64,000 nucleotides of DNA from an uncultured Thermoleophilia bacterium. Lineage in GTDB: Bacteria > Actinomycetota > Thermoleophilia > UBA2241. Shown one piece after another: positions 1 to 64,000 of the stretch. The DNA lies in NCBI GenBank assembly GCA_963762125.1, contig CAVXJO010000001.1:315940-379939 (forward strand), given 5' to 3'. Both the position numbers and the translations under genes were made by a program. Below the pieces are notes generated by a model. The model was not told the origin of the DNA. It worked only from the letters and a program-made list of their open reading frames with translations, and searched no databases. Each line of letters opens with the position of its first letter. Positions within the stretch are counted from its first letter, which is position 1.

Positions 1-1556
1 ATCTGTTTCTGCGTCATGCCCAGGGTGGCGACCACGACATCGGGCATCCGGAGGGCGCTCAGAGCGCGCAGCAGATCGGACCAGCGCATCGTCCAGATGA
101 CGAGGAGGGCGAAGCCCGCCGCGGCCACGACGCGGGTCACCAGCGTGGCGACCCCGAGTAGACCCGGCGCCGTGAACGTGAAGGGGCCGACGGTCGCGAC
201 GGCGCGACCGGGAGTGAACCAGGAGAGCGCGGACGGCAGGGCGATGAGGATGGCCAGCAGCCCCGCCGAGAACCAGACCTTGCGGATGAACGAGAGCACG
301 GGCACCCGAGACGCCGCGGCAAGGATCACGGTCAGGACGACGAAGGCCACCAGCGCCGCGATGGAGTGCACGAGGCTGACGGCCACGGCGAAGAGCACCA
401 GCGTCACCAGCTTGATGCGCGGGTCGACGCGTTGCAGCAGGCCCGGCCGGGCGGCGATCGCCTCGTTCTCGAGGACGTCGGTGACCGAGCGCGCGATGGA
501 ATCCGCGGTCTTGCGCGCCAGCGAGCGTCCCCGGTGGGCGCGCCCGTGCGCCGTGGGCGACGCGCCGGCCTCATCCGCGCCGTGGCGACGCGCGAGGAGC
601 ACCGCCGCCCCCCAGGAGACGCCGACGACGAGCACGACCCCGACGATGCCGGCTAGGAGGTAGCCGACGAACGTGTTGCCGACGCCCGGCGTCGCGTAGC
701 CGGCCATCGCCGCATCCCACGTGCCGCTGAGCCTGCCGAGGTCGCCCGGGACGTAGCCGAGCGCAACCTTGAGCTGCGCGCCGCTCCACTCGCCCCACGC
801 CGTGCCCGGCGCCAGCGCGCCCAACGGCGTCAGAAGAAGCAGCAGGGCGAGACCCGCCCAGAGCCAGCGCAGCGGCCGCGCCGCCGGCCGCGCCGCCAGC
901 AGTTCCGGCTGCGTGCGCGCGAGCGCGGCGAGGACGCCCATGGTGACCAGCGCCTCGATGGGGCCGAAGAAGAGCAGGTGCTCGAGCGCCATCGCCGGCA
1001 CGGCGACGTCGAGACGGTAAGGCGCATACAGCGCCTGGCCGCTGGCCGTGTGGGCGAGGTACGGCTGGATGCCGAAGAGGACGCCGGCGGTGACTGCTCC
1101 CGCGACGATGGCGACGTAGGCCGCGGCGCCGGCGGAAGCGATCCGGCGCGACGAAGACGGGTCTTCGCCGGCGAGAAGGCGGTAGACGTAGTAGCCGGCG
1201 AACGGCATGACGACGGCCATCGTGAAGCAGTTGGCGGCGAGGGCGGTGATACCGCCGTCGCCGAAGAGGCCGGCCTGGACGACCAGCGCGATGGAGATCG
1301 CGAGCACCGCGGCCCACGGTCCGAGCAGGATCGCGATGAGCGTCGCGCCCACCGCGTGGCCGGTCGATCCGCCGATGACGGGGACGTTGAACATCATGAT
1401 GACGAACGAGAAGGCCGCGCCCAGGGAGAGCAGTGGGATCTGCTTGGCCTTCAGCGTCCGCTTGACCTTGCGCGTGGCGGCGACCCAGATGGGCAGCATG
1501 ACGAGCCACAGGACGAGATATGTCTGTGGCCCGAGGTAGCCGTCGGGGATGTGCAT
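1..1556 (-). CDS. Fused ECF-type Ni/Co transporter NikM(CbiM)-NikN-like-NikQ(CbiQ/EcfT); 3' end is beyond the left edge
   Basis: Hand translation from ATG 1556 gives MHIPDGYLGP (NikM/CbiM signature), GGSTGHAVG, then AWGEWS (NikN-like), then LLQRVDPRIKL...LLRALSALRMP (CbiQ/EcfT). The frame stays open to position 1. It is absent from the ORF track because it has no stop in the window. Confidence 0.85.
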   Translation of the reverse strand, partial: MHIPDGYLGPQTYLVLWLVMLPIWVAATRKVKRTLKAKQIPLLSLGAAFSFVIMMFNVPVIGGSTGHAVGATLIAILLGPWAAVLAISIALVVQAGLFGDGGITALAANCFTMAVVMPFAGYYVYRLLAGEDPSSSRRIASAGAAAYVAIVAGAVTAGVLFGIQPYLAHTASGQALYAPYRLDVAVPAMALEHLLFFGPIEALVTMGVLAALARTQPELLAARPAARPLRWLWAGLALLLLLTPLGALAPGTAWGEWSGAQLKVALGYVPGDLGRLSGTWDAAMAGYATPGVGNTFVGYLLAGIVGVVLVVGVSWGAAVLLARRHGADEAGASPTAHGRAHRGRSLARKTADSIARSVTDVLENEAIAARPGLLQRVDPRIKLVTLVLFAVAVSLVHSIAALVAFVVLTVILAAASRVPVLSFIRKVWFSAGLLAILIALPSALSWFTPGRAVATVGPFTFTAPGLLGVATLVTRVVAAAGFALLVIWTMRWSDLLRALSALRMPDVVVATLGMTQKQ

Positions 1557-1592
1557 GGCCACCGTGGTCATGGTCGGCGGAGTCCCGGGTGG

Positions 1593-2054
1593 CTAGGCAC
1601 GCGGGTCGTCGTGGGTCGCCGGCCTCGCCGCGCGGCCTTTGACGCCTCGGCACTCACTGCAGAGGCCGAACGCAGTCACCTGGATCTGGTCGACGTCGAA
1701 GCCGCGCCGCCGGGTGAGCTCGTCGTGCACCGGCGCCAGCAGTTCGTCTCCGAAGTGCCCGACCACACCGCAGCGCGTACAGACGAAGTGGTGGTGGGTG
1801 GGTTCGGGCGAGACCTCGTAGTAGCAGGCGACGCCCTCGAGTCGCGTCTCGATGACGAGGTCGAGGCTGACGAGGAGCTCGAGCGTGCGGTAGACGGTGG
1901 AGACGTTGACGTCCGGCAGCGTGCGCCGCACCTCGTTCGCCACCTCCTCCGCCGTCATGTGGCGGCCGGCGTCACGCAGCACCTCCCAGATGAGGTTGCG
2001 CTGTGGCGTCAGACGGTAGCCCTGCTCGCGGAGCGTGGCACGTGCGTGGTGCAT
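1593..2054 (-). CDS. Fur-family metalloregulator (Fur/Zur/Nur)
   Basis: GYRLTPQR, STVYRTL, HHHFVCTRCG and C-terminal CSEC motifs. Start is ATG 2054 or GTG 2063. Confidence 0.92.
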   Translation of the reverse strand: MHHARATLREQGYRLTPQRNLIWEVLRDAGRHMTAEEVANEVRRTLPDVNVSTVYRTLELLVSLDLVIETRLEGVACYYEVSPEPTHHHFVCTRCGVVGHFGDELLAPVHDELTRRRGFDVDQIQVTAFGLCSECRGVKGRAARPATHDDPRA

Positions 2055-2061
2055 GGCAGCC

Positions 2062-2090
2062 ACGATAACGCACCTGCGAACCTATCGCAA
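2062..2090 (-). promoter_or_regulatory. sigma70-like promoter of the fur-nikMNQ operon (probably leaderless) overlapped by a 15-bp palindrome
   Basis: Minus strand reads TTGCGA-17 nt-TATCGT-7 nt-ATG. Palindrome TGCGA-ACCTA-TCGCA at 2075-2089 covers the -35 and spacer. Confidence 0.55.
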
Positions 2091-2229
2091 TAACGAGTCG
2101 TTCGTCACAGCGTCGATGCGCACAAGCGTCGCTCCCCCCGCCGTATGCATCGCGCATCATCACAGGCGCCGTAGCGTTAGTATCCCCACACGGGCGTGAG
2201 GCGCGCCCCCGACGGGTAGGGAGTCGCCC

Positions 2230-3198
2230 ATGAAAAGCTTCGTCACAGGCGGCGCGGGGTTCTTGGGTTCGGCGGTCGTGAGCCGGCTGCTGGCGCGCGG
2301 CGACGAGGTCGTCACCCTCGCGCGGTCGGATGAAGCGGTGACGAAGCTGACCCGCCTGGGAGCGCTTCCCGTCCGCGGTGACATCACCGACGCGCGGACG
2401 TTGGGCCAGTTGCTCACGGGCGTCGACCTCGTCTTCCACGTCGCCGACGACTACCGCGTGGGTATCAAAGAGTCGGAACACGAGGCGATGTTCCGCACCA
2501 ATGTGGATGGCACCATCAGCGTCCTCGACGCGGCGATCGCCGCGGCCGTCGGGAGGATCGTCTACGTCTCCACGGTAGGCGTGTTCGGTAACACGCACGG
2601 CAAGGTCGTGGATGAGACGTACGAACGACCGGACCGCGACTTCCTGAGCTACTACGACGCCACCAAGTACATGGCCCATCGCGTGGCCGTGGCGAGGGCG
2701 GCCGCCGGGGCGCCGCTCGTGATCGCCCTGGCCGGCGCCGTTTATGGTCCCGGCGATCTGAGTGAGCTCGGCGCCCTGATCGACCAGGTGGCGCGCGGCA
2801 AGTACACGATCCGCGCCTTTCCCGAGCTGGGCTTGACGATGAGCTATGTGGACGACGTCGCCGACGGCGTGGTGCTCGCCCAGAGCGAGGGCAAGCCCGG
2901 CGAGTCCTACATCCTGGGTGGCGAGATCACCAGGCTCGGCGTCGTCGCCGACGCCGTCGCGGACCTGACGGGACACAAGCGCGCCCGGCTCAAGGTGCCG
3001 TCGACGGTGTTCAGGGCGGCGACGCCGTTCGGCTCGCTCGTCGGCCGCGTGACCGGCACCGGCCCGAACCTGCACGAGGTGATCCGGGCGAGCAAAGGCG
3101 TCACGTACTGGGCGACGAGCGCGAGGGCGGAACGCGAGCTCGGATACACGCCGCGCAGCCTCGAGAAGGGGTTGGGCGAGCTTCTCGCTTCGCGCTGA
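2230..3198 (+). CDS. NAD-dependent epimerase/dehydratase (extended SDR)
   Basis: TGGAGFLG Rossmann motif and YDATK (YxxxK) catalytic motif. Confidence 0.9.
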   Translation: MKSFVTGGAGFLGSAVVSRLLARGDEVVTLARSDEAVTKLTRLGALPVRGDITDARTLGQLLTGVDLVFHVADDYRVGIKESEHEAMFRTNVDGTISVLDAAIAAAVGRIVYVSTVGVFGNTHGKVVDETYERPDRDFLSYYDATKYMAHRVAVARAAAGAPLVIALAGAVYGPGDLSELGALIDQVARGKYTIRAFPELGLTMSYVDDVADGVVLAQSEGKPGESYILGGEITRLGVVADAVADLTGHKRARLKVPSTVFRAATPFGSLVGRVTGTGPNLHEVIRASKGVTYWATSARAERELGYTPRSLEKGLGELLASR

Positions 3199-3201
3199 CT
3201 C

Positions 3202-3888
3202 CTACCGCGTGAAGTAGGCGATCAGCGCCTGCTCTTCCGCCGCTGAGACGGTCGCTCCCTGCTGGATCATGTTCTCGATGAGCGCCTGCGCCTCAGCTGC
3301 GCTGCCTGCGTGGTAGGACGTGGGGGCCTGATGGCAGGTGCCGCAGCGCGACTGGACAAGCGACGCCCCCTCGGCAGCATCCGCAGACGTCGGCGGCGCG
3401 GAAGGCGTGGTCGTCGCCTGACCCCCGCCATTCGCGGCTATCCCCGCGGCGTACCCCTGCACCAGCGTCTGCTTCTCCGCGTCGGTGAGCTTGGCGCCGG
3501 GGTGGATCATTACGTACTGGAGCGGCGGCATCTCGCCGTTGACGGCCTCCTGGATCGACTCGGCCGACGGCTGGCCGTCCCACGCCGAGAAGTTGAGCCG
3601 CGCGCGTCCACCATCGACGTCGTGTTGCACGAGCCAGGAGAAGGGGGCGATGTTCGTCGCCCACCACCACTTTGTCTCGTTGCTATGGCAGTCGTAGCAG
3701 GACTCCCTGGCGATGGCCTCGGCCTGCGGGTCGGCCCACGGGAACGGGTTGGTCGCCGGCTCATTGGAGTGGCTGGTGCGCCCGTAGGGCACGAACTGGA
3801 TGAGCACGAACACGACAACGGCGACGCCGATCGCCCAGAGCAGGATCCTCTTCCAGGAGCGCCCGTGGCGCCGGGTAGTGTGGGCCAT
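3202..3888 (-). CDS. Membrane-anchored diheme cytochrome c (Haem_bd domain plus C-terminal c-type heme domain)
   Basis: N-terminal TM followed by IQFVPY; CYDCHSNET...APFSWL...LNFS...MPP.QY (Haem_bd); second CGTCH. RBS GAGGGAG precedes ATG 3888. Confidence 0.85.
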   Translation of the reverse strand: MAHTTRRHGRSWKRILLWAIGVAVVVFVLIQFVPYGRTSHSNEPATNPFPWADPQAEAIARESCYDCHSNETKWWWATNIAPFSWLVQHDVDGGRARLNFSAWDGQPSAESIQEAVNGEMPPLQYVMIHPGAKLTDAEKQTLVQGYAAGIAANGGGQATTTPSAPPTSADAAEGASLVQSRCGTCHQAPTSYHAGSAAEAQALIENMIQQGATVSAAEEQALIAYFTR

Positions 3889-4122
3889 GTTCTCCCTCTC
3901 GCTGGCTGGTGGCTCGGAGCATTCTACCCGCCGGGAGTGGGGGGTGCGTCCCGACGGCTCCTGCCGGCCGGCGCCTCGGCCGGGGTCCGGATCGTGGTCG
4001 AGGCAGCCGGCCTCGTGCGGGTCCTCCGCCGAGGGCGTCTTGGATCGCCGCCGCCGTCTCGCCCGCTCAGCGTCTCGTCGGGTATGGTGGCGGCAGTAGG
4101 TTCCCAACGGGGAGGCAGTAGC

Positions 4123-4773
4123 GTGGACGCAGCTTCGCCGGAGCGCCGCTTCGCGGACGCGCTGGCAAAGGCGCGCGAGGAATGGGCCGCCGCGGACGCG
4201 GCGGCCTGCGCGGCGCGCGCCGGCTGCCGGCCGGTGCAGGGCGGCGTGCTCGTGCCTCTGTTCGGTGGCCGACACCTGGTCACGCACCCCGGCGGAGAGG
4301 TGACGACGCACGAGGCCGGCCACGACCCGGCTGCGCCGGGCGAGCCGGCCCACATCGCGGTCGCCATCCTGCTGCTGCACTACCTGCTGCTCGCCGACGG
4401 CACCCCACCGGCCGGCGCCTGGAGCGCCTACCGCGAACTGCCGGACGGCCTCTTCTATGCGGCTTCGTTCGCCGGGAGGGCCGAGGCGCCGCTCACGCGC
4501 GCGTTCGCAACCTCGGCTGCAGGACTCGATCTCTTCCGGGAGACCGCTCTCGCCGCCGGCGGCGACGCGCTCACGCTGGGTGACGCGTCGTTCCGCTTTG
4601 GCGCGCTGCCCCGGGTCGACGTCGCCGTACTCGTCTGGGCCGGCGACGATGAGGGGCCCGGGGAGGCCCGGGTGCTCTTCGACGCGAACGCGGGCCACTA
4701 CCTGCCGGCCGAGGACCTCGCCGGCCTCGGCGGCCAGCTCGCGCACCGGCTCGCCGGCGCTGCACGCGCGTAG
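4123..4773 (+). CDS. DUF3786 domain protein
   Basis: ILLLHYLL, YRELPDG..Y...F, LPRV...LVWAGDDE, LFDANA..YL..EDL match the family pattern. RBS GGAGG precedes GTG 4123. Confidence 0.8.
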   Translation: MDAASPERRFADALAKAREEWAAADAAACAARAGCRPVQGGVLVPLFGGRHLVTHPGGEVTTHEAGHDPAAPGEPAHIAVAILLLHYLLLADGTPPAGAWSAYRELPDGLFYAASFAGRAEAPLTRAFATSAAGLDLFRETALAAGGDALTLGDASFRFGALPRVDVAVLVWAGDDEGPGEARVLFDANAGHYLPAEDLAGLGGQLAHRLAGAARA

Positions 4774-4951
4774 ACGGACGGCGCCCCGCGTCTTCAGACG
4801 CCGCGTCCCGGTCCTCCCGGAGTGTCCTCGCGTCCCGCGTGCTCCGCGCGTGACCGCGCCTTCAGCGCGGAGCCGGACGTCAACGCCCGCTGTGATCGTG
4901 CCGTCTGGGTACCTTGCCTGTGTGACACCACGATGACAAAGGAGGCGTTCC

Positions 4952-5293
4952 ATGTACGTACGGATCGCTCGGTTCGAAGGCGGTACCATCGCCCAGATCG
5001 AGGAGGAGGGTGCGCGCATCCGCCGTGACATCGAAGCAGCGCGGCGGGGCGAGCCCGGTCCCGAGGTACCGTCGGAGCTCGCGCTGCTCGCCAGCCGCTT
5101 CGAGATGCTGGTCGACCGTGACCGGGGAGCGGTGGCGGTGCTCGTCTACGCCGAGACCGAAGACCAGGTCCGGGAGATCGATCGGATCATGGACGGGATG
5201 TCGCCATCCAGTGGGGGATGGGGCAAACGCGTGTCTGCGGAACTCTTCGAAGTCTTCTTCGATGAGGCGCCGGGGCTCGCGCAGGCGGCCTGA
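4952..5293 (+). CDS. Hypothetical protein (possible dimeric alpha/beta-barrel-like)
   Basis: AAGGAGG RBS, MYVRIARFEG start and coding-like codon usage. Confidence 0.65.
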   Translation: MYVRIARFEGGTIAQIEEEGARIRRDIEAARRGEPGPEVPSELALLASRFEMLVDRDRGAVAVLVYAETEDQVREIDRIMDGMSPSSGGWGKRVSAELFEVFFDEAPGLAQAA

Positions 5294-5303
5294 GGCAGGG
5301 GGT

Positions 5304-5341
5304 GGACGAAGGCAGGACGCGGAGGCGTCCCGCCTTCGTCC
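5304..5341. terminator. GC-rich hairpin between convergent genes
   Basis: GGACGAAGGCAGGACGC-GGAG-GCGTCCCGCCTTCGTCC: 17-bp stem with one mismatch. Confidence 0.65.
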
Positions 5342-5374
5342 GCGTCCGGGGGCTTTGACGCGCCGGCGGCCGCG

Positions 5375-6274
5375 CTAGCCGGTCTGCGCCGCGGTTCGCC
5401 GCCCGGCCACCAGGCCGCGCAGGGTGACGAGCGCCAGTGCACCGATGATGAGCGCCATGCCGGCGGCCTCGCCGGTGGAGGGGCGCTCGCCCAGCTGGAT
5501 CCAAGCCGCCGCCACGCCGATCACCGGCGTCGCCAGAGTGGCGATGCCGGCGGCCCCAGCCGAGAGGCGGCGCAGCCCGGACAGCCAGAGGAACCAGGCC
5601 AGCGCGTTGGCGAGGATCACGTTGTACAGCAGCGCCAGCGTGAACTGCGTCGTCCACTCCGGGCTGCCCTGCCACGTGAGCGCGGCGATGAGCACCAGCG
5701 GCAGCGAACCGAACAGCATCTGCCAGGTGGTGAGCGAGAGGACGTCGACGTCATGGCGCGCCTGCAGCCGCTTGACCACGACGGCGCTGGCGGCCCAGCA
5801 GAAACCACCGGCCACCGCCAGCGCGCTGCTGAAGGCGCCCCGCAGGTGCCAGGGCTCGATCACCAGGACCAGGCCGGCGAGGGCGAGCGCGACGGCGAGC
5901 CACTGCACGCCGCGCAGACGCTCGCCCAGGAACGCCCACGCCAGCAGCAGCAGCCAGAACGGCATCGTGTACGTCAGCACCGACGTCTTGCCGGCGCCGC
6001 CGCTGTCCAGTGCCCACATCAGCAGACCGACGAAGCCGGTGGTCTGCAGCAGCCCGATGACGATGGTGTAGCCGAGTGGCGGCGGCCGCAGAGGCCGCCG
6101 CAGCACGAGCAGCAGGGCGAACAGGCTGAGCGCGCCGAGGAACGTGCGCAGGGCCGAGAAGGTGAACGGCTGGGCGTACTCCAGCCCGATCTTCATGACC
6201 ACCCAGTTGTAGCCCCAGATCAGGGCGAGCAGGGCGAGCGCGAGGACGCCGAGGTCGCGGGCGCGGCGGTCCAC
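5375..6274 (-). CDS. EamA/DMT family transporter
   Basis: About 10 TM helices in two EamA repeats; WGYNWVVMK, LTYTMPFW, AWIQLGE. Confidence 0.9.
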   Translation of the reverse strand: MDRRARDLGVLALALLALIWGYNWVVMKIGLEYAQPFTFSALRTFLGALSLFALLLVLRRPLRPPPLGYTIVIGLLQTTGFVGLLMWALDSGGAGKTSVLTYTMPFWLLLLAWAFLGERLRGVQWLAVALALAGLVLVIEPWHLRGAFSSALAVAGGFCWAASAVVVKRLQARHDVDVLSLTTWQMLFGSLPLVLIAALTWQGSPEWTTQFTLALLYNVILANALAWFLWLSGLRRLSAGAAGIATLATPVIGVAAAWIQLGERPSTGEAAGMALIIGALALVTLRGLVAGRRTAAQTG

Positions 6275-6275
6275 G

Positions 6276-6539
6276 TCACCTGCGCGGGAACGACATGGCC
6301 GACCAGCCGAGGGCGAGCACGACGATCACCGCCATGCGCGCTGCGAACGACCAGTCCGCCTGCCACACGAGAAGGCCGATCATCCAGGGCAGGAACAGGA
6401 TCCAGACGGCGAGCTTGAGCGGCCACCAGAGGTCGGCGGTCGACCGCCAGATGCTGGTGAGCGTCTCCGGCGAGACGATCGCCAAGGCGATGAAGGCGCC
6501 CCACAGGCCGACCATGACGATGAAGAACAGCCGCTTCAT
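6276..6539 (-). CDS. Small membrane protein
   Basis: Three hydrophobic, Trp-rich segments; co-oriented between the EamA genes. Confidence 0.65.
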   Translation of the reverse strand: MKRLFFIVMVGLWGAFIALAIVSPETLTSIWRSTADLWWPLKLAVWILFLPWMIGLLVWQADWSFAARMAVIVVLALGWSAMSFPRR

Positions 6540-6614
6540 GCGGCCAGCATAACGTGCCCGGCGGTCCGCCCGTCACCCGGGCGCGCTCGTCCGTCGCCGC
6601 CGGGCGTCCGGCGG

Positions 6615-7556
6615 TCAGTCGGTGACCGGGCGCACTTCCGGCTCTTCGCCGGCAGCCGCCGTGCGCCGGCGGCTGGCGAGGAGCCCGTGGGCTGCGAGCA
6701 CCCCGAGGGCGAAGATGATGAGGAGCATGCCGACGCCTTCCACGAGCGTCGGTACTTCGCCGAGCTGGATCCAGGCCGCGAGCACGCCGACGACCGGGAT
6801 CGACAGTGTTCCCAGGCCGGCGGCGCCGGCGGGGAGCGCGTGCAGCGCGTACAGCCACAGGAACCAGGCGACGGCGTTCGCCAACACGACCGTGTACGCG
6901 AGGCCTCCGATGAAGCCGGCGGTCCACTCCGGCCCGCCGCTGTAGGTAAGTACGGCCAGAATGATCAGGGGGATGGAGCCGAACACCATCTGCCACGTCG
7001 TGAGCGAGAGGACGTCGACCGTGTGCCTGCGCTGCAGCAGCTTGACGACCAGTGCGCTCGCCGCCCACGACAGTCCGCCGAGCAGGGTGAGCAGGCCGCT
7101 GACGACACCGTCCAGTTCCCACGGCCGCACGACCAGCACGAGGCCGGCGAACGCCAGCCCCACTGCGAGCCACTGCACGCCGTGCAGGCGTTCGCCGAGG
7201 AAGATCCACGCGAGCAGCAGCAGCCAGAACGGCATCGTGTAGGTGAGCACCGAGACCTTGCCGGCGCTGGCGTCTTGCAGCGCCGTGATCACGAGCCCCA
7301 CGAACAGCGTGGTCTGCAGCAGGCCGATCAGGATCGTGCAGCCGAGCGGCGGGGGGCGCAGGGACCTGCGCAACGCGATCATGACCAGAAAGAGGCACGC
7401 GGCGCTGAGGGGTACGCGCAGCGCCGCGAAGGTCATCGCGTCCGAGTACTCCAGCGCGACCTTCGATGCGACCCAGCCGTAGCCCCAGACAGGGCCGAGC
7501 ACGACGAGGGCGAGGACGCCGAGGTCGCGGGTGCGTTTGGGGGAGGCGTCGGCCAT
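6615..7556 (-). CDS. EamA/DMT family transporter (paralog)
   Basis: Shares RDLGVLAL, LTYTMPFWLLLLAW and DVLSLTTWQM with 5375-6274. Start is ATG 7556 or 7565. Confidence 0.9.
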   Translation of the reverse strand: MADASPKRTRDLGVLALVVLGPVWGYGWVASKVALEYSDAMTFAALRVPLSAACLFLVMIALRRSLRPPPLGCTILIGLLQTTLFVGLVITALQDASAGKVSVLTYTMPFWLLLLAWIFLGERLHGVQWLAVGLAFAGLVLVVRPWELDGVVSGLLTLLGGLSWAASALVVKLLQRRHTVDVLSLTTWQMVFGSIPLIILAVLTYSGGPEWTAGFIGGLAYTVVLANAVAWFLWLYALHALPAGAAGLGTLSIPVVGVLAAWIQLGEVPTLVEGVGMLLIIFALGVLAAHGLLASRRRTAAAGEEPEVRPVTD

Positions 7557-7642
7557 GGCGTCCATGCTAGCCGACGTGGCCGCCGCACAGGCTGCCGGAC
7601 AATGGTCAGCCCCCGGCCTCAGGCGATATGCTTGCCACATAG

Positions 7643-7656
7643 TGAACGGCCATTCA
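7643..7656. promoter_or_regulatory. Candidate operator palindrome upstream of the SDR
   Basis: TGAACGGCCATTCA is a near-perfect 14-bp palindrome in the short divergent EamA/SDR intergenic region. Confidence 0.4.
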
Positions 7657-7679
7657 GCATTCGCCACGGGGGGAGGCGT

Positions 7680-8468
7680 ATGACGTCCGACATGAACGGC
7701 AAGACGGCGGTCGTGACGGGAGCCGCGGGCGGCGTGGGCGCGGCGGTCGCGCGGCGCTTCGCTGAGGCCGGCGCGACTCTGGTGCTGGGCGACCTGAACG
7801 CCGTCGCATTGGAGGATCTGTGCGGCCAGGTCGCGGCAATCAGCGAGGTCCACGGCGTGGCCTGCGACGTCACCAGCGTCGCCGACATCGAGAACCTCAT
7901 GACCGAGTCCGTGGAGGCGACGGGGCGTATCGACGTGCTCGTCAACACCGCCGGCCTCTGGGTCGAGGGCCCCACCGAGACGATGACGGAGGCGGAATGG
8001 GACCGGGTCGTCGACGTCAACCTCAAGGGCACGTTCTTCGCCTGCAGCCGGGCGATCCCTGAGCTGAAGAAGACCGAGGGCTGCATCATCAACCTGAGCT
8101 CGGACGCCGGCGTGGTGGGGACGCCGGAGACGGCGGTCTACACGGCGTCCAAGGGCGGCGTCAGCCTCCTGACCAAGTCGCTGGCACTGGAGCTCGCCCC
8201 GTTCCTGGTGCGCGTCAACGCCGTGTGCCCGGCCGACATCATGACGCCCATGCTGCAGTACCAGGCCGACACCTACGGAGGCGGCGATCCGGAGAGTTAC
8301 TTCAAGCGCCTGCTCGGGAGCTACGCCCAAGGCGAGAAGGCGCGCTTCATCACGCCGGAGGAGGTCGCCGAACTGATCTTCTTCCTCGCCTCGCCGCCAG
8401 CCGCTCCCATCACCGGCGCGACCATCTCCATCGACTTCGGCACCTCGGCGGGCTACGGCTACGCGTGA
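7680..8468 (+). CDS. Classical short-chain dehydrogenase/reductase
   Basis: TGAAGGVG, VLVNTAG, NLSS, YTASK and VRVNAVCP motifs; GGGAGG RBS. Confidence 0.93.
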   Translation: MTSDMNGKTAVVTGAAGGVGAAVARRFAEAGATLVLGDLNAVALEDLCGQVAAISEVHGVACDVTSVADIENLMTESVEATGRIDVLVNTAGLWVEGPTETMTEAEWDRVVDVNLKGTFFACSRAIPELKKTEGCIINLSSDAGVVGTPETAVYTASKGGVSLLTKSLALELAPFLVRVNAVCPADIMTPMLQYQADTYGGGDPESYFKRLLGSYAQGEKARFITPEEVAELIFFLASPPAAPITGATISIDFGTSAGYGYA

Positions 8469-9415
8469 TGCGCGACGGCGCCGACAGCGACCCGGTCCGC
8501 TCGTCGCCACGCCGGGGCCGGCCTCTGCCGGCCCGTCCCGCGGCGTCCGCCGCGGCTGCGCTGCTGGCGGCGCTCGCGCTGCTCGCGTCGGCCGGGCCGG
8601 CCGCGGCGCTCTACCGGCACGGCGACGACCGGCAGCACATCGAATCCACGCTGGCGGCGCTGAACCGGCGCCCGCCGAGCACAGCGGTCGTGTACCTGCT
8701 CGGCGGGTCCGCGGCACGTGAGTGCATCACCACGGAACCGAAGTGGAGGGCACAGATCGCTGCCCTGGGCGGCGGCCCCGTGTACGCGCTCGACTTCGGC
8801 TCCTCGAGCCAGTCGTTCAAGGGAGACCTGACGATCGTGCGCGCCGCGCCCGCGGTGCCCTCGATCGTCCTCATCGGCCTCAACGTCGGGCGGTACACGT
8901 CGATCCCGCCGAAGCAGGTCGCACGCGCCTCGTCTCCGCGCGCCGGGTCGGTCTACGACCCACATCGCTTCCACATGGGTGACCAGCTCTCCGACACCAG
9001 CAAGCGCGCGCTCGTCCGCCGGTGGTTGCGCGTCAAGTACCCGCGCTTTCGCGAGCGCTACGCCGGCGACGCCGCCGTCCTGCGCGAGCTCATCGCGCTG
9101 TGCCAGGAGAGGGGCTTCTGCCCGGTGCTCGTCGAGCTGCCGCTCAATCTGCGCATCGTCAGGCGCTCGTGGGCCGCGCCGCGCAGTCGCTACCAGCGGG
9201 GCGCACGCGCCGCGGCCACCGCCTACGGCATCCCCTACGTGGACTTCGTCGCCCACCTCGGTCTCACCAGCGGCGACTTCGTCGACCTCTCACACCTGGT
9301 CGAGCCCGGCCGGGCCAAGTACCAGCGCCGGCTCTCGCGGCTCGTCGTCGCCAAGCTCAAGCAGTACGGCCTCATCGGACGCGGGTCGGCCCTCGCCGCG
9401 CCGGCGGCCCCGTGA
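8468..9415 (+). CDS. Secreted SGNH-hydrolase/DltD-like protein
   Basis: Signal peptide ending PAAA; LLGGS nucleophile block, GLN and C-terminal DLSHL (DxxH). Start overlaps the SDR stop (TGATG). Confidence 0.6.
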   Translation: MRDGADSDPVRSSPRRGRPLPARPAASAAAALLAALALLASAGPAAALYRHGDDRQHIESTLAALNRRPPSTAVVYLLGGSAARECITTEPKWRAQIAALGGGPVYALDFGSSSQSFKGDLTIVRAAPAVPSIVLIGLNVGRYTSIPPKQVARASSPRAGSVYDPHRFHMGDQLSDTSKRALVRRWLRVKYPRFRERYAGDAAVLRELIALCQERGFCPVLVELPLNLRIVRRSWAAPRSRYQRGARAAATAYGIPYVDFVAHLGLTSGDFVDLSHLVEPGRAKYQRRLSRLVVAKLKQYGLIGRGSALAAPAAP

Positions 9416-9460
9416 TCATCGTCACCCTACGTCACCAAGGGAAGGAGCGCCTCGTAGACC

Positions 9461-10871
9461 ATGGCTGAGAAACCGTTCGTCCACCCCTACATCCCGAATT
9501 CGGTCCCGGAGACCAAGCGGGCCATGCTCGACGAGCTCGGGCTGGGCAGTGTGGAGGAGATCTACGCCGAGATCCCCGACCGCCTGCGCTTCAAGGGGAC
9601 TCTGGACATCCCGCCGGCGATCCTCTCCGAGCGGGAGTTGCGCAAGCACGTGCAGGGCCTGCTCGACAGGAACTCCTCGTCCGTCGACTTCATGAACTTC
9701 TGCGGCGCCGGCTGCTGGCAGCACCATGTGCCCTCGGTCGTCGACGAGATCATCAACCGCGCCGAGTTCGTGAGCGCCTACTGCGGCGGCGACTACAGCG
9801 ACCTCGGCAAGTACCTCACGCGCTACGAGTTCAACAGCATGCTCGGCGAACTACTGGACCTCGACGGCGTCGCCAACCCGATCTACGACTGGGGCGACGT
9901 GGCCGGGCGCTCGTTCCGCATGGCCCGGCGCATCACCGGCCGCGACAAGGTGCTCGTGCCGGCGCACATGAGCCCGATGCGCCTCCTGGAGGCGCGCACG
10001 CTCTGCCAGCCGGAGTCGATGGCCAACAGCACCAAGATCCGCTTCTACGAGTGGGACCGCGAGACCGGCATGGTGGACCTCGAGGATCTCAAAGCCAAGC
10101 TCGACGACACCTTCGCCGCCGTGTACTGGGAGAGCCCGGGCTACCTCGGGACCATCGAGGCCAACGGCGCCGAGATCGTGAAGCTCGCCCATTCCGCCGG
10201 CGCGCTCGCCATCAACGGCGTCGACCCCATCACGCTGGGCGTGCTCGCGCCGCCCGGCGCGATCGGCGCCGACATCGCCTGCGGCGACATCCAGCCGCTC
10301 GGCATCCACATGCACGCCGGCGGCGGGTGCTCCGGGTTCATCGCGTTCCGCGACGATGACCCGGTCTTCGCCCAGGAGTGCCCGCTCGAGCTCTACACCG
10401 TCATGGAGACGGCGACTCCGGGCCAGTACGCCGTCGGCGAGGCGATGGCCGACCGCACGAGCTACGGCATGCGCGACCAGGGCAAGGACTGGGTCGGCAC
10501 GGCGTCGGGCCTGTGGACCATCGCCGCCGCCGTGTACATGGCGCTCATGGGCCCGCAGGGCTTCAAGGAGGTCGGCGAGACCTGCATCGCCCGCTCCCAC
10601 TACGCCGCCAAGAAGCTCGGCGAGCTGCCGGGCGTGGAGATCAAGCTCTCGCCGAGCTTCGTCAAGGAGTTCGTCGTCAACTTCGACGCCACCGGCAAGA
10701 CGCGTGGCCGAGGTCAACAAGGCCCTGCTCGGCCACCAGATCTTCGGCGGCAAGGACGTCTCGGCCGAGTTCCCCGAACTGGGGCAGAGCGCGCTCTACT
10801 GCGTCACCGAGTACTACGACCAGGCCGACATCGATGCCTTGGTCTCGGTTGTCAGGGAGGTGACGGCATGA
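9461..10871 (+). CDS. gcvPA: Divergent glycine-dehydrogenase P-protein alpha-like subunit (one frameshift at ~10700)
   Basis: HPYIPNS, NFCGAGCWQHHVP, ADIACGDIQPLG. After the +1 slip the frame gives VAEVNKALL...LYCVTE and stops at TGA 10869-10871, overlapping the next ATG. Confidence 0.85.
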
Positions 10872-12481
10872 GCGACCACGTGACGCGGGACGTGCACGCC
10901 AAGCTCGAGGACCTGGCGCGGCTGCGCCGCGACGGCGGCGTGCTGCGCGACTACCGTGCCCCGCGCTGGGACGAGCCGTTCATCATGGAACAGGGCATGC
11001 CCGGCGAGCGCGGCATCCTCGTGCCGCTCGCCGAGGACGGTGTCACCGCCGAGGTGGGCGCGGCGGCGGACTACATCCCCGAGGGGATGGCCCGCGCCGC
11101 CGCGCCCGAGCTGCCCGAGATGGCCCAGTACCAGGTCATGCGCCACTACCTGCGCTACGCACAGATGACGCTGGGCATGGACCTCGGCAGCGACATCAGC
11201 GAAGGCACCTGCACGATGAAGTACTCGCCCAAGATGCACGAGGAGCTCATCCGCGGCCACAGGGCCGCCGACGTGCACCCGTGGCAGGACGAGGACACCA
11301 TGCAGGGGCTCCTCGAGATCGTCTATGAGACCGGGCAGTACCTGAAGTCCATCAGCGGCATGGACGCGTTCACGCTCCAGCCTGGCGGCGGCTCGCACGC
11401 CGTGTTCACCAACGCCTGCGTCATGCGTCGCTACTTCGAGGCCAGGGGCGAGCTGGACCAGCGCACCGAGATGATCACGACGATCTTCTCGCACCCGTGC
11501 GACGCGGCGACGCCGATGGTGGCCGGGTTCAAGGTCATCACGGTCATGCCCGACGAGAACGGCTACCCGGACCTCGAGGCCTTCCGCGCGGCGGTCAGCG
11601 AGAACACCGTCGGCTGCATGATCACCAACCCCGAGGACACCGGCATCTACAACCCGCAGATCGACAAGTACGTGGAGATCCTGCACGATGCCGGCGCCCT
11701 CGCCTTCACCGACCAGGCCAACGCCAACGGCATCCTCGGGTTCGCGCGGGCGCGCGACGCCGGGTTCGACGCCTGCCACTTCAACCTGCACAAGACCTTC
11801 TCCAGTCCGCACGGCTGCGAGGGTCCGGCGACCGGCGCCTACATGTGCACCGAGGAGCTGGCGCCGTACCTGCCGGTCCCGGTCGTGGTGAAGGACGGGG
11901 AGAGGTATCACCTCGACTACGACCGGCCGGAGAGCATCGGCCGCGTGCGCGGGTTCCTCGGCAACTGGATGGGCGTGATCCGCGCCTACGCCTGGATCCG
12001 CAACTTGGGTCCCGAGGGCCTCAAGGAGGTCGCCGAGATCTCCGTGCTCAACAACAACTACCTGGACAACCTGCTGTTGGGCGTCAAGGGTGTGAGCCGG
12101 CCGTACGCCGAAGGCCACCGCCGGCTCGACCAGGTGCGCTACAGCCTTGAGCAGCTGAAGGAAGACACCGGGGTCGGTACGGAGGCGCTGCGCGACCGCA
12201 TGATCGACTTCGGCATCCAGAGCTACTGGATGAGCCACCACCCTTGGGTGGTGCCGGAGCCGTTCACTCCCGAGCCCTGCGAGACCTACAGCAAGGCCGA
12301 CCTCGACGAGTGGGCCGCGGTCATCAAGAAGGGCGTCGACGAGGCCTACGCCGACCCGCAGTACGTGCTCGACTCGCCGCACGCCCAGCCCATCGACCAG
12401 ATGCGGCGCACAGAGGCCATGGAAGACCCGGACCAGTGGGCCTTCACGTGGCGCAAGTACAAGAAGAAGTTCCTCAAGTAG
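10868..12481 (+). CDS. gcvPB: Divergent glycine-dehydrogenase P-protein beta-like subunit (PLP)
   Basis: GTCTMKY, HFNLHKTF (PLP lysine, codon ~11792) and EPCETYSK motifs; ATGA overlap with gcvPA. Confidence 0.88.
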   Translation: MSDHVTRDVHAKLEDLARLRRDGGVLRDYRAPRWDEPFIMEQGMPGERGILVPLAEDGVTAEVGAAADYIPEGMARAAAPELPEMAQYQVMRHYLRYAQMTLGMDLGSDISEGTCTMKYSPKMHEELIRGHRAADVHPWQDEDTMQGLLEIVYETGQYLKSISGMDAFTLQPGGGSHAVFTNACVMRRYFEARGELDQRTEMITTIFSHPCDAATPMVAGFKVITVMPDENGYPDLEAFRAAVSENTVGCMITNPEDTGIYNPQIDKYVEILHDAGALAFTDQANANGILGFARARDAGFDACHFNLHKTFSSPHGCEGPATGAYMCTEELAPYLPVPVVVKDGERYHLDYDRPESIGRVRGFLGNWMGVIRAYAWIRNLGPEGLKEVAEISVLNNNYLDNLLLGVKGVSRPYAEGHRRLDQVRYSLEQLKEDTGVGTEALRDRMIDFGIQSYWMSHHPWVVPEPFTPEPCETYSKADLDEWAAVIKKGVDEAYADPQYVLDSPHAQPIDQMRRTEAMEDPDQWAFTWRKYKKKFLK

Positions 12482-12527
12482 CAGGTCCGTCCGGCTCCCG
12501 GGCCGGCAGGGACGAGCGAGACCCGCA

Positions 12528-12557
12528 TGGGGCGCGGCGCCGTGGCGCCGCGCCCCA
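12528..12557. terminator. Hairpin downstream of gcvPB
   Basis: TGGGGCGCGGCGC-CGTG-GCGCCGCGCCCCA: 13-bp perfect stem with no U-tract. Confidence 0.45.
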
Positions 12558-12650
12558 CGCACAGCCGCGTCGAGCTCGGGTATCATTGCGCGACCGTGCG
12601 TGACGCGACGCGGTCGTAGTCCGTCATCGACGACGAAGAAAGGCGAGAAC

Positions 12651-13124
12651 GTGGCTCAGCCTGGGAGACCTGCCCTTGGACCGTGGCGACTGGCCGGCCT
12701 CGTCGTCTTTCTCGTGACCGCGGCGCTGCTCACGGGGACCGCGATCAGACTCATCCTCGCCGTCCCCGACAACCTGCAGGAGGCGGCGCTCGGGTTCTCG
12801 GTGGTCTGCGCCTCGGTCGCCGCGATCGCCATGCTCATCGACGCCATCGACCTCTGGACGAGAGGCCGGCGGATGACGGCGCAGGGTCAGAAGATGATCC
12901 GGCTGCTGGTCCTCATCGCCGTCTTCGGCGCTCTCGCCATGAGCGTGCTGGGGCGCGGCGGCGGCGTGATCGCGTACCTCGCGCCGGCGCTGGTCATCTA
13001 CCTCTTCATGGCGCCGAGGCGGTCGCGGAGCACCACCGCCGAAGGGCGCCCGTCCGCTCCCACCAGTCAGCGGTCGGCCCCGGTCCGGGCCAGGCAGCGC
13101 CGGGGCGGCAAGAAGCGCCGCTGA
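12651..13124 (+). CDS. Membrane protein (about 4 TM, basic C-tail)
   Basis: Four hydrophobic segments; GTG 12651 follows GAAAGG. Confidence 0.7.
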   Translation: MAQPGRPALGPWRLAGLVVFLVTAALLTGTAIRLILAVPDNLQEAALGFSVVCASVAAIAMLIDAIDLWTRGRRMTAQGQKMIRLLVLIAVFGALAMSVLGRGGGVIAYLAPALVIYLFMAPRRSRSTTAEGRPSAPTSQRSAPVRARQRRGGKKRR

Positions 13125-13158
13125 GGCGGCGCGCGCCTCCTCTCGCACCGAGGGCGGC

Positions 13159-14355
13159 ATGAAGAGACTGGGCCTGATCGTCAATCCGGTGGCCGGTGTC
13201 GGCGGCCGCGTCGGCCTCAAGGGCAGCGACGGCGCCGAGGTCCTGCGTTCGGCTCTCGAGCGAGGTGCGGTGCGTGACGCTCCGCGCCGCGCGCGGCTGG
13301 CGCTCGCGCGGCTCGCTCGCGTGCGCGGCCAGGTGGAGGTCGTCACCTGGCCGGGTGAGATGGGCGAGGACGAGGCGCGCGCCGCAGGCTTCGCGCCGCG
13401 CGTGCTCGGCTCCCTCATGACGCGCCGATCCTACATCGCCTGCGAGCTTGAGCGTCTCGGCGGCGAGCCCCTGTCGATCGCGTGCGACGACTTCGTCCTG
13501 ACCACGCCGGCGGACACCGAGCAGGCGGCGCGCGACCTGCTCGCCGCCGGCGTGGACCTCATCCTGTTCGCCGGCGGCGACGGCACGGCGCGCAACATCT
13601 GTAACGCCGTCGGCGACCGGGTGCCGGTCATCGGGGTCCCGGCCGGCGTCAAGATCCACTCCGCCGTGTACGCGACCACGCCGGCGGCCGCCGGCGATGT
13701 GGCCGCTCTTTATCTGCAGGAGCGCCACGCCGGCGTGCAGCTGCGTGAAGGCGAGGTCATGGACATCGACGAGGAGGCGTTCCGCGAGAACCGGGTCTCC
13801 GCCCGTCTCTACGGTTATGTGGCCGTTCCCTACGCCCGCGGCCTCACCCAGAGCGCCAAGGCCGGCGGGGTGGCCGGCGAGGAGCGGGCGCTCAACGACA
13901 TCGCCGCCGAAGTGATCGCCGGCATGCGCCCCGGCGCCCTCTACATCCTCGGCCCGGGCACCACGACGCGGACGGTGATGGAGCGTCTCGCTCTACCCAA
14001 GACGCTGCTCGGCGTGGATGCCGTCCGCGACGGCGCGCTCGCCGGGTCGGACTTGGCAGAGGGCGACCTGCTCGCGCTCGTCGGCCAAGCGCCGGAGGCG
14101 TTCATCGTGGTCACGGTGATCGGCGGGCAGGGCCACGTCTTCGGCCGCGGCAATCAGCAGATCAGTCCCGCCGTCCTGCGCCGCGTCGGGCCGGACCATG
14201 TGATCGTCATCGCCACGCAGACCAAGCTGCTGAGCCTCGAGGGCCGGCCGCTGCTCGTGGACACGGGGGACCCGGCCCTCGACGAGCAGCTCTCCGGCTA
14301 CGCCAAGGTCGTCACCGCCCTCGGCGAACGCACCATGTACAAGGTCGGCGCCTGA
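13159..14355 (+). CDS. ATP-NAD kinase-like protein (COG3199 type)
   Basis: GLIVNPVAGVGG.VGLKGSDG, FAGGDGTARN, GVPAGVKIHS and GGQG..FGRGNQQ motifs. Confidence 0.88.
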   Translation: MKRLGLIVNPVAGVGGRVGLKGSDGAEVLRSALERGAVRDAPRRARLALARLARVRGQVEVVTWPGEMGEDEARAAGFAPRVLGSLMTRRSYIACELERLGGEPLSIACDDFVLTTPADTEQAARDLLAAGVDLILFAGGDGTARNICNAVGDRVPVIGVPAGVKIHSAVYATTPAAAGDVAALYLQERHAGVQLREGEVMDIDEEAFRENRVSARLYGYVAVPYARGLTQSAKAGGVAGEERALNDIAAEVIAGMRPGALYILGPGTTTRTVMERLALPKTLLGVDAVRDGALAGSDLAEGDLLALVGQAPEAFIVVTVIGGQGHVFGRGNQQISPAVLRRVGPDHVIVIATQTKLLSLEGRPLLVDTGDPALDEQLSGYAKVVTALGERTMYKVGA

Positions 14356-14490
14356 GTCGTGGTCCGCCTGAGGGTGTCACACTGCTCGTGCCCGCTCCAG
14401 ACGGACGAGTCATCGGCTCAAGACGCTCATGCCATTCCTCTCGCCGCTCCGGCACGGGCGCACCAAACCTCCGCGATTGCTAACTTGACG

Positions 14491-14519
14491 TTGGCAGGCG
14501 CTGACGAAGCTTATACAAT
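14491..14519 (+). promoter_or_regulatory. sigma70-like promoter
   Basis: TTGGCA-17 nt-TACAAT, about 105 nt upstream of ATG 14626. Confidence 0.6.
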
Positions 14520-14625
14520 CTACTTCACGGAACGTCTTGGAGGGGTCCTACGGCTCTCAGCCCGCGTCCCTCTTGGGCGGCGCGCCGCTCGGCGCGCGCA
14601 AGCTACGTCAAGGAGAGGGAACGTC

Positions 14626-15924
14626 ATGAAGGCTCTGGTAGTCGGCACCGGTGGGGTGGGTCAGTCCATCGCCTCGATCAGCAAGCGCCGCGACCCTGAG
14701 GGGGAGTGGCTCGAGAAGATGGTCATGGCGGACTACGACGGCAAGCGCGCCGCCGACTTCGTCTCCGGCCTCGAGGACCCGCGCTTCGTGGCCGAGCAGG
14801 TCGACGCGAGCGACGTCGACGCAGTGGCCGCCCTCGCCGAGAAGCACGGCGTCGACATCCTCATGAATCTCTGCGCGCCGAACTTCAACCCGCCGCTGCT
14901 GCAGGCCGCGCTCAAGGCCAAGGTGCACTACCTCGACACCGCCATGACGCTGTCCGAGTGGCACCCCACCGACCCGTTCCACAAGACCGGCAAGAAGCTC
15001 GGCGACGACGAGTACGCGCTCAGTCCCGAGTTCGAGAAGATCGGCAAGTACGCGTTCGCCGGCTTCGGCGTCGAGCCGGGCATGGCCGACTTCTTCGCCC
15101 GCTACGCCGCCGACCATCTCTTCGACGAGGTCGACTACATCGGCATCCGTGACGGCAGCAACCTCGACATCCCCGGCGCCAAGGGCATCAGCTTCGGCTT
15201 CAGCGTCTGGACCACCATCGAGGAGTGCAACAACCCGGCGATCGTCTACGAGAACGGCGACTGGCACACCGTCGAGCCGTTCGCCGAACTGGAAAAGTTC
15301 TGGCTGCCCGAGGGCATCGGCGAGGTCGAGGTCGGCCACGTCGAGCACGAAGAAGTCGTGCAGATCGGCCGCTACGCCGACAAGCTCAAAGGCGTCAAGA
15401 AGGCGGAGTTCAAGTACGCGCTCGGCGACGAGTTCATGCAGGCCATGGAGATCTTCCGCTCGATCAACATCGACAAGGCCGAGAAGATCAAGGTCGGCGA
15501 CGTGATGGTAGCGCCGCGCGACGTCATCGCCGCCGCCGCTCCCGACCCGAACGAAGTCGGCAAGCAGTACGTCGGCAAGACGGCCGCCGGCACGTACGTG
15601 ATCGGCAAGAAGGACGGCATGGAGCGTAAGGTGTACCTCTATCAGGTCGCCGACAACCAGGAGTGTCTCGAGACGGTCGGCGTGCAGGTCGTGACCGCCC
15701 AGACCGGCTTCACGCCCGTGATCACGCTCGAACTGCTGGCCACCGGCAGTCTGGGCAGCAAGCCCGGCGACCCCAAGTCCGGCGTCCACAACCCCGAGGC
15801 CTTCAACGCCGACGACTATGTGGCGCTGATGCCCAAGGTCGGCTTCCCCGGCGGCATGCTGGAGATGGAATCGGAGTACAAGCTCGCCCACGACCGCAAG
15901 GCGCTGCTCGACCTGGCGAAGTAA
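14626..15924 (+). CDS. Saccharopine dehydrogenase / carboxy(nor)spermidine dehydrogenase family protein
   Basis: VVGTGGVG, GFGVEPG, IRDGSNL and FSVWTTIEEC motifs; AGGAGAGG RBS. Confidence 0.88.
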   Translation: MKALVVGTGGVGQSIASISKRRDPEGEWLEKMVMADYDGKRAADFVSGLEDPRFVAEQVDASDVDAVAALAEKHGVDILMNLCAPNFNPPLLQAALKAKVHYLDTAMTLSEWHPTDPFHKTGKKLGDDEYALSPEFEKIGKYAFAGFGVEPGMADFFARYAADHLFDEVDYIGIRDGSNLDIPGAKGISFGFSVWTTIEECNNPAIVYENGDWHTVEPFAELEKFWLPEGIGEVEVGHVEHEEVVQIGRYADKLKGVKKAEFKYALGDEFMQAMEIFRSINIDKAEKIKVGDVMVAPRDVIAAAAPDPNEVGKQYVGKTAAGTYVIGKKDGMERKVYLYQVADNQECLETVGVQVVTAQTGFTPVITLELLATGSLGSKPGDPKSGVHNPEAFNADDYVALMPKVGFPGGMLEMESEYKLAHDRKALLDLAK

Positions 15925-15978
15925 GGCCGTGGACGCTGCGGGTGACCCGGTGGCCGCTTCCGTGGCAAGATGCGCAGT

Positions 15979-16076
15979 GGAGCGGCTCGTGGTCCGGTGA
16001 CTGCCGCGGTCTTCAAAACCGTCTGCGGGGCGATGATCTCGTCCTGGGTGGGTTCGACTCCCATGTCGCTCCGCCA
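15979..16076 (+). tRNA. selC: tRNA-Sec (anticodon UCA)
   Basis: 98 nt; 8-bp acceptor GGAGCGGC/GTCGCTCC; G discriminator plus encoded CCA; anticodon arm GCGGT-CTTCAAA-ACCGT; long variable arm; 5-bp T-stem with TTCGACT loop (bacterial 8/5 fold). Confidence 0.93.
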
Positions 16077-16121
16077 TCACGCCTACGACGCCTGGGGCGA
16101 ACGCGCCGGCGCACACGTAGA

Positions 16122-16159
16122 ACGACGACGGGGCCGGCGAGAGCCGGCCCCGTCGTCGT
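16122..16159. terminator. Hairpin between convergent selC and cytochrome gene
   Basis: Perfect 17-bp stem ACGACGACGGGGCCGGC with GAGA tetraloop. Confidence 0.7.
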
Positions 16160-16201
16160 CACCGGGCAAGTGCGGCGGCCGGGCCGCCCGTCGCCCGGGT
16201 C

Positions 16202-16990
16202 TTACTTGACGGTCAGCCTATTGACCGCGGCCTTGACGGAACGGTTGCCGGCGGCGTCGGTCGCCGTCACGTAGAACTTGTACCTGCCCTTGGCCAGCTT
16301 GCACTTGAAGGTCGCCTTCCGGACGACGTTGACGGCCTTGGCGCCCACCTTGATGGTCTTCACGACCTTGCCCTTGCGGTTCTTGATCTTGATGACGGCC
16401 TTGGCGGTCCCGAGGTTCGGGGCGGCGTCGTTGATCCGGTACTTCAGGGTCGCCTTCTTGCCCCTGACCACCTTGGCCGCGGAGGGTGCCTTGACGGTCG
16501 GGGCCGTGGTGTCGACGACGGTCCCGCCACCGCCGCCGCCGGTGTTGTCGACGACGGTCACTTGGTAGGTGGTGGAGGTCGCCTGGCCGGAGCCCGGCGT
16601 GCCCTTGGCGCCCCACACCCTGTACGTGTACGTGCCGGCGGCGCTGGGCGCCGTCATGTTGGCCATGAAGGGCGACGTGCCGGGGCCGCCGGACAAGCTC
16701 ACGGCAGGAGTCGACGCATCGTTGGCGCTGATCCAGTAGCCGGCCTGGCCGGAGGAGCCGAGCGCGACGGAGACGTTGACGCTGTACGCCTCGCCGGGAG
16801 CGAGGGTGGTCTTGCTCGGCGTCGCGGTCACGCTGCCGGACGGAGTGGCCGAGTGACAGGCGGAACACGTCGACTTGTAGCTGGGCAGCGCCTGGGCGGG
16901 CTTCGCGCCGACCACGACCACCATGAGGGCGATGGCTGCGACGGCGACACTGAGCGCGCCTACGAAATGGAACGAAGTGCGTCTGCTCAC
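16202..16990 (-). CDS. Secreted monoheme cytochrome c with a beta-rich middle domain and basic C-terminal domain
   Basis: Signal peptide ending AQA, CSACH shortly after cleavage, poly-Gly linker and Lys-rich ~104-aa C-terminal domain; AGGAG RBS before GTG 16990. Confidence 0.8.
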   Translation of the reverse strand: MSRRTSFHFVGALSVAVAAIALMVVVVGAKPAQALPSYKSTCSACHSATPSGSVTATPSKTTLAPGEAYSVNVSVALGSSGQAGYWISANDASTPAVSLSGGPGTSPFMANMTAPSAAGTYTYRVWGAKGTPGSGQATSTTYQVTVVDNTGGGGGGTVVDTTAPTVKAPSAAKVVRGKKATLKYRINDAAPNLGTAKAVIKIKNRKGKVVKTIKVGAKAVNVVRKATFKCKLAKGRYKFYVTATDAAGNRSVKAAVNRLTVK

Positions 16991-17062
16991 GGGCTCTCCT
17001 GACGTCGGGTACTGAACTCGCCGCTCCAGTCTCATACGGTAGAGCGGCCATATGCACCAAAG

Positions 17063-17092
17063 ACGGTAGAAGAGGTCGTCTTAGAGCGTCAA
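17063..17092 (-). promoter_or_regulatory. sigma70-like promoter of the cytochrome gene
   Basis: Minus strand reads TTGACG-18 nt-TACCGT. Confidence 0.5.
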
Positions 17093-17262
17093 CCGAATCC
17101 GGCCCCGCGGGCATTAAGGGCTGTGTAGCGAAGGTAAGGGTACCTCCAAGATGCGCAAGCGCATCGCCAAGACAGGCACGTCAGGAGGACTCGGATGAGC
17201 GAGCGGCGGACGATGTCCGAGTCCGCGGCGCGCCGTCGGCGCGCCGCCTTCTCGCCGGGCCG

Positions 17263-17769
17263 CTAGGTGGCTTGGTCTTCCGGGTAGTCGATCGCCTCGA
17301 CGGTGAGCTGGAGGTCGCCGGCCGGCCGTCGCCACAGCACCGTCTTGCCGATGCGAGCATCGAGCAGGGCCTCGGCGAGCGGAGAGACGTAGCTGATCTT
17401 GCCTTCCCTGAGGTCGGCCTCGTCCTCCCCCACGATGGCGAACGTCCGCCGCTCGCCGCCGGGCTGGCTCACGGTGACGGCGGCGCCGAACGTCACCTTG
17501 CGGCGCGGCTGCCGCGCCAGGTCCACAGGGATGGCGCTCTCGAGCCGCTCTGTGTAGTAGCGCAGGTCCCGGTCCACGTACGCGAGTTCGTCGGCGCGGT
17601 CGTCTCCGCTCAGCAGTTCCAGCCGGCGCGTCTCGAGCTCGCCGACCTTGGCCTCGAGCGCTCGCAGGCCGGCGGGCGTCACGTAGTTCGGATGCTCACT
17701 GACCTGTCGCTCGGGAAGACCTTCGGCGGGCGCGCCCTCGTCCGGCTCCTTGACGAACGCTCTGTTCAT
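17263..17769 (-). CDS. GreA/GreB family transcription elongation factor
   Basis: MNRAFVKE, NYVTPAG, IVGEDEAD...ISYVSPLA and WRRPAG motifs. Confidence 0.9.
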   Translation of the reverse strand: MNRAFVKEPDEGAPAEGLPERQVSEHPNYVTPAGLRALEAKVGELETRRLELLSGDDRADELAYVDRDLRYYTERLESAIPVDLARQPRRKVTFGAAVTVSQPGGERRTFAIVGEDEADLREGKISYVSPLAEALLDARIGKTVLWRRPAGDLQLTVEAIDYPEDQAT

Positions 17770-17893
17770 AGCGGACTCCGATCGGGGTTACTTCAAGTGT
17801 TCCCTTCGACGTACCCGTACGCACTCCCTCGCGATTGGGTAGATAGGTGACGAGACCGGGGCGTCCGCCCCACACACGTGACGGAGGGTGACC

Positions 17894-18430
17894 ATGCTGG
17901 ACAAGCGGATGCAGGATGCATTGAACAGCCAGATCAACTGGGAGTTCTACTCCGGCTACCTCTACCTCTCCATGGCGAGCCAGTTCGCGGAGAGCGGCAT
18001 GTCGGGTGGCCAGAACTGGATGACGGTGCAGTATCAGGAGGAGCTCGCTCACGCACGCATCATGTTCACCTACGTGCTCACCCGCGGGGGACGTGCAGTC
18101 CTCGAGGCGATCGAGCAGCCGGGGTCGGAGTGGCCCAGCGGGCTGGCGATGTTCGAGGAGGCGCTTGCCCACGAGGAGAAGGTGACGGCGCGCATCCACG
18201 ACCTGGCGTCGCTGGCGCTCGAGCTCAAGGACCACGCGACCTACAACTTCCTGCAGTGGTTCATCGCTGAGCAGGTCGAGGAAGAAGAGAGCGCGATGGA
18301 CATGGTGCAGAAGTTCAAGATGGCGGGCGAGCATCCAGCCGGCCTCTATCAGCTCGACAAGGAGTTGGCGACGCGGGCCTACAACGCGCCGGCGCCGCTG
18401 GTCGCGCTGGACACTGTGGCCGGCGCCTGA
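17894..18430 (+). CDS. ftn: Non-heme ferritin
   Basis: LNSQINWEFYSGYLYLSM, EELAHA, FLQWFIAEQVEEE ferroxidase motifs. Confidence 0.93.
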   Translation: MLDKRMQDALNSQINWEFYSGYLYLSMASQFAESGMSGGQNWMTVQYQEELAHARIMFTYVLTRGGRAVLEAIEQPGSEWPSGLAMFEEALAHEEKVTARIHDLASLALELKDHATYNFLQWFIAEQVEEEESAMDMVQKFKMAGEHPAGLYQLDKELATRAYNAPAPLVALDTVAGA

Positions 18431-18495
18431 CGCCGCCGCCGCCGCCGCCGACCACATCCGGCACGCCGCGCTGGCCGGGTGGAAAGAGGCGGGGC

Positions 18496-19005
18496 TTAGA
18501 GAGGCCGGACCATCAGCAGGCAGGGATCGTCGGGCCCCCAGTGCTCGGGGAACACCTCGAGCGGGCGGAAGCCCAGCGCAGCGTAGAAGGCGCGCGTGGC
18601 CGCGTAACCCGGGTCCGGGTCGCTCGGCGCAAGCGTCTTGACGTGGAGCAGCGAGAAGCCTTCGGTGCGGGCGTACGAGTCTGCGCACTCGACGAGCGCA
18701 TGGCCGACCCCGCGTCGGTGCCACGCCGGCAGGACGCCCATGACGTGGAGTTCCAGGGCGTCCTCACTGGTGGCTTTGAGACTGACGAAGCCGACGGTCT
18801 CCGCGCCCCTGTCGTCGCCGGGGTCCGCCGCGATGGCGACGAACGTGGGCAGCACGTCCGCCGCGTGCGCGTAGTCGAGGAGCGCGGACTCGATCCCGAA
18901 CCAGCCGGGGAGGGCGCGGAGGATGCGCTCGGCCGTCGGGCCTTGCGCGCGGAGCGGGCCCCTCACGACGAAGCCGGATGTGCCCATGGGCCTACCGCTC
19001 AGCAT
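18496..19005 (-). CDS. GNAT N-acetyltransferase
   Basis: LPGWFG, MGVLPAWHRRGVG (motif A), VKTL, TRAFYAALGF. Start uncertain (18987-19023). Confidence 0.85.
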   Translation of the reverse strand: MLSGRPMGTSGFVVRGPLRAQGPTAERILRALPGWFGIESALLDYAHAADVLPTFVAIAADPGDDRGAETVGFVSLKATSEDALELHVMGVLPAWHRRGVGHALVECADSYARTEGFSLLHVKTLAPSDPDPGYAATRAFYAALGFRPLEVFPEHWGPDDPCLLMVRPL

Positions 19006-19046
19006 GTCCCTGTCGCCGCCCATAGCTCCGCCGGGCCGAGTCGCCC

Positions 19047-19811
19047 TCAGGTCACGTCGCGGCGGAGCGAGATGAAGACCGCCGCGACGCTCACGATGGC
19101 TATGTAGGCGATGCTCACGAGAAAGGCCTGCGGACGCGCGAGCATCTCGCCTGCCGCGGCCGGGTCGGTACCGCTGCCGGCCACTTGCCCGGCGCTCACC
19201 TGGTTGAACACGGTGAACGGCAGCCAGGCGCCGACCGCGGGCTTGAGAACCACGATGATGTTCTCCGCGACGAGCGCCCAGATGAGGACGCCGGCGACGG
19301 TGACGACCTGGGCGCGGAAGAGCGCGCCGAGGGCGACGCCGAAGGTCGTGATCAGACCGGCGACGACGATCTGACGGGCGTAGTCCCCGAGGGTGCTGCC
19401 TCCGGTCGCGTCGATGTCCACGCCGCGCACCGCGCCGCCGATGCGGATCACCACATACACGAGGATGACGGCCACCAGCATCGTCACGATGCCGACCACG
19501 GCATAGACGAGGAGCTTCATCGCCATCACCTGCCAGCGGCGCGGCGTGACCAGATACGAGTAGGTGATGGTGCCGTGCCGGTACTCGTTGGTCATGCCGA
19601 GGATGCCGAAGACCAGCAGCACGAGCGGGACCAGTGCGCTCGCGGTGTTGAGGAACCCGGCCACGCCGTCCGACTCGAGCCAGTCTTTGGGCACGGCAAG
19701 AATGAGCGCGGTCAGCGGTACGAGGGTGACCACGAGGATGACGACGAAGAGGCCGAGAGCGGTGCGTGTGCTGCGCAGCTTGAGCAGTTCGGCCCGGGCC
19801 AGCGCGATCAC
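19047..19811 (-). CDS. ABC-2 type permease
   Basis: RAELLKLRS start, EYRHGTI and 6 TM helices; coupled to the ATPase gene. Confidence 0.88.
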   Translation of the reverse strand: MIALARAELLKLRSTRTALGLFVVILVVTLVPLTALILAVPKDWLESDGVAGFLNTASALVPLVLLVFGILGMTNEYRHGTITYSYLVTPRRWQVMAMKLLVYAVVGIVTMLVAVILVYVVIRIGGAVRGVDIDATGGSTLGDYARQIVVAGLITTFGVALGALFRAQVVTVAGVLIWALVAENIIVVLKPAVGAWLPFTVFNQVSAGQVAGSGTDPAAAGEMLARPQAFLVSIAYIAIVSVAAVFISLRRDVT

Positions 19812-20704
19812 TGCTCCCTCCGCGTGCCGGCGATCTGCAGAAAGAGCTCTTCGAGGCTCGGTTGTTCGGTCAACAGCTCGTGGAGTGCGACGCCGTGGAC
19901 GTGGGCGAGTTCGCCGACCTCGGCCGCCGACGGCCCGCGCACTGCGAGGGCGTCGTTGAGGCGGTTGACGGCCGCGCCGGCGGAGATGAGCGCGGCCTCC
20001 AGCTTCTCCGCCTGCGGCGAGCGCACGCGAACCACGGGCTGTGTCGATGCCGTCAGCTCGTGGATCGGACCTTGGGCGAGCAGCCTTCCCTTGCTCATGA
20101 TCAGGATGTCGTCGACGGTCTGCTCGACCTCCGCCAGGACGTGGCTCGAGACGACTACCGTTCGGCCCTCTGCGGCGAGCTTGCGCAGGAACGTGCGTAG
20201 CCACAGCATCCCTTCGGGGTCGAGGCCGTTGGCGGGCTCGTCGAGGATGAGCACCTCGGGATCGCCGAGCAGCGCGGCGGCGAGCGCCAGACGCTGCTTC
20301 ATGCCCGTCGAGTAGCCCTTGACCGCGCGTTTGGCGGCGGTCTCGAGCTCGACCATCTCGAGCGTCTCGTCCACGCGCGCTTCTGAGACGCCGGCGCCGG
20401 TCGCGATCACGCGCAGCGCGTTGCGCCCCGAGCGGCCGGGGTGGAAGCCCGAGGAGTCGAGGAGCGCGCCGACCCTTGCGGCGGGCGCGTGCAGCTCCCG
20501 GTAGCGGCTGCCGAGGATCGTCACCGATCCGGCCGTCGGCCGCACCAGGTCAAGGATCATGCGAAGGGTCGTCGTCTTGCCGGCGCCGTTGGGACCGAGC
20601 ACGCCGGTGATCGTGCCTGCCTCGATCGTGAAGCTCACGTCGTCGACGGCGAGGACCTTCTTGCCGAAACGCTTGGTCAGGTGCTCAGCTTTGATGACGG
20701 GCAT
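19808..20704 (-). CDS. ABC transporter ATP-binding protein
   Basis: Walker A GPNGAGKTT, YSTGMKQR and ILDEP. Confidence 0.93.
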   Translation of the reverse strand: MPVIKAEHLTKRFGKKVLAVDDVSFTIEAGTITGVLGPNGAGKTTTLRMILDLVRPTAGSVTILGSRYRELHAPAARVGALLDSSGFHPGRSGRNALRVIATGAGVSEARVDETLEMVELETAAKRAVKGYSTGMKQRLALAAALLGDPEVLILDEPANGLDPEGMLWLRTFLRKLAAEGRTVVVSSHVLAEVEQTVDDILIMSKGRLLAQGPIHELTASTQPVVRVRSPQAEKLEAALISAGAAVNRLNDALAVRGPSAAEVGELAHVHGVALHELLTEQPSLEELFLQIAGTRREQ

Positions 20705-20793
20705 GTCGCCTCCAGGTCGGTGCGGGCGGAGCCCACCCCGCCGGAGTCTACACGAGGAGCGCGACCCACTCTTGAGCGGCCGCGTCGCCGGGG

Positions 20794-21831
20794 TCAGCGC
20801 TGCAGCGACCGGGCGTACAGCTCCCAGTGCCCGCTGCGGTCGTCGGCCCAGTAGACGGTGTCCGCCACGATGACGGGGCTGACCTGACGGCCGTCTCCGG
20901 CACCGACGGCGAAGGCCTTGCCGGCCCCGAAGTCGTAGGCCCACACCTGGGGACCGGTCGCCTTGCGGGTGGTGACCCAGACGGCGTACCGGCGGCTCAC
21001 GGAGAGGGACGAGACCGCCCCTGCCACGCGGCACAGCACCGTCGAGCGGCTCGAGTGTCGGTCCCACGAGACCACGGCGCTGGAGCGGCGGCCAACGGGG
21101 GCCGCCCAGAGGATGCGGTGACGGTCGATCGCGACCGCGGTCCCGGCCGCGGCCAGCTTGTGGCGAGGGCCTCTGCGATAGGAACCTGCCCACACGGCGC
21201 CCGACGTGCCGCGTCCGGTGACCCAGACGGCCCAGCTGCCCCACGCGGCGACGTCGCGGATCCGGCCGTCCGCGATGACTGAGTAGTCCTCGTCCGTCAG
21301 CGCGTTGCTGCCGCGTATGGCGTCGTTGCCGTCGCCGGCGTCGGGTTCCACCCAGAGTACGCAGTCGCCGGCAGCCAAGGGGTCTCGGCCTGCCGGGGCG
21401 GCCGTCCAGCGCCGCGTGCTGGCGGTGTCGTAGGCTCGGATCTGCGGCGGTCCGGCCCCGCGGCGACCTGCCCAAGCGGCCCAGGCGATCACTTCGCCGG
21501 AGGCGCTGGGGAAGCCGGCGGACCTGCCCGTCGCCGTGCGCCGTAGCACCCGCTCGGGGCGCCGGGTGCGTACATCGAAGGACCACAGACCGGCGACGGC
21601 GGCGCTCGGATCGCGCTGCTCCCAGAGCACCGCGGAGTTGGTCGCGGTAAGGCCCAAGGCCTCCTCGGGCCAGGCCAGCGACCGGACGCTGTGCGCGACG
21701 CCGGTGATGGCTGCCGATGAGTCGGCCGAGGCCCGAGTGGGGCCGGGCAGGAGGCCGGTGCTGTAGGCGAGGAATCCTGGCACGGCAGCGGCGGCGATGA
21801 ACGCGGCTACTACGACGAATCTCTTCGCCAC
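20794..21831 (-). CDS. Exported beta-propeller (TolB-like) protein
   Basis: N-terminal signal/TM and repeated W-rich blades (AVLWEQ, VIAWAA, WAVWVT, ILWAA, VYWAD); GGAGG RBS. Confidence 0.65.
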   Translation of the reverse strand: MAKRFVVVAAFIAAAAVPGFLAYSTGLLPGPTRASADSSAAITGVAHSVRSLAWPEEALGLTATNSAVLWEQRDPSAAVAGLWSFDVRTRRPERVLRRTATGRSAGFPSASGEVIAWAAWAGRRGAGPPQIRAYDTASTRRWTAAPAGRDPLAAGDCVLWVEPDAGDGNDAIRGSNALTDEDYSVIADGRIRDVAAWGSWAVWVTGRGTSGAVWAGSYRRGPRHKLAAAGTAVAIDRHRILWAAPVGRRSSAVVSWDRHSSRSTVLCRVAGAVSSLSVSRRYAVWVTTRKATGPQVWAYDFGAGKAFAVGAGDGRQVSPVIVADTVYWADDRSGHWELYARSLQR

Positions 21832-22073
21832 GGCTCCCACCTCCCGGGCGGCGTCGCGGCCGCCCCCGAACCCTGCCCGTGCATGCCGCTCCACCCGCGC
21901 ACGCGCCGCATGTCTTCCCCACGCAGGCCGTCCAAAACGTGCGCCGCCGTTCGCCGGCGGCCTGGTGGTCATGGGTGTGAGCAGGGGGCAGCCGGAGGAT
22001 GAGCGGGCCGCGCTGCGCGGTGCGGGCCGCGGCGGATTGCGTTGCGTGCCCGCAGGGCTGACGATAGGCGGCG

Positions 22074-22628
22074 ATGCTGAGGTTCTGCGACAAGTGGTGG
22101 ATAACGGCCGGACGCGGCGCGGTGGCGGTGGCCTTCGGCTTGGCCGTGTTGTTTCTACCCGATCTCGACCACCGCTCTCTGGCGCTCGCCCTGGGAGTGT
22201 TTGCATTGGTCGACGGCCTCATGCTGGCCGCCCTGGCAGTGGTCGCTCGCGATGTGCTCGACCAGTGGTGGCTCGTGCTCGTGGAGAGCTGCGTGAGCCT
22301 CGCCGTGGCCGCTGTGGCGCTGGGCTGGATGGCCGATGGCACCTTCAGTCTGCTGGCGCTCCTCGCCGCGTGGGCGGTCGTGACCGGGGTGTTCGAGGTG
22401 GAGGCCGGCGTGCGTCTGCGGCGGCTGGCCGCCGGCGAGCCGTCCCTGCTCGTCGCCGGCGGCCTCTCGCTGGTGCTCGGCATCTCGCTCGTGGCGCTCT
22501 CCGAGGCCGAACTCGCACGCCTTACGGTGACGATCGGCTGGTTCGTCGTCGCGTACGGAGGGGCCTTGGCCGTCGTCGCGTTCCGACTGCGTCGGCTCGC
22601 GATGGTTGAGCGCGCCTCTCGCCGCTGA
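22074..22628 (+). CDS. HdeD/DUF308 family membrane protein
   Basis: WWI..GRG..AV.FG..., ALVDG and AWAVVTGVFEV pattern with 6 TM helices. Confidence 0.8.
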   Translation: MLRFCDKWWITAGRGAVAVAFGLAVLFLPDLDHRSLALALGVFALVDGLMLAALAVVARDVLDQWWLVLVESCVSLAVAAVALGWMADGTFSLLALLAAWAVVTGVFEVEAGVRLRRLAAGEPSLLVAGGLSLVLGISLVALSEAELARLTVTIGWFVVAYGGALAVVAFRLRRLAMVERASRR

Positions 22629-22785
22629 CCGTCCGTCGCGAGCGTCGCGCGGCCTGTCGTCTGCGTGCGAAAGACTCACCGATGCAGCCTCCGGACGCAT
22701 GTCTTCCGCGACGAACCCGGCACAGCCTCCGCGCGTCTCCGCGTGCAGACGACGGCGCCGCCTCCGGCGCCGTGGAGGTGCGCTC

Positions 22786-23202
22786 ATGAGACACACGATC
22801 AGGGCGCCGGCGGCCTTGGCCGTGCTCGCGGCGTTGGGGGCAGCCGTCGTCGGCGGCTGCGGGGGTGCGACGGCCGTCGTGCCGGCTTCGCCGTCGCCCT
22901 CCGCTCCGCTGCCCGCTTCGGCCGACATCACCGGTACCGTGAGCGATCTCAGCGGCGGTAGGGGCAGCGACACGCCGCCCGTGCTCCTCGTGATGTCCGA
23001 TCCTGAGACGGGAAGCAGCCTCGACAGGGCGTCGGTACGCGTGACGGAGGACACGGTCGTGTGGGCGTCCGACGGCAGGCGCGGCGCGGCATCGGACGTC
23101 ACCGAGGGTGAACGAATAGCGGCGTGGTTCAGCGGGCCGGTCGCCGAGTCGTATCCTGTGCAGGCCACGGCCGGGGTGGTGCAGATCCAGCTCCCGGACT
23201 GA
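22786..23202 (+). CDS. Lipoprotein, DUF3221/YobA-like OB fold
   Basis: Lipobox VGGC; ITG.V, WFSGPVAESYP.QA.A motif. Confidence 0.75.
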   Translation: MRHTIRAPAALAVLAALGAAVVGGCGGATAVVPASPSPSAPLPASADITGTVSDLSGGRGSDTPPVLLVMSDPETGSSLDRASVRVTEDTVVWASDGRRGAASDVTEGERIAAWFSGPVAESYPVQATAGVVQIQLPD

Positions 23203-23227
23203 CGCGTGCGCCGCGCGAGCCGCCGGC

Positions 23228-24329
23228 TCAGCCCGTGTGCATGAAGTTGATCACGTCGCCGTCCTGGACGACGTACTCCTTGCCCTCGGTGCGCAGCAGC
23301 GCTTTCTCTCGGGCGGCGTGGAACGACTTGAGCTCGATGAGGTCGTCGATGTTGACCACCTGGGCGCGTACGAACCCGTGCTCGATGTCGCTGTGGATGC
23401 GGCCCGCGGCTTGCTTGGCTGTCCAGCCGCGGGGCAGCTGCCAGGCACGCGACTCGCTGCTGCGGAAGTCGCCGGTGAAGAAGGTGATGTAGCCGAGGAC
23501 CTCGTAGGCGGCACGCAGGACGACGTCGAGCGTGCCCGCCTCGTCGGCGCCGAGCTCGGCGCGGAACTCCGCCGCCTCCTCGGGCTCCAGATCGGCGAGC
23601 TCTGCTTCCAGGCGCGCGGCGACGGCGACCACCTGGTCGCCCCGGTCGCGCGCCCACCCCACGAAGTCGTGATGCTGTCCAAGGGCGGCCGCGGCGCTCT
23701 GGTCGTCATCCGTGTTCAGGACGAACAGCACCGGGCGGTCGCTCACGAGCGCGAGCTCGCGGAAGAGCGCCGAGTCGTCGTCGGAGCGTTCGATGCGCTT
23801 GGCGAGGACGCCCTCCATGAGCGAAGCGTGCAGCGCCTCGAGTACCTCGAGTTCGTGCTTGGCCGCCTTGTCGCCGCTGCGCGCCGCCTTGCGGGTCTTG
23901 TCCAGGCGGCGCTCCACGAGTTCGGCGTCGCTGAGCACGAGCTCGGTCTCCACGAGGTCGACGTCGGCGCGCGGGTCGAGCCTGTCGCTCACGTGGGCGA
24001 CCTCCGGGTTCTGGAAGGCGCGGATCACATGCGCCACGGCGTCCACGCTGCGGATGTCGGAGAGGAAGCGGTTGCCGAGACCTTCGCCGCGGCTCGCGCC
24101 TTCGGCCAGCCCGGCGATGTCCACCACATCGATCGTGGCGTGGACCTTCCTGGGCGTCTCGAGCACCTCGTCCAGCCGGTCGAGCCGCGGATCTGGAACA
24201 GCGCACGACGCCAAGATTGGACTCCGCCGACGTGAACGCGTACGCGGTGGCGGCGGCCTGCGCGTGGGTGAGCGCGTTGAACAGGGTGGTCTTGCCGACG
24301 TTGGGCAGACCGACGATGCCGAGCTTCAC
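23228..24329 (-). CDS. ychF: Redox-regulated ATPase YchF (frameshift at ~24210)
   Basis: GIVGLPNVGKTTLFNALT, VDIAGL, FLSDIR, AGRIHSD and GKEYVVQDGDV. Confidence 0.92.
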
Positions 24330-25339
24330 GGGTGCCTTCCCAGTTTGCTGGTGAGCAGGGTCTCGAGGAGGAGGGACATCTGTCGCAGCTGCTTCCTGAC
24401 CCTCCCCGGGAGCTTCGCGTCGACGTAGGCGACGGTGTCGCGCGGAGTATGCCAGATGCGCGGCCCTGAGGCAGTCTCGGCTACGCGCCGCCCCGTGCTC
24501 GCCTCCCAGGACACCGCGCTGAAGATCGCCGTGGCGATGTCGGCGTCGGCGAAGGGCACGTCGTCGGCCGGCGCCGCGACCGTGCCGGCCGTCCGCCCCG
24601 GCGCCTCCGGGCTCGTCACCAGCGGCACGTCGAGCGAGTCCGCGGCGCTGAGCGCGTCGTCGCGCAGCCATGTGGGGCCGCCGAAGCGGCTGGCGACGGA
24701 GAGCTCGTCGCCGCCCGCCGGGGCGTCGAGGTCGATCATGCCGATGGTCGCGCGCCGCTCGACGTCGCTCATGCCGCGCACGAAGTACTCGGCGCCGAGC
24801 GACCCTTCCTCCTCGGCGCCGAACGCGACGAAGACGACGGTGTAGGGCGTGGCCACGTTCTTGATGCGCGCCGCGACCTCGAGCAGCAGGCCGACGCCGG
24901 TCGCGTTGTCGAGGTAGCCCTGGCCGACGACCGTCGAGTCGTAATGGGCTCCGACGACGAGTTGCTTGGCGGAGTCGCCCTCCTTGACGGCGACGACGTT
25001 GGCCGAGTGGATGCGACGTCCACCGCCGCTCGCGATGAACTCGTCGGTGCGCGGGAAGTAGCCGTACTGCTGGAGTGCGCCGGTGATGAACTCGCGGGCG
25101 TGGATCTCGCCCCAGGAATCGGCGGGCCGTTTGCCGACGCTGCGCGCCAGGACCTTGGCCGTGGCGTAGGCGACGCCGCCGTGCGGAGAACTTGACACGG
25201 CGGCGGACGGCCGCCCCACCTTGACGGTCTTTCCGGAGCAACCGTCGAACGCGCCGCCGGCCGCGAGACCGATGACGAGCACGAGGACGGCAGCCGTGAC
25301 GACGGCGAGCTGGCCGCCGCGGGTGCTCAAGGCGCGCAC
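24326..25339 (-). CDS. M28 family metallopeptidase (lipoprotein-like)
   Basis: VGAHYDS, DNATG, FGAEEEG.LG, IDLD and WHTPRDT zinc ligands; N-terminal TM followed by Cys. Confidence 0.88.
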   Translation of the reverse strand: MRALSTRGGQLAVVTAAVLVLVIGLAAGGAFDGCSGKTVKVGRPSAAVSSSPHGGVAYATAKVLARSVGKRPADSWGEIHAREFITGALQQYGYFPRTDEFIASGGGRRIHSANVVAVKEGDSAKQLVVGAHYDSTVVGQGYLDNATGVGLLLEVAARIKNVATPYTVVFVAFGAEEEGSLGAEYFVRGMSDVERRATIGMIDLDAPAGGDELSVASRFGGPTWLRDDALSAADSLDVPLVTSPEAPGRTAGTVAAPADDVPFADADIATAIFSAVSWEASTGRRVAETASGPRIWHTPRDTVAYVDAKLPGRVRKQLRQMSLLLETLLTSKLGRHP

Positions 25340-25340
25340 G

Positions 25341-25916
25341 TCACACCGGCGCCGGGACGAGAAGGACCCAGACGGCGCCGAACAGCAGCCCGTAGGCAAG
25401 ACCGCCGAGCACGTCGCCGAGGTAGTGCACGCCGAGGTAGACGCGGCTGAAGCAGAGCACGAGCGTCAGGACGGCGAGAGCGGGGATCCACTGCGGGTAG
25501 AGGGCCCCGACCGTGAACGTCCCGACCACGGCCATGCTCGCGTGCGACGACGGGAAGGACTTGCTGAGCGGCAGCGGGATCTGCTCCGGCAGCGTCGGGT
25601 CGGCGACCGGCGGTCGCGCGCGTCCGACGAATCTCTTGATCACGAAGCCTGTCATCTCCACCAGCGTGACGGGGGCGGCCACGTACAGCGCCTTCCACAA
25701 CGGCTGCGGCGCGCCCAGAAGCCAAGGTACGAGACAGAGGACGTACCAGAGCACCCCGTAGTTCGCGGACAGCGACAGACCGCCGAGCGGCAGAGTGAAC
25801 CAGCGCGGGTGTGGCCAGCCCATCGCCGCCCGGCGCGACAGGGCGCGGTCGAGGCTGTCGAGGCGGCCGGGGAGAGGGGGCGGCACGGCGTCTGTGGGGC
25901 CGGGGACGGAGGGCAT
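25341..25916 (-). CDS. PAP2 family phosphatase
   Basis: KRFVGRARP, SFPSSH and SRVYLGVHYLGDV. Confidence 0.9.
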   Translation of the reverse strand: MPSVPGPTDAVPPPLPGRLDSLDRALSRRAAMGWPHPRWFTLPLGGLSLSANYGVLWYVLCLVPWLLGAPQPLWKALYVAAPVTLVEMTGFVIKRFVGRARPPVADPTLPEQIPLPLSKSFPSSHASMAVVGTFTVGALYPQWIPALAVLTLVLCFSRVYLGVHYLGDVLGGLAYGLLFGAVWVLLVPAPV

Positions 25917-25929
25917 CGGAATCGCGTCT

Positions 25930-25937
25930 AGTATACT
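25930..25937. promoter_or_regulatory. Overlapping bidirectional -10 elements
   Basis: Palindrome AGTATACT gives TATACT on both strands in the 61-bp gap between divergent PAP2 and ACT genes. Confidence 0.5.
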
Positions 25938-25977
25938 TGCCGTCTGTTTCCGCCCACTCTCTCCCAGGGACGTCCCG

Positions 25978-26253
25978 ATGCGTACAACCGTCATCGTCAC
26001 CGCTCTCGGCCCCGATAGCCACGGCCTCCTCGCGCAGGTCGCGACGACCATCGCCGAGCAGAACGCGAACGTCGACGACGTGAGTCAGACGGTCGCCAAC
26101 GGCATGTTCACGATGATCATGTTCGTCTCGTTCGACCAGGGCGAGACGACCATCGCCGAGCTCAAGGAAGCTCTCGAGGCGACAGGGCAGCGCATCGGAC
26201 TGCAGATCAGCGTGCAGCACGAGAACATCTTCAAGTTCATGCACCGCGTCTAG
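25978..26253 (+). CDS. ACT domain protein (UPF0237)
   Basis: [23 protein letters not shown] and [12 protein letters not shown]. Confidence 0.9.
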
Positions 26254-26265
26254 CGAGGAGCGGCC

Positions 26266-27633
26266 GTGGTCTTCATCACCGCCCAGGAGATCCTCGAGAC
26301 CGTGAGCATGATCCGGTCCGAGAACCTCGACGTCCGGGCCGTCACCATGGGCATCTCGCTCGACGACTGCGCCGCCGGCGAGACCGCGCCGGCACCGCCG
26401 AGCGCATCCACGCCAAGATCGTGCGCCGCGCCGGCAAGCTGGTCGAGGTCGCGGCCGAGCTGCAGGAGAAGTACGGCGTGCCCATCGTCAACCGGCGCGT
26501 CTCGGTGACGCCCATCGCCGACGTGGTCGGCAGCGACGACCCCGAACGCCTACGTCGAGGTGGCGCACGCGCTCGACGCGGCCGCCAACGAGGTCGGGAT
26601 CGACTTCCTCGGCGGCTTCAGCGCGCTCGTCCAGAAGGGGTTCACGCGCAGCGACACCGCCCTCATCGAGGCGATCCCGGACGCCATCGGCAGCACCCAG
26701 CGTGTGTGCTCCTCCGTCAACGTCGCCTCCACGCGCGCGGGCATCAACATGGACGCGGTGCTGCGCATGGCCGACGTGCTCCTCGCCGTGAGCAAGCGCA
26801 CCGCGGAGCACGACTCCATCGGCTGCGCCAAGATCGTCATCTTCTGCAACGCGCCGGAGGACAACCCCTTCATGGCCGGCGCGATGCACGGCAGCGGCGA
26901 GGCCGAGTGCAGCATCAACGTCGCCATCTCCGGCCCCGGCGTGGTGCGCAACGTCGTCGCCGCCAACCCGGACGCCTCGTTCATCGAGCTCGCCGACCTC
27001 ATCAAGCGCACGACCTTCAAGATCACGCGCGTCGGCGAGCTGATCGCCCAGGAGGCCTCGCAGATGCTCGGCGCCGAGCTCGGCATCATCGACCTCTCGC
27101 TGGCGCCGACGCCGGCCGTCGGCGACTCCATCGCCGAGATCCTCGAGTGCATGGGGCTCGAGGCGGTCGGCGCTCCCGGTACGACCGCCGCGCTGGCCAT
27201 GCTCAACGACGCCGTCAAGAAGGGCGGCACCATGGCCACGTCGTCCACCGGCGGCCTCTCCGGCGCCTTCATCCCGGTGAGCGAGGACAAGGCCATGGCC
27301 AGGGCCGCCGCCGACGGCCACCTGCCGATCGAGAAGCTCGAGGCGATGACGGCGGTCTGCTCGCTCGGACTCGACATGATCGTCGTCCCCGGCGACATCT
27401 CCCGCGACGCGCTCGCCGGCACCATCGCCGACGTCATGGCCATCGGCATGATCAACTCCAAGACCACCGGCGCGCGCCTCATCCCGGCGGCCGGCAAGAA
27501 GGTCGGGGAGTGGGCCACGCTCGGCGGGCTGTTCGGCGAGGGGCCGGTCATGAAGGTCAGCACCGCCGGCAACAGCGCGTTCGTGCGCAGGGGCGGGCGC
27601 ATTCCCGCGCCTCTCCAGAGTCTTACGAACTAG
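26266..27633 (+). CDS. PFL-family protein DUF711/UPF0210 (frameshifts at ~26390-26560)
   Basis: [54 protein letters not shown] and [11 protein letters not shown]. Confidence 0.9.
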
Positions 27634-27698
27634 GCGCGGCTCAATAGGACTGCGTCGATCAGCCGGCCCCGCTGCGTCGCTGACGAACCGGCGGGCGA

Positions 27699-28537
27699 TC
27701 AGTCCTCGTCGCGATCTCGGCCATCATCGCGCGGATCCGCTGCGCCGACTCGGTCATGCCGAGCGCCCGCGAGACCTTCTCGGCCTCCGTGAGCTGCAGC
27801 ACGGCGTCGATGGTCTGACCCGCGCGGCGGAATTCGGCCGCCTGGTCGATCTCGAACGTCACCAGCTCGGTGAGCATGCGCCGCACCTCGGGGTCCTCGC
27901 AGGTCGACCGTCTTGCTGCTCGTCGTGACGATGATGTCCGAGAGCGGCACCAGGCGGCCGCCTGAGCCGGACTCCGGCGCCGCCACGTCGCCGGCGGCGG
28001 GCCCGCCCTCAGCGGGCCGCGCGGGCTCGGGTGGCGGCCGCCTGGTCGCCGCTCTCCCCCTCGGGGGCTGGGGGTGCGTCTCGCGCGGGGGGCGCCACCG
28101 CCTCGTCCGGCCGCAGCTCGCCGGTGATCTCCGCGTCGTCGTCGTCGCGCAGCGGCGGTCCGCGCGGCTCGTCGCTCGGGTCGAGTCGTCCGCACGCTCA
28201 GGTCCGGGCCCCAGTCGAGCCCGAGCCCGCCGGGCTGACGGCGTGCGCTCGCGGCAGCCTGCTCGGCCGGGCCCGCTCGCGGCCGTCGCGCGCGCTCCGC
28301 CGGCCGTCTGGCGCCGCTCCATCGCGGGGTCGAGGGTGATGTCCTCGACGGGCTGCTCGGCCTTGCCGAGCACCGAGAAGGTGTCTTGCGGGGCCTCGTC
28401 GAGGAAGGAGCCGCCGGACGGCCGCGCGTCGTCGTCCTGCGTCGTCGTCGCGGCGCCGCGTGACGATCGAGCGCGACGATGAGCAGGAGCACCGCGAGGG
28501 ATGCGACAGCTATCCCGATGATCTGGACGGTCGTCAT
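27699..28537 (-). CDS. Hypothetical single-pass membrane protein (several frameshifts)
   Basis: N-terminal TM MTTVQIIGIAV..., low-complexity linker and helical C-terminus (VRRMLTELVTFEIDQA...). Reconstructed across frames. Confidence 0.55.
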
Positions 28538-28627
28538 GGACTGGGTCCCGGGTCGTTCGTGCCTGGCGGTCTAGCTCTTCGCGTTCGCCGTCCGTCTTTC
28601 CCTGCCCGGCGTAGAATGGCCGGGTGC

Positions 28628-29653
28628 TTGACTCCCGACGTCATCGCGGCCACACTGGCCGAGCTGGGCGAGCCCGCCTATCGCGCCCGTCAGGTCTACG
28701 AGGCGCTGACGCGCGGGCTCGTCACCGACTTCGCCGCCGTCACCACCCTGCCGCTGGCCCTGCGGCAGGCGCTGGCCGAGCGGCTCTCGCCGCTGTCGCT
28801 CACCGAGGTGGAGACGCGCGCCGCGCCGAGAGGCACGGCGCGCAAGACGCTCTTCACGACGGCCGACGGCCACCCGGTCGAGGCGGTGCTCATGCTGGTG
28901 GCCGGGCCGGGCCACCGTCTGCGTCTCCACCCAGGTCGGCTGCGCCGTGGGCTGCGCCTTCTGCGCCTCGGGGACGGCTGGGGCTGCGCCGGGACCTGAC
29001 CGCCGAGGAGATCGTCGACCAGGTCCTGCACTTCGCCCGCGTGCTGCGCGACGACGGCGGACGGCAGCGTCACCAACGTCGTCTTCATGGGCATGGGCGA
29101 GCCGTTCCACAACTACGACCAGACGCTGCGCGCCTGCCGGCTGCTCAACGACCCCGACGGCTTCGGCCTCGCCGCGCGCGCACATCTCCGTGTCGACGGT
29201 CGGCGTCGTGCCCGGGCATCGACCGGTTCGCCGCCGAGCCGCTGCAGCTCAACCTGGCGGTGAGCCTGCACGCGGCCACCGACGAGCTGCGCGACCGGCT
29301 GGTGCCGCTGAACCGCACCTATCCGCTCGACGCGGTGTTCGCCGCGTGCGACGCGGTACGTGGAGGCCACGCGGCGCAAGCTGCTCTTCGAGTACGTGGT
29401 CCTGCGCGGCGTCAACGACACGCCGGCGCAGGCGGCGGCGCTGGCGCAGCGTCTGCGCCGCCCGCTCTACCACCTCAACCTGATCGCCTACAACGAGACC
29501 GGCGGCGAGTTCTCGCGGCCGGCGCCCGGCGAGGTCGAGGCGATGCGCGACCGCCTGGAGCGGGCCGGCGTGAGCGTCACGGTGCGCCACTCGCCGGGCG
29601 GGGACATCGAGGCCGCCTGCGGGCAGCTCGCGCTGCGCCACGAGGGCGCCTGA
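28628..29653 (+). CDS. rlmN: 23S rRNA/tRNA methyltransferase RlmN (several frameshifts)
   Basis: Fragments [14 protein letters not shown] (radical SAM), [26 protein letters not shown] and [11 protein letters not shown]. Confidence 0.9.
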
Positions 29654-29692
29654 CGGCGGTCCGTGGCCGCGGCGGCCGCGGATCGCGATGGG

Positions 29693-30630
29693 TCAGGCCG
29701 GACGGCAGCGCCGCCGGTACTCCGCCGCCGCGGCCTCCGGAGTCCTTGGTCACGAGCGCGATGTCAGTGCCGAGCTCGAACCCGGCCAGCGTCGGCCGTG
29801 CGCGGCGCGAACTCGAGGTGCCAGTGGAACGAGCCGCGCAGGTCGGCCGGCGCCGTGTGCAGCCAGAAGTTGAGCGGCGCGCCGCGCGATCGACGACCTT
29901 GACCGCCGTCAGCGCGCGGCGCAGCGCCGGCGCTACGGCGGCGGGGTCGGCCGGCGCGGAAGTCGGCCTCGTGCGCCGCGCGGCGCCAGCCACAGCTCTC
30001 CGTTGAAGCGGCTGGCCTCCGGGCACCCAGGCGCCGACGGGGCCGTCGAGCACGAGCCGCTCGCCGGCGCGTCTCGAGCTGCGTCGCAGACGACGCAGGC
30101 GCCGTAGCGGTTGCGGTAACGCTCGGCCTCGAGGAGCTCGTCGAGCAGCAGCGGCGGCACCACCGGCGTCGCGAACAGTTGCTCGTGCGGGTGCTCCAGC
30201 GAGGCGCCCGAGCCGGCGCCGAGATTGCCGATGAGCGTCACGGCCGCGGCGCCCGCCTTCGAGCTGCGGCGGCGATGCGGCGCTGCCACATCGCCGAGGA
30301 CCTCGGCGAGGCGCGCGTCGTCCGAGGTCCTCGAGTTCGGCGCTCGTGGTCGGGCGAGTGCACGATCACCTCGTGGCGGCCCTCGAGGGCGGGGTACTTG
30401 TTGGGCACCACGCGCACGTGCCAGCCGGGGCCGTCCGGCGCGCTCCCGGCGGGACGCAGCGCGTCGACCTCCGGCGGCGTCAGCGTCTCGTTGCCGGCGC
30501 AGAAGGGGCAGGGCGGCGCCGCCGCGTCTCGTCCTGCCGCGTCGGCCGGTCGCGACGCCCGCGCCGGCGCGACGATGGCGAGCTTGCCGTTGGCCGGGTT
30601 GCGGCGCAGCTCGCCGCCGCCCGGCGTCAC
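29693..30630 (-). CDS. galT: Galactose-1-phosphate uridylyltransferase family (GalT/DUF4921-like; frameshifted)
   Basis: [49 protein letters not shown] and FELGT. Confidence 0.8.
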
Positions 30631-31566
30631 GGGCTCTTCCCGGTGCGGCTCGTCTCGAACTCGTCGCGGCCGCGGTGCTTGGCCGCATACATGGCCGCGT
30701 CCGCACGTGCGAGAGCGGCGCGGTCGTCCGGGTCGTCGACGGCCACGAGGCTGCCGCCCGCCGAGACCGTCATGCGCAGGCCGGCGTTCTCCACCAGGGC
30801 GAACCGGGAGTCGCGGATGAGCCGCACCAGCCGCCGCCCGTATGCGGTCAGGTCGTCCTGGGTCGCCAGGCTGCAGATGATCACGAACTCGTCACCGCCG
30901 GAGCGTGCGGTGACGTCCATCTCCCGCGCGTTGTCCGAGAGCACGCCGGCCACGAAGCGGATCGCCTCGTCGCCCACCGCGTGTCCGAGCCGGTCGTTGA
31001 TCTCCTTGAGCGTGTCGATGTCCAGGTTGATGACGCCGTACTTGCGCGCCAGGCGCTTGAACATGGCGAACTGCTGGGCGAGCGCCGCGTCGAGGTATCG
31101 CCGGTTGAAAAGCCCCGTGAGCGGGTCGGACACGGCCGAGTCGGAGAGCTCCTGGATGCGGCTGGCGAGCTCCTTGCCGGCGACACTCTCGAGCTCGCCG
31201 AAGATCTCCACGCCGTGTCTGCGTCCGTCGATCTCGAGCATCGCCGTCTTGACGTACACGGCCAGGCGCTCGCCGTCCTTGCGCTTGAGGAAGACCTCGT
31301 TGATCGAGTGCTCTTCGCCGGTGTCGATGCAGTCCTGAAGGGGGCAGCCGGAGACGCACAGCCGGGAGCCCGGCCAGGTCCGTGTGGACGAGGATCTCCT
31401 CATCGCAGCGGTGGCCGACCACCTCGTCGGCGGTGAAGCCGGTGATGCGCTCGGCGCCGGCGCTCCAGTAGACGATGGTGCGGTCGGGATCCGTGACGTA
31501 GACGCCGTCGCTGATCGCGTCGAGGATGTGTCTGAACGCGCCGTCTATGCCTTGGTCATCGGCCAC
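30627..31566 (-). CDS. PAS-GGDEF diguanylate cyclase (frameshift at ~31380)
   Basis: PAS (DGVYVTD..RTIVYW..GAERITG), DPLTGLFNRR, GGDEF and RxxD I-site (REMD, five residues before GGDEF). Confidence 0.88.
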
Positions 31567-31668
31567 GCGGACTCAGTACCCGGTGGGGGAGTCGCTCAAG
31601 CTCGGAGGGCGGCGATGGGGACGTCGCTCACAGTCGGGTGCACCTGCGGAGCACCCGACGATGATTCA

Positions 31669-31704
31669 CCTGCGGCGCCTTCGGCGCCTGCGGCGCCTTC
31701 GTCG
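31669..31704. repeat. Two 18-bp tandem copies
   Basis: CCTGCGGCGCCTTCGGCG / CCTGCGGCGCCTTCGTCG, just downstream of the DUF4388 stop. Confidence 0.55.
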
Positions 31705-31705
31705 C

Positions 31706-32441
31706 TTACTCGGAATCGAGGGAGGCGTCGAGCTCCTGCTTCGTATCCGTCTCGCGCGAGCGGTAGAGCTGGCGCGCGTCGCGCAGGTGGTCGCTGCTCT
31801 CGTCGAGCACCGCGGCCATCTCCCGCCAGAGGCACACGTCCTTCTTCAGGTACTTCGTCTTGATCACCGCGCCGCACTCTTCGCTCGAGGGGGCAGGCGT
31901 AGCAGACCTCGTTCTCGACCACGTTGCGCGTCTTGCGCGCCCGTTCGCCCTCGTCGATGCGCCGGTACGCGTCGAGCAGGAGGCCCTGGACGTCACCCTC
32001 GATCGCCACCTGGAAGCGGGGCATCTGCTCCGGCTCTTCGTAGAGGAACACGCCGGTCGTCCAGTGAGCGAGCTCGAAGACCTGGTCCAGCGTCTGCCGC
32101 TCCATGATGCGCGCGGATCTCCTCGCGCGTCGTGTAGCCCTTCTCCATGAGGCGCTGGCCGAGTGGCTTGAGCTTCTTCTGGTCGTGGGAGAGGCCGGAG
32201 TCTTCCATGAGGGCCTCGGCGAGCTGCTGCTCGCTGAGGAAGCCGGCCTTGACGAGGCGCGTACCGAGCTTCTCGTCGGTGATGGGCAGGGAGATGGCCT
32301 CGACCTGGCCCTCTCGACGAGGTAGATGAAGCCGTACTCCTCGAAGTCGCGGACCTCGAGCACGCCGGTGGCGGCGCCCTGCGCGAGGAACTGCAGAACG
32401 CCGGCGAGGTTGAACCTGTGGATGGATCCTTCGAGCAGCAT
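31706..32441 (-). CDS. DUF4388 (PATAN-like) protein with MshEN-like motifs and a Cys-containing C-terminus (frameshifts)
   Basis: LEGSIHRFNLAGVLQFL...TGVLEV...G.IYL; KLGTRLVKAGFL; LAHWTTGVF.Y; LLLDAYRRIDE; then CYACPL..C..C. Confidence 0.8.
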
Positions 32442-32543
32442 GGTCGATCTTCGCACTGGTAGTCGGTACCAGTAGCCCATATCGGCAACGTCTCGGGGAA
32501 TCGTGAGCGTGGCGGCGGCCCGGGCCGGGCCTCACGGGTCAAA

Positions 32544-32573
32544 TTGACCGGGCCTCCGCCGCGCCGCTATACT
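32544..32573 (+). promoter_or_regulatory. sigma70 promoter of the rpmH operon
   Basis: TTGACC-18 nt-TATACT. Palindrome GGTCAA-A-TTGACC (32537-32549) overlaps the -35. Confidence 0.7.
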
Positions 32574-32609
32574 CTGCGTTCTGACTATCGGCAATCGTGC
32601 GAGGAAGCA

Positions 32610-32744
32610 GTGAAGAGGACCTACCAGCCCAACACCCGCAAGCGCAGCAAGACCCATGGCTTTCGCAAGCGCATGAGCACGCGCGCGGGTCGGTCGGTGA
32701 TCAAGAGCCGCAGGCAGAAGGGGCGCAAGCGCCTCTCCGCATAG
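32610..32744 (+). CDS. rpmH: 50S ribosomal protein L34
   Basis: [28 protein letters not shown]...[11 protein letters not shown]. Confidence 0.97.
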
Positions 32745-32756
32745 CCGCGGGCCCTG

Positions 32757-33141
32757 ATGGCCGCCAAACGCTCCCGCCTTTCTCGCTCCTCCGACTTCCA
32801 GCGCATCTATCGGCAGGGGAGCTCGACGGCCTCTCGCTTCCTGGTGCTGTATTGGTTCAAGCGCCCGGCCGAGCCGGGCGACGAGGGGCCGCGTCTCGGC
32901 CTCTCGGTGTCGAAGAAGCTGGGCGGAGCCGTCGTCCGTAACCGCATCAAACGGCTGCTGCGCGAGGCCTTCCAGGCCAACGCGGGGCGGCTTGCCGAGG
33001 AGTACGATCTGGTCGTGATCGCGCGCCCGCAACTCATCGAGCTCGTCACCCGCGAGGGCGAGGGCGAGAAGGGTCTCGTGGCCGGCGGCCGTGCAGGAAC
33101 TGCTGGACCGCTCCGGCCTCATCACCTCGGGACAGGCATGA
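32757..33141 (+). CDS. rnpA: Ribonuclease P protein component (frameshift near 3' end)
   Basis: RLSRSSDFQ, RLGLSVSKKLGGAVVRNRIKRLLRE; conserved position in the operon. Confidence 0.92.
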
Positions 33142-33460
33142 ACCGCATCCTCGCGGCCTCAACGCCGGCCTGAACGCCGTCTTCATCGGGCTCATCAGGG
33201 TCTACCAGTACACGCTCTCGCCCATGCTCGGGCAGCGCTGCAAGTACTACCCGTCCTGCTCCAACTACGCCATCGGCGCGCTCCGCGAGCACGGCCCCAT
33301 CAAGGGACTCGGCCTCGCGAGCTGGCGGCTTCTGCGCTGCAACCCATTCAGCAACGGCGGCTACGACCCCGTGCCGCCGCGGCACCACGACTGCGGGCAC
33401 GACCATGCCCACGCGGAATGTGAGCGCGCGTGTATAACTTCCCGATCCTCTCGCAGCTGA
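33138..33460 (+). CDS. yidD: Membrane protein insertion efficiency factor YidD (frameshift near start)
   Basis: YQYTLSP, CKYYPSCSNYA, RLLRCNPFSNGGYDPVP. 3' end uncertain. Confidence 0.9.
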
Positions 33461-34536
33461 TCCTGCTGCTTCACTGGGTCCTGGTCACGATCAACGACTT
33501 CCTGACCGGACTCGGGCTGGGCTACAGCTGGAGCTGGGGCCTGGCCATCATCGGCCTCACGATCATCGTGCGCCTCATCCTCTTCCCGCTCACGTGGAAG
33601 CAGTACAAGTCGGCGCAGCAGATGCAGATGATCCAGCCGCAGATCAAGGAGCTGCAGAAGAAGTACAAGGGCGACCGCGGCAAGCTCCAGGAAGAGACGA
33701 TGAAGCTCTACTCGGAGCACCGCGTGAACCCGTTCGCGTCGTGTCTCCCGCTGCTGCTGCAACTGCCGGTGTTCATCAGCCTCTACGCGGCGATCAAGGG
33801 CCTCGGCCCGCTGTCGGCGCCCGCCTACCAGGCCTCTGTCGAGGCGCTGAACCAGGCGCCCTTCCTGTGGATCCCGCACCTGGGCTTTCCGGACCCGTAC
33901 TACATCCTCCTCGTCCTCTACGTGGTCACGCAGATGATCTCGACGGAGCTCATGGTGGCGACGCAGAGCGACAGCACGCAGAAGTGGATCATGCGCGCGA
34001 TGCCGATCATGTTCGTGCTCTTCCTGTTCAACTTCCCGGCCGGCCTGTTCGTGTACTGGGTCACGACCAACGTGTGGACCATCGGCCAGCAGCTGATCAT
34101 CCGGAGGACGATGCCCAAGCCCGAAGAGCTCGTGCGGCAGGCCAAGGCCAAGCCCAAGAAGCGCAGCCGCTTCATGGAAGTCATGATGGCCTCGCAGGGC
34201 GAGGCCATGAAGCAGCGCGAGGAGAAGATGGGCAAGCAAGGGCGACGGCACGAGCGACGCCAAGCAGGGCATCGGTCGCGGCCGGCGCCAAGAAGCCCGC
34301 GTCCGGCGGCCAAGAAGCCGCCGCCCGGCAAGGGTCAAGCGCAAGCAGGCCACCGGGCGGCAAGCCCGGCCAGCCAGCCGGCGCCAAGCCCAAGGCGGCG
34401 CCGGCCAGTCCGGCAAGGCACGGCCGGCCGGCCGGCGGCCAAGAAGACGCGGCCGGCCGACAAGCCGCCGGCGGCGGCGCCGGCCGGGCGGCGACGGAGG
34501 AGCGACACGAGCGCGGGCGGTCCGGCGGACGACTGA
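33430..34536 (+). CDS. yidC: Membrane protein insertase YidC/Oxa1 (C-tail possibly frameshifted)
   Basis: AIIGLTIIVRLILFPL, QPQIKELQKKY, NPFASCLPLLLQLP, FPAGLFVYW and NVWTIGQQ. Confidence 0.93.
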   Translation: MYNFPILSQLILLLHWVLVTINDFLTGLGLGYSWSWGLAIIGLTIIVRLILFPLTWKQYKSAQQMQMIQPQIKELQKKYKGDRGKLQEETMKLYSEHRVNPFASCLPLLLQLPVFISLYAAIKGLGPLSAPAYQASVEALNQAPFLWIPHLGFPDPYYILLVLYVVTQMISTELMVATQSDSTQKWIMRAMPIMFVLFLFNFPAGLFVYWVTTNVWTIGQQLIIRRTMPKPEELVRQAKAKPKKRSRFMEVMMASQGEAMKQREEKMGKQGRRHERRQAGHRSRPAPRSPRPAAKKPPPGKGQAQAGHRAASPASQPAPSPRRRRPVRQGTAGRPAAKKTRPADKPPAAAPAGRRRRSDTSAGGPADD

Positions 34537-34586
34537 CGCCGCCGGGCCGCCCGCGCCTTTCTCACCCCGACCAGGGAGCAGGATCG

Positions 34587-35344
34587 ATGGAAGAGCCGGA
34601 CGACCTCCAGCCGATCGACGAAGACGAAGAGGAAGAAGAGACCGAGTTCGCCACCATCGCCGGTGGGGCCACCGTCGAGGAGGCCAAGCGCACGGCGCTG
34701 GAACAGCTGCGCAAGATCGTGCCCTACATCAACCCCGCCGACGTCGACTACGTCGTCGTGGAGGAGGGCAGCAAGGGCGGCTTCTTCGGCCGCGGCAAGA
34801 TGCAGGCGCGGGTCGAGGCGCGGCTGCGCCCGTCGGAGGAGCGCGTCGAAGCCGACCTCCCGCCGGGCGCCGAGACGCTCCGCGAGTTCATCCAGACCGT
34901 CGTCGACCTCATGGGTATCGAGGCGCACGTGGGCGCCAGCGAGACGCCCGAGTGGGTGCGCGCCGAGATCAGCGGCGACGACCTCGGACTCGCTCATCGG
35001 CCGCCACGGCGCCACCATCGACGCCCTGCAGTACATCGCCGCGATCGTCGTCAACGGCGACCGGCGCGAGCGGCGCCAGGTCGATCGTCGACGCGGAGGG
35101 GTATCGCGACCGCCGCGCCGCGGCGCTCACGGCGCTCGCCGACCGCACGGCGCAGAAGGTCGCGCGGGAGTCGGTGAGCATCACCCTCAAGCCCATGACG
35201 GCCGCGGAGCGCAAGGTCATCCACCTGCACCTCAAGGATCACCCGCGCGTGGAGACGGTGTCCGAGGGCAACGAACCATTCCGCGCCGTCGTCGTCTCTC
35301 CCAAACAGCCGTCAGGTCTGAGCCTGCCGGGCATCCTCCTGTAA
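34587..35344 (+). CDS. jag: RNA-binding protein Jag/KhpB (frameshifted)
   Basis: GATVEEA, EEGSKGGFFG, LIGRHGATIDALQY (KH) and MTAAERKVIH (R3H). Confidence 0.9.
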
Positions 35345-35419
35345 AGGAGGGGCCCCGCATGGCCGAGAAGATGAGCGAGCGCGGGTCAGCGCGCCGAGCA
35401 GACGACAGGAGGGATCCAC

Positions 35420-36431
35420 ATGCGTGCCATGATGACCGGACGCGGAGTCGCCTGCTCCTCGTCCTGGCGCTGGCGCTCGTCGCCGTGGCCGGCTGCGGGG
35501 GCAGCGACAAGGCGTCGCAGCGGCGCCTCGGCGGCCACGACGCGGCCTCCGGCGTGGTCGGCCGACCAGATCGTCAAGGACAGCGAGGCGAAGATGGCGA
35601 CCGTCAACAGCGCCGCGTTCACCGCCGACTTCGCGCTCCAGGTCCAGGGCGACACCGCGAAGATGACCGACCCGACGGCCAAGGCGCTGCTCGGCCAGGG
35701 CGTCACCTTCACGCCGAGGGCAAGAGCGCCAACGACCCGACCGCCGTCGACATGACCATGAGCCTGGGCATCGCCGGGCAGAACCTCGAGTTCGGCATGA
35801 AGAGCCAGGGCAAGAAGTCGTGGCTCGAGTACCAGGGCGCCTGGTACGCGCTCGACGCCAAGAACGCCAAGACGCTGGACAAGCAGGCCCAGACCGGCGC
35901 CGCGCCCACCGAGCAGCTCAAGAGCATGGGTGTCGACCCGTCGACGTGGGGCGCGACCTACCAGCTGGTCGGCACCGAGGACCTGAACGGCGTGCAGGTC
36001 TACCACATCAAGGCGACGGCCGACGCGCAGAAGCTGGCGGACTCGCTGACGAAGGCCGCCGAGGACCCGAGCCTGAGCAGAAGCTCGGCGGCTCGAGCAG
36101 CGAGCTCGGCCAGCTCAGCCAGGGCCTCACGCAGAACAAGCAGCAGGCCGAGGAGCTCAGCAAGAGCCTCAAGGACGCGACCGTGGACTACTGGATCGGC
36201 GTCGACGACCAGCTCATGTACAAGGCGCAGTTCGCGCGCCTCCATGGACACGTCGGCCAGAAGGACATGCAGGGCGTCACCGGCATGACCGCTGAAGGGC
36301 GCCGTGACCATGTCCGACTTCGACCAGCCGGTCGACGTCGACGGCCGCCGGCGGGCGCGAAATCGTTCAAGGACTTCATGAACCAGCTGTTCGGCGGCAT
36401 GCTGGGCGGCAGCAGCGGGCTGACGCTCTGA
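35420..36431 (+). CDS. Lipoprotein, LppX/LprAFG-like (frameshifted)
   Basis: AGGAGGG RBS; lipobox VAGC; beta-rich fragments (GTEDLNGVQVYHIKA, DYWIGVDDQL, DFDQPV). Confidence 0.65.
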
Positions 36432-36478
36432 GATGAGTCGGACGGCGGCGCGGGACGCGCCGCCGGACCGGGAGACGA

Positions 36479-36517
36479 AAAGGGCCGGGGCCGCCGTCGA
36501 GGCGGCCCCGGCCCTTT
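36479..36517. terminator. Bidirectional intrinsic terminator
   Basis: AAAGGGCCGGGGCCGCC-GTCGA-GGCGGCCCCGGCCCTTT: 17-bp stem with A and T flanks between convergent genes. Confidence 0.8.
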
Positions 36518-36555
36518 CGCATCCGGCGGCCTGCGGCCGCCCGCTCGTCAGGCGC

Positions 36556-38054
36556 TCAGCGGTCCCAGTCGAAGTCGCGTGCCTGGGTCTTCTCCCAGGA
36601 CGCGCTCTCGTCGTCGCTGCGCTGGCCGAGCAGGGACTTGCTGAGGAACTCCGGCGGCTTCTGCGCCGCCTCGCGCGGGGTCTCGCGCTCGGCGGCAGGG
36701 CCGGCCGGTGCGGCGGCCGGCGTCGGAGCGGCCGGCGGGGCCGTCTCGGGCGCCGCCTGGGCGCGCGCTGGGCGGCGGCGCGGCTGATCTGCGCCGGCGC
36801 CAGCTGCACCGTGCCGTCGGCGCGCACGCCGGCGTTGGGCTGCAGCGTGAGTTCTTCGTAGCCGCGGTCGTCCATACCGACGTCGCCGCTGTCGATGTCG
36901 ACGCGGAAGCGGTACCAGCCCATGGTCCACATGAACGTGCGGCGACGGTCCCGCCGTCGAAGCCGACGTGCACGTGCGGCAGGCCCAGCTGCTCGTTGGT
37001 CTCGGCGATCTTGCGCGGGACGCGGCTGACGTTGAGCAGGTCGACGCCGCGCTGCAGCAGCGTGAGCGACGCCGCCGCCGCCTCGGCCTCGGCGGCGGAC
37101 GGTCACGGCCGGCTCTTCGGCCGGCGGCTCGCCGGGCAGCGCGCCGCCGGCGGCGGCCACGGCCGCCGCGGCTTCGGCCGCGGCGATCTCGCCGGTGCTC
37201 TGCGTCCTCTATTTCGTCCTCTTCGCGCTCGAGCATGTCGTCGGTCGATCGACGCGATGGGCTGCGTGTCTTCGAACACCATCGGGCGAGACGCGGGAGG
37301 CGCGTCGGCCGCCGGTGTCCTCGGCCTCGGCGTCGCCATGACGCCGGCGGCTGCGCGACGGCTTCGACGGCGGGCTCTGCAGCGACCTCTCGGCGATGAC
37401 CTCTTCGGCCACTTCTGCGGCTCGGCGGCGGGAGCGTCGGAGGCCGGGCGTCGGCGCCGGACGGCGAGGCGGCCTGCTGCGGCGGGAGCGGCTCGGCCTC
37501 GCGCAGCGCCGCCATCTCGGCGCGCGAACTCCGCGGGCGTCTCGCCCCAGGTGCGCTCGCCGGGCTCCGACGAGTCGCCCGTGAGTGAGCCGGGCTCCGG
37601 CTCCTCGGCGGCTCGTCGGCCGTGCCGAGGCGCGCGAACCGGCCGGCGAGCTCCTGCCGCTCGGCCTCCGCGCGCGCCAGCTCGGCCTTGAGCTGCTCGA
37701 TCTGGGCGTCCTTGTCTTTGAGCGCCTGCCAGAAGGCGTCGCTCTCTGCGCGCGTGTCGCGCGCCGGTCGGCTCGGCGCGAAGGCGCGGGCGCCGGTTCC
37801 GGCGCGCTCCTCGAAGCCGGGCGACTCGCTGCGCGTCTCGCGCACGCGCCCGTTGTTGGCCGGGGCGGGTGCGGCGGCGACGGCTCGTTCGGCCCGGCGT
37901 ATGCCTGTCCGCACAGGGAGCAGATGAGCCGCTCGTCGCCGTGTTCATCGATGACGGTCTGGGTCCATTCGCCGGCGAGGAGGGTGCGGCCGCACTGTGC
38001 GCAGACGGCCTGGTCCTGGTCGTCCTTGCCGCGGCCGAAGATGCGTCCGAACAT
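36556..38054 (-). CDS. Hypothetical protein with N-terminal Zn-ribbon, coiled coil, low-complexity linker and globular C-terminus (several frameshifts)
   Basis: CAQC...CSLC; FWQALKDKDAQIEQLKAEL; LLQRGVDLLNVS...WTMGWYRFRVD; ends RDFDWDR. Reconstructed across frames. Confidence 0.6.
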
Positions 38055-38145
38055 CGTCACTCCCGTGTCTGGAACGCCCCGCAGGGCCGAAAAAACGCTG
38101 CAAGAAGGCACATGATAGCAGACGCCGGGAGCGTGGCCCCGCGTG

Positions 38146-38382
38146 CTACTCTTCGTCGTCCGCGTCGTCCGGCGTCGTCTCGTACTGGTCGAGGATGTCG
38201 CGCGCCCGCACCAGATCGCCCTCGTTCACGAGGATGTGGAACGGGTGGACCGACGGCATGGGGTACACGTCCGGCGCGCCGGGGCCGCCGACGACGGCCT
38301 CCACGCCGGCCTGCTCGAGCACCCCTACGACGACGTTGGCAAGGCCTGCATCGCTGACGGTGGTCACGGTCACGAGTTCCAT
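38146..38382 (-). CDS. DUF2007 family small protein
   Basis: ANVVVGVLEQAGVEA...ILVNEGDL.RAR.IL; GGAGG RBS; upstream -10 TATACT at 38431-38436. Confidence 0.75.
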   Translation of the reverse strand: MELVTVTTVSDAGLANVVVGVLEQAGVEAVVGGPGAPDVYPMPSVHPFHILVNEGDLVRARDILDQYETTPDDADDEE

Positions 38383-38486
38383 GGCGTCACCTCCGGTCGG
38401 GGGTCGTGCGCCTTCGCGCGGCGCAGCCCGAGTATACCCGCGAGGCGGCGGACGGCCTCGCCGATGACGTCGCGGGGCGGCGCGCG

Positions 38487-39340
38487 TCAGCCCGCGAGCG
38501 CGCGGAGACGGGCCAGGTTCTCCTTGTCCGGGCCCTGGCCGTCGAACCCCGGCACCTCGAGGATGCCGGGCAGGTCGGCGAACGCGGGCTCGTTGACGAG
38601 CAGGCGGAAGCGCGTCCTCTCCGAGGTCGCCCTCGCCGATGTTCTCGTGGCGGTCGCGGTTGGAGCCGAGCGGGGTCTTGGAGTCGTTGAGGTGGAACAT
38701 GGCGAGGCGGTCGCGGCCGCAGCCGGCGTCGAGCTCGCGCGAGCGACCTCGTCGATGCCCTCGCGCGTGCGCAGGTCGACGCCGGACTCGAAGATGTGCG
38801 CCGTGTCGACGCAGATGCCGAGGCGCGGGTCGCCGCCGGCGGCGTCGATGATCTGGCCGAGCTCGCGGAAGTCGACGCCCATGGTGCCGCCTGCGCCGGC
38901 CGTGTTCTCGAGCAGGAGGCGCACCGGCGAGCCCTCGCTCTCGTCGAGCGCGCGGCGCAGGCCCTGCTGCACGCGCTCGAGGCCGGCCGCGAAGCCCGAG
39001 CCCTGATGCGAGCCGATGTGGGTGACGATGGCGTCGGCGCCCGAGCTGGTCGGCCGCCGTGAGCGCGCCGCATCAGCGAGGTGACCGACTTCTCGTAGAA
39101 GTCCTCCTTCTCGCTGGCGAGGTTGATCAGGTAGATGGTGTGGATGAGCGACGAAGCGGATCGGCGACGCGGCGCGCATCTCCCGGAACTTCTGCCGAGT
39201 CCTTGTCCTTGTAGACGCGTCGGCGCCCAGGTGCGCGGGCTGCCGGCGAAGAACTGCACGGCCTCCGCGCCGAGCTCCACGCCGTTCTCGATGGCGTGCC
39301 ACACGCCGCCCGACGACTTCACGTGCGCGCCGAAGTACAT
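38487..39340 (-). CDS. nfo: Endonuclease IV (frameshifted)
   Basis: FGAHV, HTIYLINLAS, LLLENTAG, CVDTAH, FHLNDSK and DRHENIGEG. Confidence 0.92.
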
Positions 39341-39356
39341 CCGCGTGCCCTCCTTG

Positions 39357-41458
39357 TCAGACGAGGTCCCGCGGCGCCTGGTGCCACCACGACCTCGTGA
39401 AGACCTCGCGTTCGTCGCCTTCCTCGCCCTCGTACACGGCGACCTCGTCGGCGACGTAGAACGTGTCCGCGTCGCACGTCATCTGCCCGTGGGTCACGAT
39501 GTGAAACCGGCCCTGCGCGCCGCGCCGGAGCACCGACTCGGCCTCGACCTCGACGCGCGCGGAGAGCGGGTCGCCCTCGCGCAGCCGTAGCTCGACCCGG
39601 TTCCACTCCTCGCTCTCCCAGCCGTTGGGGAGGACGACGTTGCCGCCGTCCACGTAGCGGAAGGTCCAGGCGATGCGTCGGCGGCGAGGTCGCGGGTGTA
39701 CGCGCGGCCGCCGGCGGCCGCCGCCGACGGTGACTTCTCGCCGAGGCCCGGCGGGACGACCGGCGGGTCGAACGGCCGGAGGTCCGCGTCCTCGGGCCGC
39801 TCCGGCCGCACCGGCAGCTCGAGCAAGCTCTCGCCGGCGACCACCGAGAGCGTGACGGGCTCCGGCGAGGGCCACGCCCACGGCCAGTAGGTCGGCGAGA
39901 GGGCGAGGCGCAGACGGTGGCCGGCCGGGAAGGACTGGGCGATCGCGTCCAGCGCGATCGACGCCTCGTACTCCCGGCCGGGCTCGAGCCGCTCCGGCGT
40001 CTCGTGGCTCGTCAGGTGCGTCAGGTTGAAGACCTGCGTCGTGACGAGCCGGGAGACGCCGCCCGGCGCCACGTCGTCGAGCCGGGCGGCGACCAGCGCC
40101 AGCGGCCGGTCGCTCGCGAAGCGGAGCGTGAGCCGCGGGTGGCCGAGGATCTCCAGAGGCTCCGCGCAGCGGCGCCGAGGTGAAGCAGAGCGACTGGCCC
40201 TCCGCCGCGCGCTGGTCGGGGGCGAAGTCGCTCGGCTGGCTCTCGGCGCACCAGGCGCCGGCGTCGGCGCCGCAGAGCTGGGCGCCGACGGATGCTGAGG
40301 CGGCCGCCGTCCGCGCCGTGCGCGGCGGCCGCCTCAGCGTCGGGTCGCGTCGTCGTCCGTCGGCGTCGCGCAGCACCCCGTCGGCGTCGAGCCGCAGGCG
40401 CCGGGGCTCGATGCGCGGCGACGGCCACTCGTCCTCGGCGACCCAGCGGCCCGGCACCTCGTCCATCCAGGGCGCGGGCGGCGACGGACTCCTGCATCCA
40501 GACGCGCAGCATCGGCTCGTCCATGATGCCGGTGTCGCTCGTCCTTCAGCCAGTGGTCCCACCAGCGCAGCGCCTCCTGCAGGAAGCCGATCGCCGGGCC
40601 CGGGCGTGGCGAAGTGCGGGTACGTGTGCGGCCCAGGGGCCGATCAGCCCCTTGCGCGGCACCGTCAGGCCCTCCAGCAGGCGCGGCACGGCGTTGGTGT
40701 AGCCGTCGGCCCAGCCGCCGACGGCATAGACGGGGCATCTCGATCGCGGCGTAGTCCTCGCAGACCGAGCCGTGCTTCCAGTAGGCGTCGCGCCGCTGGT
40801 GCGCGAGCCAGGTCTTGACCCAGCGGCTGGTTGGCCTCCAGGCGCTGCAGCCACATGCTCGCGCCAGCGCTCGCCGACGACCGCCGGGTCGCGGCGGCGC
40901 GCAGATGCCAGTGCGAACATGCATGGCGCCCCAGCGCAGCAGGTTGTCGTCCAGCAGGCAGCCGCCCATGTAGTGGACGTCGTCGGCGTAGCGGTCGTCG
41001 GTCGAGCAGGAGCGTGATGATCGCCTTGAGCGCCGGCGGCCGGCGGGCGGCGATCTGGAGGCCGTTGAAGCCGCCCCACGAGATGCCGATCATGCCGACC
41101 TTGCCCGTGCACCAGGGCTGGGCGGCGATCCAGGCGATGACCTCGAGCGCGTCGTCCTGCTCCTGCTGCGAGGTACTCGTCCTCCAGGATGCCGTCGGAT
41201 TCGCCGGAGCCGCGCATGTCGACGCGCACGCAGGCGTAGCCGTGGCCGGCCCAGTAGGGGTGGATGCAGCTCGTCGCGCGCGCGCCGTGCCGTCGCGCTT
41301 GCGGTAGGGCAGTGAACTCCAGGATCGCCGGCACCGGGTCCTGCTCGGCGTCCTCGGGCAGCCAGATGCGCGCGGCAAGCTGCGTGCCGTCCGCTGAGCG
41401 GGATCCAGACGTACTCCAGCTGGCGGACCTCGCGAAGGACCTCGTCGCGCTCGGGCAT
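39357..41458 (-). CDS. CocE/NonD family serine hydrolase (many frameshifts)
   Basis: LAARIWLP, PYRKRD, RVDMRGSGESDG, GISWGG nucleophile, VYAVGGWADGY and C-terminal jelly-roll fragments; GGAGG RBS. Confidence 0.85.
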
Positions 41459-41641
41459 CTCGACCTCCACGTCGGCTGCGGGAAGGGCCCGAGTGTACCG
41501 GGCGGCCGCTCGAGGCGGCAACGGGCGTCGCGAGGCAGTCGCGAGTCCTGCGGCCCGGCGACCGGCGCCGCAGGAAGGGCGCGGCCTCGCGCGTGAACAT
41601 GAAGCCGAACCGCTAGGCCCGACCACTGTACTGGAGGAGAG

Positions 41642-41879
41642 ATGGACCAGGAGAACATGCAGCGCTGCCGCACCTGCCCGGCGTTCGACAAGCTCCCGGG
41701 CGGCGGCGACGCGGGTCACGTGTCGCGCGGCTCCGCCGGTCGTCCTGCAGGCCGAGTCCTTCTTCCGCGGCTCGACGCGCGAGCTGCCCTTCGGCGCGTT
41801 CCCGGTGGTCGGCGCGTTCCCGCTGGTCACTCTGGACGACTACTGCATGTCGCATCCCGGGAATCGGCTCCGAGACTGA
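41642..41879 (+). CDS. Small Cys-rich protein (~78 aa; one frameshift at ~41720)
   Basis: GGAGGAG RBS. Removing one base gives MDQENMQRCRTCPAFD...GxCRAAPPVV...FPLVTLDDYCMSH. Confidence 0.65.
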
Positions 41880-42083
41880 TGTGACGCACCGGGCATCGGC
41901 GCCCGGACGTGGCACGGTCCGCCTGCGGGGGCGCGGCCTGCCACGTCCGGGCGCCGGCGCTGTCCGCGGGCTCGCACGCGCCGGTCCGGACCGTCCGACG
42001 GCCTGTGGTAAGGTTGTGCGGCGCGGAGCCCGGCAGAGCCGCCGCGCCGTCAACGGCCCCGACTCCCAGGAGAGCTTGCGCTC

Positions 42084-44837
42084 ATGTGCGGCATCTTCGG
42101 CTTCGCCGGCTCGCCCGACCGGCAGCTTCTCGGGCGTATGGCCGCCGCCATCGTGCACCGCGGCCCCGATGACGCCGGCGCCTTCGAGACGCCGTCCGTC
42201 AGCCTCGGTCACCGCCGCCTGAGCATCATCGACCGCGAGGGCGGGCACCAGCCGGTCGCCAACGAGGACGAGACCGTCTGGCTCGTCTACAACGGCGAGG
42301 TCTACAACTACCGCGAGCTGCGCGCCGAGCTCGAGGCCGCCGGCCACACCTTCCGCACGCACTGCGACTCCGAGGTCATCGTCCACGCCTACGAGGAGTG
42401 GGGCGCCGCCTGCGCCGCGCGCTTCAACGGCATGTGGGCGTTCGCCATCGCCGACCTGCGCGGCGCCGATGAGGACGGGCGCGGCGGCAAGCTGGTGCTG
42501 AACCGCGACCACTTCGGCATCAAGCCTCTGTACTACGCGCGTTCGCCGCAGACCGGCCGCCTGCTGTTCGCCAGCGAGATCAAGGCGCTGCTCCAGGATC
42601 CCGAGCTGGTCGCCGAGCCGGACGAGCAGATGATCTTCGAGTATCTGCAGCACGGCTTCCACGACCACCGCGCGGAGACGTTCTTCAAGGGCGTCTACCA
42701 CGTGCCGGCGGCGACCTGGATCGAGCTGCCGCTGGGCGAGACCGCCGCGGCCGGCATGCTCGTCGCCGCGCTCGACAGCACCGCCTACTGGACGCCGCGG
42801 CTGACGACTGACGGCGGCGACGACCCGGCCGACTTCCGGCGCCGCTTCCGCGAGAGCGTCGAGCGGCGCCTCGTCTCCGAGGTCCCGGTCGGCTCCTGCC
42901 TCTCCGGCGGCCTCGACTCGACGACGATCATCAGCTTCATGAGCGAGCTGCTCAAGGAGGACGCGCCCGACGCGACGTCGCTGCGCGGCCAGCTCAAGAC
43001 CTTCAGCGCCGTGTTCGACGGCGACCCCATCGACGAGCGCGAGTACATCGAGATCGCCGTCGAGAGCACCGGCGCCGACACCACCTACACCAATCCGACG
43101 TCGCACGAGTTCATCGGCGAGCTCCGCGACTTCGTCTGGCACCAGGAAGAGCCCATCGTCAGCACCGGCCCCTACGCGCAGTGGTGCGTGATGCGCGTCG
43201 CGCGCGAGCAGGTCACCGTGCTGCTCGACGGACAGGGCGGCGACGAGCTGATCGCCGGCTACGTGCCGTACCAGCTCGTCTACCTGCGCCAACTGCGCAA
43301 GCAGGGCGACTATGCCAAGTTGCGCGAGGAGGCCACCGCCTCGCGCGACGTGCTCTGGCCGCTGGCCAAACGGCGCATCAGGCAGCGGCGCAGGCAGCTG
43401 CCGACGCGCAAGCTCCTGCGGCGGGACTTCCTGGCCCGGACCACGGACCCCGGGTACGGGCGCTCCCAGTCGGAGCTCAAGGAGCGCCTCCTTCAAGACA
43501 CGCTCACCTACAGCCTGCCGTGCCTGCTCCGCTACGAGGACCGCAACTCCATGGCGTTCAGCATCGAGAGCCGGGTGCCGTATCTCGACCAGGAGTTCGT
43601 CGACCACATCCTCAGCCTGCCGGAGGACGCGATCGTGCGTCACGGCTGGAGCCGCTGGATCCTGCGCGCGGCGCTCAAGGGCACGCTGCCCGAGAAGATC
43701 CGCCTGCGCCGCTGGAAGGTCGGGTTCACGACGCCGGAGATGCGCTGGATCAAGGCGCGCCGCGCGGCGTTCACCAGCCTCTACCAGTCGCCGACGTTCC
43801 AGGCGCGTCCGTACTGGGACGGCGAGGCCGTGGTGAGCGCGTTCCGCGCCTGCTGCCGCGGCGAGGTCGAGGAGAGCATGTTCTTCTGGCGCGCCGCCAA
43901 CGTCGAGCTGTGGCTGCGCGAGTTCGTCGACGGGAGCGTGGTGCTCGTGGACGCCGACGTGGAGGCGGCGCTCAGCGCGCCCGTCCCCGTCGGCCCGGTG
44001 CACCGCGGCAGCATCGCCGAAGCCGGCGACGCGCAGGTGCCGGCGCTGCTCGCTGCGGCCGCGGGCCCGCAGGGCCCCGCCGCGGCCGCCGAGGCCGAGC
44101 GCCTCCTGGCCGGGTACGCGCCGAACGAGGAGAAGCACCTGTTCGGCGTCGCCGCCGGCACCGTGTTCGCCCGCCTGCCCCTGCGCACCGACCTCGTCGG
44201 TCGCGGCGACGACCTGGACGAGCTCATGCGGCGCCAGGTCGCGGAGCACGTCCGCCCCGGCGACCTCGTCGTCATGGCCGAGAAGCCCATCGCCGCCAGC
44301 CAGGGCCGCAGCTACGCGCTGGACGAGATCCACCCGACCAGGCTGGCCAAGGTCCTCAGCAGGGCGGTGACCAGGACGCCGCACGGCATCGGCCTCGGTA
44401 TCCCCGAGACCATGCAGCTCGCCATCGACGAGGCCGGCGCGCCGCGCATCGTGGCCGCCGCAGCCGTCTCGGCGGCCGGCAAGGTGGTCGGCAAGCGAGG
44501 TCTCTTCTACAAGGTCGCCGGCGCCGATGTGGAGGCCATCGACGGCCCCACCTGGAACACGCTGCCGCCGCACAACACGCACGCCAAGCTGGGCCCGGCG
44601 GACCCGGACGGCGTCGCGGCCCACCTCGCGGACGTCCTGAGCGACGCCGCCGGCGGCCGCGTCGAGTTCGTCGTCATCGACGCCAACGACCTCACCGCGG
44701 CCGTGCTCGGCGCTTCGCCGGGCGCCGATCGCGCCCTCGCCAAGCGTCTCATGCGCGACAACCCGCTGGGGCAGGGACACGAGCAGACGCCGGTCTGCGT
44801 CCTGCGCCCGCTCGGGCCGCTGCCGCTCCCGGCCTGA
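42084..44837 (+). CDS. asnB: Asparagine-synthase-type amidotransferase fused to a C-terminal coenzyme F420:L-glutamate ligase (CofE)-like domain
   Basis: MCGI (Ntn Cys), HRRLSIID, YNGEVYN, LSGGLDS and DGQGGDE; C-terminal LRTDLV..GD...VVMAEK.IAASQGR...IDAND...DNPLGQG.EQTP. Single uninterrupted 917-aa frame. Confidence 0.88.
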   Translation: MCGIFGFAGSPDRQLLGRMAAAIVHRGPDDAGAFETPSVSLGHRRLSIIDREGGHQPVANEDETVWLVYNGEVYNYRELRAELEAAGHTFRTHCDSEVIVHAYEEWGAACAARFNGMWAFAIADLRGADEDGRGGKLVLNRDHFGIKPLYYARSPQTGRLLFASEIKALLQDPELVAEPDEQMIFEYLQHGFHDHRAETFFKGVYHVPAATWIELPLGETAAAGMLVAALDSTAYWTPRLTTDGGDDPADFRRRFRESVERRLVSEVPVGSCLSGGLDSTTIISFMSELLKEDAPDATSLRGQLKTFSAVFDGDPIDEREYIEIAVESTGADTTYTNPTSHEFIGELRDFVWHQEEPIVSTGPYAQWCVMRVAREQVTVLLDGQGGDELIAGYVPYQLVYLRQLRKQGDYAKLREEATASRDVLWPLAKRRIRQRRRQLPTRKLLRRDFLARTTDPGYGRSQSELKERLLQDTLTYSLPCLLRYEDRNSMAFSIESRVPYLDQEFVDHILSLPEDAIVRHGWSRWILRAALKGTLPEKIRLRRWKVGFTTPEMRWIKARRAAFTSLYQSPTFQARPYWDGEAVVSAFRACCRGEVEESMFFWRAANVELWLREFVDGSVVLVDADVEAALSAPVPVGPVHRGSIAEAGDAQVPALLAAAAGPQGPAAAAEAERLLAGYAPNEEKHLFGVAAGTVFARLPLRTDLVGRGDDLDELMRRQVAEHVRPGDLVVMAEKPIAASQGRSYALDEIHPTRLAKVLSRAVTRTPHGIGLGIPETMQLAIDEAGAPRIVAAAAVSAAGKVVGKRGLFYKVAGADVEAIDGPTWNTLPPHNTHAKLGPADPDGVAAHLADVLSDAAGGRVEFVVIDANDLTAAVLGASPGADRALAKRLMRDNPLGQGHEQTPVCVLRPLGPLPLPA

Positions 44838-44849
44838 CCGGACCGGCGC

Positions 44850-46742
44850 CTACCTCACCACGAGCCGTTGAGAGCCGATCCTGCCCTGCCGGTTGCCGGC
44901 CAGATCGGTCGCGTAGACCTTCCAGGTGTAGGTCCCCCTCGCGAGCCGGCACGCCCAGGAGTACTTCTGCGGGGTGTTCGTCGCGCGACGGCCCACGTGG
45001 ATCGTCTTGACGGGCTTCCTGCCCCTGTAGACCCTGACGGTGAAAGCGGCTCGCGGCGTCACGTCCGTCGCGCTGAAGCGCAGGATCGCCCTCCGACCCT
45101 TCCTCACCCTGGCCTTCGAGAGGGCATGTGTTGCGGGCCGACCGGTATCCACTCGCACCGTCGCCGTGCGGGGGCTCTCAGCGTTCCCCACGTCGTCGAC
45201 GGCTCGGTAGGTGAGTCTGTGTACGCCGTTACCGCTGATCGTGCAGGACGTGCCTTGGGTCCAAGGGCCGTCGTCGAGCCCGTACTCGATATGGGCGACG
45301 CCGGAGCCCGCGTCGATGGCGGAGAAGGAGATGACGACGGCCGACGCGTGCCAGGCGCCGTCGATTCCGGTGGCCGTCGTCACGGGCGCCTCGGTGTCGA
45401 CGGCGCCCCAGGCGTCGAGGCGCCCGCCGGTCACGCACGTGCCGGCGAGGCTCGCGACACGATCTGCGCTCGCGAGTACTCGGGCGATCCGCTCGGCGAC
45501 CGTCTCGCCGGGGTGGAGGGCGGCGCACAGGGCGACGGTACCCGTGACGTGCGGCGCCGCCATGGAGGTGCCGTTCTTTGAGGCGTAGCCACCGGGGGTC
45601 ATCGAGGTGGGCACGGTGCTCCAGATGGCGGTGCCCGGCGCCGCCAGATCGACTGAGGAGGCGCCGTAGTTCGAGAACGGAGTGAGCGCATCCGTGGTGT
45701 CGGAGGCCGCTACCGCGATGATGTTCGGGGAGTCGTAGGAGGCCGGATAGAAGGGGGTGGCGTCGTTGTCGTCGCCGACCTTGTCGACGCCGCCGTTGCC
45801 GGCAGCCGCCACGACGATGATGCCGGCGTCGCCGGCGGTCTCGATCGCCCAGCGGAGAAACGCACTGTTCTCGCTGTCGCCCCAAGAGGCGTTGATGGCG
45901 ACGACGTTGACGCCCCGCTGACGCATCGCGACCACGTAGTCGATGCAGGCGATGGCGTCGGAGGTGGCGCCCAGGCCGTCGGCGTTGAAGAAGCGGAGAG
46001 CCATGATGCGCGCTTGCCAGGCGACGCCGGTGACGCCCGTCCCGTTGTCGCCCACGCCGGCCATGGTCCCGGCGGTGTGCGTCCCGTGTCCCTGTACGTC
46101 CATCGGGTCGGATGGATCGGCTGCGTCGGATGCGCTGGCCATGCCGTAGATGTCGTCGACGTAGCCGTTCTCGTCGTCGTCCAGCCCGTTGCCCGCGATC
46201 TCACCCGGGTTGTGCCACATGTTGGCGGCGAGGTCGGGGTGCGTGTAGTCCACGCCGGTGTCGACGCTGGCCAGCACCACCGACGGGGATCCCGTGGTCA
46301 GGTCCCAGGCGCCGGGCGCCCGGATCTGCAGCATGCCCCACAGCGCGGGAAGGTCCGGGTCGTCGGGCGTCGCGTCCAGGTGCAGAAGATAGTCCGGTTC
46401 GGCGCGGTCGACCCGAGGATCAGCCCTCAGCTGGTCGATCAGCTCGCCGGTCGTGAGCGAGGCCGAGCGAACGACCGCTGTGCGGCCGCCGCCCGCCGCC
46501 CGCGGCGGCACCGCCACGACGCGAGCATCGTTCTTGCTCGCCAGGCGCGTGATCGCCGCCAGGGAGACGCCCTCGTGGAACCTGACCAGGGCTTGCCGCG
46601 GCACGGACCGTGCCGTGATTTCCCGGTCGCCGGGCCGATCAGACGCGCCACCACGCGCCGCCGCGGTGGGAGCCGGACCGCTGACCAGCAGGGCTGCGAG
46701 CCCCGCGATGACGACGAGCAGCCGGGAGTGATACCTGTCCAC
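44850..46742 (-). CDS. Secreted S8 subtilisin-like protease with Ig-like and basic C-terminal domains
   Basis: Signal peptide; DTG, HGTHTAG and GTSMAAPHV catalytic triad; GGGAG RBS before GTG 46742. Confidence 0.92.
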   Translation of the reverse strand: MDRYHSRLLVVIAGLAALLVSGPAPTAAARGGASDRPGDREITARSVPRQALVRFHEGVSLAAITRLASKNDARVVAVPPRAAGGGRTAVVRSASLTTGELIDQLRADPRVDRAEPDYLLHLDATPDDPDLPALWGMLQIRAPGAWDLTTGSPSVVLASVDTGVDYTHPDLAANMWHNPGEIAGNGLDDDENGYVDDIYGMASASDAADPSDPMDVQGHGTHTAGTMAGVGDNGTGVTGVAWQARIMALRFFNADGLGATSDAIACIDYVVAMRQRGVNVVAINASWGDSENSAFLRWAIETAGDAGIIVVAAAGNGGVDKVGDDNDATPFYPASYDSPNIIAVAASDTTDALTPFSNYGASSVDLAAPGTAIWSTVPTSMTPGGYASKNGTSMAAPHVTGTVALCAALHPGETVAERIARVLASADRVASLAGTCVTGGRLDAWGAVDTEAPVTTATGIDGAWHASAVVISFSAIDAGSGVAHIEYGLDDGPWTQGTSCTISGNGVHRLTYRAVDDVGNAESPRTATVRVDTGRPATHALSKARVRKGRRAILRFSATDVTPRAAFTVRVYRGRKPVKTIHVGRRATNTPQKYSWACRLARGTYTWKVYATDLAGNRQGRIGSQRLVVR

Positions 46743-46930
46743 GAGTCTCCCCCCTCGGCACACGCCGGGCGTGGCGTCCGGTGCTTCCGTTCGACGAGTA
46801 TCCAGATGGGGGGACGATAGCAGACGGGGCGGGCCTCCGCAGAAGGCTCGGCGGTCACATGCACGTGACCGCCGCCCATCCCTCGGGGTATAACGGGGCT
46901 CGGCTGGAGCACCTACGAGGAGGTCGGCCG

Positions 46931-47877
46931 GTGAGCATCGTCGAGGTCAACGAGCTGCGGAAGCAGTACGACCCGCCCAAGGGCGTGCTGGCCGTCGACG
47001 GCGTGAGCTTCGACATCGCCGAAGGCGAGATCTTCAGCCTCCTCGGCCCCAACGGCGCCGGCAAGAGCACCACCATCTCCATGCTGAGCTGCCTGCTGAA
47101 GCCGACCGGCGGCGACGCCACGATCGCCGGTCACTCCGTGGTCAGCGCATCCCAGGCGGTCAAGGAGACCATCGGTGTCGTCCCGCAGGACATCGCCCTG
47201 TACCCGGACATGAGCGCGCGGGAGAACCTCATCTTCTGGGGCAAGATGTACGGCCTTTCCGGCGACGCGCTCAAGCAGCGGGTCGACGAGGTCCTCGAGC
47301 TCATCACCCTCGTCGATCGCCAGAAGGACCGCGTCGACAAGTTCAGCGGCGGCATGAAGCGGCGCGTCAACATCGGCGTGGCGCTGCTGCACAGACCCAA
47401 GGTGCTGTACCTCGACGAGCCGACGGTGGGGATCGACCCGCAGAGCCGGCGGTCGATCCTCGACGGCATCCTCGCGCTCCGCGACCAGGGGATGACGATC
47501 CTCTACACCACGCACTACATGGCCGAGGCGCAGGAGCTCAGCGACCGTATCGGCATCGTCGACCACGGCAAGATGATCGCCATCGGGACGCACGAGGAAC
47601 TCGTGAAGATCGTCGGCGAGGGCGCCCGCGTCACCGCCCGCGTGGACCACTCCCTCGAGGGCATGGCCGAGCGCTGGCGCGAGGTCAAGGGCGTCGACAA
47701 GGTCGACATCGAGGAAGAAGAGGCGGTGCTGCTCACGGAGGATCCCAACGAGGTGCTGCCGCGGCTGTTCGAGGCCGCGGCCGCGGTCCGGGCTCCCGCA
47801 TCACTGAGATCAACGTCACCGAGCCGAACCTCGAGATGGTGTTCCTGCACCTGACCGGGCGGGCGCTCAGAGAATGA
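46931..47877 (+). CDS. ABC-2 exporter ATP-binding protein (DrrA/LnrL-like; frameshift at ~47790)
   Basis: GPNGAGKST, FSGGMKRR and YLDEPT; C-terminus NLEMVFLHLTGRALRE in the shifted frame. Confidence 0.9.
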
Positions 47878-47890
47878 CCAAGGCGTCGCG

Positions 47891-49126
47891 ATGAGGAAGA
47901 TCCTCGCCATCGCGTGGAAGGACCTGCGCAGCACGCTGCGCAACCGCCCGGCGCTGGTCATGATGCTGGTCGCGCCGCTGGGGCTGGCCGCCCTGCTGGG
48001 CTTCGCCTTCGGTGGGAGCGGCGGATTCGACATCGCCGCGACCAAGGTCGTGGTGGCGAACCTGGACAAGGGGGGCGCCGAGGCCGGCCAGAGCGCCGGC
48101 GCCGCCATCCAGAAGATCCTCACCAGCAAGGACCTCTCGGACGTCCTCGCCACGAAGACGGCGACGTCCGCGGACGCCGCGCGCAAAGCCGTCGACAACG
48201 GCGGCGCGGAGGTGGCCGTCATCATCCCGGCGGACTTCACCTCCGTCGTCTACGGGAGCGGCCCCGCCGCCACGAGCCAGGTCGAGCTGTACGAGAACCC
48301 GACTGCGGACATCGGTGGCTCCATCGTCGAGGGCGTCGTCGGCCAGGTGCTGGACGACTTCAACGGCGCCCGCGCGGCCGCCGCCGGCGCCGTCGCCGTG
48401 CGGGACGCCGGCGGTCCCTCCGCGTCCACGGTGGCCGCCCGCGCGGCCGAGACGTTCACCCACGCCGGCGGCGTCTCGGCCGGGCTCCAGGTCGCCCAAC
48501 GCTCGCCAAAGGTCGGCAAGACCGGCACGGACGTCAGCGTCACGGGCTCCATCCTCGCAGGCATGATGATCTTCTTCATGTTCTTCGGCGCCGCCAACGT
48601 CGCGCGGACGATCCTCACCGAGGACCGCGACGGCACCATGCCGCGCCTGTTCACGACGCCGACGCGGCATGGCACCGTCATCGCCGGTAAGTTCGTCGCC
48701 GTGTTCCTGACCGTGCTGGTGCAGGCCATCGTGCTCCTGATCGCCGGGCGGCTCATCTTCAGCATCCACTGGGGCCGCATCGACGTGGTGATCCTGCTCA
48801 CCGTCGTGGCCGCCGGCGTGGCCGGGGGCCTCGCGCTGCTCGTCATCTCGTTCGCCAAGACGCCCGCGCAGGCGGGCGCCATCGGTTCCGGCGTCTACCT
48901 CGTCCTTGCGCTGCTCGGCGGTAACTTCACAGGGACCGCCCAGACCGGCACCACCTACGCGTTCATCCAGCAGTTCACGCCCAACGGCTGGCTGCTCCAC
49001 GGCTGGGACACGGCCATGCGTGGCGGCGGCGTGGCGGACATCCGCTGGCAGGTGCTCGTCCCCCTCGGCTTCGCCGTGGCGTTCTTCTTCTTCGCCGTGA
49101 TGAGGATGAGGAGGAGGTTCGCATGA
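47891..49126 (+). CDS. ABC-2 permease with large extracellular domain
   Basis: IAWKDLR start; TM1, extracellular loop and five more TMs; co-operonic with the ATPase. Confidence 0.88.
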   Translation: MRKILAIAWKDLRSTLRNRPALVMMLVAPLGLAALLGFAFGGSGGFDIAATKVVVANLDKGGAEAGQSAGAAIQKILTSKDLSDVLATKTATSADAARKAVDNGGAEVAVIIPADFTSVVYGSGPAATSQVELYENPTADIGGSIVEGVVGQVLDDFNGARAAAAGAVAVRDAGGPSASTVAARAAETFTHAGGVSAGLQVAQRSPKVGKTGTDVSVTGSILAGMMIFFMFFGAANVARTILTEDRDGTMPRLFTTPTRHGTVIAGKFVAVFLTVLVQAIVLLIAGRLIFSIHWGRIDVVILLTVVAAGVAGGLALLVISFAKTPAQAGAIGSGVYLVLALLGGNFTGTAQTGTTYAFIQQFTPNGWLLHGWDTAMRGGGVADIRWQVLVPLGFAVAFFFFAVMRMRRRFA

Positions 49127-50331
49127 GGCTCGCTGCGCTCCTTGCTCGCAAGGACCTGATGGAGACCGCGCGGGACCGGCTGTCGTTCGTGTTCATCCTG
49201 GTCATGCCGCTGGCGTTCACCCTGTTCTTCGGCATCCTCTTCGGCGCCAACAGCAGCACCCAGAAGCTGCCGGTGGCGGTGTGGGACGCGGACGGCGGCG
49301 TTGCGGCGAAGCAGTTGGTCGCCGAGCTCGGCAAGTCCGCCGTGGTGCGCACGGTAGCCGTGAACGGCGCCGACCTCGAGCAGCAGATCGCCGACGGCAA
49401 GGCCGCCGCCGGCCTGGTGATCCCCGCCGGCTACAGCCAGGCGGTGGCGGACGGCAAGCAGGCGCAGCTCACGATCGTCTCGACGCAAGGGTCCAGCGGG
49501 GCGGCCACGGTGGCCAGCGAGATACGCTCGCTCGCCGGCGAGCAGGTGACGGTGGAGTTGGCGTCCCGTGCTGCCGCGGAGGCCGTCTGGGCGTTCATGA
49601 CGTACCCGGCGGGCGCGGAGGTCTCCGGCATCCCGAAGACGGCCGCCCGGGCGAGGCCCATCGTCGCCGCGGCGCTCGCATCGCCGGCCGCGAGCACGAA
49701 GGTCGTCGAGGCCGGCGCGGCCGCCAACCAGACCCCGAGCGGCTTCGTCCTCAGCTCGCCGGGCATGATGGTGAACTTCATCCTGTTCAGCCTCATGACC
49801 GCCGGCATCGCGCTCATCGTCGAGCGCCAGAACGGCACGCTGCAGCGCCTCATGACTACGCGGCTCCGCCGCTGGGAGCTCATCGGCGGCAAGGCGGTCG
49901 GCATGTTCTGTCTCACCTTCGCGCAGCAGATCCTGCTGATGGGCGTCGGGCAGCTCTTCTTCGGGGTCGACTACCTGCGCGACCCGGCCGCGTTGCTGCT
50001 GATGATGGTCTCGCTCTCACTGGTGGCGAGCACGCTGGGTCTGCTGCTCGCCTCGGTGATGAAGAGCGAGCAGGCGCTCATCGCGACGACGGTGCTCGTC
50101 TCGATGGCCGTCGCCGCCATGTCCGGCGCGTGGTTCCCGCTGGAGATCACCGGGCAGACGTTCCAGACCGTCGGCCACCTGCTGCCCACCGCCTGGATAC
50201 TCGACGGGCTGCGCGGGATCGTCGTGCGCGGGTTTGATGTCGCCGACGTGCTGCCCGCGTTCGGCGTCTCAGTCGCGTGGGCCGCGGGGTTCTTCGTGCT
50301 CGCCGTCTGGCGCTTCCGTCTCAGCGACTAG
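49123..50331 (+). CDS. ABC-2 permease with large extracellular domain (second subunit)
   Basis: LARKDL start, ERQNGTLQRL and SGAWFPLE; ATGA overlap with the previous gene. Confidence 0.88.
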   Translation: MRLAALLARKDLMETARDRLSFVFILVMPLAFTLFFGILFGANSSTQKLPVAVWDADGGVAAKQLVAELGKSAVVRTVAVNGADLEQQIADGKAAAGLVIPAGYSQAVADGKQAQLTIVSTQGSSGAATVASEIRSLAGEQVTVELASRAAAEAVWAFMTYPAGAEVSGIPKTAARARPIVAAALASPAASTKVVEAGAAANQTPSGFVLSSPGMMVNFILFSLMTAGIALIVERQNGTLQRLMTTRLRRWELIGGKAVGMFCLTFAQQILLMGVGQLFFGVDYLRDPAALLLMMVSLSLVASTLGLLLASVMKSEQALIATTVLVSMAVAAMSGAWFPLEITGQTFQTVGHLLPTAWILDGLRGIVVRGFDVADVLPAFGVSVAWAAGFFVLAVWRFRLSD

Positions 50332-50346
50332 AGAAGCGCCGCCCGC

Positions 50347-50661
50347 TCAGCCCTTCTTCGGCTTGATGCTCGCGTCCTTGGGCAGTGCCAGACCGGCCTC
50401 CACCTCGATCGCCTTGATGATGCCGCTGGGTACTGGGCAGGCGGGGTGGACGAGGTGCTCGGCGGCGAGTCTCAGGGTGACCGGGCCCTCGCCGCGGTAG
50501 CTGATCTCCTTGTACGGGTCGACCTCGGTGAGCGCCTCGGCGAGCTGCTCCACGTAGCCGCAGTCGGTCTCGAATTCGACGCGTACCTTGCGGCCCTCGG
50601 TCGTCGTCGTCACGGTGGTGCAGAATCCGCAGATGCCGCTCTCGATCTCGGCAGAAGCCAT
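50347..50661 (-). CDS. DUF6951-like small Cys-rich protein
   Basis: SGICGF.T, TDC, HPACPVPSGI.KAIEVEAGLALP.D..I; GGAGG RBS. Confidence 0.75.
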   Translation of the reverse strand: MASAEIESGICGFCTTVTTTTEGRKVRVEFETDCGYVEQLAEALTEVDPYKEISYRGEGPVTLRLAAEHLVHPACPVPSGIIKAIEVEAGLALPKDASIKPKKG

Positions 50662-50841
50662 CGGTCCTCCTGACACAGGTGCTCGTTCGGGTGAGGCAAT
50701 GGTACCCCGCCGGGGTATTTTCCGAGCGTGGTCCCCAGAGGGGAGCGGCGGCGCGTGGACGACGAGCGTCTCGCGCCGGAAGAGGCCTGGCCCCATCCCG
50801 CCGACTGCGAGTGCCCGGCCTGCTGCGCTGCCAGGTTCTGA

Positions 50842-50891
50842 CCGGCGCGACCGCCCGGCGCGACCGCCCGGCGCGACCGCCCGGGTCGACC
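50842..50891. repeat. 13-bp tandem repeat
   Basis: CCGGCGCGACCGC x3 plus a degenerate fourth copy. Confidence 0.8.
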
Positions 50892-50947
50892 TCACTGACC
50901 CTGTCGCCAGGGCCTCCGGACATGTCCCACTTGGAGTGTCCACATTC

Positions 50948-51040
50948 GTGGCGTCACGCAGGGCGTCATGGGTGGCGTCACGCAGGGCGTCATGGGTGGC
51001 GTCACGCAGGGCGTCATGGGTGGGCAGCGGGCGTCATGGG
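50948..51040. repeat. 24-bp tandem repeat
   Basis: GTGGCGTCACGCAGGGCGTCATGG x3 exact (50948-51019) plus a degenerate tail; GGCGTCA core every 12 bp. Confidence 0.85.
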
Positions 51041-51097
51041 TGCGCCACCAGTGGCGCCATGGTCCAGCGCACCACCTGCCCGCCCCGGCCGAGCCGT

Positions 51098-52569
51098 CTA
51101 CGGCCAGGGCAGTGTGGAGACGGCGTGCTCAACGAGCCGCAGCAGCGGCGTCGGGTACACGCCGAAGACGAGGATGAACGCGGTGAGCGTGGCGAGGACG
51201 ATGACGCCCGCCGCTCCTCCCGCGGCCGCGACCCGCGCGCCGGCGCCCGCGCCGGCCAGTTCCAGACTCTCGGGCCGGCGCACGTACATCACCACGATCA
51301 GGCGCGTGTAGTAGTACAGGCCGATCGTGCTGGTCACGACGAGCACGACGATCAGCGCCCACAGCCCCGCTCCCGCGCCGGCCGACACGATCACGAACTT
51401 CCCGATGAAGCCCATCGTGAGCGGCATGCCCGCGAGCGAGAACAAGGCCACGGCGAAGATGGCCGCCAAGACCGGCCGGCGCGCCCCGAGTCCCCGGTAG
51501 TCGCCCATGAGGTCGGCGTCGCGATCCGGCGGTGAGAGCACGGTGATCACTCCGAAGGCCGCCAGCGTGGTCGCGAAGTACGCGACGAGGTAGAAGCCGG
51601 CCGCCACCCCGGCGCGCTCGCCGCTCGCGAGGAACGCGACCAGCAGGTAGCCGAGGTGGGCGATCGAGGAGTACGCCAGGATGCGCTTGACGTTGTCCTG
51701 GCGCAGCGCCAGCAGGTTGCCGGCGAGCATCGAGGCGATGGCGACGGCGGCGAGCGCGAGGAACAGCGTCGAGCCGGTGTCGGAGCTCACCGGCAGCAGG
51801 TAGCGCAGGAGAAGGGCGAAGACGGCGCCCTTGGAGACCGTCGCCACGTAGGCGGTGACGGGCGCCGGCGCGCCCTCGTACACGTCCGGCGTCCACATGT
51901 GGAACGGCACGACGGCGAGCTTGAAGCCGACGCCGACGAGCAGCATGACGATGCCGACGGTGACGACGACCTGCTGCGAGCCGAGGCCGGCGGAGACCAG
52001 CGCGGCCACGCCCTCAGCCGACATCGTCCCCGCCTCGGCGTAGACCAGCGCCATGCCGAAGATGAGGAACGCCGAGGTGGCGCCGGCGAGCACCAGGTAC
52101 TTGACGGCCGCCTCGACGGCGTCCTCCCGGTGCACGGGGTAGACGATGAGCGCGTAGAGCGAGACGCTCAGGATCTCCAGGCCGAGGAAGAACGAGGCGA
52201 AGTGGGTGCTGGCCACGAGGGCGGCTCCGCCGAGCGTGGCCGTGAGCAGCAGCACGTAGTACTCCTCGGGGCGCACGTGCAGCCGCTTGAGGTAGCTCCA
52301 CGAGAGGATGGCCACGACCAGCGGTGGCCACCATGAGCAGACCGATGAAGAAGAGCGCGTAGGCGTCCATGGTGACGAGCGGCGTGACGACGCGCGCCGG
52401 TGCGCGAGGCGGAGACGAACAGCATGCCGAACGACGTCGCCAGCCCGGCGAGCGTGAGCGCGAGCGCGAGGCCGTGCGAGCGCCAGAAGGCGGCGGCCAG
52501 CATGACGACCACCGGCGCCAGCGTGAGCGCGATCAGCGGCGAGATGGTGAGGAGGTCGCCGGCCTTCAC
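51098..52569 (-). CDS. nuoN: NADH-quinone oxidoreductase subunit N (frameshifted near 5' end)
   Basis: EAAVKYL.L, GFKLAVVPFHMWTPDVYEGAP and KRILAYSSIAHLGY. Confidence 0.9.
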
Positions 52570-54208
52570 TGCGCGCGCCTCCGTCGTCGGCGAGGGCGGC
52601 TCGCCCGGCGGCGGTGTCGTCGCCGGCGGGGCGGCCTCGCCTGCGGCCGGGCCGCCCTGCTCGGCGCTCGGCTGCGGCTGGGCGAGCGTGCTCTGCGCGG
52701 TCATCTGCTGCAGCCCGGTCACCGTCTGCCGTGCTGTGGTGATCAGCGGCTGCGGCCAGAAGCCGAGCAGCACGAGCGCGGCGATCATGGCGCCGAACAT
52801 GCCGACCTCGCGCCTGGTGAGGTCGGCGAACGACCAGCTGTGCGTCTCCTCGCCCTGGAAGGCGCGCTGCATCATCCACAGGGCGTAGACCGTGGCGAAC
52901 ACCAGGCCGACGGCGCCGAGCACGGCGGCCCAGTGGCTCACCTGCCAGACGCCGACCAGGATGAGGAACTCGGCGACGAAGTTGCCGAGCCCCGGCAGGC
53001 CGAGCGAGGCCATGGCGAAGAACATGGCCGTGCCGCCCATCCGGGGCGCCACCTGCCAGAGGCCGCCCATCTTGTCCATGTCGCGGGTGTGGATGCGGTC
53101 CTGCAGCCCGCCGACCATGATGAAGAGGGCGCCCGTGGAGAGGGCGTGGCAGACGAGCTGCAGGATCACGCCCTGCAGCGCGAGCGTGTTCCAGGCGAAG
53201 ACCCCCAGGAGGACGAAGCCCATGTGGCTGACGCTCGTGTAGGCGACCAGCCGCTTCATGTCGTTCTGGCCGTAGGCCATGACCGCGCCGTAGATGATGC
53301 CGATCACGCCGAGGATGAGCGCCACGGTGCGGAAGTCGCGCACGGCGTCGGGGAAGAGCGGCACCATGAAGCGGAGCATGCCGTAGGCGCCGATCTTGAT
53401 GAGCACGCCGGCCAGCAGCACGGAGCCGGCGGTCGGGCGCCTCGGTGTGCGCGTCGGGAGCCAGGTGTGCAGCGGGCCACACCGGCAGCTTGACGGCGAA
53501 GGCGAAGAAGAACCCGAGCATGAGGATGAACGCCGTGCTCGCCGCCATCTGCGTGCCCAGCAACTGCGTGAAGTCGAAGGTGTACGACGCCTGTCGCGCG
53601 CCCGTGGATGAACTACCAGCGCGATGATCGCGACCAGCATCAGCAGGCCGCTGACCTGGGTGAAGATGAAGAACTTGATCGCCGCGTACACGCGCTTCTC
53701 GTGACCCCACACGGCGATCAGGAAGTACATCGGGATCAGCATCATCTCGAAGAAGAAATAGAAGAGGAACAGGTCGAGCGAGAGGAACACGCCGGCCAGC
53801 CCCGCCACGGTCCAGAGGATCATGAAGTGGAAGGCGCCGACGTTCTTCGGTGATGCCGCGCCACGAGGCGAGCACGGCCAGCAGGCCGAGCGCGAACGTG
53901 AGCAGCAGCATGATGATGCGTCAGGCCGTCGGCGGCGAGGAAGAAGCTGATGCCGAGCGAGCCGATCCAGGTGGCCTTGACGTCGGCGATCCAGGACCCG
54001 GCCACCAGGCCGGACGGGCCGGGTCCCCTGGCGGCGAAGGTCGCCTGCAGGGCGCTCGCCTTGGCGATCCACTGCCCGGCCAGGACGCGAGCGGCAAGGC
54101 CGTTCCGACCACCGCCGTCCAGCGCGCGAGCGCCGGCCTGACCGCCCGAGCAGCCAGGCGACCGGGGCCGCCGCCGCCGGGATCAGGATGTAGCAGCAGC
54201 AGGATCAC
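52566..54208 (-). CDS. nuoM: NADH-quinone oxidoreductase subunit M (frameshifted)
   Basis: LFYFFFEMMLIPMYFLI, AVKLP, KIGAYG, KRLVAYTSVSHMGFV and LPGLGNFVAEF. Confidence 0.9.
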
Positions 54209-54212
54209 GGCG

Positions 54213-56118
54213 TCACCTCAGCACCACGACGGCGAGGACGAGGGCGATGCCGAACCCGGCGACGGCCACGTAGGCGCGCAGGCGTCCGGTCTGGCCGGCG
54301 CTGAGCGCTGCGCCAGCCGACGACGTTGAGCCAGGCGATGCCGCCGACGACGTAGTCGACCAGGTCGTTGCGCGGCCACGCGCGCGAACCACTTGACCGG
54401 GATCACGAAGACCCGCTCGTAGACCCAGTCGAAGCCCCAGCCGCCGAACCAGTACGCGGCCAGCGGCCGGATGGCCGGCGACTCGGAGAAGGCGTGCGTG
54501 CTCTCTGCGCCAGCGGGATCCAGAGCAGCCAGGCGATGCCGATGCCGACGGCGACGATGAGGATGGTCACGAACGCCCCGCCGGTGCCGTCGGCGAAGGC
54601 CGCGTACCGGCCCGTCAGCTCGAGCGGCGGCAGCGCCGTGTCGAGGAAGTCCTCGAGCGGGTGGAACCCGCTCACCCAGCTCGGCATCCACACGAGACCG
54701 CCGACGATCGAAAGGGTCGCGAGCACGTAGAGCGGCACCAGCTGGCGCCAGCGCGGCCGCAGCGTGACCTCGGTGTGGCGCTCGCCGAAGAAGACGAGGA
54801 AGACGAGCCGGAACGAGTACAGCGCGGTCACGAACGCGCCGACCAGCGAGCCGACGTAGAACCACAGGCTGCCGTCCACCGAGCCGAGACTCGTGGCGAT
54901 GATGAGGTCCTTGCTGTAGAAGCCGGCGGTGACGAACGGGAGCGCGGCAAGGGCGGCGGCGCCGATGGTGAACGTCCAGAACACGGCGGGCAGTTCGCGC
55001 GCGCAGCCCGCCCATCTTGAAGATGTCGTGCTCGTCGGCCAGCGCGTTGATGATCACGCCGGCGGCGAGGAAGAGCAGGGCCTTGAAGAAGGCGTGCGTC
55101 ATGAAGTGGAACACGCCGGCCGCCCAGCGCGCCGACGCCGAGCGCCAGGAACATGTAGCCGATCTGGCTGATCGTCGAGTAGGCGAGCACGCGCTTGAGG
55201 TCGTGCTGCACCAGCGCGCTGAAGCCCGCCAGCAGCAGCGTCACCGCGCCGACGATGGCGACGATCAGCCGGGCGCCGGCGCGAGCGTGAACAGCACGTT
55301 GGTGCGCGCGATGAGGTAGACGCCGGCGGTGACCATCGTGGCGGCGTGGATGAGCGCGCTGACCGGCGACGGGCCGGCCATCGCGTCCGGAAGCCACGTC
55401 TGCAGCGGCAGCTGCGCCGACTTGCCGACGGCGCCGCCGAGGATGAGCAGGGCGGCGGCGACGGCCACGGCCGAACCGGGCGCCCAGCTTTGCTGCGCCG
55501 CCGCCAGCATCGGCTGGATCTCCAGCGTGTGCAGCTGCGTGAACAGCAGGAACAGTCCGACGATCAGCGCCGTGTCGCCGACGCGGGTGACGATGAACGC
55601 CTTGCGGCCGCTGTAGCCGTTCTGCGGGTCCTTGTACCAGAACGCCGATGAGCAGGTAGCTGCAGAGGCCGACGCCCTCCCAGCCGAGGTAGAGGAGCAG
55701 CAGGTTGTCGGCCAGCACCAGCACGAGCATCGAGGCGACGAAGAGGTTCAGGTACACGAAGAAGCGCGTGAAGCCCTCATCGTCGCTCCATGTGCTCGGT
55801 GGAGTACAGGTGGATGAGGAAGCCGACGAAGGTGATGACCAGCACCCAGAGGACGCTGACCGCGTCGAGGTAGAAGCCGATGTCGGGCGCAAAGCCGTCG
55901 ACGTCCATCCAGGTCCAGAGGACCTGGTGGTACGCGTCGCCGGCCGGCGGCGAGACGATGAAGCTGCCACAGACGAGCAGCGCGACGAGGGCCGAGAGGC
56001 CGACGGAGCCGGCGCCGATCCACGCCGCGGCGCCGCGGGTGAGGCGCCGGTCCAACAGCACGAGCGCCACGAAGCCGGCGGCGGGGAGCGCGGGGATGAG
56101 CCAGAGCAGCCCGAGCAT
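54213..56118 (-). CDS. nuoL: NADH-quinone oxidoreductase subunit L (frameshifted)
   Basis: [44 protein letters not shown] and KRVLAYST. Confidence 0.9.
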
Positions 56119-56120
56119 CG

Positions 56121-56429
56121 TCAGCCCTTCATCTCGTCGGCGTCGTCGATGTCGAGGCTCTTCAGCGACTGGCGGAAGCGGATGGCGATGGCGAGGCCGA
56201 CGGCGACCTCGGCGGCTGCCATGGCCAGCACGAAGAGGAACATCACCTGGCCGTCGGCCTGTCCCCAGCGCGCGCCGGCGGCGACGAAGGCCAGCCCGGC
56301 GGCGTTCAGCATGATCTCGATGCAGGCCAGCACGACGATGAGGTTGCGGCGCGTCAGCAGCCCGGCGAAGCCGATGGCGAAGAGGATCGCCGCGAGCACC
56401 AGGGCGTTGTCGAGGGAGACGGAGGCCAT
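56121..56429 (-). CDS. nuoK: NADH-quinone oxidoreductase subunit K
   Basis: Hand translation: RRNLIVVL.CIEIMLNAAGL...AAAEVAVGLA. Confidence 0.92.
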   Translation of the reverse strand: MASVSLDNALVLAAILFAIGFAGLLTRRNLIVVLACIEIMLNAAGLAFVAAGARWGQADGQVMFLFVLAMAAAEVAVGLAIAIRFRQSLKSLDIDDADEMKG

Positions 56430-57043
56430 CAGGCTTCCCCGTCCTCGGAGACGACATCCGGCTCGGCGACCAGGTCCGGCTGGGTGGCGAGGCCCTGCCC
56501 TGGTTGCGCCGCGCGGCCCTCGGCCTTCGTGCGGGCGCGCTCCATGGACTCCGCCGCCTCCTGCTCGTCGCCGGCGCGCGCCGCCACGTGCCGCGCGCCG
56601 ATGAGCGCGGCGAGGAGCAGCATCGACGCCAGTTCCACACCGAGCACGTAGGGCCCGTAGAGCGCCTCGCTCACCGCCTGCGGCCCGATCTCGGCGCCGG
56701 CCAGCGGCTGCGACTGCCGGGTGAGGCCGTAGATGACCTCGGCGAGCAGGATCGCGACGAGGATCGCCGGCCCCAGCCACGCCAGCTTGGGCACGCTCAC
56801 CGGCGAGTCGGCGCTCGCGTTGAGCAGCATCACGGCGAAGAGGAACAGCATCATGATCGCGCCGGCATAGACGATCACCTCGAGCGCCGCCACGAACGGC
56901 GCGCCGAGCGTGTAGAAGACGACCGCCACCGCGAACAGCGAGATCACCAGGTAGAGCAGCGCGTGCACCAGATTAGTCCGCGTCACGACCATGAGGGTGC
57001 TCAGCACGGCCACCACCGCGGCGATGTAGAACATCGCGGTCAT
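56429..57043 (-). CDS. nuoJ: NADH-quinone oxidoreductase subunit J
   Basis: HALLYL, VIVYAGAIMMLFLF and ELASMLLL. Confidence 0.92.
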   Translation of the reverse strand: MTAMFYIAAVVAVLSTLMVVTRTNLVHALLYLVISLFAVAVVFYTLGAPFVAALEVIVYAGAIMMLFLFAVMLLNASADSPVSVPKLAWLGPAILVAILLAEVIYGLTRQSQPLAGAEIGPQAVSEALYGPYVLGVELASMLLLAALIGARHVAARAGDEQEAAESMERARTKAEGRAAQPGQGLATQPDLVAEPDVVSEDGEA

Positions 57044-57057
57044 GTGCGCATCCTCGT

Positions 57058-57759
57058 TCACGGCAGGAGGTCCCTGACGTCGGCGGGCGGCGCCTCGTTC
57101 TCGGCCTCGCCCTTGCCCTTGCCGCCTATGGCAAGGCCGGCCACCCGGTAGAAGTCGTGGTCATGGTACTTGCCCGGGCCCGCGATGAGCAGGTCCTCCT
57201 TCTCGTAGACCATGTTGGGCCGCTCGTACTCGCTCATCTCCACGTCCGGCGTGAGCTGGATGGCGTAGGTGGGGCAAGCGTCCTCGCAGAAGCCGCAGAA
57301 GATGCAGCGCGAGAAGTTGATGCGGAACCACTCCGGGTAGCGCCGCCCGTGCTCGTCGGTCGTCGCCTGCAGGGCGATGCAGTCCACGGGGCAGGCAGCG
57401 GAGCAGAGGTAGCAGGCGACGCAGCGCTCTTCGCCCTCCGGGTCGCGGGACAGGATGATGCGCCCACGGTAGCGCGGCGGGAGGTAGACCATCTCCTCCG
57501 GGTACTGGACGGTGTCGCGGCTGCGCCACGCGTGGCTGATCACGACGCCCATGCCGACCAGCGTGGACCACACGGTGCGGCCGATGCGCGGCACCAGCGA
57601 CTGGCCGCGCCGCGCGAGGTGCCCGGTGACGATCACGTCGGTCGTGAGCGGCGGGTGCGTCTCGGGCGGCTGCGCCGGGCGGAACTCCTGCGGGCGGTCG
57701 GGCCTGGGCTGCGCCACTTCGGCGCCCCGCTCGTCAGCCCGATTTCGTTGGCTGTTCAT
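57058..57759 (-). CDS. nuoI: NADH-quinone oxidoreductase subunit I (N-terminal extension)
   Basis: Two ferredoxin motifs, [12 protein letters not shown] and [12 protein letters not shown]. Confidence 0.93.
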
Positions 57760-57763
57760 GCCA

Positions 57764-58765
57764 TCACCCCGCCCTCGCCACGACGATAGCGCCGGTGATC
57801 AGCAGGTTCAGCAGGCTGAGCGGCAGCATGGCCTTCCAGCCGAGCGCCATCAGCTGGTCGTAGCGCGGCCGCGGGAACGTACCGCGCACGAGGATGAAGA
57901 GCGAGATGAAGATGAAGGTCTTGATGAGGAACCACACGACGCCGGGCAACCACGGCCCCAGCCAGCCGCCGAAGAACATGGTGACGATGAACGCGGAGAT
58001 CAGCGTCACGGCCACGTACTCGCCGACCATGAACAGGCCGAACTTCATGCCCGAGTACTCGGTGTGGTAGCCGGCGACGAGCTCGCTCTCGGCTTCGGTG
58101 AGGTCGAACGGGATGCGGCGCGTTTCGGCGAACCCGGCGACGAGGAAGACGACGAAGCCGATGAACTGCGGGAAGACGTAGTAGAGGCTGCGCTGCTGCG
58201 CCTCGACGATGTCGGAGAGGTTGAAGGAGCCGGCCAACGTCACCACACCGATGAGCGAAAGGCCCATGAAGACCTCGTAGCTCACCATCTGCGCCGCGGC
58301 GCGCAGCCCGCCGACCAGGGAGTACTTGCTGCGCGACGACCAGCCGGCGAGCACGACGCTGTACACGGCGATCGACGACATGGCGAGGAAGAAGAGGAGC
58401 CCGATGTTGAGGTCGATGACGACCCAGCCTTCAGCCACCGGCACGACCATGAAGGAGAGGAGCGCCGTGATCAGCACCAGGGACGGCGCCACCACGAACA
58501 CTCGCCGATCGGAGAACGGCGGCGTCCAGTCCTCCTTGAAGAGGATCTTGAACGTGTCCGCGAGGACCTGCAGCAGGCCGGCAGGGCCGACGCGGTTGGG
58601 GCCGTAGCGATCCTGCACGAGGCTGAGGAGCCGCCGCTCGTACCAGATCAGGCCGGCGGCGATGGTGAGCACGACGATGAGGACGAGCAGGACCGTCAGC
58701 AGCTCCCAATACCAGGCGGAGGCGCTGGCGGCGACGAGCGGGCCGGCGGCGAGCGCGGCGCTCAC
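57764..58765 (-). CDS. nuoH: NADH-quinone oxidoreductase subunit H
   Basis: ERR....[35 protein letters not shown] and PRPRYDQLM. Confidence 0.94.
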
Positions 58766-61728
58766 GACGGTCCCTCCGCGCGCGTCAGGCGGGCGTGGGC
58801 CGGCAGCGAGATGAACGGGACGCCGGGAAGGCCCACGGGCACCCCGGCGGTGCCGGTCACGAGCGACGGGACGAGCACGCAACGCAGGCGCGCGTCCATC
58901 CACGGCAGCCAGAGCTGCACCCACTCACCCTCGCCGACCTCGAGCCGCTCGGCGTCCTCCTGGCTGAGGCCGATGAACGGCGCCGGCGCGCGCTCCGCGA
59001 TGGCGGGCGTGAACATGCTGAGCGGCTCGGAGCCGTAGATCAGGTGCATGGCCACGAGCACGACGTCGCCCGCCTGCGGCGCGAAGCGTGCCGGGGCGAC
59101 GGCCGGCGGCAGTTCGGCGCCCGGAGAGCCGCCGTCCAGCAGGCGGACGCCGGAGGACTCGGCCGGGCCGAGCGCCGCGAGCTCCTCGCCGAACTTGTGC
59201 AGGCCGTTGCCGGAGTTCCACCCTGGCCACCAGGTGCGGGGCCGGAGCGCGTTCGGCGACTGTGGCGGCTGCAGGCCCTCGAGCGAGAAGGCGAGCGGCG
59301 AATCCGGGTCGGGCTCCGGACCCGGCTCGAAGACCGTGCGGTCCGCGTCGATGGCGGTGCGGCCGCTCCAGCGCAGCGGCTGGCGGGCGACCTTGCGCCC
59401 GTCGCGCCGGCCGGCGGGCGCCGGAGCGGCGGCGCGGACGCCGGCGAACTGGGGCAGTTCCATCTCGAGCGCGGCCAGTACGTCGTCGGGCGACTTCCAG
59501 CCGCGCGCCTCCCGGCGTCCGAGCCGTACCAGCAGTTCGCGCGTCCACCGCCAGGCGGGGCGCACGTCGTCGCCGGGAGGCTGTACCGCGAAGTAGCGTT
59601 GCGCCCGTCCCTCGTGACTGACGTAGGTGCCGGTCTCCTCGGCGAAGGCCGCGGTCGGCAGTACGACGTCGGCCTGCGCCGTCAGCCTGTCCTCGAGCGT
59701 CGCCAGCACGATCACCGGCGGGCGCCGGCGCAGGAGGTCGTCGACGAGCAGCGCCGGAGCGCGGCGGTCGAGGTCGTTGTCGAGGACCACGACGATCTCG
59801 GCCTCGCCGCGCGCCAGGGCGGCCAGGCCCTGAACGAGCTTGCCGCCGCCGAGCAGTCCGAGGCCGACGCTGTCCGGCTCGGGGACCGTGAGCACCAGCG
59901 TGGCCGGGGCGTCGGCGCCGACCTGGGGCGCGGCCTTGCGCGCGCCGGCGCGGCGCAGCGCCGCGGTCAGCTGCGCCGCCGCGTGGACGAGCTCCGGCGA
60001 GCCGCTCGAGCAGCCGGCGACGACGAGCGGCGAGTCGCCGGCGCCCAGCGCGCCGGCCCAGCGCCGCGCCACCTCGAGTTCGTCCTCGCCGAGGCCGGGC
60101 ACGGCCGGCGCCTCGTCGTCCACCTCGTGCGCGATCGCCAGCGCAAGGCGCACGAGGTCGTCGGGCGCCGCTCTGTGGGTCTCGGCGGCGACCGCGTCGA
60201 GCTTGGTGGCGTGAGTCGTGGCGATCCAGAGCGCGCTGGGTTCGCGCCGCTTGATGCGCGTGATGCCGGCGTCGTTCCAGCGACGGATGTGGTTGCGCTC
60301 CTCCACCACGTTGGGGCGCAGGTGCAGCCACGTGCGGATGGTGAGGTCGAGCATCGGCGCGGTGTTGGTGAGGTCCTCGCCGAGGACGAGCACGGCGTCC
60401 GCACCGTGGAGGTCGGCCGCCGACCCCAGCCGCAGGCGCGGGTCGGCGGCGATGTCCAGCACCGCGCCGACGGTCCGGTCGTCGCCGTCGGAGAGGCCGA
60501 GGTAGAAGTTGGCCGGGCCGACGAGCGCGCGAAGCGCGTAGTTGGCCTCGAGCGAGGCGCGCGGCGAGCCGAAGCCGATGGCGCGGCGGCCGCGCAGCAG
60601 ACCCGCCGCGGCGTCCAGGGCCAGCTCGCCGTGGAGGACGGCGGCCTGCCCTCCGGCCTGGCCGCCCGTCAGCTCCGGCGCCAGGCCGGATCGAGCTGCG
60701 GCCAGCTCGCGGGCGCTCTCCTCCGTCGGCCGCTCGAGCGACAGCGGCTCCGGCGCCGGCTCCACGAGGTCGGCGCCGGGCGCGGCCCCGGCCGGCGACG
60801 CGCCCATCTGCGCTTGCGCCGGCAGCAGCCCCGGCGCCACCCGCGCCGTCCGCATGCGCTGCGGCGCGTTGACGAACTCGAAGCCGAAGCGGCCGCGGTC
60901 GCAGAGGAACATCTTGTTGACGTCGCGGTTGAAGCGCCCCTGCACGCGGCGCAGTTCGCCGTATCGCGCCGACAGCGTGGTCGTGCAGCCGAGGCCGCAG
61001 TCCGGGCACACCGAGGGCGCCGTCTCCAGGTCCCACTTGCGCGAGTACCGCCGCGAGAACGGCTTGTCGTCGAACACGCCGGTCGGGCAGACCTCGATCA
61101 GGTTGCCGCTGAACTCGCTCTCCAGGGTCCCGCTCTCGGCGCGGCCGAAGTACACCTGGTTGCGCAGGCCGAACACGCCGAAGTCACGACCGCCGGCATA
61201 CTCGTTGTAGAAGCGCGTGCAGCGGTAGCACGTGATGCAGCGGTTGAGCTCGTGGGTGACGAACGGCCCGAGGTCCTGGTTCTCGAAGGTCCGCTTGCGG
61301 CCGCGGTAGCGCCGGTAGCTGTGTCCCGTCATGACCGTCATGTCCTGCAGGTGGCACTCGCCGCCCTCGTCGCAGACCGGGCAGTCGTGCGGGTGGCTGA
61401 GCATCATGAGCTCGATCATCTCGGCGCGGAACTTGACCGCCTCGGCGTCGAAGATGTCCATCTTCGTGCCCTCCAGCGCCTCCGTCATGCAGGCCATGGC
61501 GATCTCGCTCTTCTCCTTGCCTTCGCGGTCGGTCCAGTACAGGCGCACGGCGCACTGGCGGCAGGCGCCGATCGACCCGAGCACCGGGTGCCAGCAGAAG
61601 AACGGCAGGTCGAATCCCAGGGAGAGGGCGACGTCGAGCATGTTGCGGCCCTCTTCGGCCTGGTACTCGTGCCCGTCGATGATGACGGTGACGATCTTGG
61701 GCGGGGCTGCTTCGCGGCCGTCGCTCAC
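58762..61728 (-). CDS. nuoG: NADH-quinone oxidoreductase subunit G
   Basis: CWHP.L..IGACRQC, HPHDCPVCDEGGECHLQ, CITCYRC and the N7 motif CPDCGLGC...LCDRG. Confidence 0.94.
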   Translation of the reverse strand: MSDGREAAPPKIVTVIIDGHEYQAEEGRNMLDVALSLGFDLPFFCWHPVLGSIGACRQCAVRLYWTDREGKEKSEIAMACMTEALEGTKMDIFDAEAVKFRAEMIELMMLSHPHDCPVCDEGGECHLQDMTVMTGHSYRRYRGRKRTFENQDLGPFVTHELNRCITCYRCTRFYNEYAGGRDFGVFGLRNQVYFGRAESGTLESEFSGNLIEVCPTGVFDDKPFSRRYSRKWDLETAPSVCPDCGLGCTTTLSARYGELRRVQGRFNRDVNKMFLCDRGRFGFEFVNAPQRMRTARVAPGLLPAQAQMGASPAGAAPGADLVEPAPEPLSLERPTEESARELAAARSGLAPELTGGQAGGQAAVLHGELALDAAAGLLRGRRAIGFGSPRASLEANYALRALVGPANFYLGLSDGDDRTVGAVLDIAADPRLRLGSAADLHGADAVLVLGEDLTNTAPMLDLTIRTWLHLRPNVVEERNHIRRWNDAGITRIKRREPSALWIATTHATKLDAVAAETHRAAPDDLVRLALAIAHEVDDEAPAVPGLGEDELEVARRWAGALGAGDSPLVVAGCSSGSPELVHAAAQLTAALRRAGARKAAPQVGADAPATLVLTVPEPDSVGLGLLGGGKLVQGLAALARGEAEIVVVLDNDLDRRAPALLVDDLLRRRPPVIVLATLEDRLTAQADVVLPTAAFAEETGTYVSHEGRAQRYFAVQPPGDDVRPAWRWTRELLVRLGRREARGWKSPDDVLAALEMELPQFAGVRAAAPAPAGRRDGRKVARQPLRWSGRTAIDADRTVFEPGPEPDPDSPLAFSLEGLQPPQSPNALRPRTWWPGWNSGNGLHKFGEELAALGPAESSGVRLLDGGSPGAELPPAVAPARFAPQAGDVVLVAMHLIYGSEPLSMFTPAIAERAPAPFIGLSQEDAERLEVGEGEWVQLWLPWMDARLRCVLVPSLVTGTAGVPVGLPGVPFISLPAHARLTRAEGPS

Positions 61729-63077
61729 CACGTCGTCCCCTTGAGCGCCGGTGCGTCCGAGCCGTGGCGCCGGTGGTCGCAGCCGCCGCCCTCGATGTGG
61801 CGTGCGAAATCGTCGGGGAACAGGCGCAGCGCGCTCTCGAGCGGCTCCGTCGCGCCCGGTGCGAGGTCGCAGAAACACTTGTCCGACTGCATGAACCAGA
61901 CACTCTCGCGCAGCACCTCGAGGTCCCCCGGCTCGGCGCGCCCGTACTCGATGTCCTCCAGCAGCGCGGCCGCCCACTGGAGCCCCTCGCGGCAGGGCGT
62001 GCACCAGCCGCACGACTCCTGGGCGAAGAACTGCATCATGTTGAGCGTCATGCCCACCGGGCAAGTCTGATCGTCGAGGAGCACGAGCGTCCCCGTGCCG
62101 AGGCGGCTCTGGACCTCGTCCATGGTGGAGAAGCCGAGGGGCACGTCGATCTGCTCTGCCGGCACGAAGAAGGTCGAGGCGCCGCCCGGGCTGACGGCGC
62201 GCAGCGCATACCCGGGCAGCATGCCGCCGGCGTGCACCTCGATGAGCTCCCGCATCGGCACGCCCAGCGGGAGCTCGAAGCAGCCGGGGTTCGCGACGCG
62301 GCCGGCGACGCCGAAGATCTTGGTGCCGCCCTCGTCGATGATGGACAGGGCCTTCCACCAGTCCACGCCGTGCCGCACGATCGCCGGCACGGCCATGTAG
62401 GACTCGACGTTGTTGACCACGGTCGGCCGCGAGAACAGGCCGGCGCCGGTCATGTGCGGCGGCCGCGCACGCGGGTTGGGCCGCTGGCTCTCGAGCGCGT
62501 TCAGCATCCCCGACGCCTCGCCGCAGATGTAGCGTCCGATGCTCGTGTGCAGCTCGATGTCCATCGAGTAGTCCGAGCCGAGGACGTTGTCGCCGAGGTA
62601 GCCGTGCTCGCGGGCCTCGGCGATCGCCTCCTTGAGCGCCGCGTAAGACGCGTCGTACTGTGCGCGCAAGAAGATGAAGCCGTCTTCCGACTCCGTGGCG
62701 AACCCCGCGAGCAGCATGCCCTCGAGCAGCAGATGCGGGTTCCGCTCCATGAGGAAGCGGTCTTTGAAGCTGCCGGGCTCCATCTCGTCGGCGTTGCAGA
62801 CGATGTACTTGGGGCGGGGAGCATCCGGGCCGAGCGGCATCGTGCTCCACTTGCGGCCGGTCGAGAAGCCGGCGCCGCCGCGGCCGCGCAGCCCCGAGTC
62901 GATCACCAGGGTGGTGACCTCTTTGGGCTGCAGGTCGGCGATCGCGTGGCGCAGACCCTCGTAGCCGCCGGCGGCCACGTAGTCGTCGAGCGTCGCCGGC
63001 CGGCCGTCGGCGCGCATGGCGTGCGTGAACGGCCGGTCGTCGGCCGAATAGCCCGGGAGTCCCGGCCGACTGCTCAC
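61725..63077 (-). CDS. nuoF: NADH-quinone oxidoreductase subunit F
   Basis: LRGRGGAGF, CNADEMEPG.FKDR, YICGE and ESCGWCTPCREG...FC. Confidence 0.95.
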   Translation of the reverse strand: MSSRPGLPGYSADDRPFTHAMRADGRPATLDDYVAAGGYEGLRHAIADLQPKEVTTLVIDSGLRGRGGAGFSTGRKWSTMPLGPDAPRPKYIVCNADEMEPGSFKDRFLMERNPHLLLEGMLLAGFATESEDGFIFLRAQYDASYAALKEAIAEAREHGYLGDNVLGSDYSMDIELHTSIGRYICGEASGMLNALESQRPNPRARPPHMTGAGLFSRPTVVNNVESYMAVPAIVRHGVDWWKALSIIDEGGTKIFGVAGRVANPGCFELPLGVPMRELIEVHAGGMLPGYALRAVSPGGASTFFVPAEQIDVPLGFSTMDEVQSRLGTGTLVLLDDQTCPVGMTLNMMQFFAQESCGWCTPCREGLQWAAALLEDIEYGRAEPGDLEVLRESVWFMQSDKCFCDLAPGATEPLESALRLFPDDFARHIEGGGCDHRRHGSDAPALKGTTW

Positions 63078-63541
63078 GAGTAGCCTCCGAGGATGTCCGG
63101 CACCTGGTCGGGCGACACCGGCCCGTGCAGCTGGTCGTCGACCATCATCGCCGGGCCGCGGTCGCAGGCGCCGAGGCAGACGATGGGCAGCAGCGTGAAC
63201 CTGCCGTCGGCCGTCGTCTGGCCCATGCCGACGCCGAGTTCCGCCTCCACGGCGGCGCGCAGCTCGGCGTAGCCCAGCGACCAGCAGGCGAAGCTGTCGC
63301 AGACGAGTACGACGTGCCGGCCGACCGGCTTGCGGAAGACCATGTTGCCGAAGGTAGCGATGCTGTCCAGTTCCGCGACCGTGAGGCCCAGGTACTCACC
63401 CAGGTCCGCGATGGTCTCATCGGAGATCCAGCGCCGCCGCGCCTGCACGATGCGCATGGCGGTCGCGGCGGCCGCTCGCCGGTCCGGGTAGTGCCCGAGG
63501 ATGCCGTCCAGCTGGCGGATCTCGTCGTCATTGAGGCTCAT
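63074..63541 (-). CDS. nuoE: NADH-quinone oxidoreductase subunit E
   Basis: CDSFAC...CLGAC [2Fe-2S] motif. Confidence 0.93.
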   Translation of the reverse strand: MSLNDDEIRQLDGILGHYPDRRAAAATAMRIVQARRRWISDETIADLGEYLGLTVAELDSIATFGNMVFRKPVGRHVVLVCDSFACWSLGYAELRAAVEAELGVGMGQTTADGRFTLLPIVCLGACDRGPAMMVDDQLHGPVSPDQVPDILGGYS

Positions 63542-63590
63542 GACGCCCACTCTTCCGGCGTACACGAGCGGGACGCCGTAGGCATACCGC

Positions 63591-64000
63591 TCATCGGTCC
63601 ACGTCCGCCATGACGAAGTCGATACTGCCGAGCACGGTCACCAGGTCGGCGATCTCGTAGCCCGTGACCAGCCGCGGCAGCACCTGCAGGTGCGGGAACG
63701 ACGCCGTGCGGATCTTGACCCGGTACGCCGAGTTGGAGCCGTCGCTGATCGCGTAGTAGCTGTACTGGCCCTTGGTGCCCTCCGTGTAGACGCTGGCTTC
63801 TCCGGGCGGCACGACCGGTCCCCAGGTGACGCCGAGGAAGTGCGTGATGAGCGACTCGATGTCGTGCATCGTGTGCGGTTCCTTCATCGGCGGCGTCGCC
63901 AGCGGGTGGAACGCCTTGTACGGCCCGTCCGGCATGGCGTCCGCGACCTGGCGGATGATGCGCAGGCTCTGGCGCATCTCCTCGACGTGGACGGCGGCGC
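63591..64000 (-). CDS. nuoD: NADH-quinone oxidoreductase subunit D or fused CD (C-terminal part; 5' end outside the window)
   Basis: [17 protein letters not shown] and [13 protein letters not shown] terminus. Confidence 0.93.

Follow-up and report, generated by a model that had tools for sequence, protein, structure and literature searches.

Two proteins encoded in the genome of an uncultured Thermoleophilia bacterium, mutually unrelated and both predicted to be exported, end in a common basic domain of ~105 residues with a predicted Ig-like fold. Their genes lie in a stretch of 64,000 nucleotides, referred to here as the window, and the domain recurs on many further exported proteins. We tentatively propose that it may be a lineage-specific module which retains proteins at the cell envelope non-covalently through an anionic envelope component.

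Two carriers of one C-terminal domain

The features of the two genes are as follows.

16202 to 17035, minus strand: gene A, an open reading frame (GC3 0.91) for a 277-residue CxxCH protein, predicted to be exported
16889 to 17035, minus strand: predicted signal peptide or signal anchor of protein A (residues 1–49, with AQA before LP at its end)
16853 to 16867, minus strand: CSACH haem-attachment motif of protein A (residues 57–61)
16523 to 16540, minus strand: flexible Gly6 linker of protein A, joining the N-terminal part to the basic domain
16202 to 16522, minus strand: copy A of the basic C-terminal Ig-like domain, with stop codon (residues 172–277 of the CxxCH protein)
44850 to 46763, minus strand: gene B, for a 637-residue subtilase, predicted to be exported, with a Peptidase_S8 match
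45150 to 45350, minus strand: OmpL47-type β-barrel of protein B (residues 472–538; NF047446, 84 bits, cutoff 40)
44850 to 45158, minus strand: copy B of the basic C-terminal Ig-like domain, with stop codon (residues 536–637 of the S8 protease)

BLASTP aligns residues 174–277 of protein A with residues 538–637 of protein B at 41 identical positions out of 105 (39%; 57% positives; E = 3e-18), and between the two whole proteins it finds no second significant segment outside the C-terminal domain. The earlier note had described the C-termini of the cytochrome-c-like protein and the S8 protease as homologous; the motif string given there agrees with this alignment, and its coordinates for both copies are exact, with V174 of protein A at 16516 and its stop codon at 16202–16204, and V538 of protein B at 45152 and its stop codon at 44850–44852. 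We built an HMM from the two copies and scanned all six reading frames of the window with it: each copy scored 180.7 bits and the next best match 10.6 bits; thus, the window holds these two copies only. Against the family HMM, copy A scores 139.9 bits and copy B 123.3 bits, and 0 residues lie downstream of either, the termini being ...RLTVK-stop and ...RLVVR-stop, respectively. Copy A has a net charge of +24 (pI 11.1) and copy B of +22 (pI 12.0), the remainder of protein B being at −27 (pI 4.6). Housekeeping genes adjoin both gene A and gene B.

Protein A consists of a β-rich N-terminal domain, the Gly6 linker and the basic domain. This layout is kept in four orthologues (P0117, P0124, P0136 and P0148), although the site of the linker is taken by a Pro/Thr-rich linker in P0124 and by an extra OmpL47-type domain in P0136. 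The haem-attachment motif has counterparts in CSTCH (P0117), CASCH (P0124) and CSNCH (P0136), with C-x4-CH in P0148, and the Met of an 'MTAP' motif (16646–16657) is conserved in 5/5, i.e. in protein A and its four orthologues. Protein A is a putative single-haem c-type cytochrome. Its earlier identification as cytochrome c draws on the conserved CxxCH motif and not on any cytochrome family in Pfam or NCBIfam, none of which matches; the best match among solved structures in the PDB is a dihaem cytochrome at only E = 0.33. The NCBIfam choice-of-anchor V model reaches 34.6 bits, under its cutoff of 42.

Protein B has, in order, a predicted signal peptide, a prodomain-like region, the S8 catalytic domain, the OmpL47-type barrel and the basic domain. 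Peptidase_S8 matches residues 161–433 with 167 bits, and the catalytic triad motifs are DTGVD (residues 168–172), HGTH (226–229) and GTSMA (398–402). The barrel directly upstream of copy B is of the type that usually adjoins the basic domain family-wide, and the same neighbour is found in L002, L011, L016, P0129, P0136 and P0153.

Signal peptides had been attributed to both proteins, and the hydropathy supports this prediction: each has an N-terminal hydrophobic segment of the Sec type, with a 12-residue Kyte–Doolittle maximum of 3.20 in protein A and 3.11 in protein B, compared with 1.68 or less in seven cytoplasmic proteins of the window. For protein A, the signal peptide is deduced from this segment and the AxA cleavage site was read off the sequence.

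Position, carriers and charge across the family

GTDB genomes and metagenomes were searched, and 67 distinct strong copies were obtained, a strong copy being one that scores at least 46 bits with a second profile (alignment A2). Domain architectures were taken from the loci and from a search of protein-cluster representatives; word-indexed protein searches gave only proteins of 188 residues or fewer, which are contig-end fragments or products of frameshifted genes and hence of no use for domain architecture. The stop codon lies within eight residues of the end of the domain in 60/67 strong copies, and the last residue is Lys or Arg in 48 of these 60 terminal copies. The view that the domain is always at the extreme C-terminus thus holds for ~90% of copies. 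Five of the 67 belong to one recurring internal architecture, found at five loci, in which PG_binding_1 and YkuD follow the domain; the five proteins are orthologous and have ~185 residues beyond it. Judged by its domain content, this fusion would put the domain in a peptidoglycan-associated enzyme. Internal copies are few and nearly all of this architecture, and no cytoplasmic copy survived checking: L007, considered as a short stand-alone (cytoplasmic) copy, was rejected as the 3′ part of a frameshifted gene, and the other short matches inspected as stand-alone copies were rejected as cut at contig ends. In every case the domain is present as a single copy per protein and never in tandem.

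The carriers have at least 14 different types of N-terminal domain, so that the expected recurrence on many unrelated exported proteins was borne out. They include peptidases (S8, Peptidase_C1 with Lectin_like, C25-like and C39-like), non-peptidase proteins (CxxCH protein, GDSL lipase, SBP_bac_5, RCC1, TIG, LVIVD-type and CarboxypepD_reg) and further FG-GAP proteins (two kinds) and PSII_BNR/Sortilin propellers. A signal-type hydrophobic segment is present at 19/24 N-termini, the other five being truncated or beginning too far upstream. Two carriers (L016 and P0129) match the NCBIfam choice-of-anchor Z model above cutoff. The SBP_bac_5 carrier (P0161) has a signal in which AQA is followed by A, and no convincing lipobox; its gene sits on a 3 kb contig.

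Several copies occur per genome, and some genes form tandem clusters (three genes in L009, three in L016, and also L057 and L078). The taxonomy is restricted, as had been anticipated: of the loci in GTDB genomes, the closest 19 come without exception from MAGs of Thermoleophilia or other Actinomycetota. The note had suggested looking for co-occurring processing or polymer-synthesis genes; no conserved accessory gene was found beside ~60 loci, where the recurrent neighbours are antisense shadow ORFs or reflect synteny of orthologous loci. No description of the domain was found in the literature searched.

Positive charge extends throughout the family, in agreement with the Lys/Arg-rich character first noticed in the two copies. 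The net charge of the domain ranges from +1 to +26 with a median of +14 and is never zero or negative (n = 61), and Lys or Arg makes up at least 50% of 18 alignment columns. In contrast, the 100 residues immediately before the domain have a median net charge of −4, and homologous giant-adhesin repeats have a mean of −8.5 per 100 residues. The one Cys described as conserved is so in ~90% of the family but is not invariant, being replaced by Ala in L009 and by Val in L008. The invariant set D4/D32/D89/N93 (DTxxP ... ATDxAGN) is probably a structural or Ca2+-binding motif common to adhesin BIg repeats and not a ligand site.

An Ig-like fold and its relatives

The AlphaFold2 model of the domain (pLDDT 88.8, pTM 0.79) is an eight-strand β-sandwich, for which Foldseek returned only macroglobulin MG-domain, FN3 and Ig matches from the PDB (TM ~0.5–0.6, E no better than 1e-4). 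As modelled, the fold is generic, an ordinary Ig-like β-sandwich and no new fold or superfamily. The model and the profile matches place the domain as a lineage-specific, divergent Ig-like subfamily on the Big_13, giant-adhesin BIg and Siglec-like side of the fold. Pfam, NCBIfam and a profile search of the PDB did not link the domain strongly to any family whose function is established. The earlier suggestion of an undescribed type is right in that no described anchor or sorting domain matches, but the Ig-like fold is already known.

Big_13 (PF19077) is matched at E ≤ 0.01 by 24/30 members, with a best value of 2.4e-7, but these matches mostly fall short of its gathering threshold of 27 bits; domain A alone scores 23.5 bits and whole protein B 30 bits as a sum over two stretches. 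The Big_13/giant-adhesin BIg repeats (SiiE 2yn3, MpIBP RII 4p99, LapF/BapA) are also Ig-like β-sandwiches of ~100 residues, and they have in common with the basic domain the DTxxP start and the C-terminal strand motif G-x-Y-x-x-x-V-x-A-x-D-x-A-G-N. SiiE is matched at 6e-8 when the family profile is run against PDB sequences. A search of 1.84 billion protein-cluster representatives returned mostly giant adhesins, matching mainly the last 30 profile positions; with the first family profile (alignment A1), full-length members score at least 89 bits, whereas each giant-adhesin repeat scores 24 bits or less. The adhesin repeats are internal, acidic and present in tens of tandem copies, whereas the basic domain is single, polycationic and terminal in 60/67 copies and, unlike them, is confined to one actinobacterial lineage.

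Among solved structures, only the Siglec-like Ig domain of GspB (5iuc/3qc5) matches the basic domain in sequence over nearly its full length. For 5iuc, the match covers profile positions 4–97 with E = 1.2e-6 in a PDB-sized search (1.3e-5 with a smaller alignment). This lectin-type Ig domain binds an anionic glycan and forms part of the binding region of an LPXTG-anchored Firmicutes adhesin. The Arg of the YTRY motif is the sialoglycan-binding residue of Siglec-like domains. Since the GspB YTRY aligns with Y-[KRT]-[FW]-x of the family, this Arg falls on the Phe/Trp column and the sialoglycan-binding residue is not conserved in the basic domain.

FlgD_ig, which had been proposed for comparison, and the NCBIfam 'rightmost' PxKF domain have weak Ig-like similarity to the basic domain. 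FlgD_ig (PF13860) is matched by 14/30 members (best E = 3.1e-6), but always under cutoff, and the PxKF model NF038114 by 2/30 members at E ≤ 0.1, with 22 bits in the L012 copy. As every match is under the curated cutoffs (35 bits for NF038114 and 27 bits for FlgD_ig), membership of either family was rejected.

Proposed envelope retention and other possible roles

The strongly basic character of the domain is also a feature of the SLAP domain, and its C-terminal position and clustered paralogous genes are reminiscent of WXL. WXL domains are located in the last 100–190 residues of extracellular proteins and their genes cluster (PMC5817068). The known non-covalent wall-binding domains comprise LysM, WXL, SH3b/GW, SPOR, PGB1, CWB1, CWB2, SLH and ChW (PMC5817068); neither these nor SLAP gave a Pfam match in proteins A and B or in 30 members. 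Where PG_binding_1 is present, in the YkuD fusions and nowhere else, it is a distinct domain that follows the basic one. WXL, SLH, CWB2, LysM, GW/SH3b and SLAP differ in fold class and are unrelated in sequence, and most known wall anchors (LysM, SLH, CWB2) are repeats or trimers, whereas the basic domain is one small Ig unit. The earlier note had recognized no described anchor of this type, and comparison with the anchor and sorting domains of Pfam and NCBIfam leads to the same conclusion.

The name 'choice-of-anchor' denotes surface proteins whose C-terminus elsewhere carries an LPXTG, PEP-CTERM or T9SS signal (bioRxiv 10.1101/2023.03.06.531300). In choice-of-anchor carriers the basic domain occupies the anchor slot otherwise filled by signals of the LPXTG/PEP-CTERM type, which favours a role in retention. 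The same role is favoured by the recurring PG_binding_1 and YkuD fusion with its predicted link to peptidoglycan, and by the combination of terminal position, carrier diversity, constant positive charge and clustered paralogues as in WXL; the remote homology to the glycan-binding Siglec-like domain of GspB also speaks for it. In monoderm bacteria a solute-binding protein must remain tethered to the cell, and P0161, with its lack of a convincing lipobox, would need such retention.

From the position, charge and carrier types we infer binding, ligand and retention, and from the N-terminal segments export. Sec would export the carriers, guided by their N-terminal signal peptides, and a flexible linker or OmpL47-type stalk would tie the C-terminal β-sandwich to the rest of the carrier. 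The single-copy polycationic sandwich would then attach non-covalently to the producer's own envelope by way of an anionic component, be it a wall glycopolymer, a lipoglycan or anionic membrane lipids. In this way, a monoderm Thermoleophilia lineage would keep at its surface not only proteases and lipases but also propeller and repeat proteins, together with a solute-binding protein and a CxxCH redox protein. We hold this reading to be plausible, albeit tentatively. In protein A, the hydrophobic segment of 23 residues might stay uncleaved and serve as a membrane anchor, so that a second anchor would be needless; this counts against envelope anchoring by the domain, as do the generic fold and the contrast of one small Ig unit with the repeats or trimers of most known anchors. 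Moreover, the positive charge fits binding to an external polyanion or to DNA equally well.

This last point bears on a rather less likely role, that of an adhesion or substrate-targeting module which, like a CBM, brings its carrier to external polyanions and does not anchor it to the producer cell. Targets of this kind would be acidic polysaccharides of plants or microbes, extracellular DNA, humic or mineral surfaces, or other cells, and strong positive charge fits any polyanion. The nearest relatives, i.e. the Ig repeats of adhesins (SiiE, BapA/Lap-type) and the lectin-like Siglec domain of GspB, argue for such a role, as does a weak match to Wzt_C, a glycan-binding β-sandwich, in 7/30 members. 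Hydrolases (S8, C1, GDSL) and adhesin-like repeat proteins account for many of the carriers, and the Gly-rich or Pro/Thr-rich linkers in the family are like those between enzymes and carbohydrate-binding modules. However, targeting of external polyanions leaves unexplained the presence of the domain on solute-binding and CxxCH redox proteins, both of which need retention at the cell, as well as the PG_binding_1 and YkuD fusion and the anchor-slot position in choice-of-anchor carriers.

We consider it improbable that the domain serves structurally, as an Ig-like end-cap or spacer without a ligand of its own, the last unit of an OmpL47/BIg-type stalk, which spread among paralogues by duplication and 3′-end recombination and whose charge is a quirk of the lineage. 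Such an origin would be consistent with the tandem paralogue clusters, with the OmpL47-type barrel that usually precedes the domain, and with the [IV]DTxxP boundary and ATDxAGN motif common to the preceding OmpL47-type domains and Big_13 repeats. Nevertheless, spacer Ig domains normally vary in number and position, whereas the basic domain is always single and ~90% terminal; its charge is positive in 61/61 copies, whereas adjoining Ig-like domains are acidic; and copy A is joined through a Gly6 linker and lacks a stalk altogether.

The C-terminal domain of T9SS substrates (Por_Secre_tail) is likewise a small β-sandwich at the extreme C-terminus of diverse Sec-exported proteins. A true sorting or attachment signal, a monoderm counterpart of the T9SS domain or of LPXTG that dedicated machinery may cleave or attach covalently, would behave in this way (~100 residues, β-sandwich, extreme C-terminus, diverse cargo), and recognition might use the conserved C-terminal Lys/Arg, found in 48/60 terminal copies, or the mostly conserved Cys; the weak FlgD_ig match in 14/30 members points in the same direction. 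Were this so, the entire surface proteome of these uncultured Thermoleophilia would be set by the module. We regard this as very unlikely. The T9SS models TIGR04183, TIGR04131 and PF18962 have no match in 30 members (NCBIfam E ≤ 0.1, Pfam E ≤ 0.01) or in whole proteins A and B at E ≤ 1, and no other sorting-signal model matches. T9SS hosts are Bacteroidota and their relatives, whereas the hosts of the basic domain are Actinomycetota. Unlike the T9SS domain, the basic domain has no sign of cleavage or of dedicated machinery, with no conserved accessory gene beside ~60 loci, and five orthologous proteins tolerate ~185 residues past it. Secreted bacterial proteases often have C-terminal domains that are later cleaved off, and copies are indeed present on S8, C1 and C25-like peptidases, but a C-terminal propeptide or intramolecular chaperone removed after export is hardly credible, since proteases make up a minority of the carriers (the others including propellers, FG-GAP, RCC1, TIG, the solute-binding protein and the CxxCH protein) and neither the PPC pre-peptidase C-terminal domain nor the subtilase P-domain has a Pfam match in proteins A and B or in 30 members.

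If the domain does retain proteins at the envelope, a single rule read from sequence would suffice to predict which proteins make up the surface proteome of a class-level lineage of uncultured Actinomycetota from soil, peat, sediment and bioreactors, among them proteases, lipases, binding proteins and perhaps an extracellular redox protein. The retention of solute-binding and c-type cytochrome-like proteins on a monoderm cell, although they have no lipid anchor, would likewise be accounted for. The domain would then be an Ig-fold, charge-based addition to the wall-binding domains and potentially a compact tag for surface display. If external polyanions are targeted instead, it would be a new module of the lectin-like or carbohydrate-binding type. 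In either case, the family merits its own model apart from Big_13, as it would otherwise be lost among generic 'Ig-like domain' annotations.

Genes A and B in the window

The window (G+C content 70.6%) contains two minus-strand genes, A and B, whose products both end in a Lys/Arg-rich Ig-like domain of about 105 residues, referred to here as the basic domain.

16202-17035, minus strand: gene A, 277-residue exported CxxCH protein, GC3 0.91
16853-16867, minus strand: CxxCH motif (CSACH) of protein A, just after the predicted signal cleavage site
16646-16657, minus strand: conserved Met of protein A in 'MTAP', kept in four orthologues
44850-46763, minus strand: gene B, 637-residue subtilase

BLASTP of protein A against protein B aligned residues 174-277 with residues 538-637 (39% identity, E = 3e-18) and no further segment, and an HMM of the pair, run over all six reading frames of the window, detected no third copy. 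The gene positions and this alignment confirm the coordinates and shared motif string of the earlier note, which had also correctly described both copies as basic and as ending at the stop codon. Its 'one conserved Cys' holds for about 90% of the family, with Ala or Val replacing it in some members; this Cys is probably a core residue.

Protein A begins with a long hydrophobic segment ending AQA/LP, followed eight residues on by CSACH and then by a beta-rich region, a Gly6 linker and the basic domain (residues 172-277). The CxxCH motif is conserved in four orthologues, in one of them as C-x4-CH. Searches of the N-terminal part against cytochrome families gave no match, and its sole similarity, below threshold, was to NCBIfam choice-of-anchor V and the MXAN_6652 MYXO-CTERM family; this part could represent a beta-rich surface protein with a single haem, of a kind not yet described. 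Protein B consists of a signal peptide, a Peptidase_S8 domain (167 bits, triad motifs intact), an OmpL47-type barrel (residues 472-538, 84 bits) and the basic domain (residues 536-637).

A C-terminal family of ordinary fold

Searching 1.84 billion protein-cluster representatives with the profile (E <= 0.001) returned 11,605 matches, headed by proteins of 1,300-7,500 residues that each matched in 10-50 short stretches, mostly over the last ~30 profile positions (strand G-x-Y-x-x-x-V-x-A-x-D-x-A-G-N). These are giant adhesins made of Ig repeats. Per-domain scores are bimodal: the full-length matches, which are the real family, score 89-175 bits, whereas the adhesin repeats reach at most 24 bits. 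When each GTDB species was represented by a single genome, the 19 best-matching loci (36-53% identity, E 2e-27 to 8e-9) all belonged to MAGs labelled Thermoleophilia, 'uncultured Actinomycetes' or Actinomycetota, whose sources were soil, peat, lake sediment and an anaerobic bioreactor; Ig repeats of giant adhesins, enterobacterial and otherwise, came next. The closest relatives of the window's copies are metagenomic, at up to 86% identity.

The nearest Pfam family is Big_13, matched by 24 of 30 members at E <= 0.01 but mostly under its 27-bit threshold, and FlgD_ig (14 of 30) and Wzt_C (7 of 30) matched more weakly. All NCBIfam matches were sub-threshold (OmpL47 barrel, Ca_tandemer, FlgD and the 'rightmost' PxKF domain, the last at 22 bits against a cutoff of 35). 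Among PDB sequences, the profile matched the SiiE BIg repeats through the common strand motif (6e-8) and, along almost its full length (positions 4-97, E = 1.2e-6), the Siglec-like Ig domain of GspB, a streptococcal adhesin. The AlphaFold2 model is an eight-strand beta-sandwich (pLDDT 88.8, pTM 0.79), for which Foldseek against the PDB found nothing beyond generic domains of the macroglobulin MG, Ig and FN3-like types (TM 0.5-0.6). Thus, fold and superfamily are ordinary: by descent the basic domain is a divergent Ig-like domain adjoining Big_13, a label that many database fragments already bear automatically. What is unusual is how the subfamily behaves.

Copies were counted with the family HMM in six-frame translations of all fetched loci, with duplicates removed. 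Of the 67 distinct strong copies, 60 end within eight residues of a stop codon, most with no residue after the domain, and Lys or Arg is the last residue in 48 of these 60; each carrier has a single copy. One architecture accounts for five of the seven internal copies (loci L008, L072, L074, L075 and L100), namely a BNR propeller, an OmpL47-type domain, the basic domain, PG_binding_1 and a YkuD L,D-transpeptidase, confirmed by Pfam in L008 (gene at 2597-4861) and L100 (3603-5861) and assigned in the other three by matching ~185-residue tails and scores. PG_binding_1 also directly follows the domain in a protein fragment (P0248), and the PG_binding_1 plus YkuD proteins are its sole common non-terminal case. 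The remaining two internal copies are weak and diverged (46-47 bits), one lying upstream of a Peptidase_M14 domain.

Further, unselected copies in the locus flanks (three adjacent genes each ending in the domain in L009 and L016, two convergent genes in L001, two genes each in L057 and L078) indicate multiple, often clustered paralogues per genome. The short 'stand-alone' domain proteins that were checked proved to be artefacts: in L007 a frameshift has cut a gene in two, leaving a 105-residue copy as its 3' part and a signal peptide with TIG-like repeats in its 5' part; P0012 lies at the end of a contig; and several other short matches start inside an upstream domain. Frameshift-split family genes in the long-read MFD MAGs (L005 3296-4306, L007 3088-4312, L017 3407-4207), which may be either sequencing errors or pseudogenes, account for apparent stand-alone ORFs in protein databases.

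At least 14 different N-terminal carrier types were found.

Carriers of the basic domain
Hydrolases: Peptidase_S8; Peptidase_C1 with Lectin_like; C25-like peptidase; C39-like peptidase; GDSL lipase
Repeats and propellers: FG-GAP (two kinds); PSII_BNR/Sortilin propellers; RCC1; TIG / choice-of-anchor Z repeats; LVIVD-type propeller; CarboxypepD_reg
Solute-binding protein: OppA-like (SBP_bac_5)
CxxCH protein

A signal-type hydrophobic segment is present at 19 of the 24 N-termini examined, the other five being truncated or starting too far upstream; in L011 the signal peptide lies further into the ORF. The usual upstream neighbour is an OmpL47-type barrel, replaced in protein A orthologues by Gly-rich or Pro/Thr-rich linkers, and linker attachment is a normal way to join independent modules. 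In the alignment behind the second family profile (A2), columns 39-44 show two loop variants, 'APN[LA]GTA' and the three-residue-shorter 'TP---RA'. Either loop can be found on several carriers of unrelated type, a pattern that fits repeated shuffling of the domain rather than joint descent of domain and carrier.

Net charge is positive in every full-length copy (+1 to +26, median +14, n = 61) and pI is 9.4-12 in the 31 copies computed. The preceding 100 residues have a median charge of -4, the remainder of most carriers has a pI of 4.3-6.9, and the mean charge of the homologous adhesin repeats is -8.5 per 100 residues. Lys/Arg make up at least 50% of 18 alignment columns. Only three columns are acidic (D4, D32 and D89), invariant or nearly so, as is N93; all four belong to the DTxxP/ATDxAGN framework that the family has in common with Ca2+-stabilised adhesin repeats and would be structural.

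Surroundings of the family genes

15979-16072, plus strand: selenocysteine tRNA gene (Rfam tRNA-Sec, 65.9 bits, E = 3.3e-11)
42084-44837, plus strand: 917-residue fusion of glutamine amidotransferase, asparagine synthase and a C-terminal F420-0:gamma-glutamyl ligase-like domain (PF01996, 50 bits)
46781-50331, plus strand: ABC-2-type exporter, one ATPase and two permease genes

The window neighbours of genes A and B are housekeeping genes. The tRNA gene, the window's only Rfam match, lies 130 bp past the gene A stop codon on the opposite strand. Four related loci (L014, L016, L057 and L060) have common neighbours flanking their family genes; by eye, one resembles SelD/AIR-synthase-type and another SelA-type proteins. 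Together with the tRNA, this suggests that in this lineage the family genes lie close to genes for selenium utilisation, probably as synteny and not as a functional link. The gene for the 917-residue protein, an unusual domain fusion, is convergent with gene B and ends 13 bp from its stop codon. On the other side, the exporter adjoins gene B divergently; since homologous ABC-2 permease genes also adjoin family genes in L053 and L054, this arrangement is conserved.

A possible role in envelope retention

The basic domain occurs singly and terminally on diverse exported proteins, hangs on a flexible tether, is confined to one lineage and is always polycationic. Together these traits argue for a targeting or retention module and not a spacer. 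We tentatively propose, from these sequence features, that the basic domain retains proteins in the cell's own envelope, a target to which four observations would point. The first is its presence on a CxxCH redox protein and on a solute-binding protein with a signal-peptidase-I-type signal and no convincing lipobox; in a monoderm cell, such proteins have to stay with the cell. The second is that some carriers belong to NCBIfam 'choice-of-anchor' families, where the domain occupies the slot held elsewhere by LPXTG, PEP-CTERM or T9SS signals. The third is that, in the only internal form that recurs, the domain is fused to an L,D-transpeptidase and a peptidoglycan-binding domain, and the fourth is gene clustering, as described for WXL proteins. 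Given the remote homology to the glycan-binding Siglec-like domain, lectin-like contact with an anionic glycopolymer is plausible; the family does not, however, keep the Arg that binds sialoglycans, and anionic lipids or lipoglycans would be equally possible ligands.

External adhesion or substrate targeting is less probable, and a structural end-cap is improbable. It is very improbable that the domain is a true sorting signal with its own machinery; it behaves like the T9SS C-terminal domain but matches none of the T9SS models, the hosts here are Actinomycetota, and no conserved accessory gene was found beside the family loci. A cleaved propeptide is the least probable of the rivals.

As an envelope-retention module, the basic domain would work most like WXL, SLAP, SLH and CWB2, the Gram-positive non-covalent C-terminal wall-binding modules, although it matches none of their models. 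Literature searches found no paper describing it. The idea of a non-covalent terminal anchor is already known; new here is a coherent, probably functional, specialisation of a known fold. The finding is solid and useful for annotation and, with its mechanism offered as a proposal, would be a worthwhile lead for the envelope biology of an uncultured lineage.
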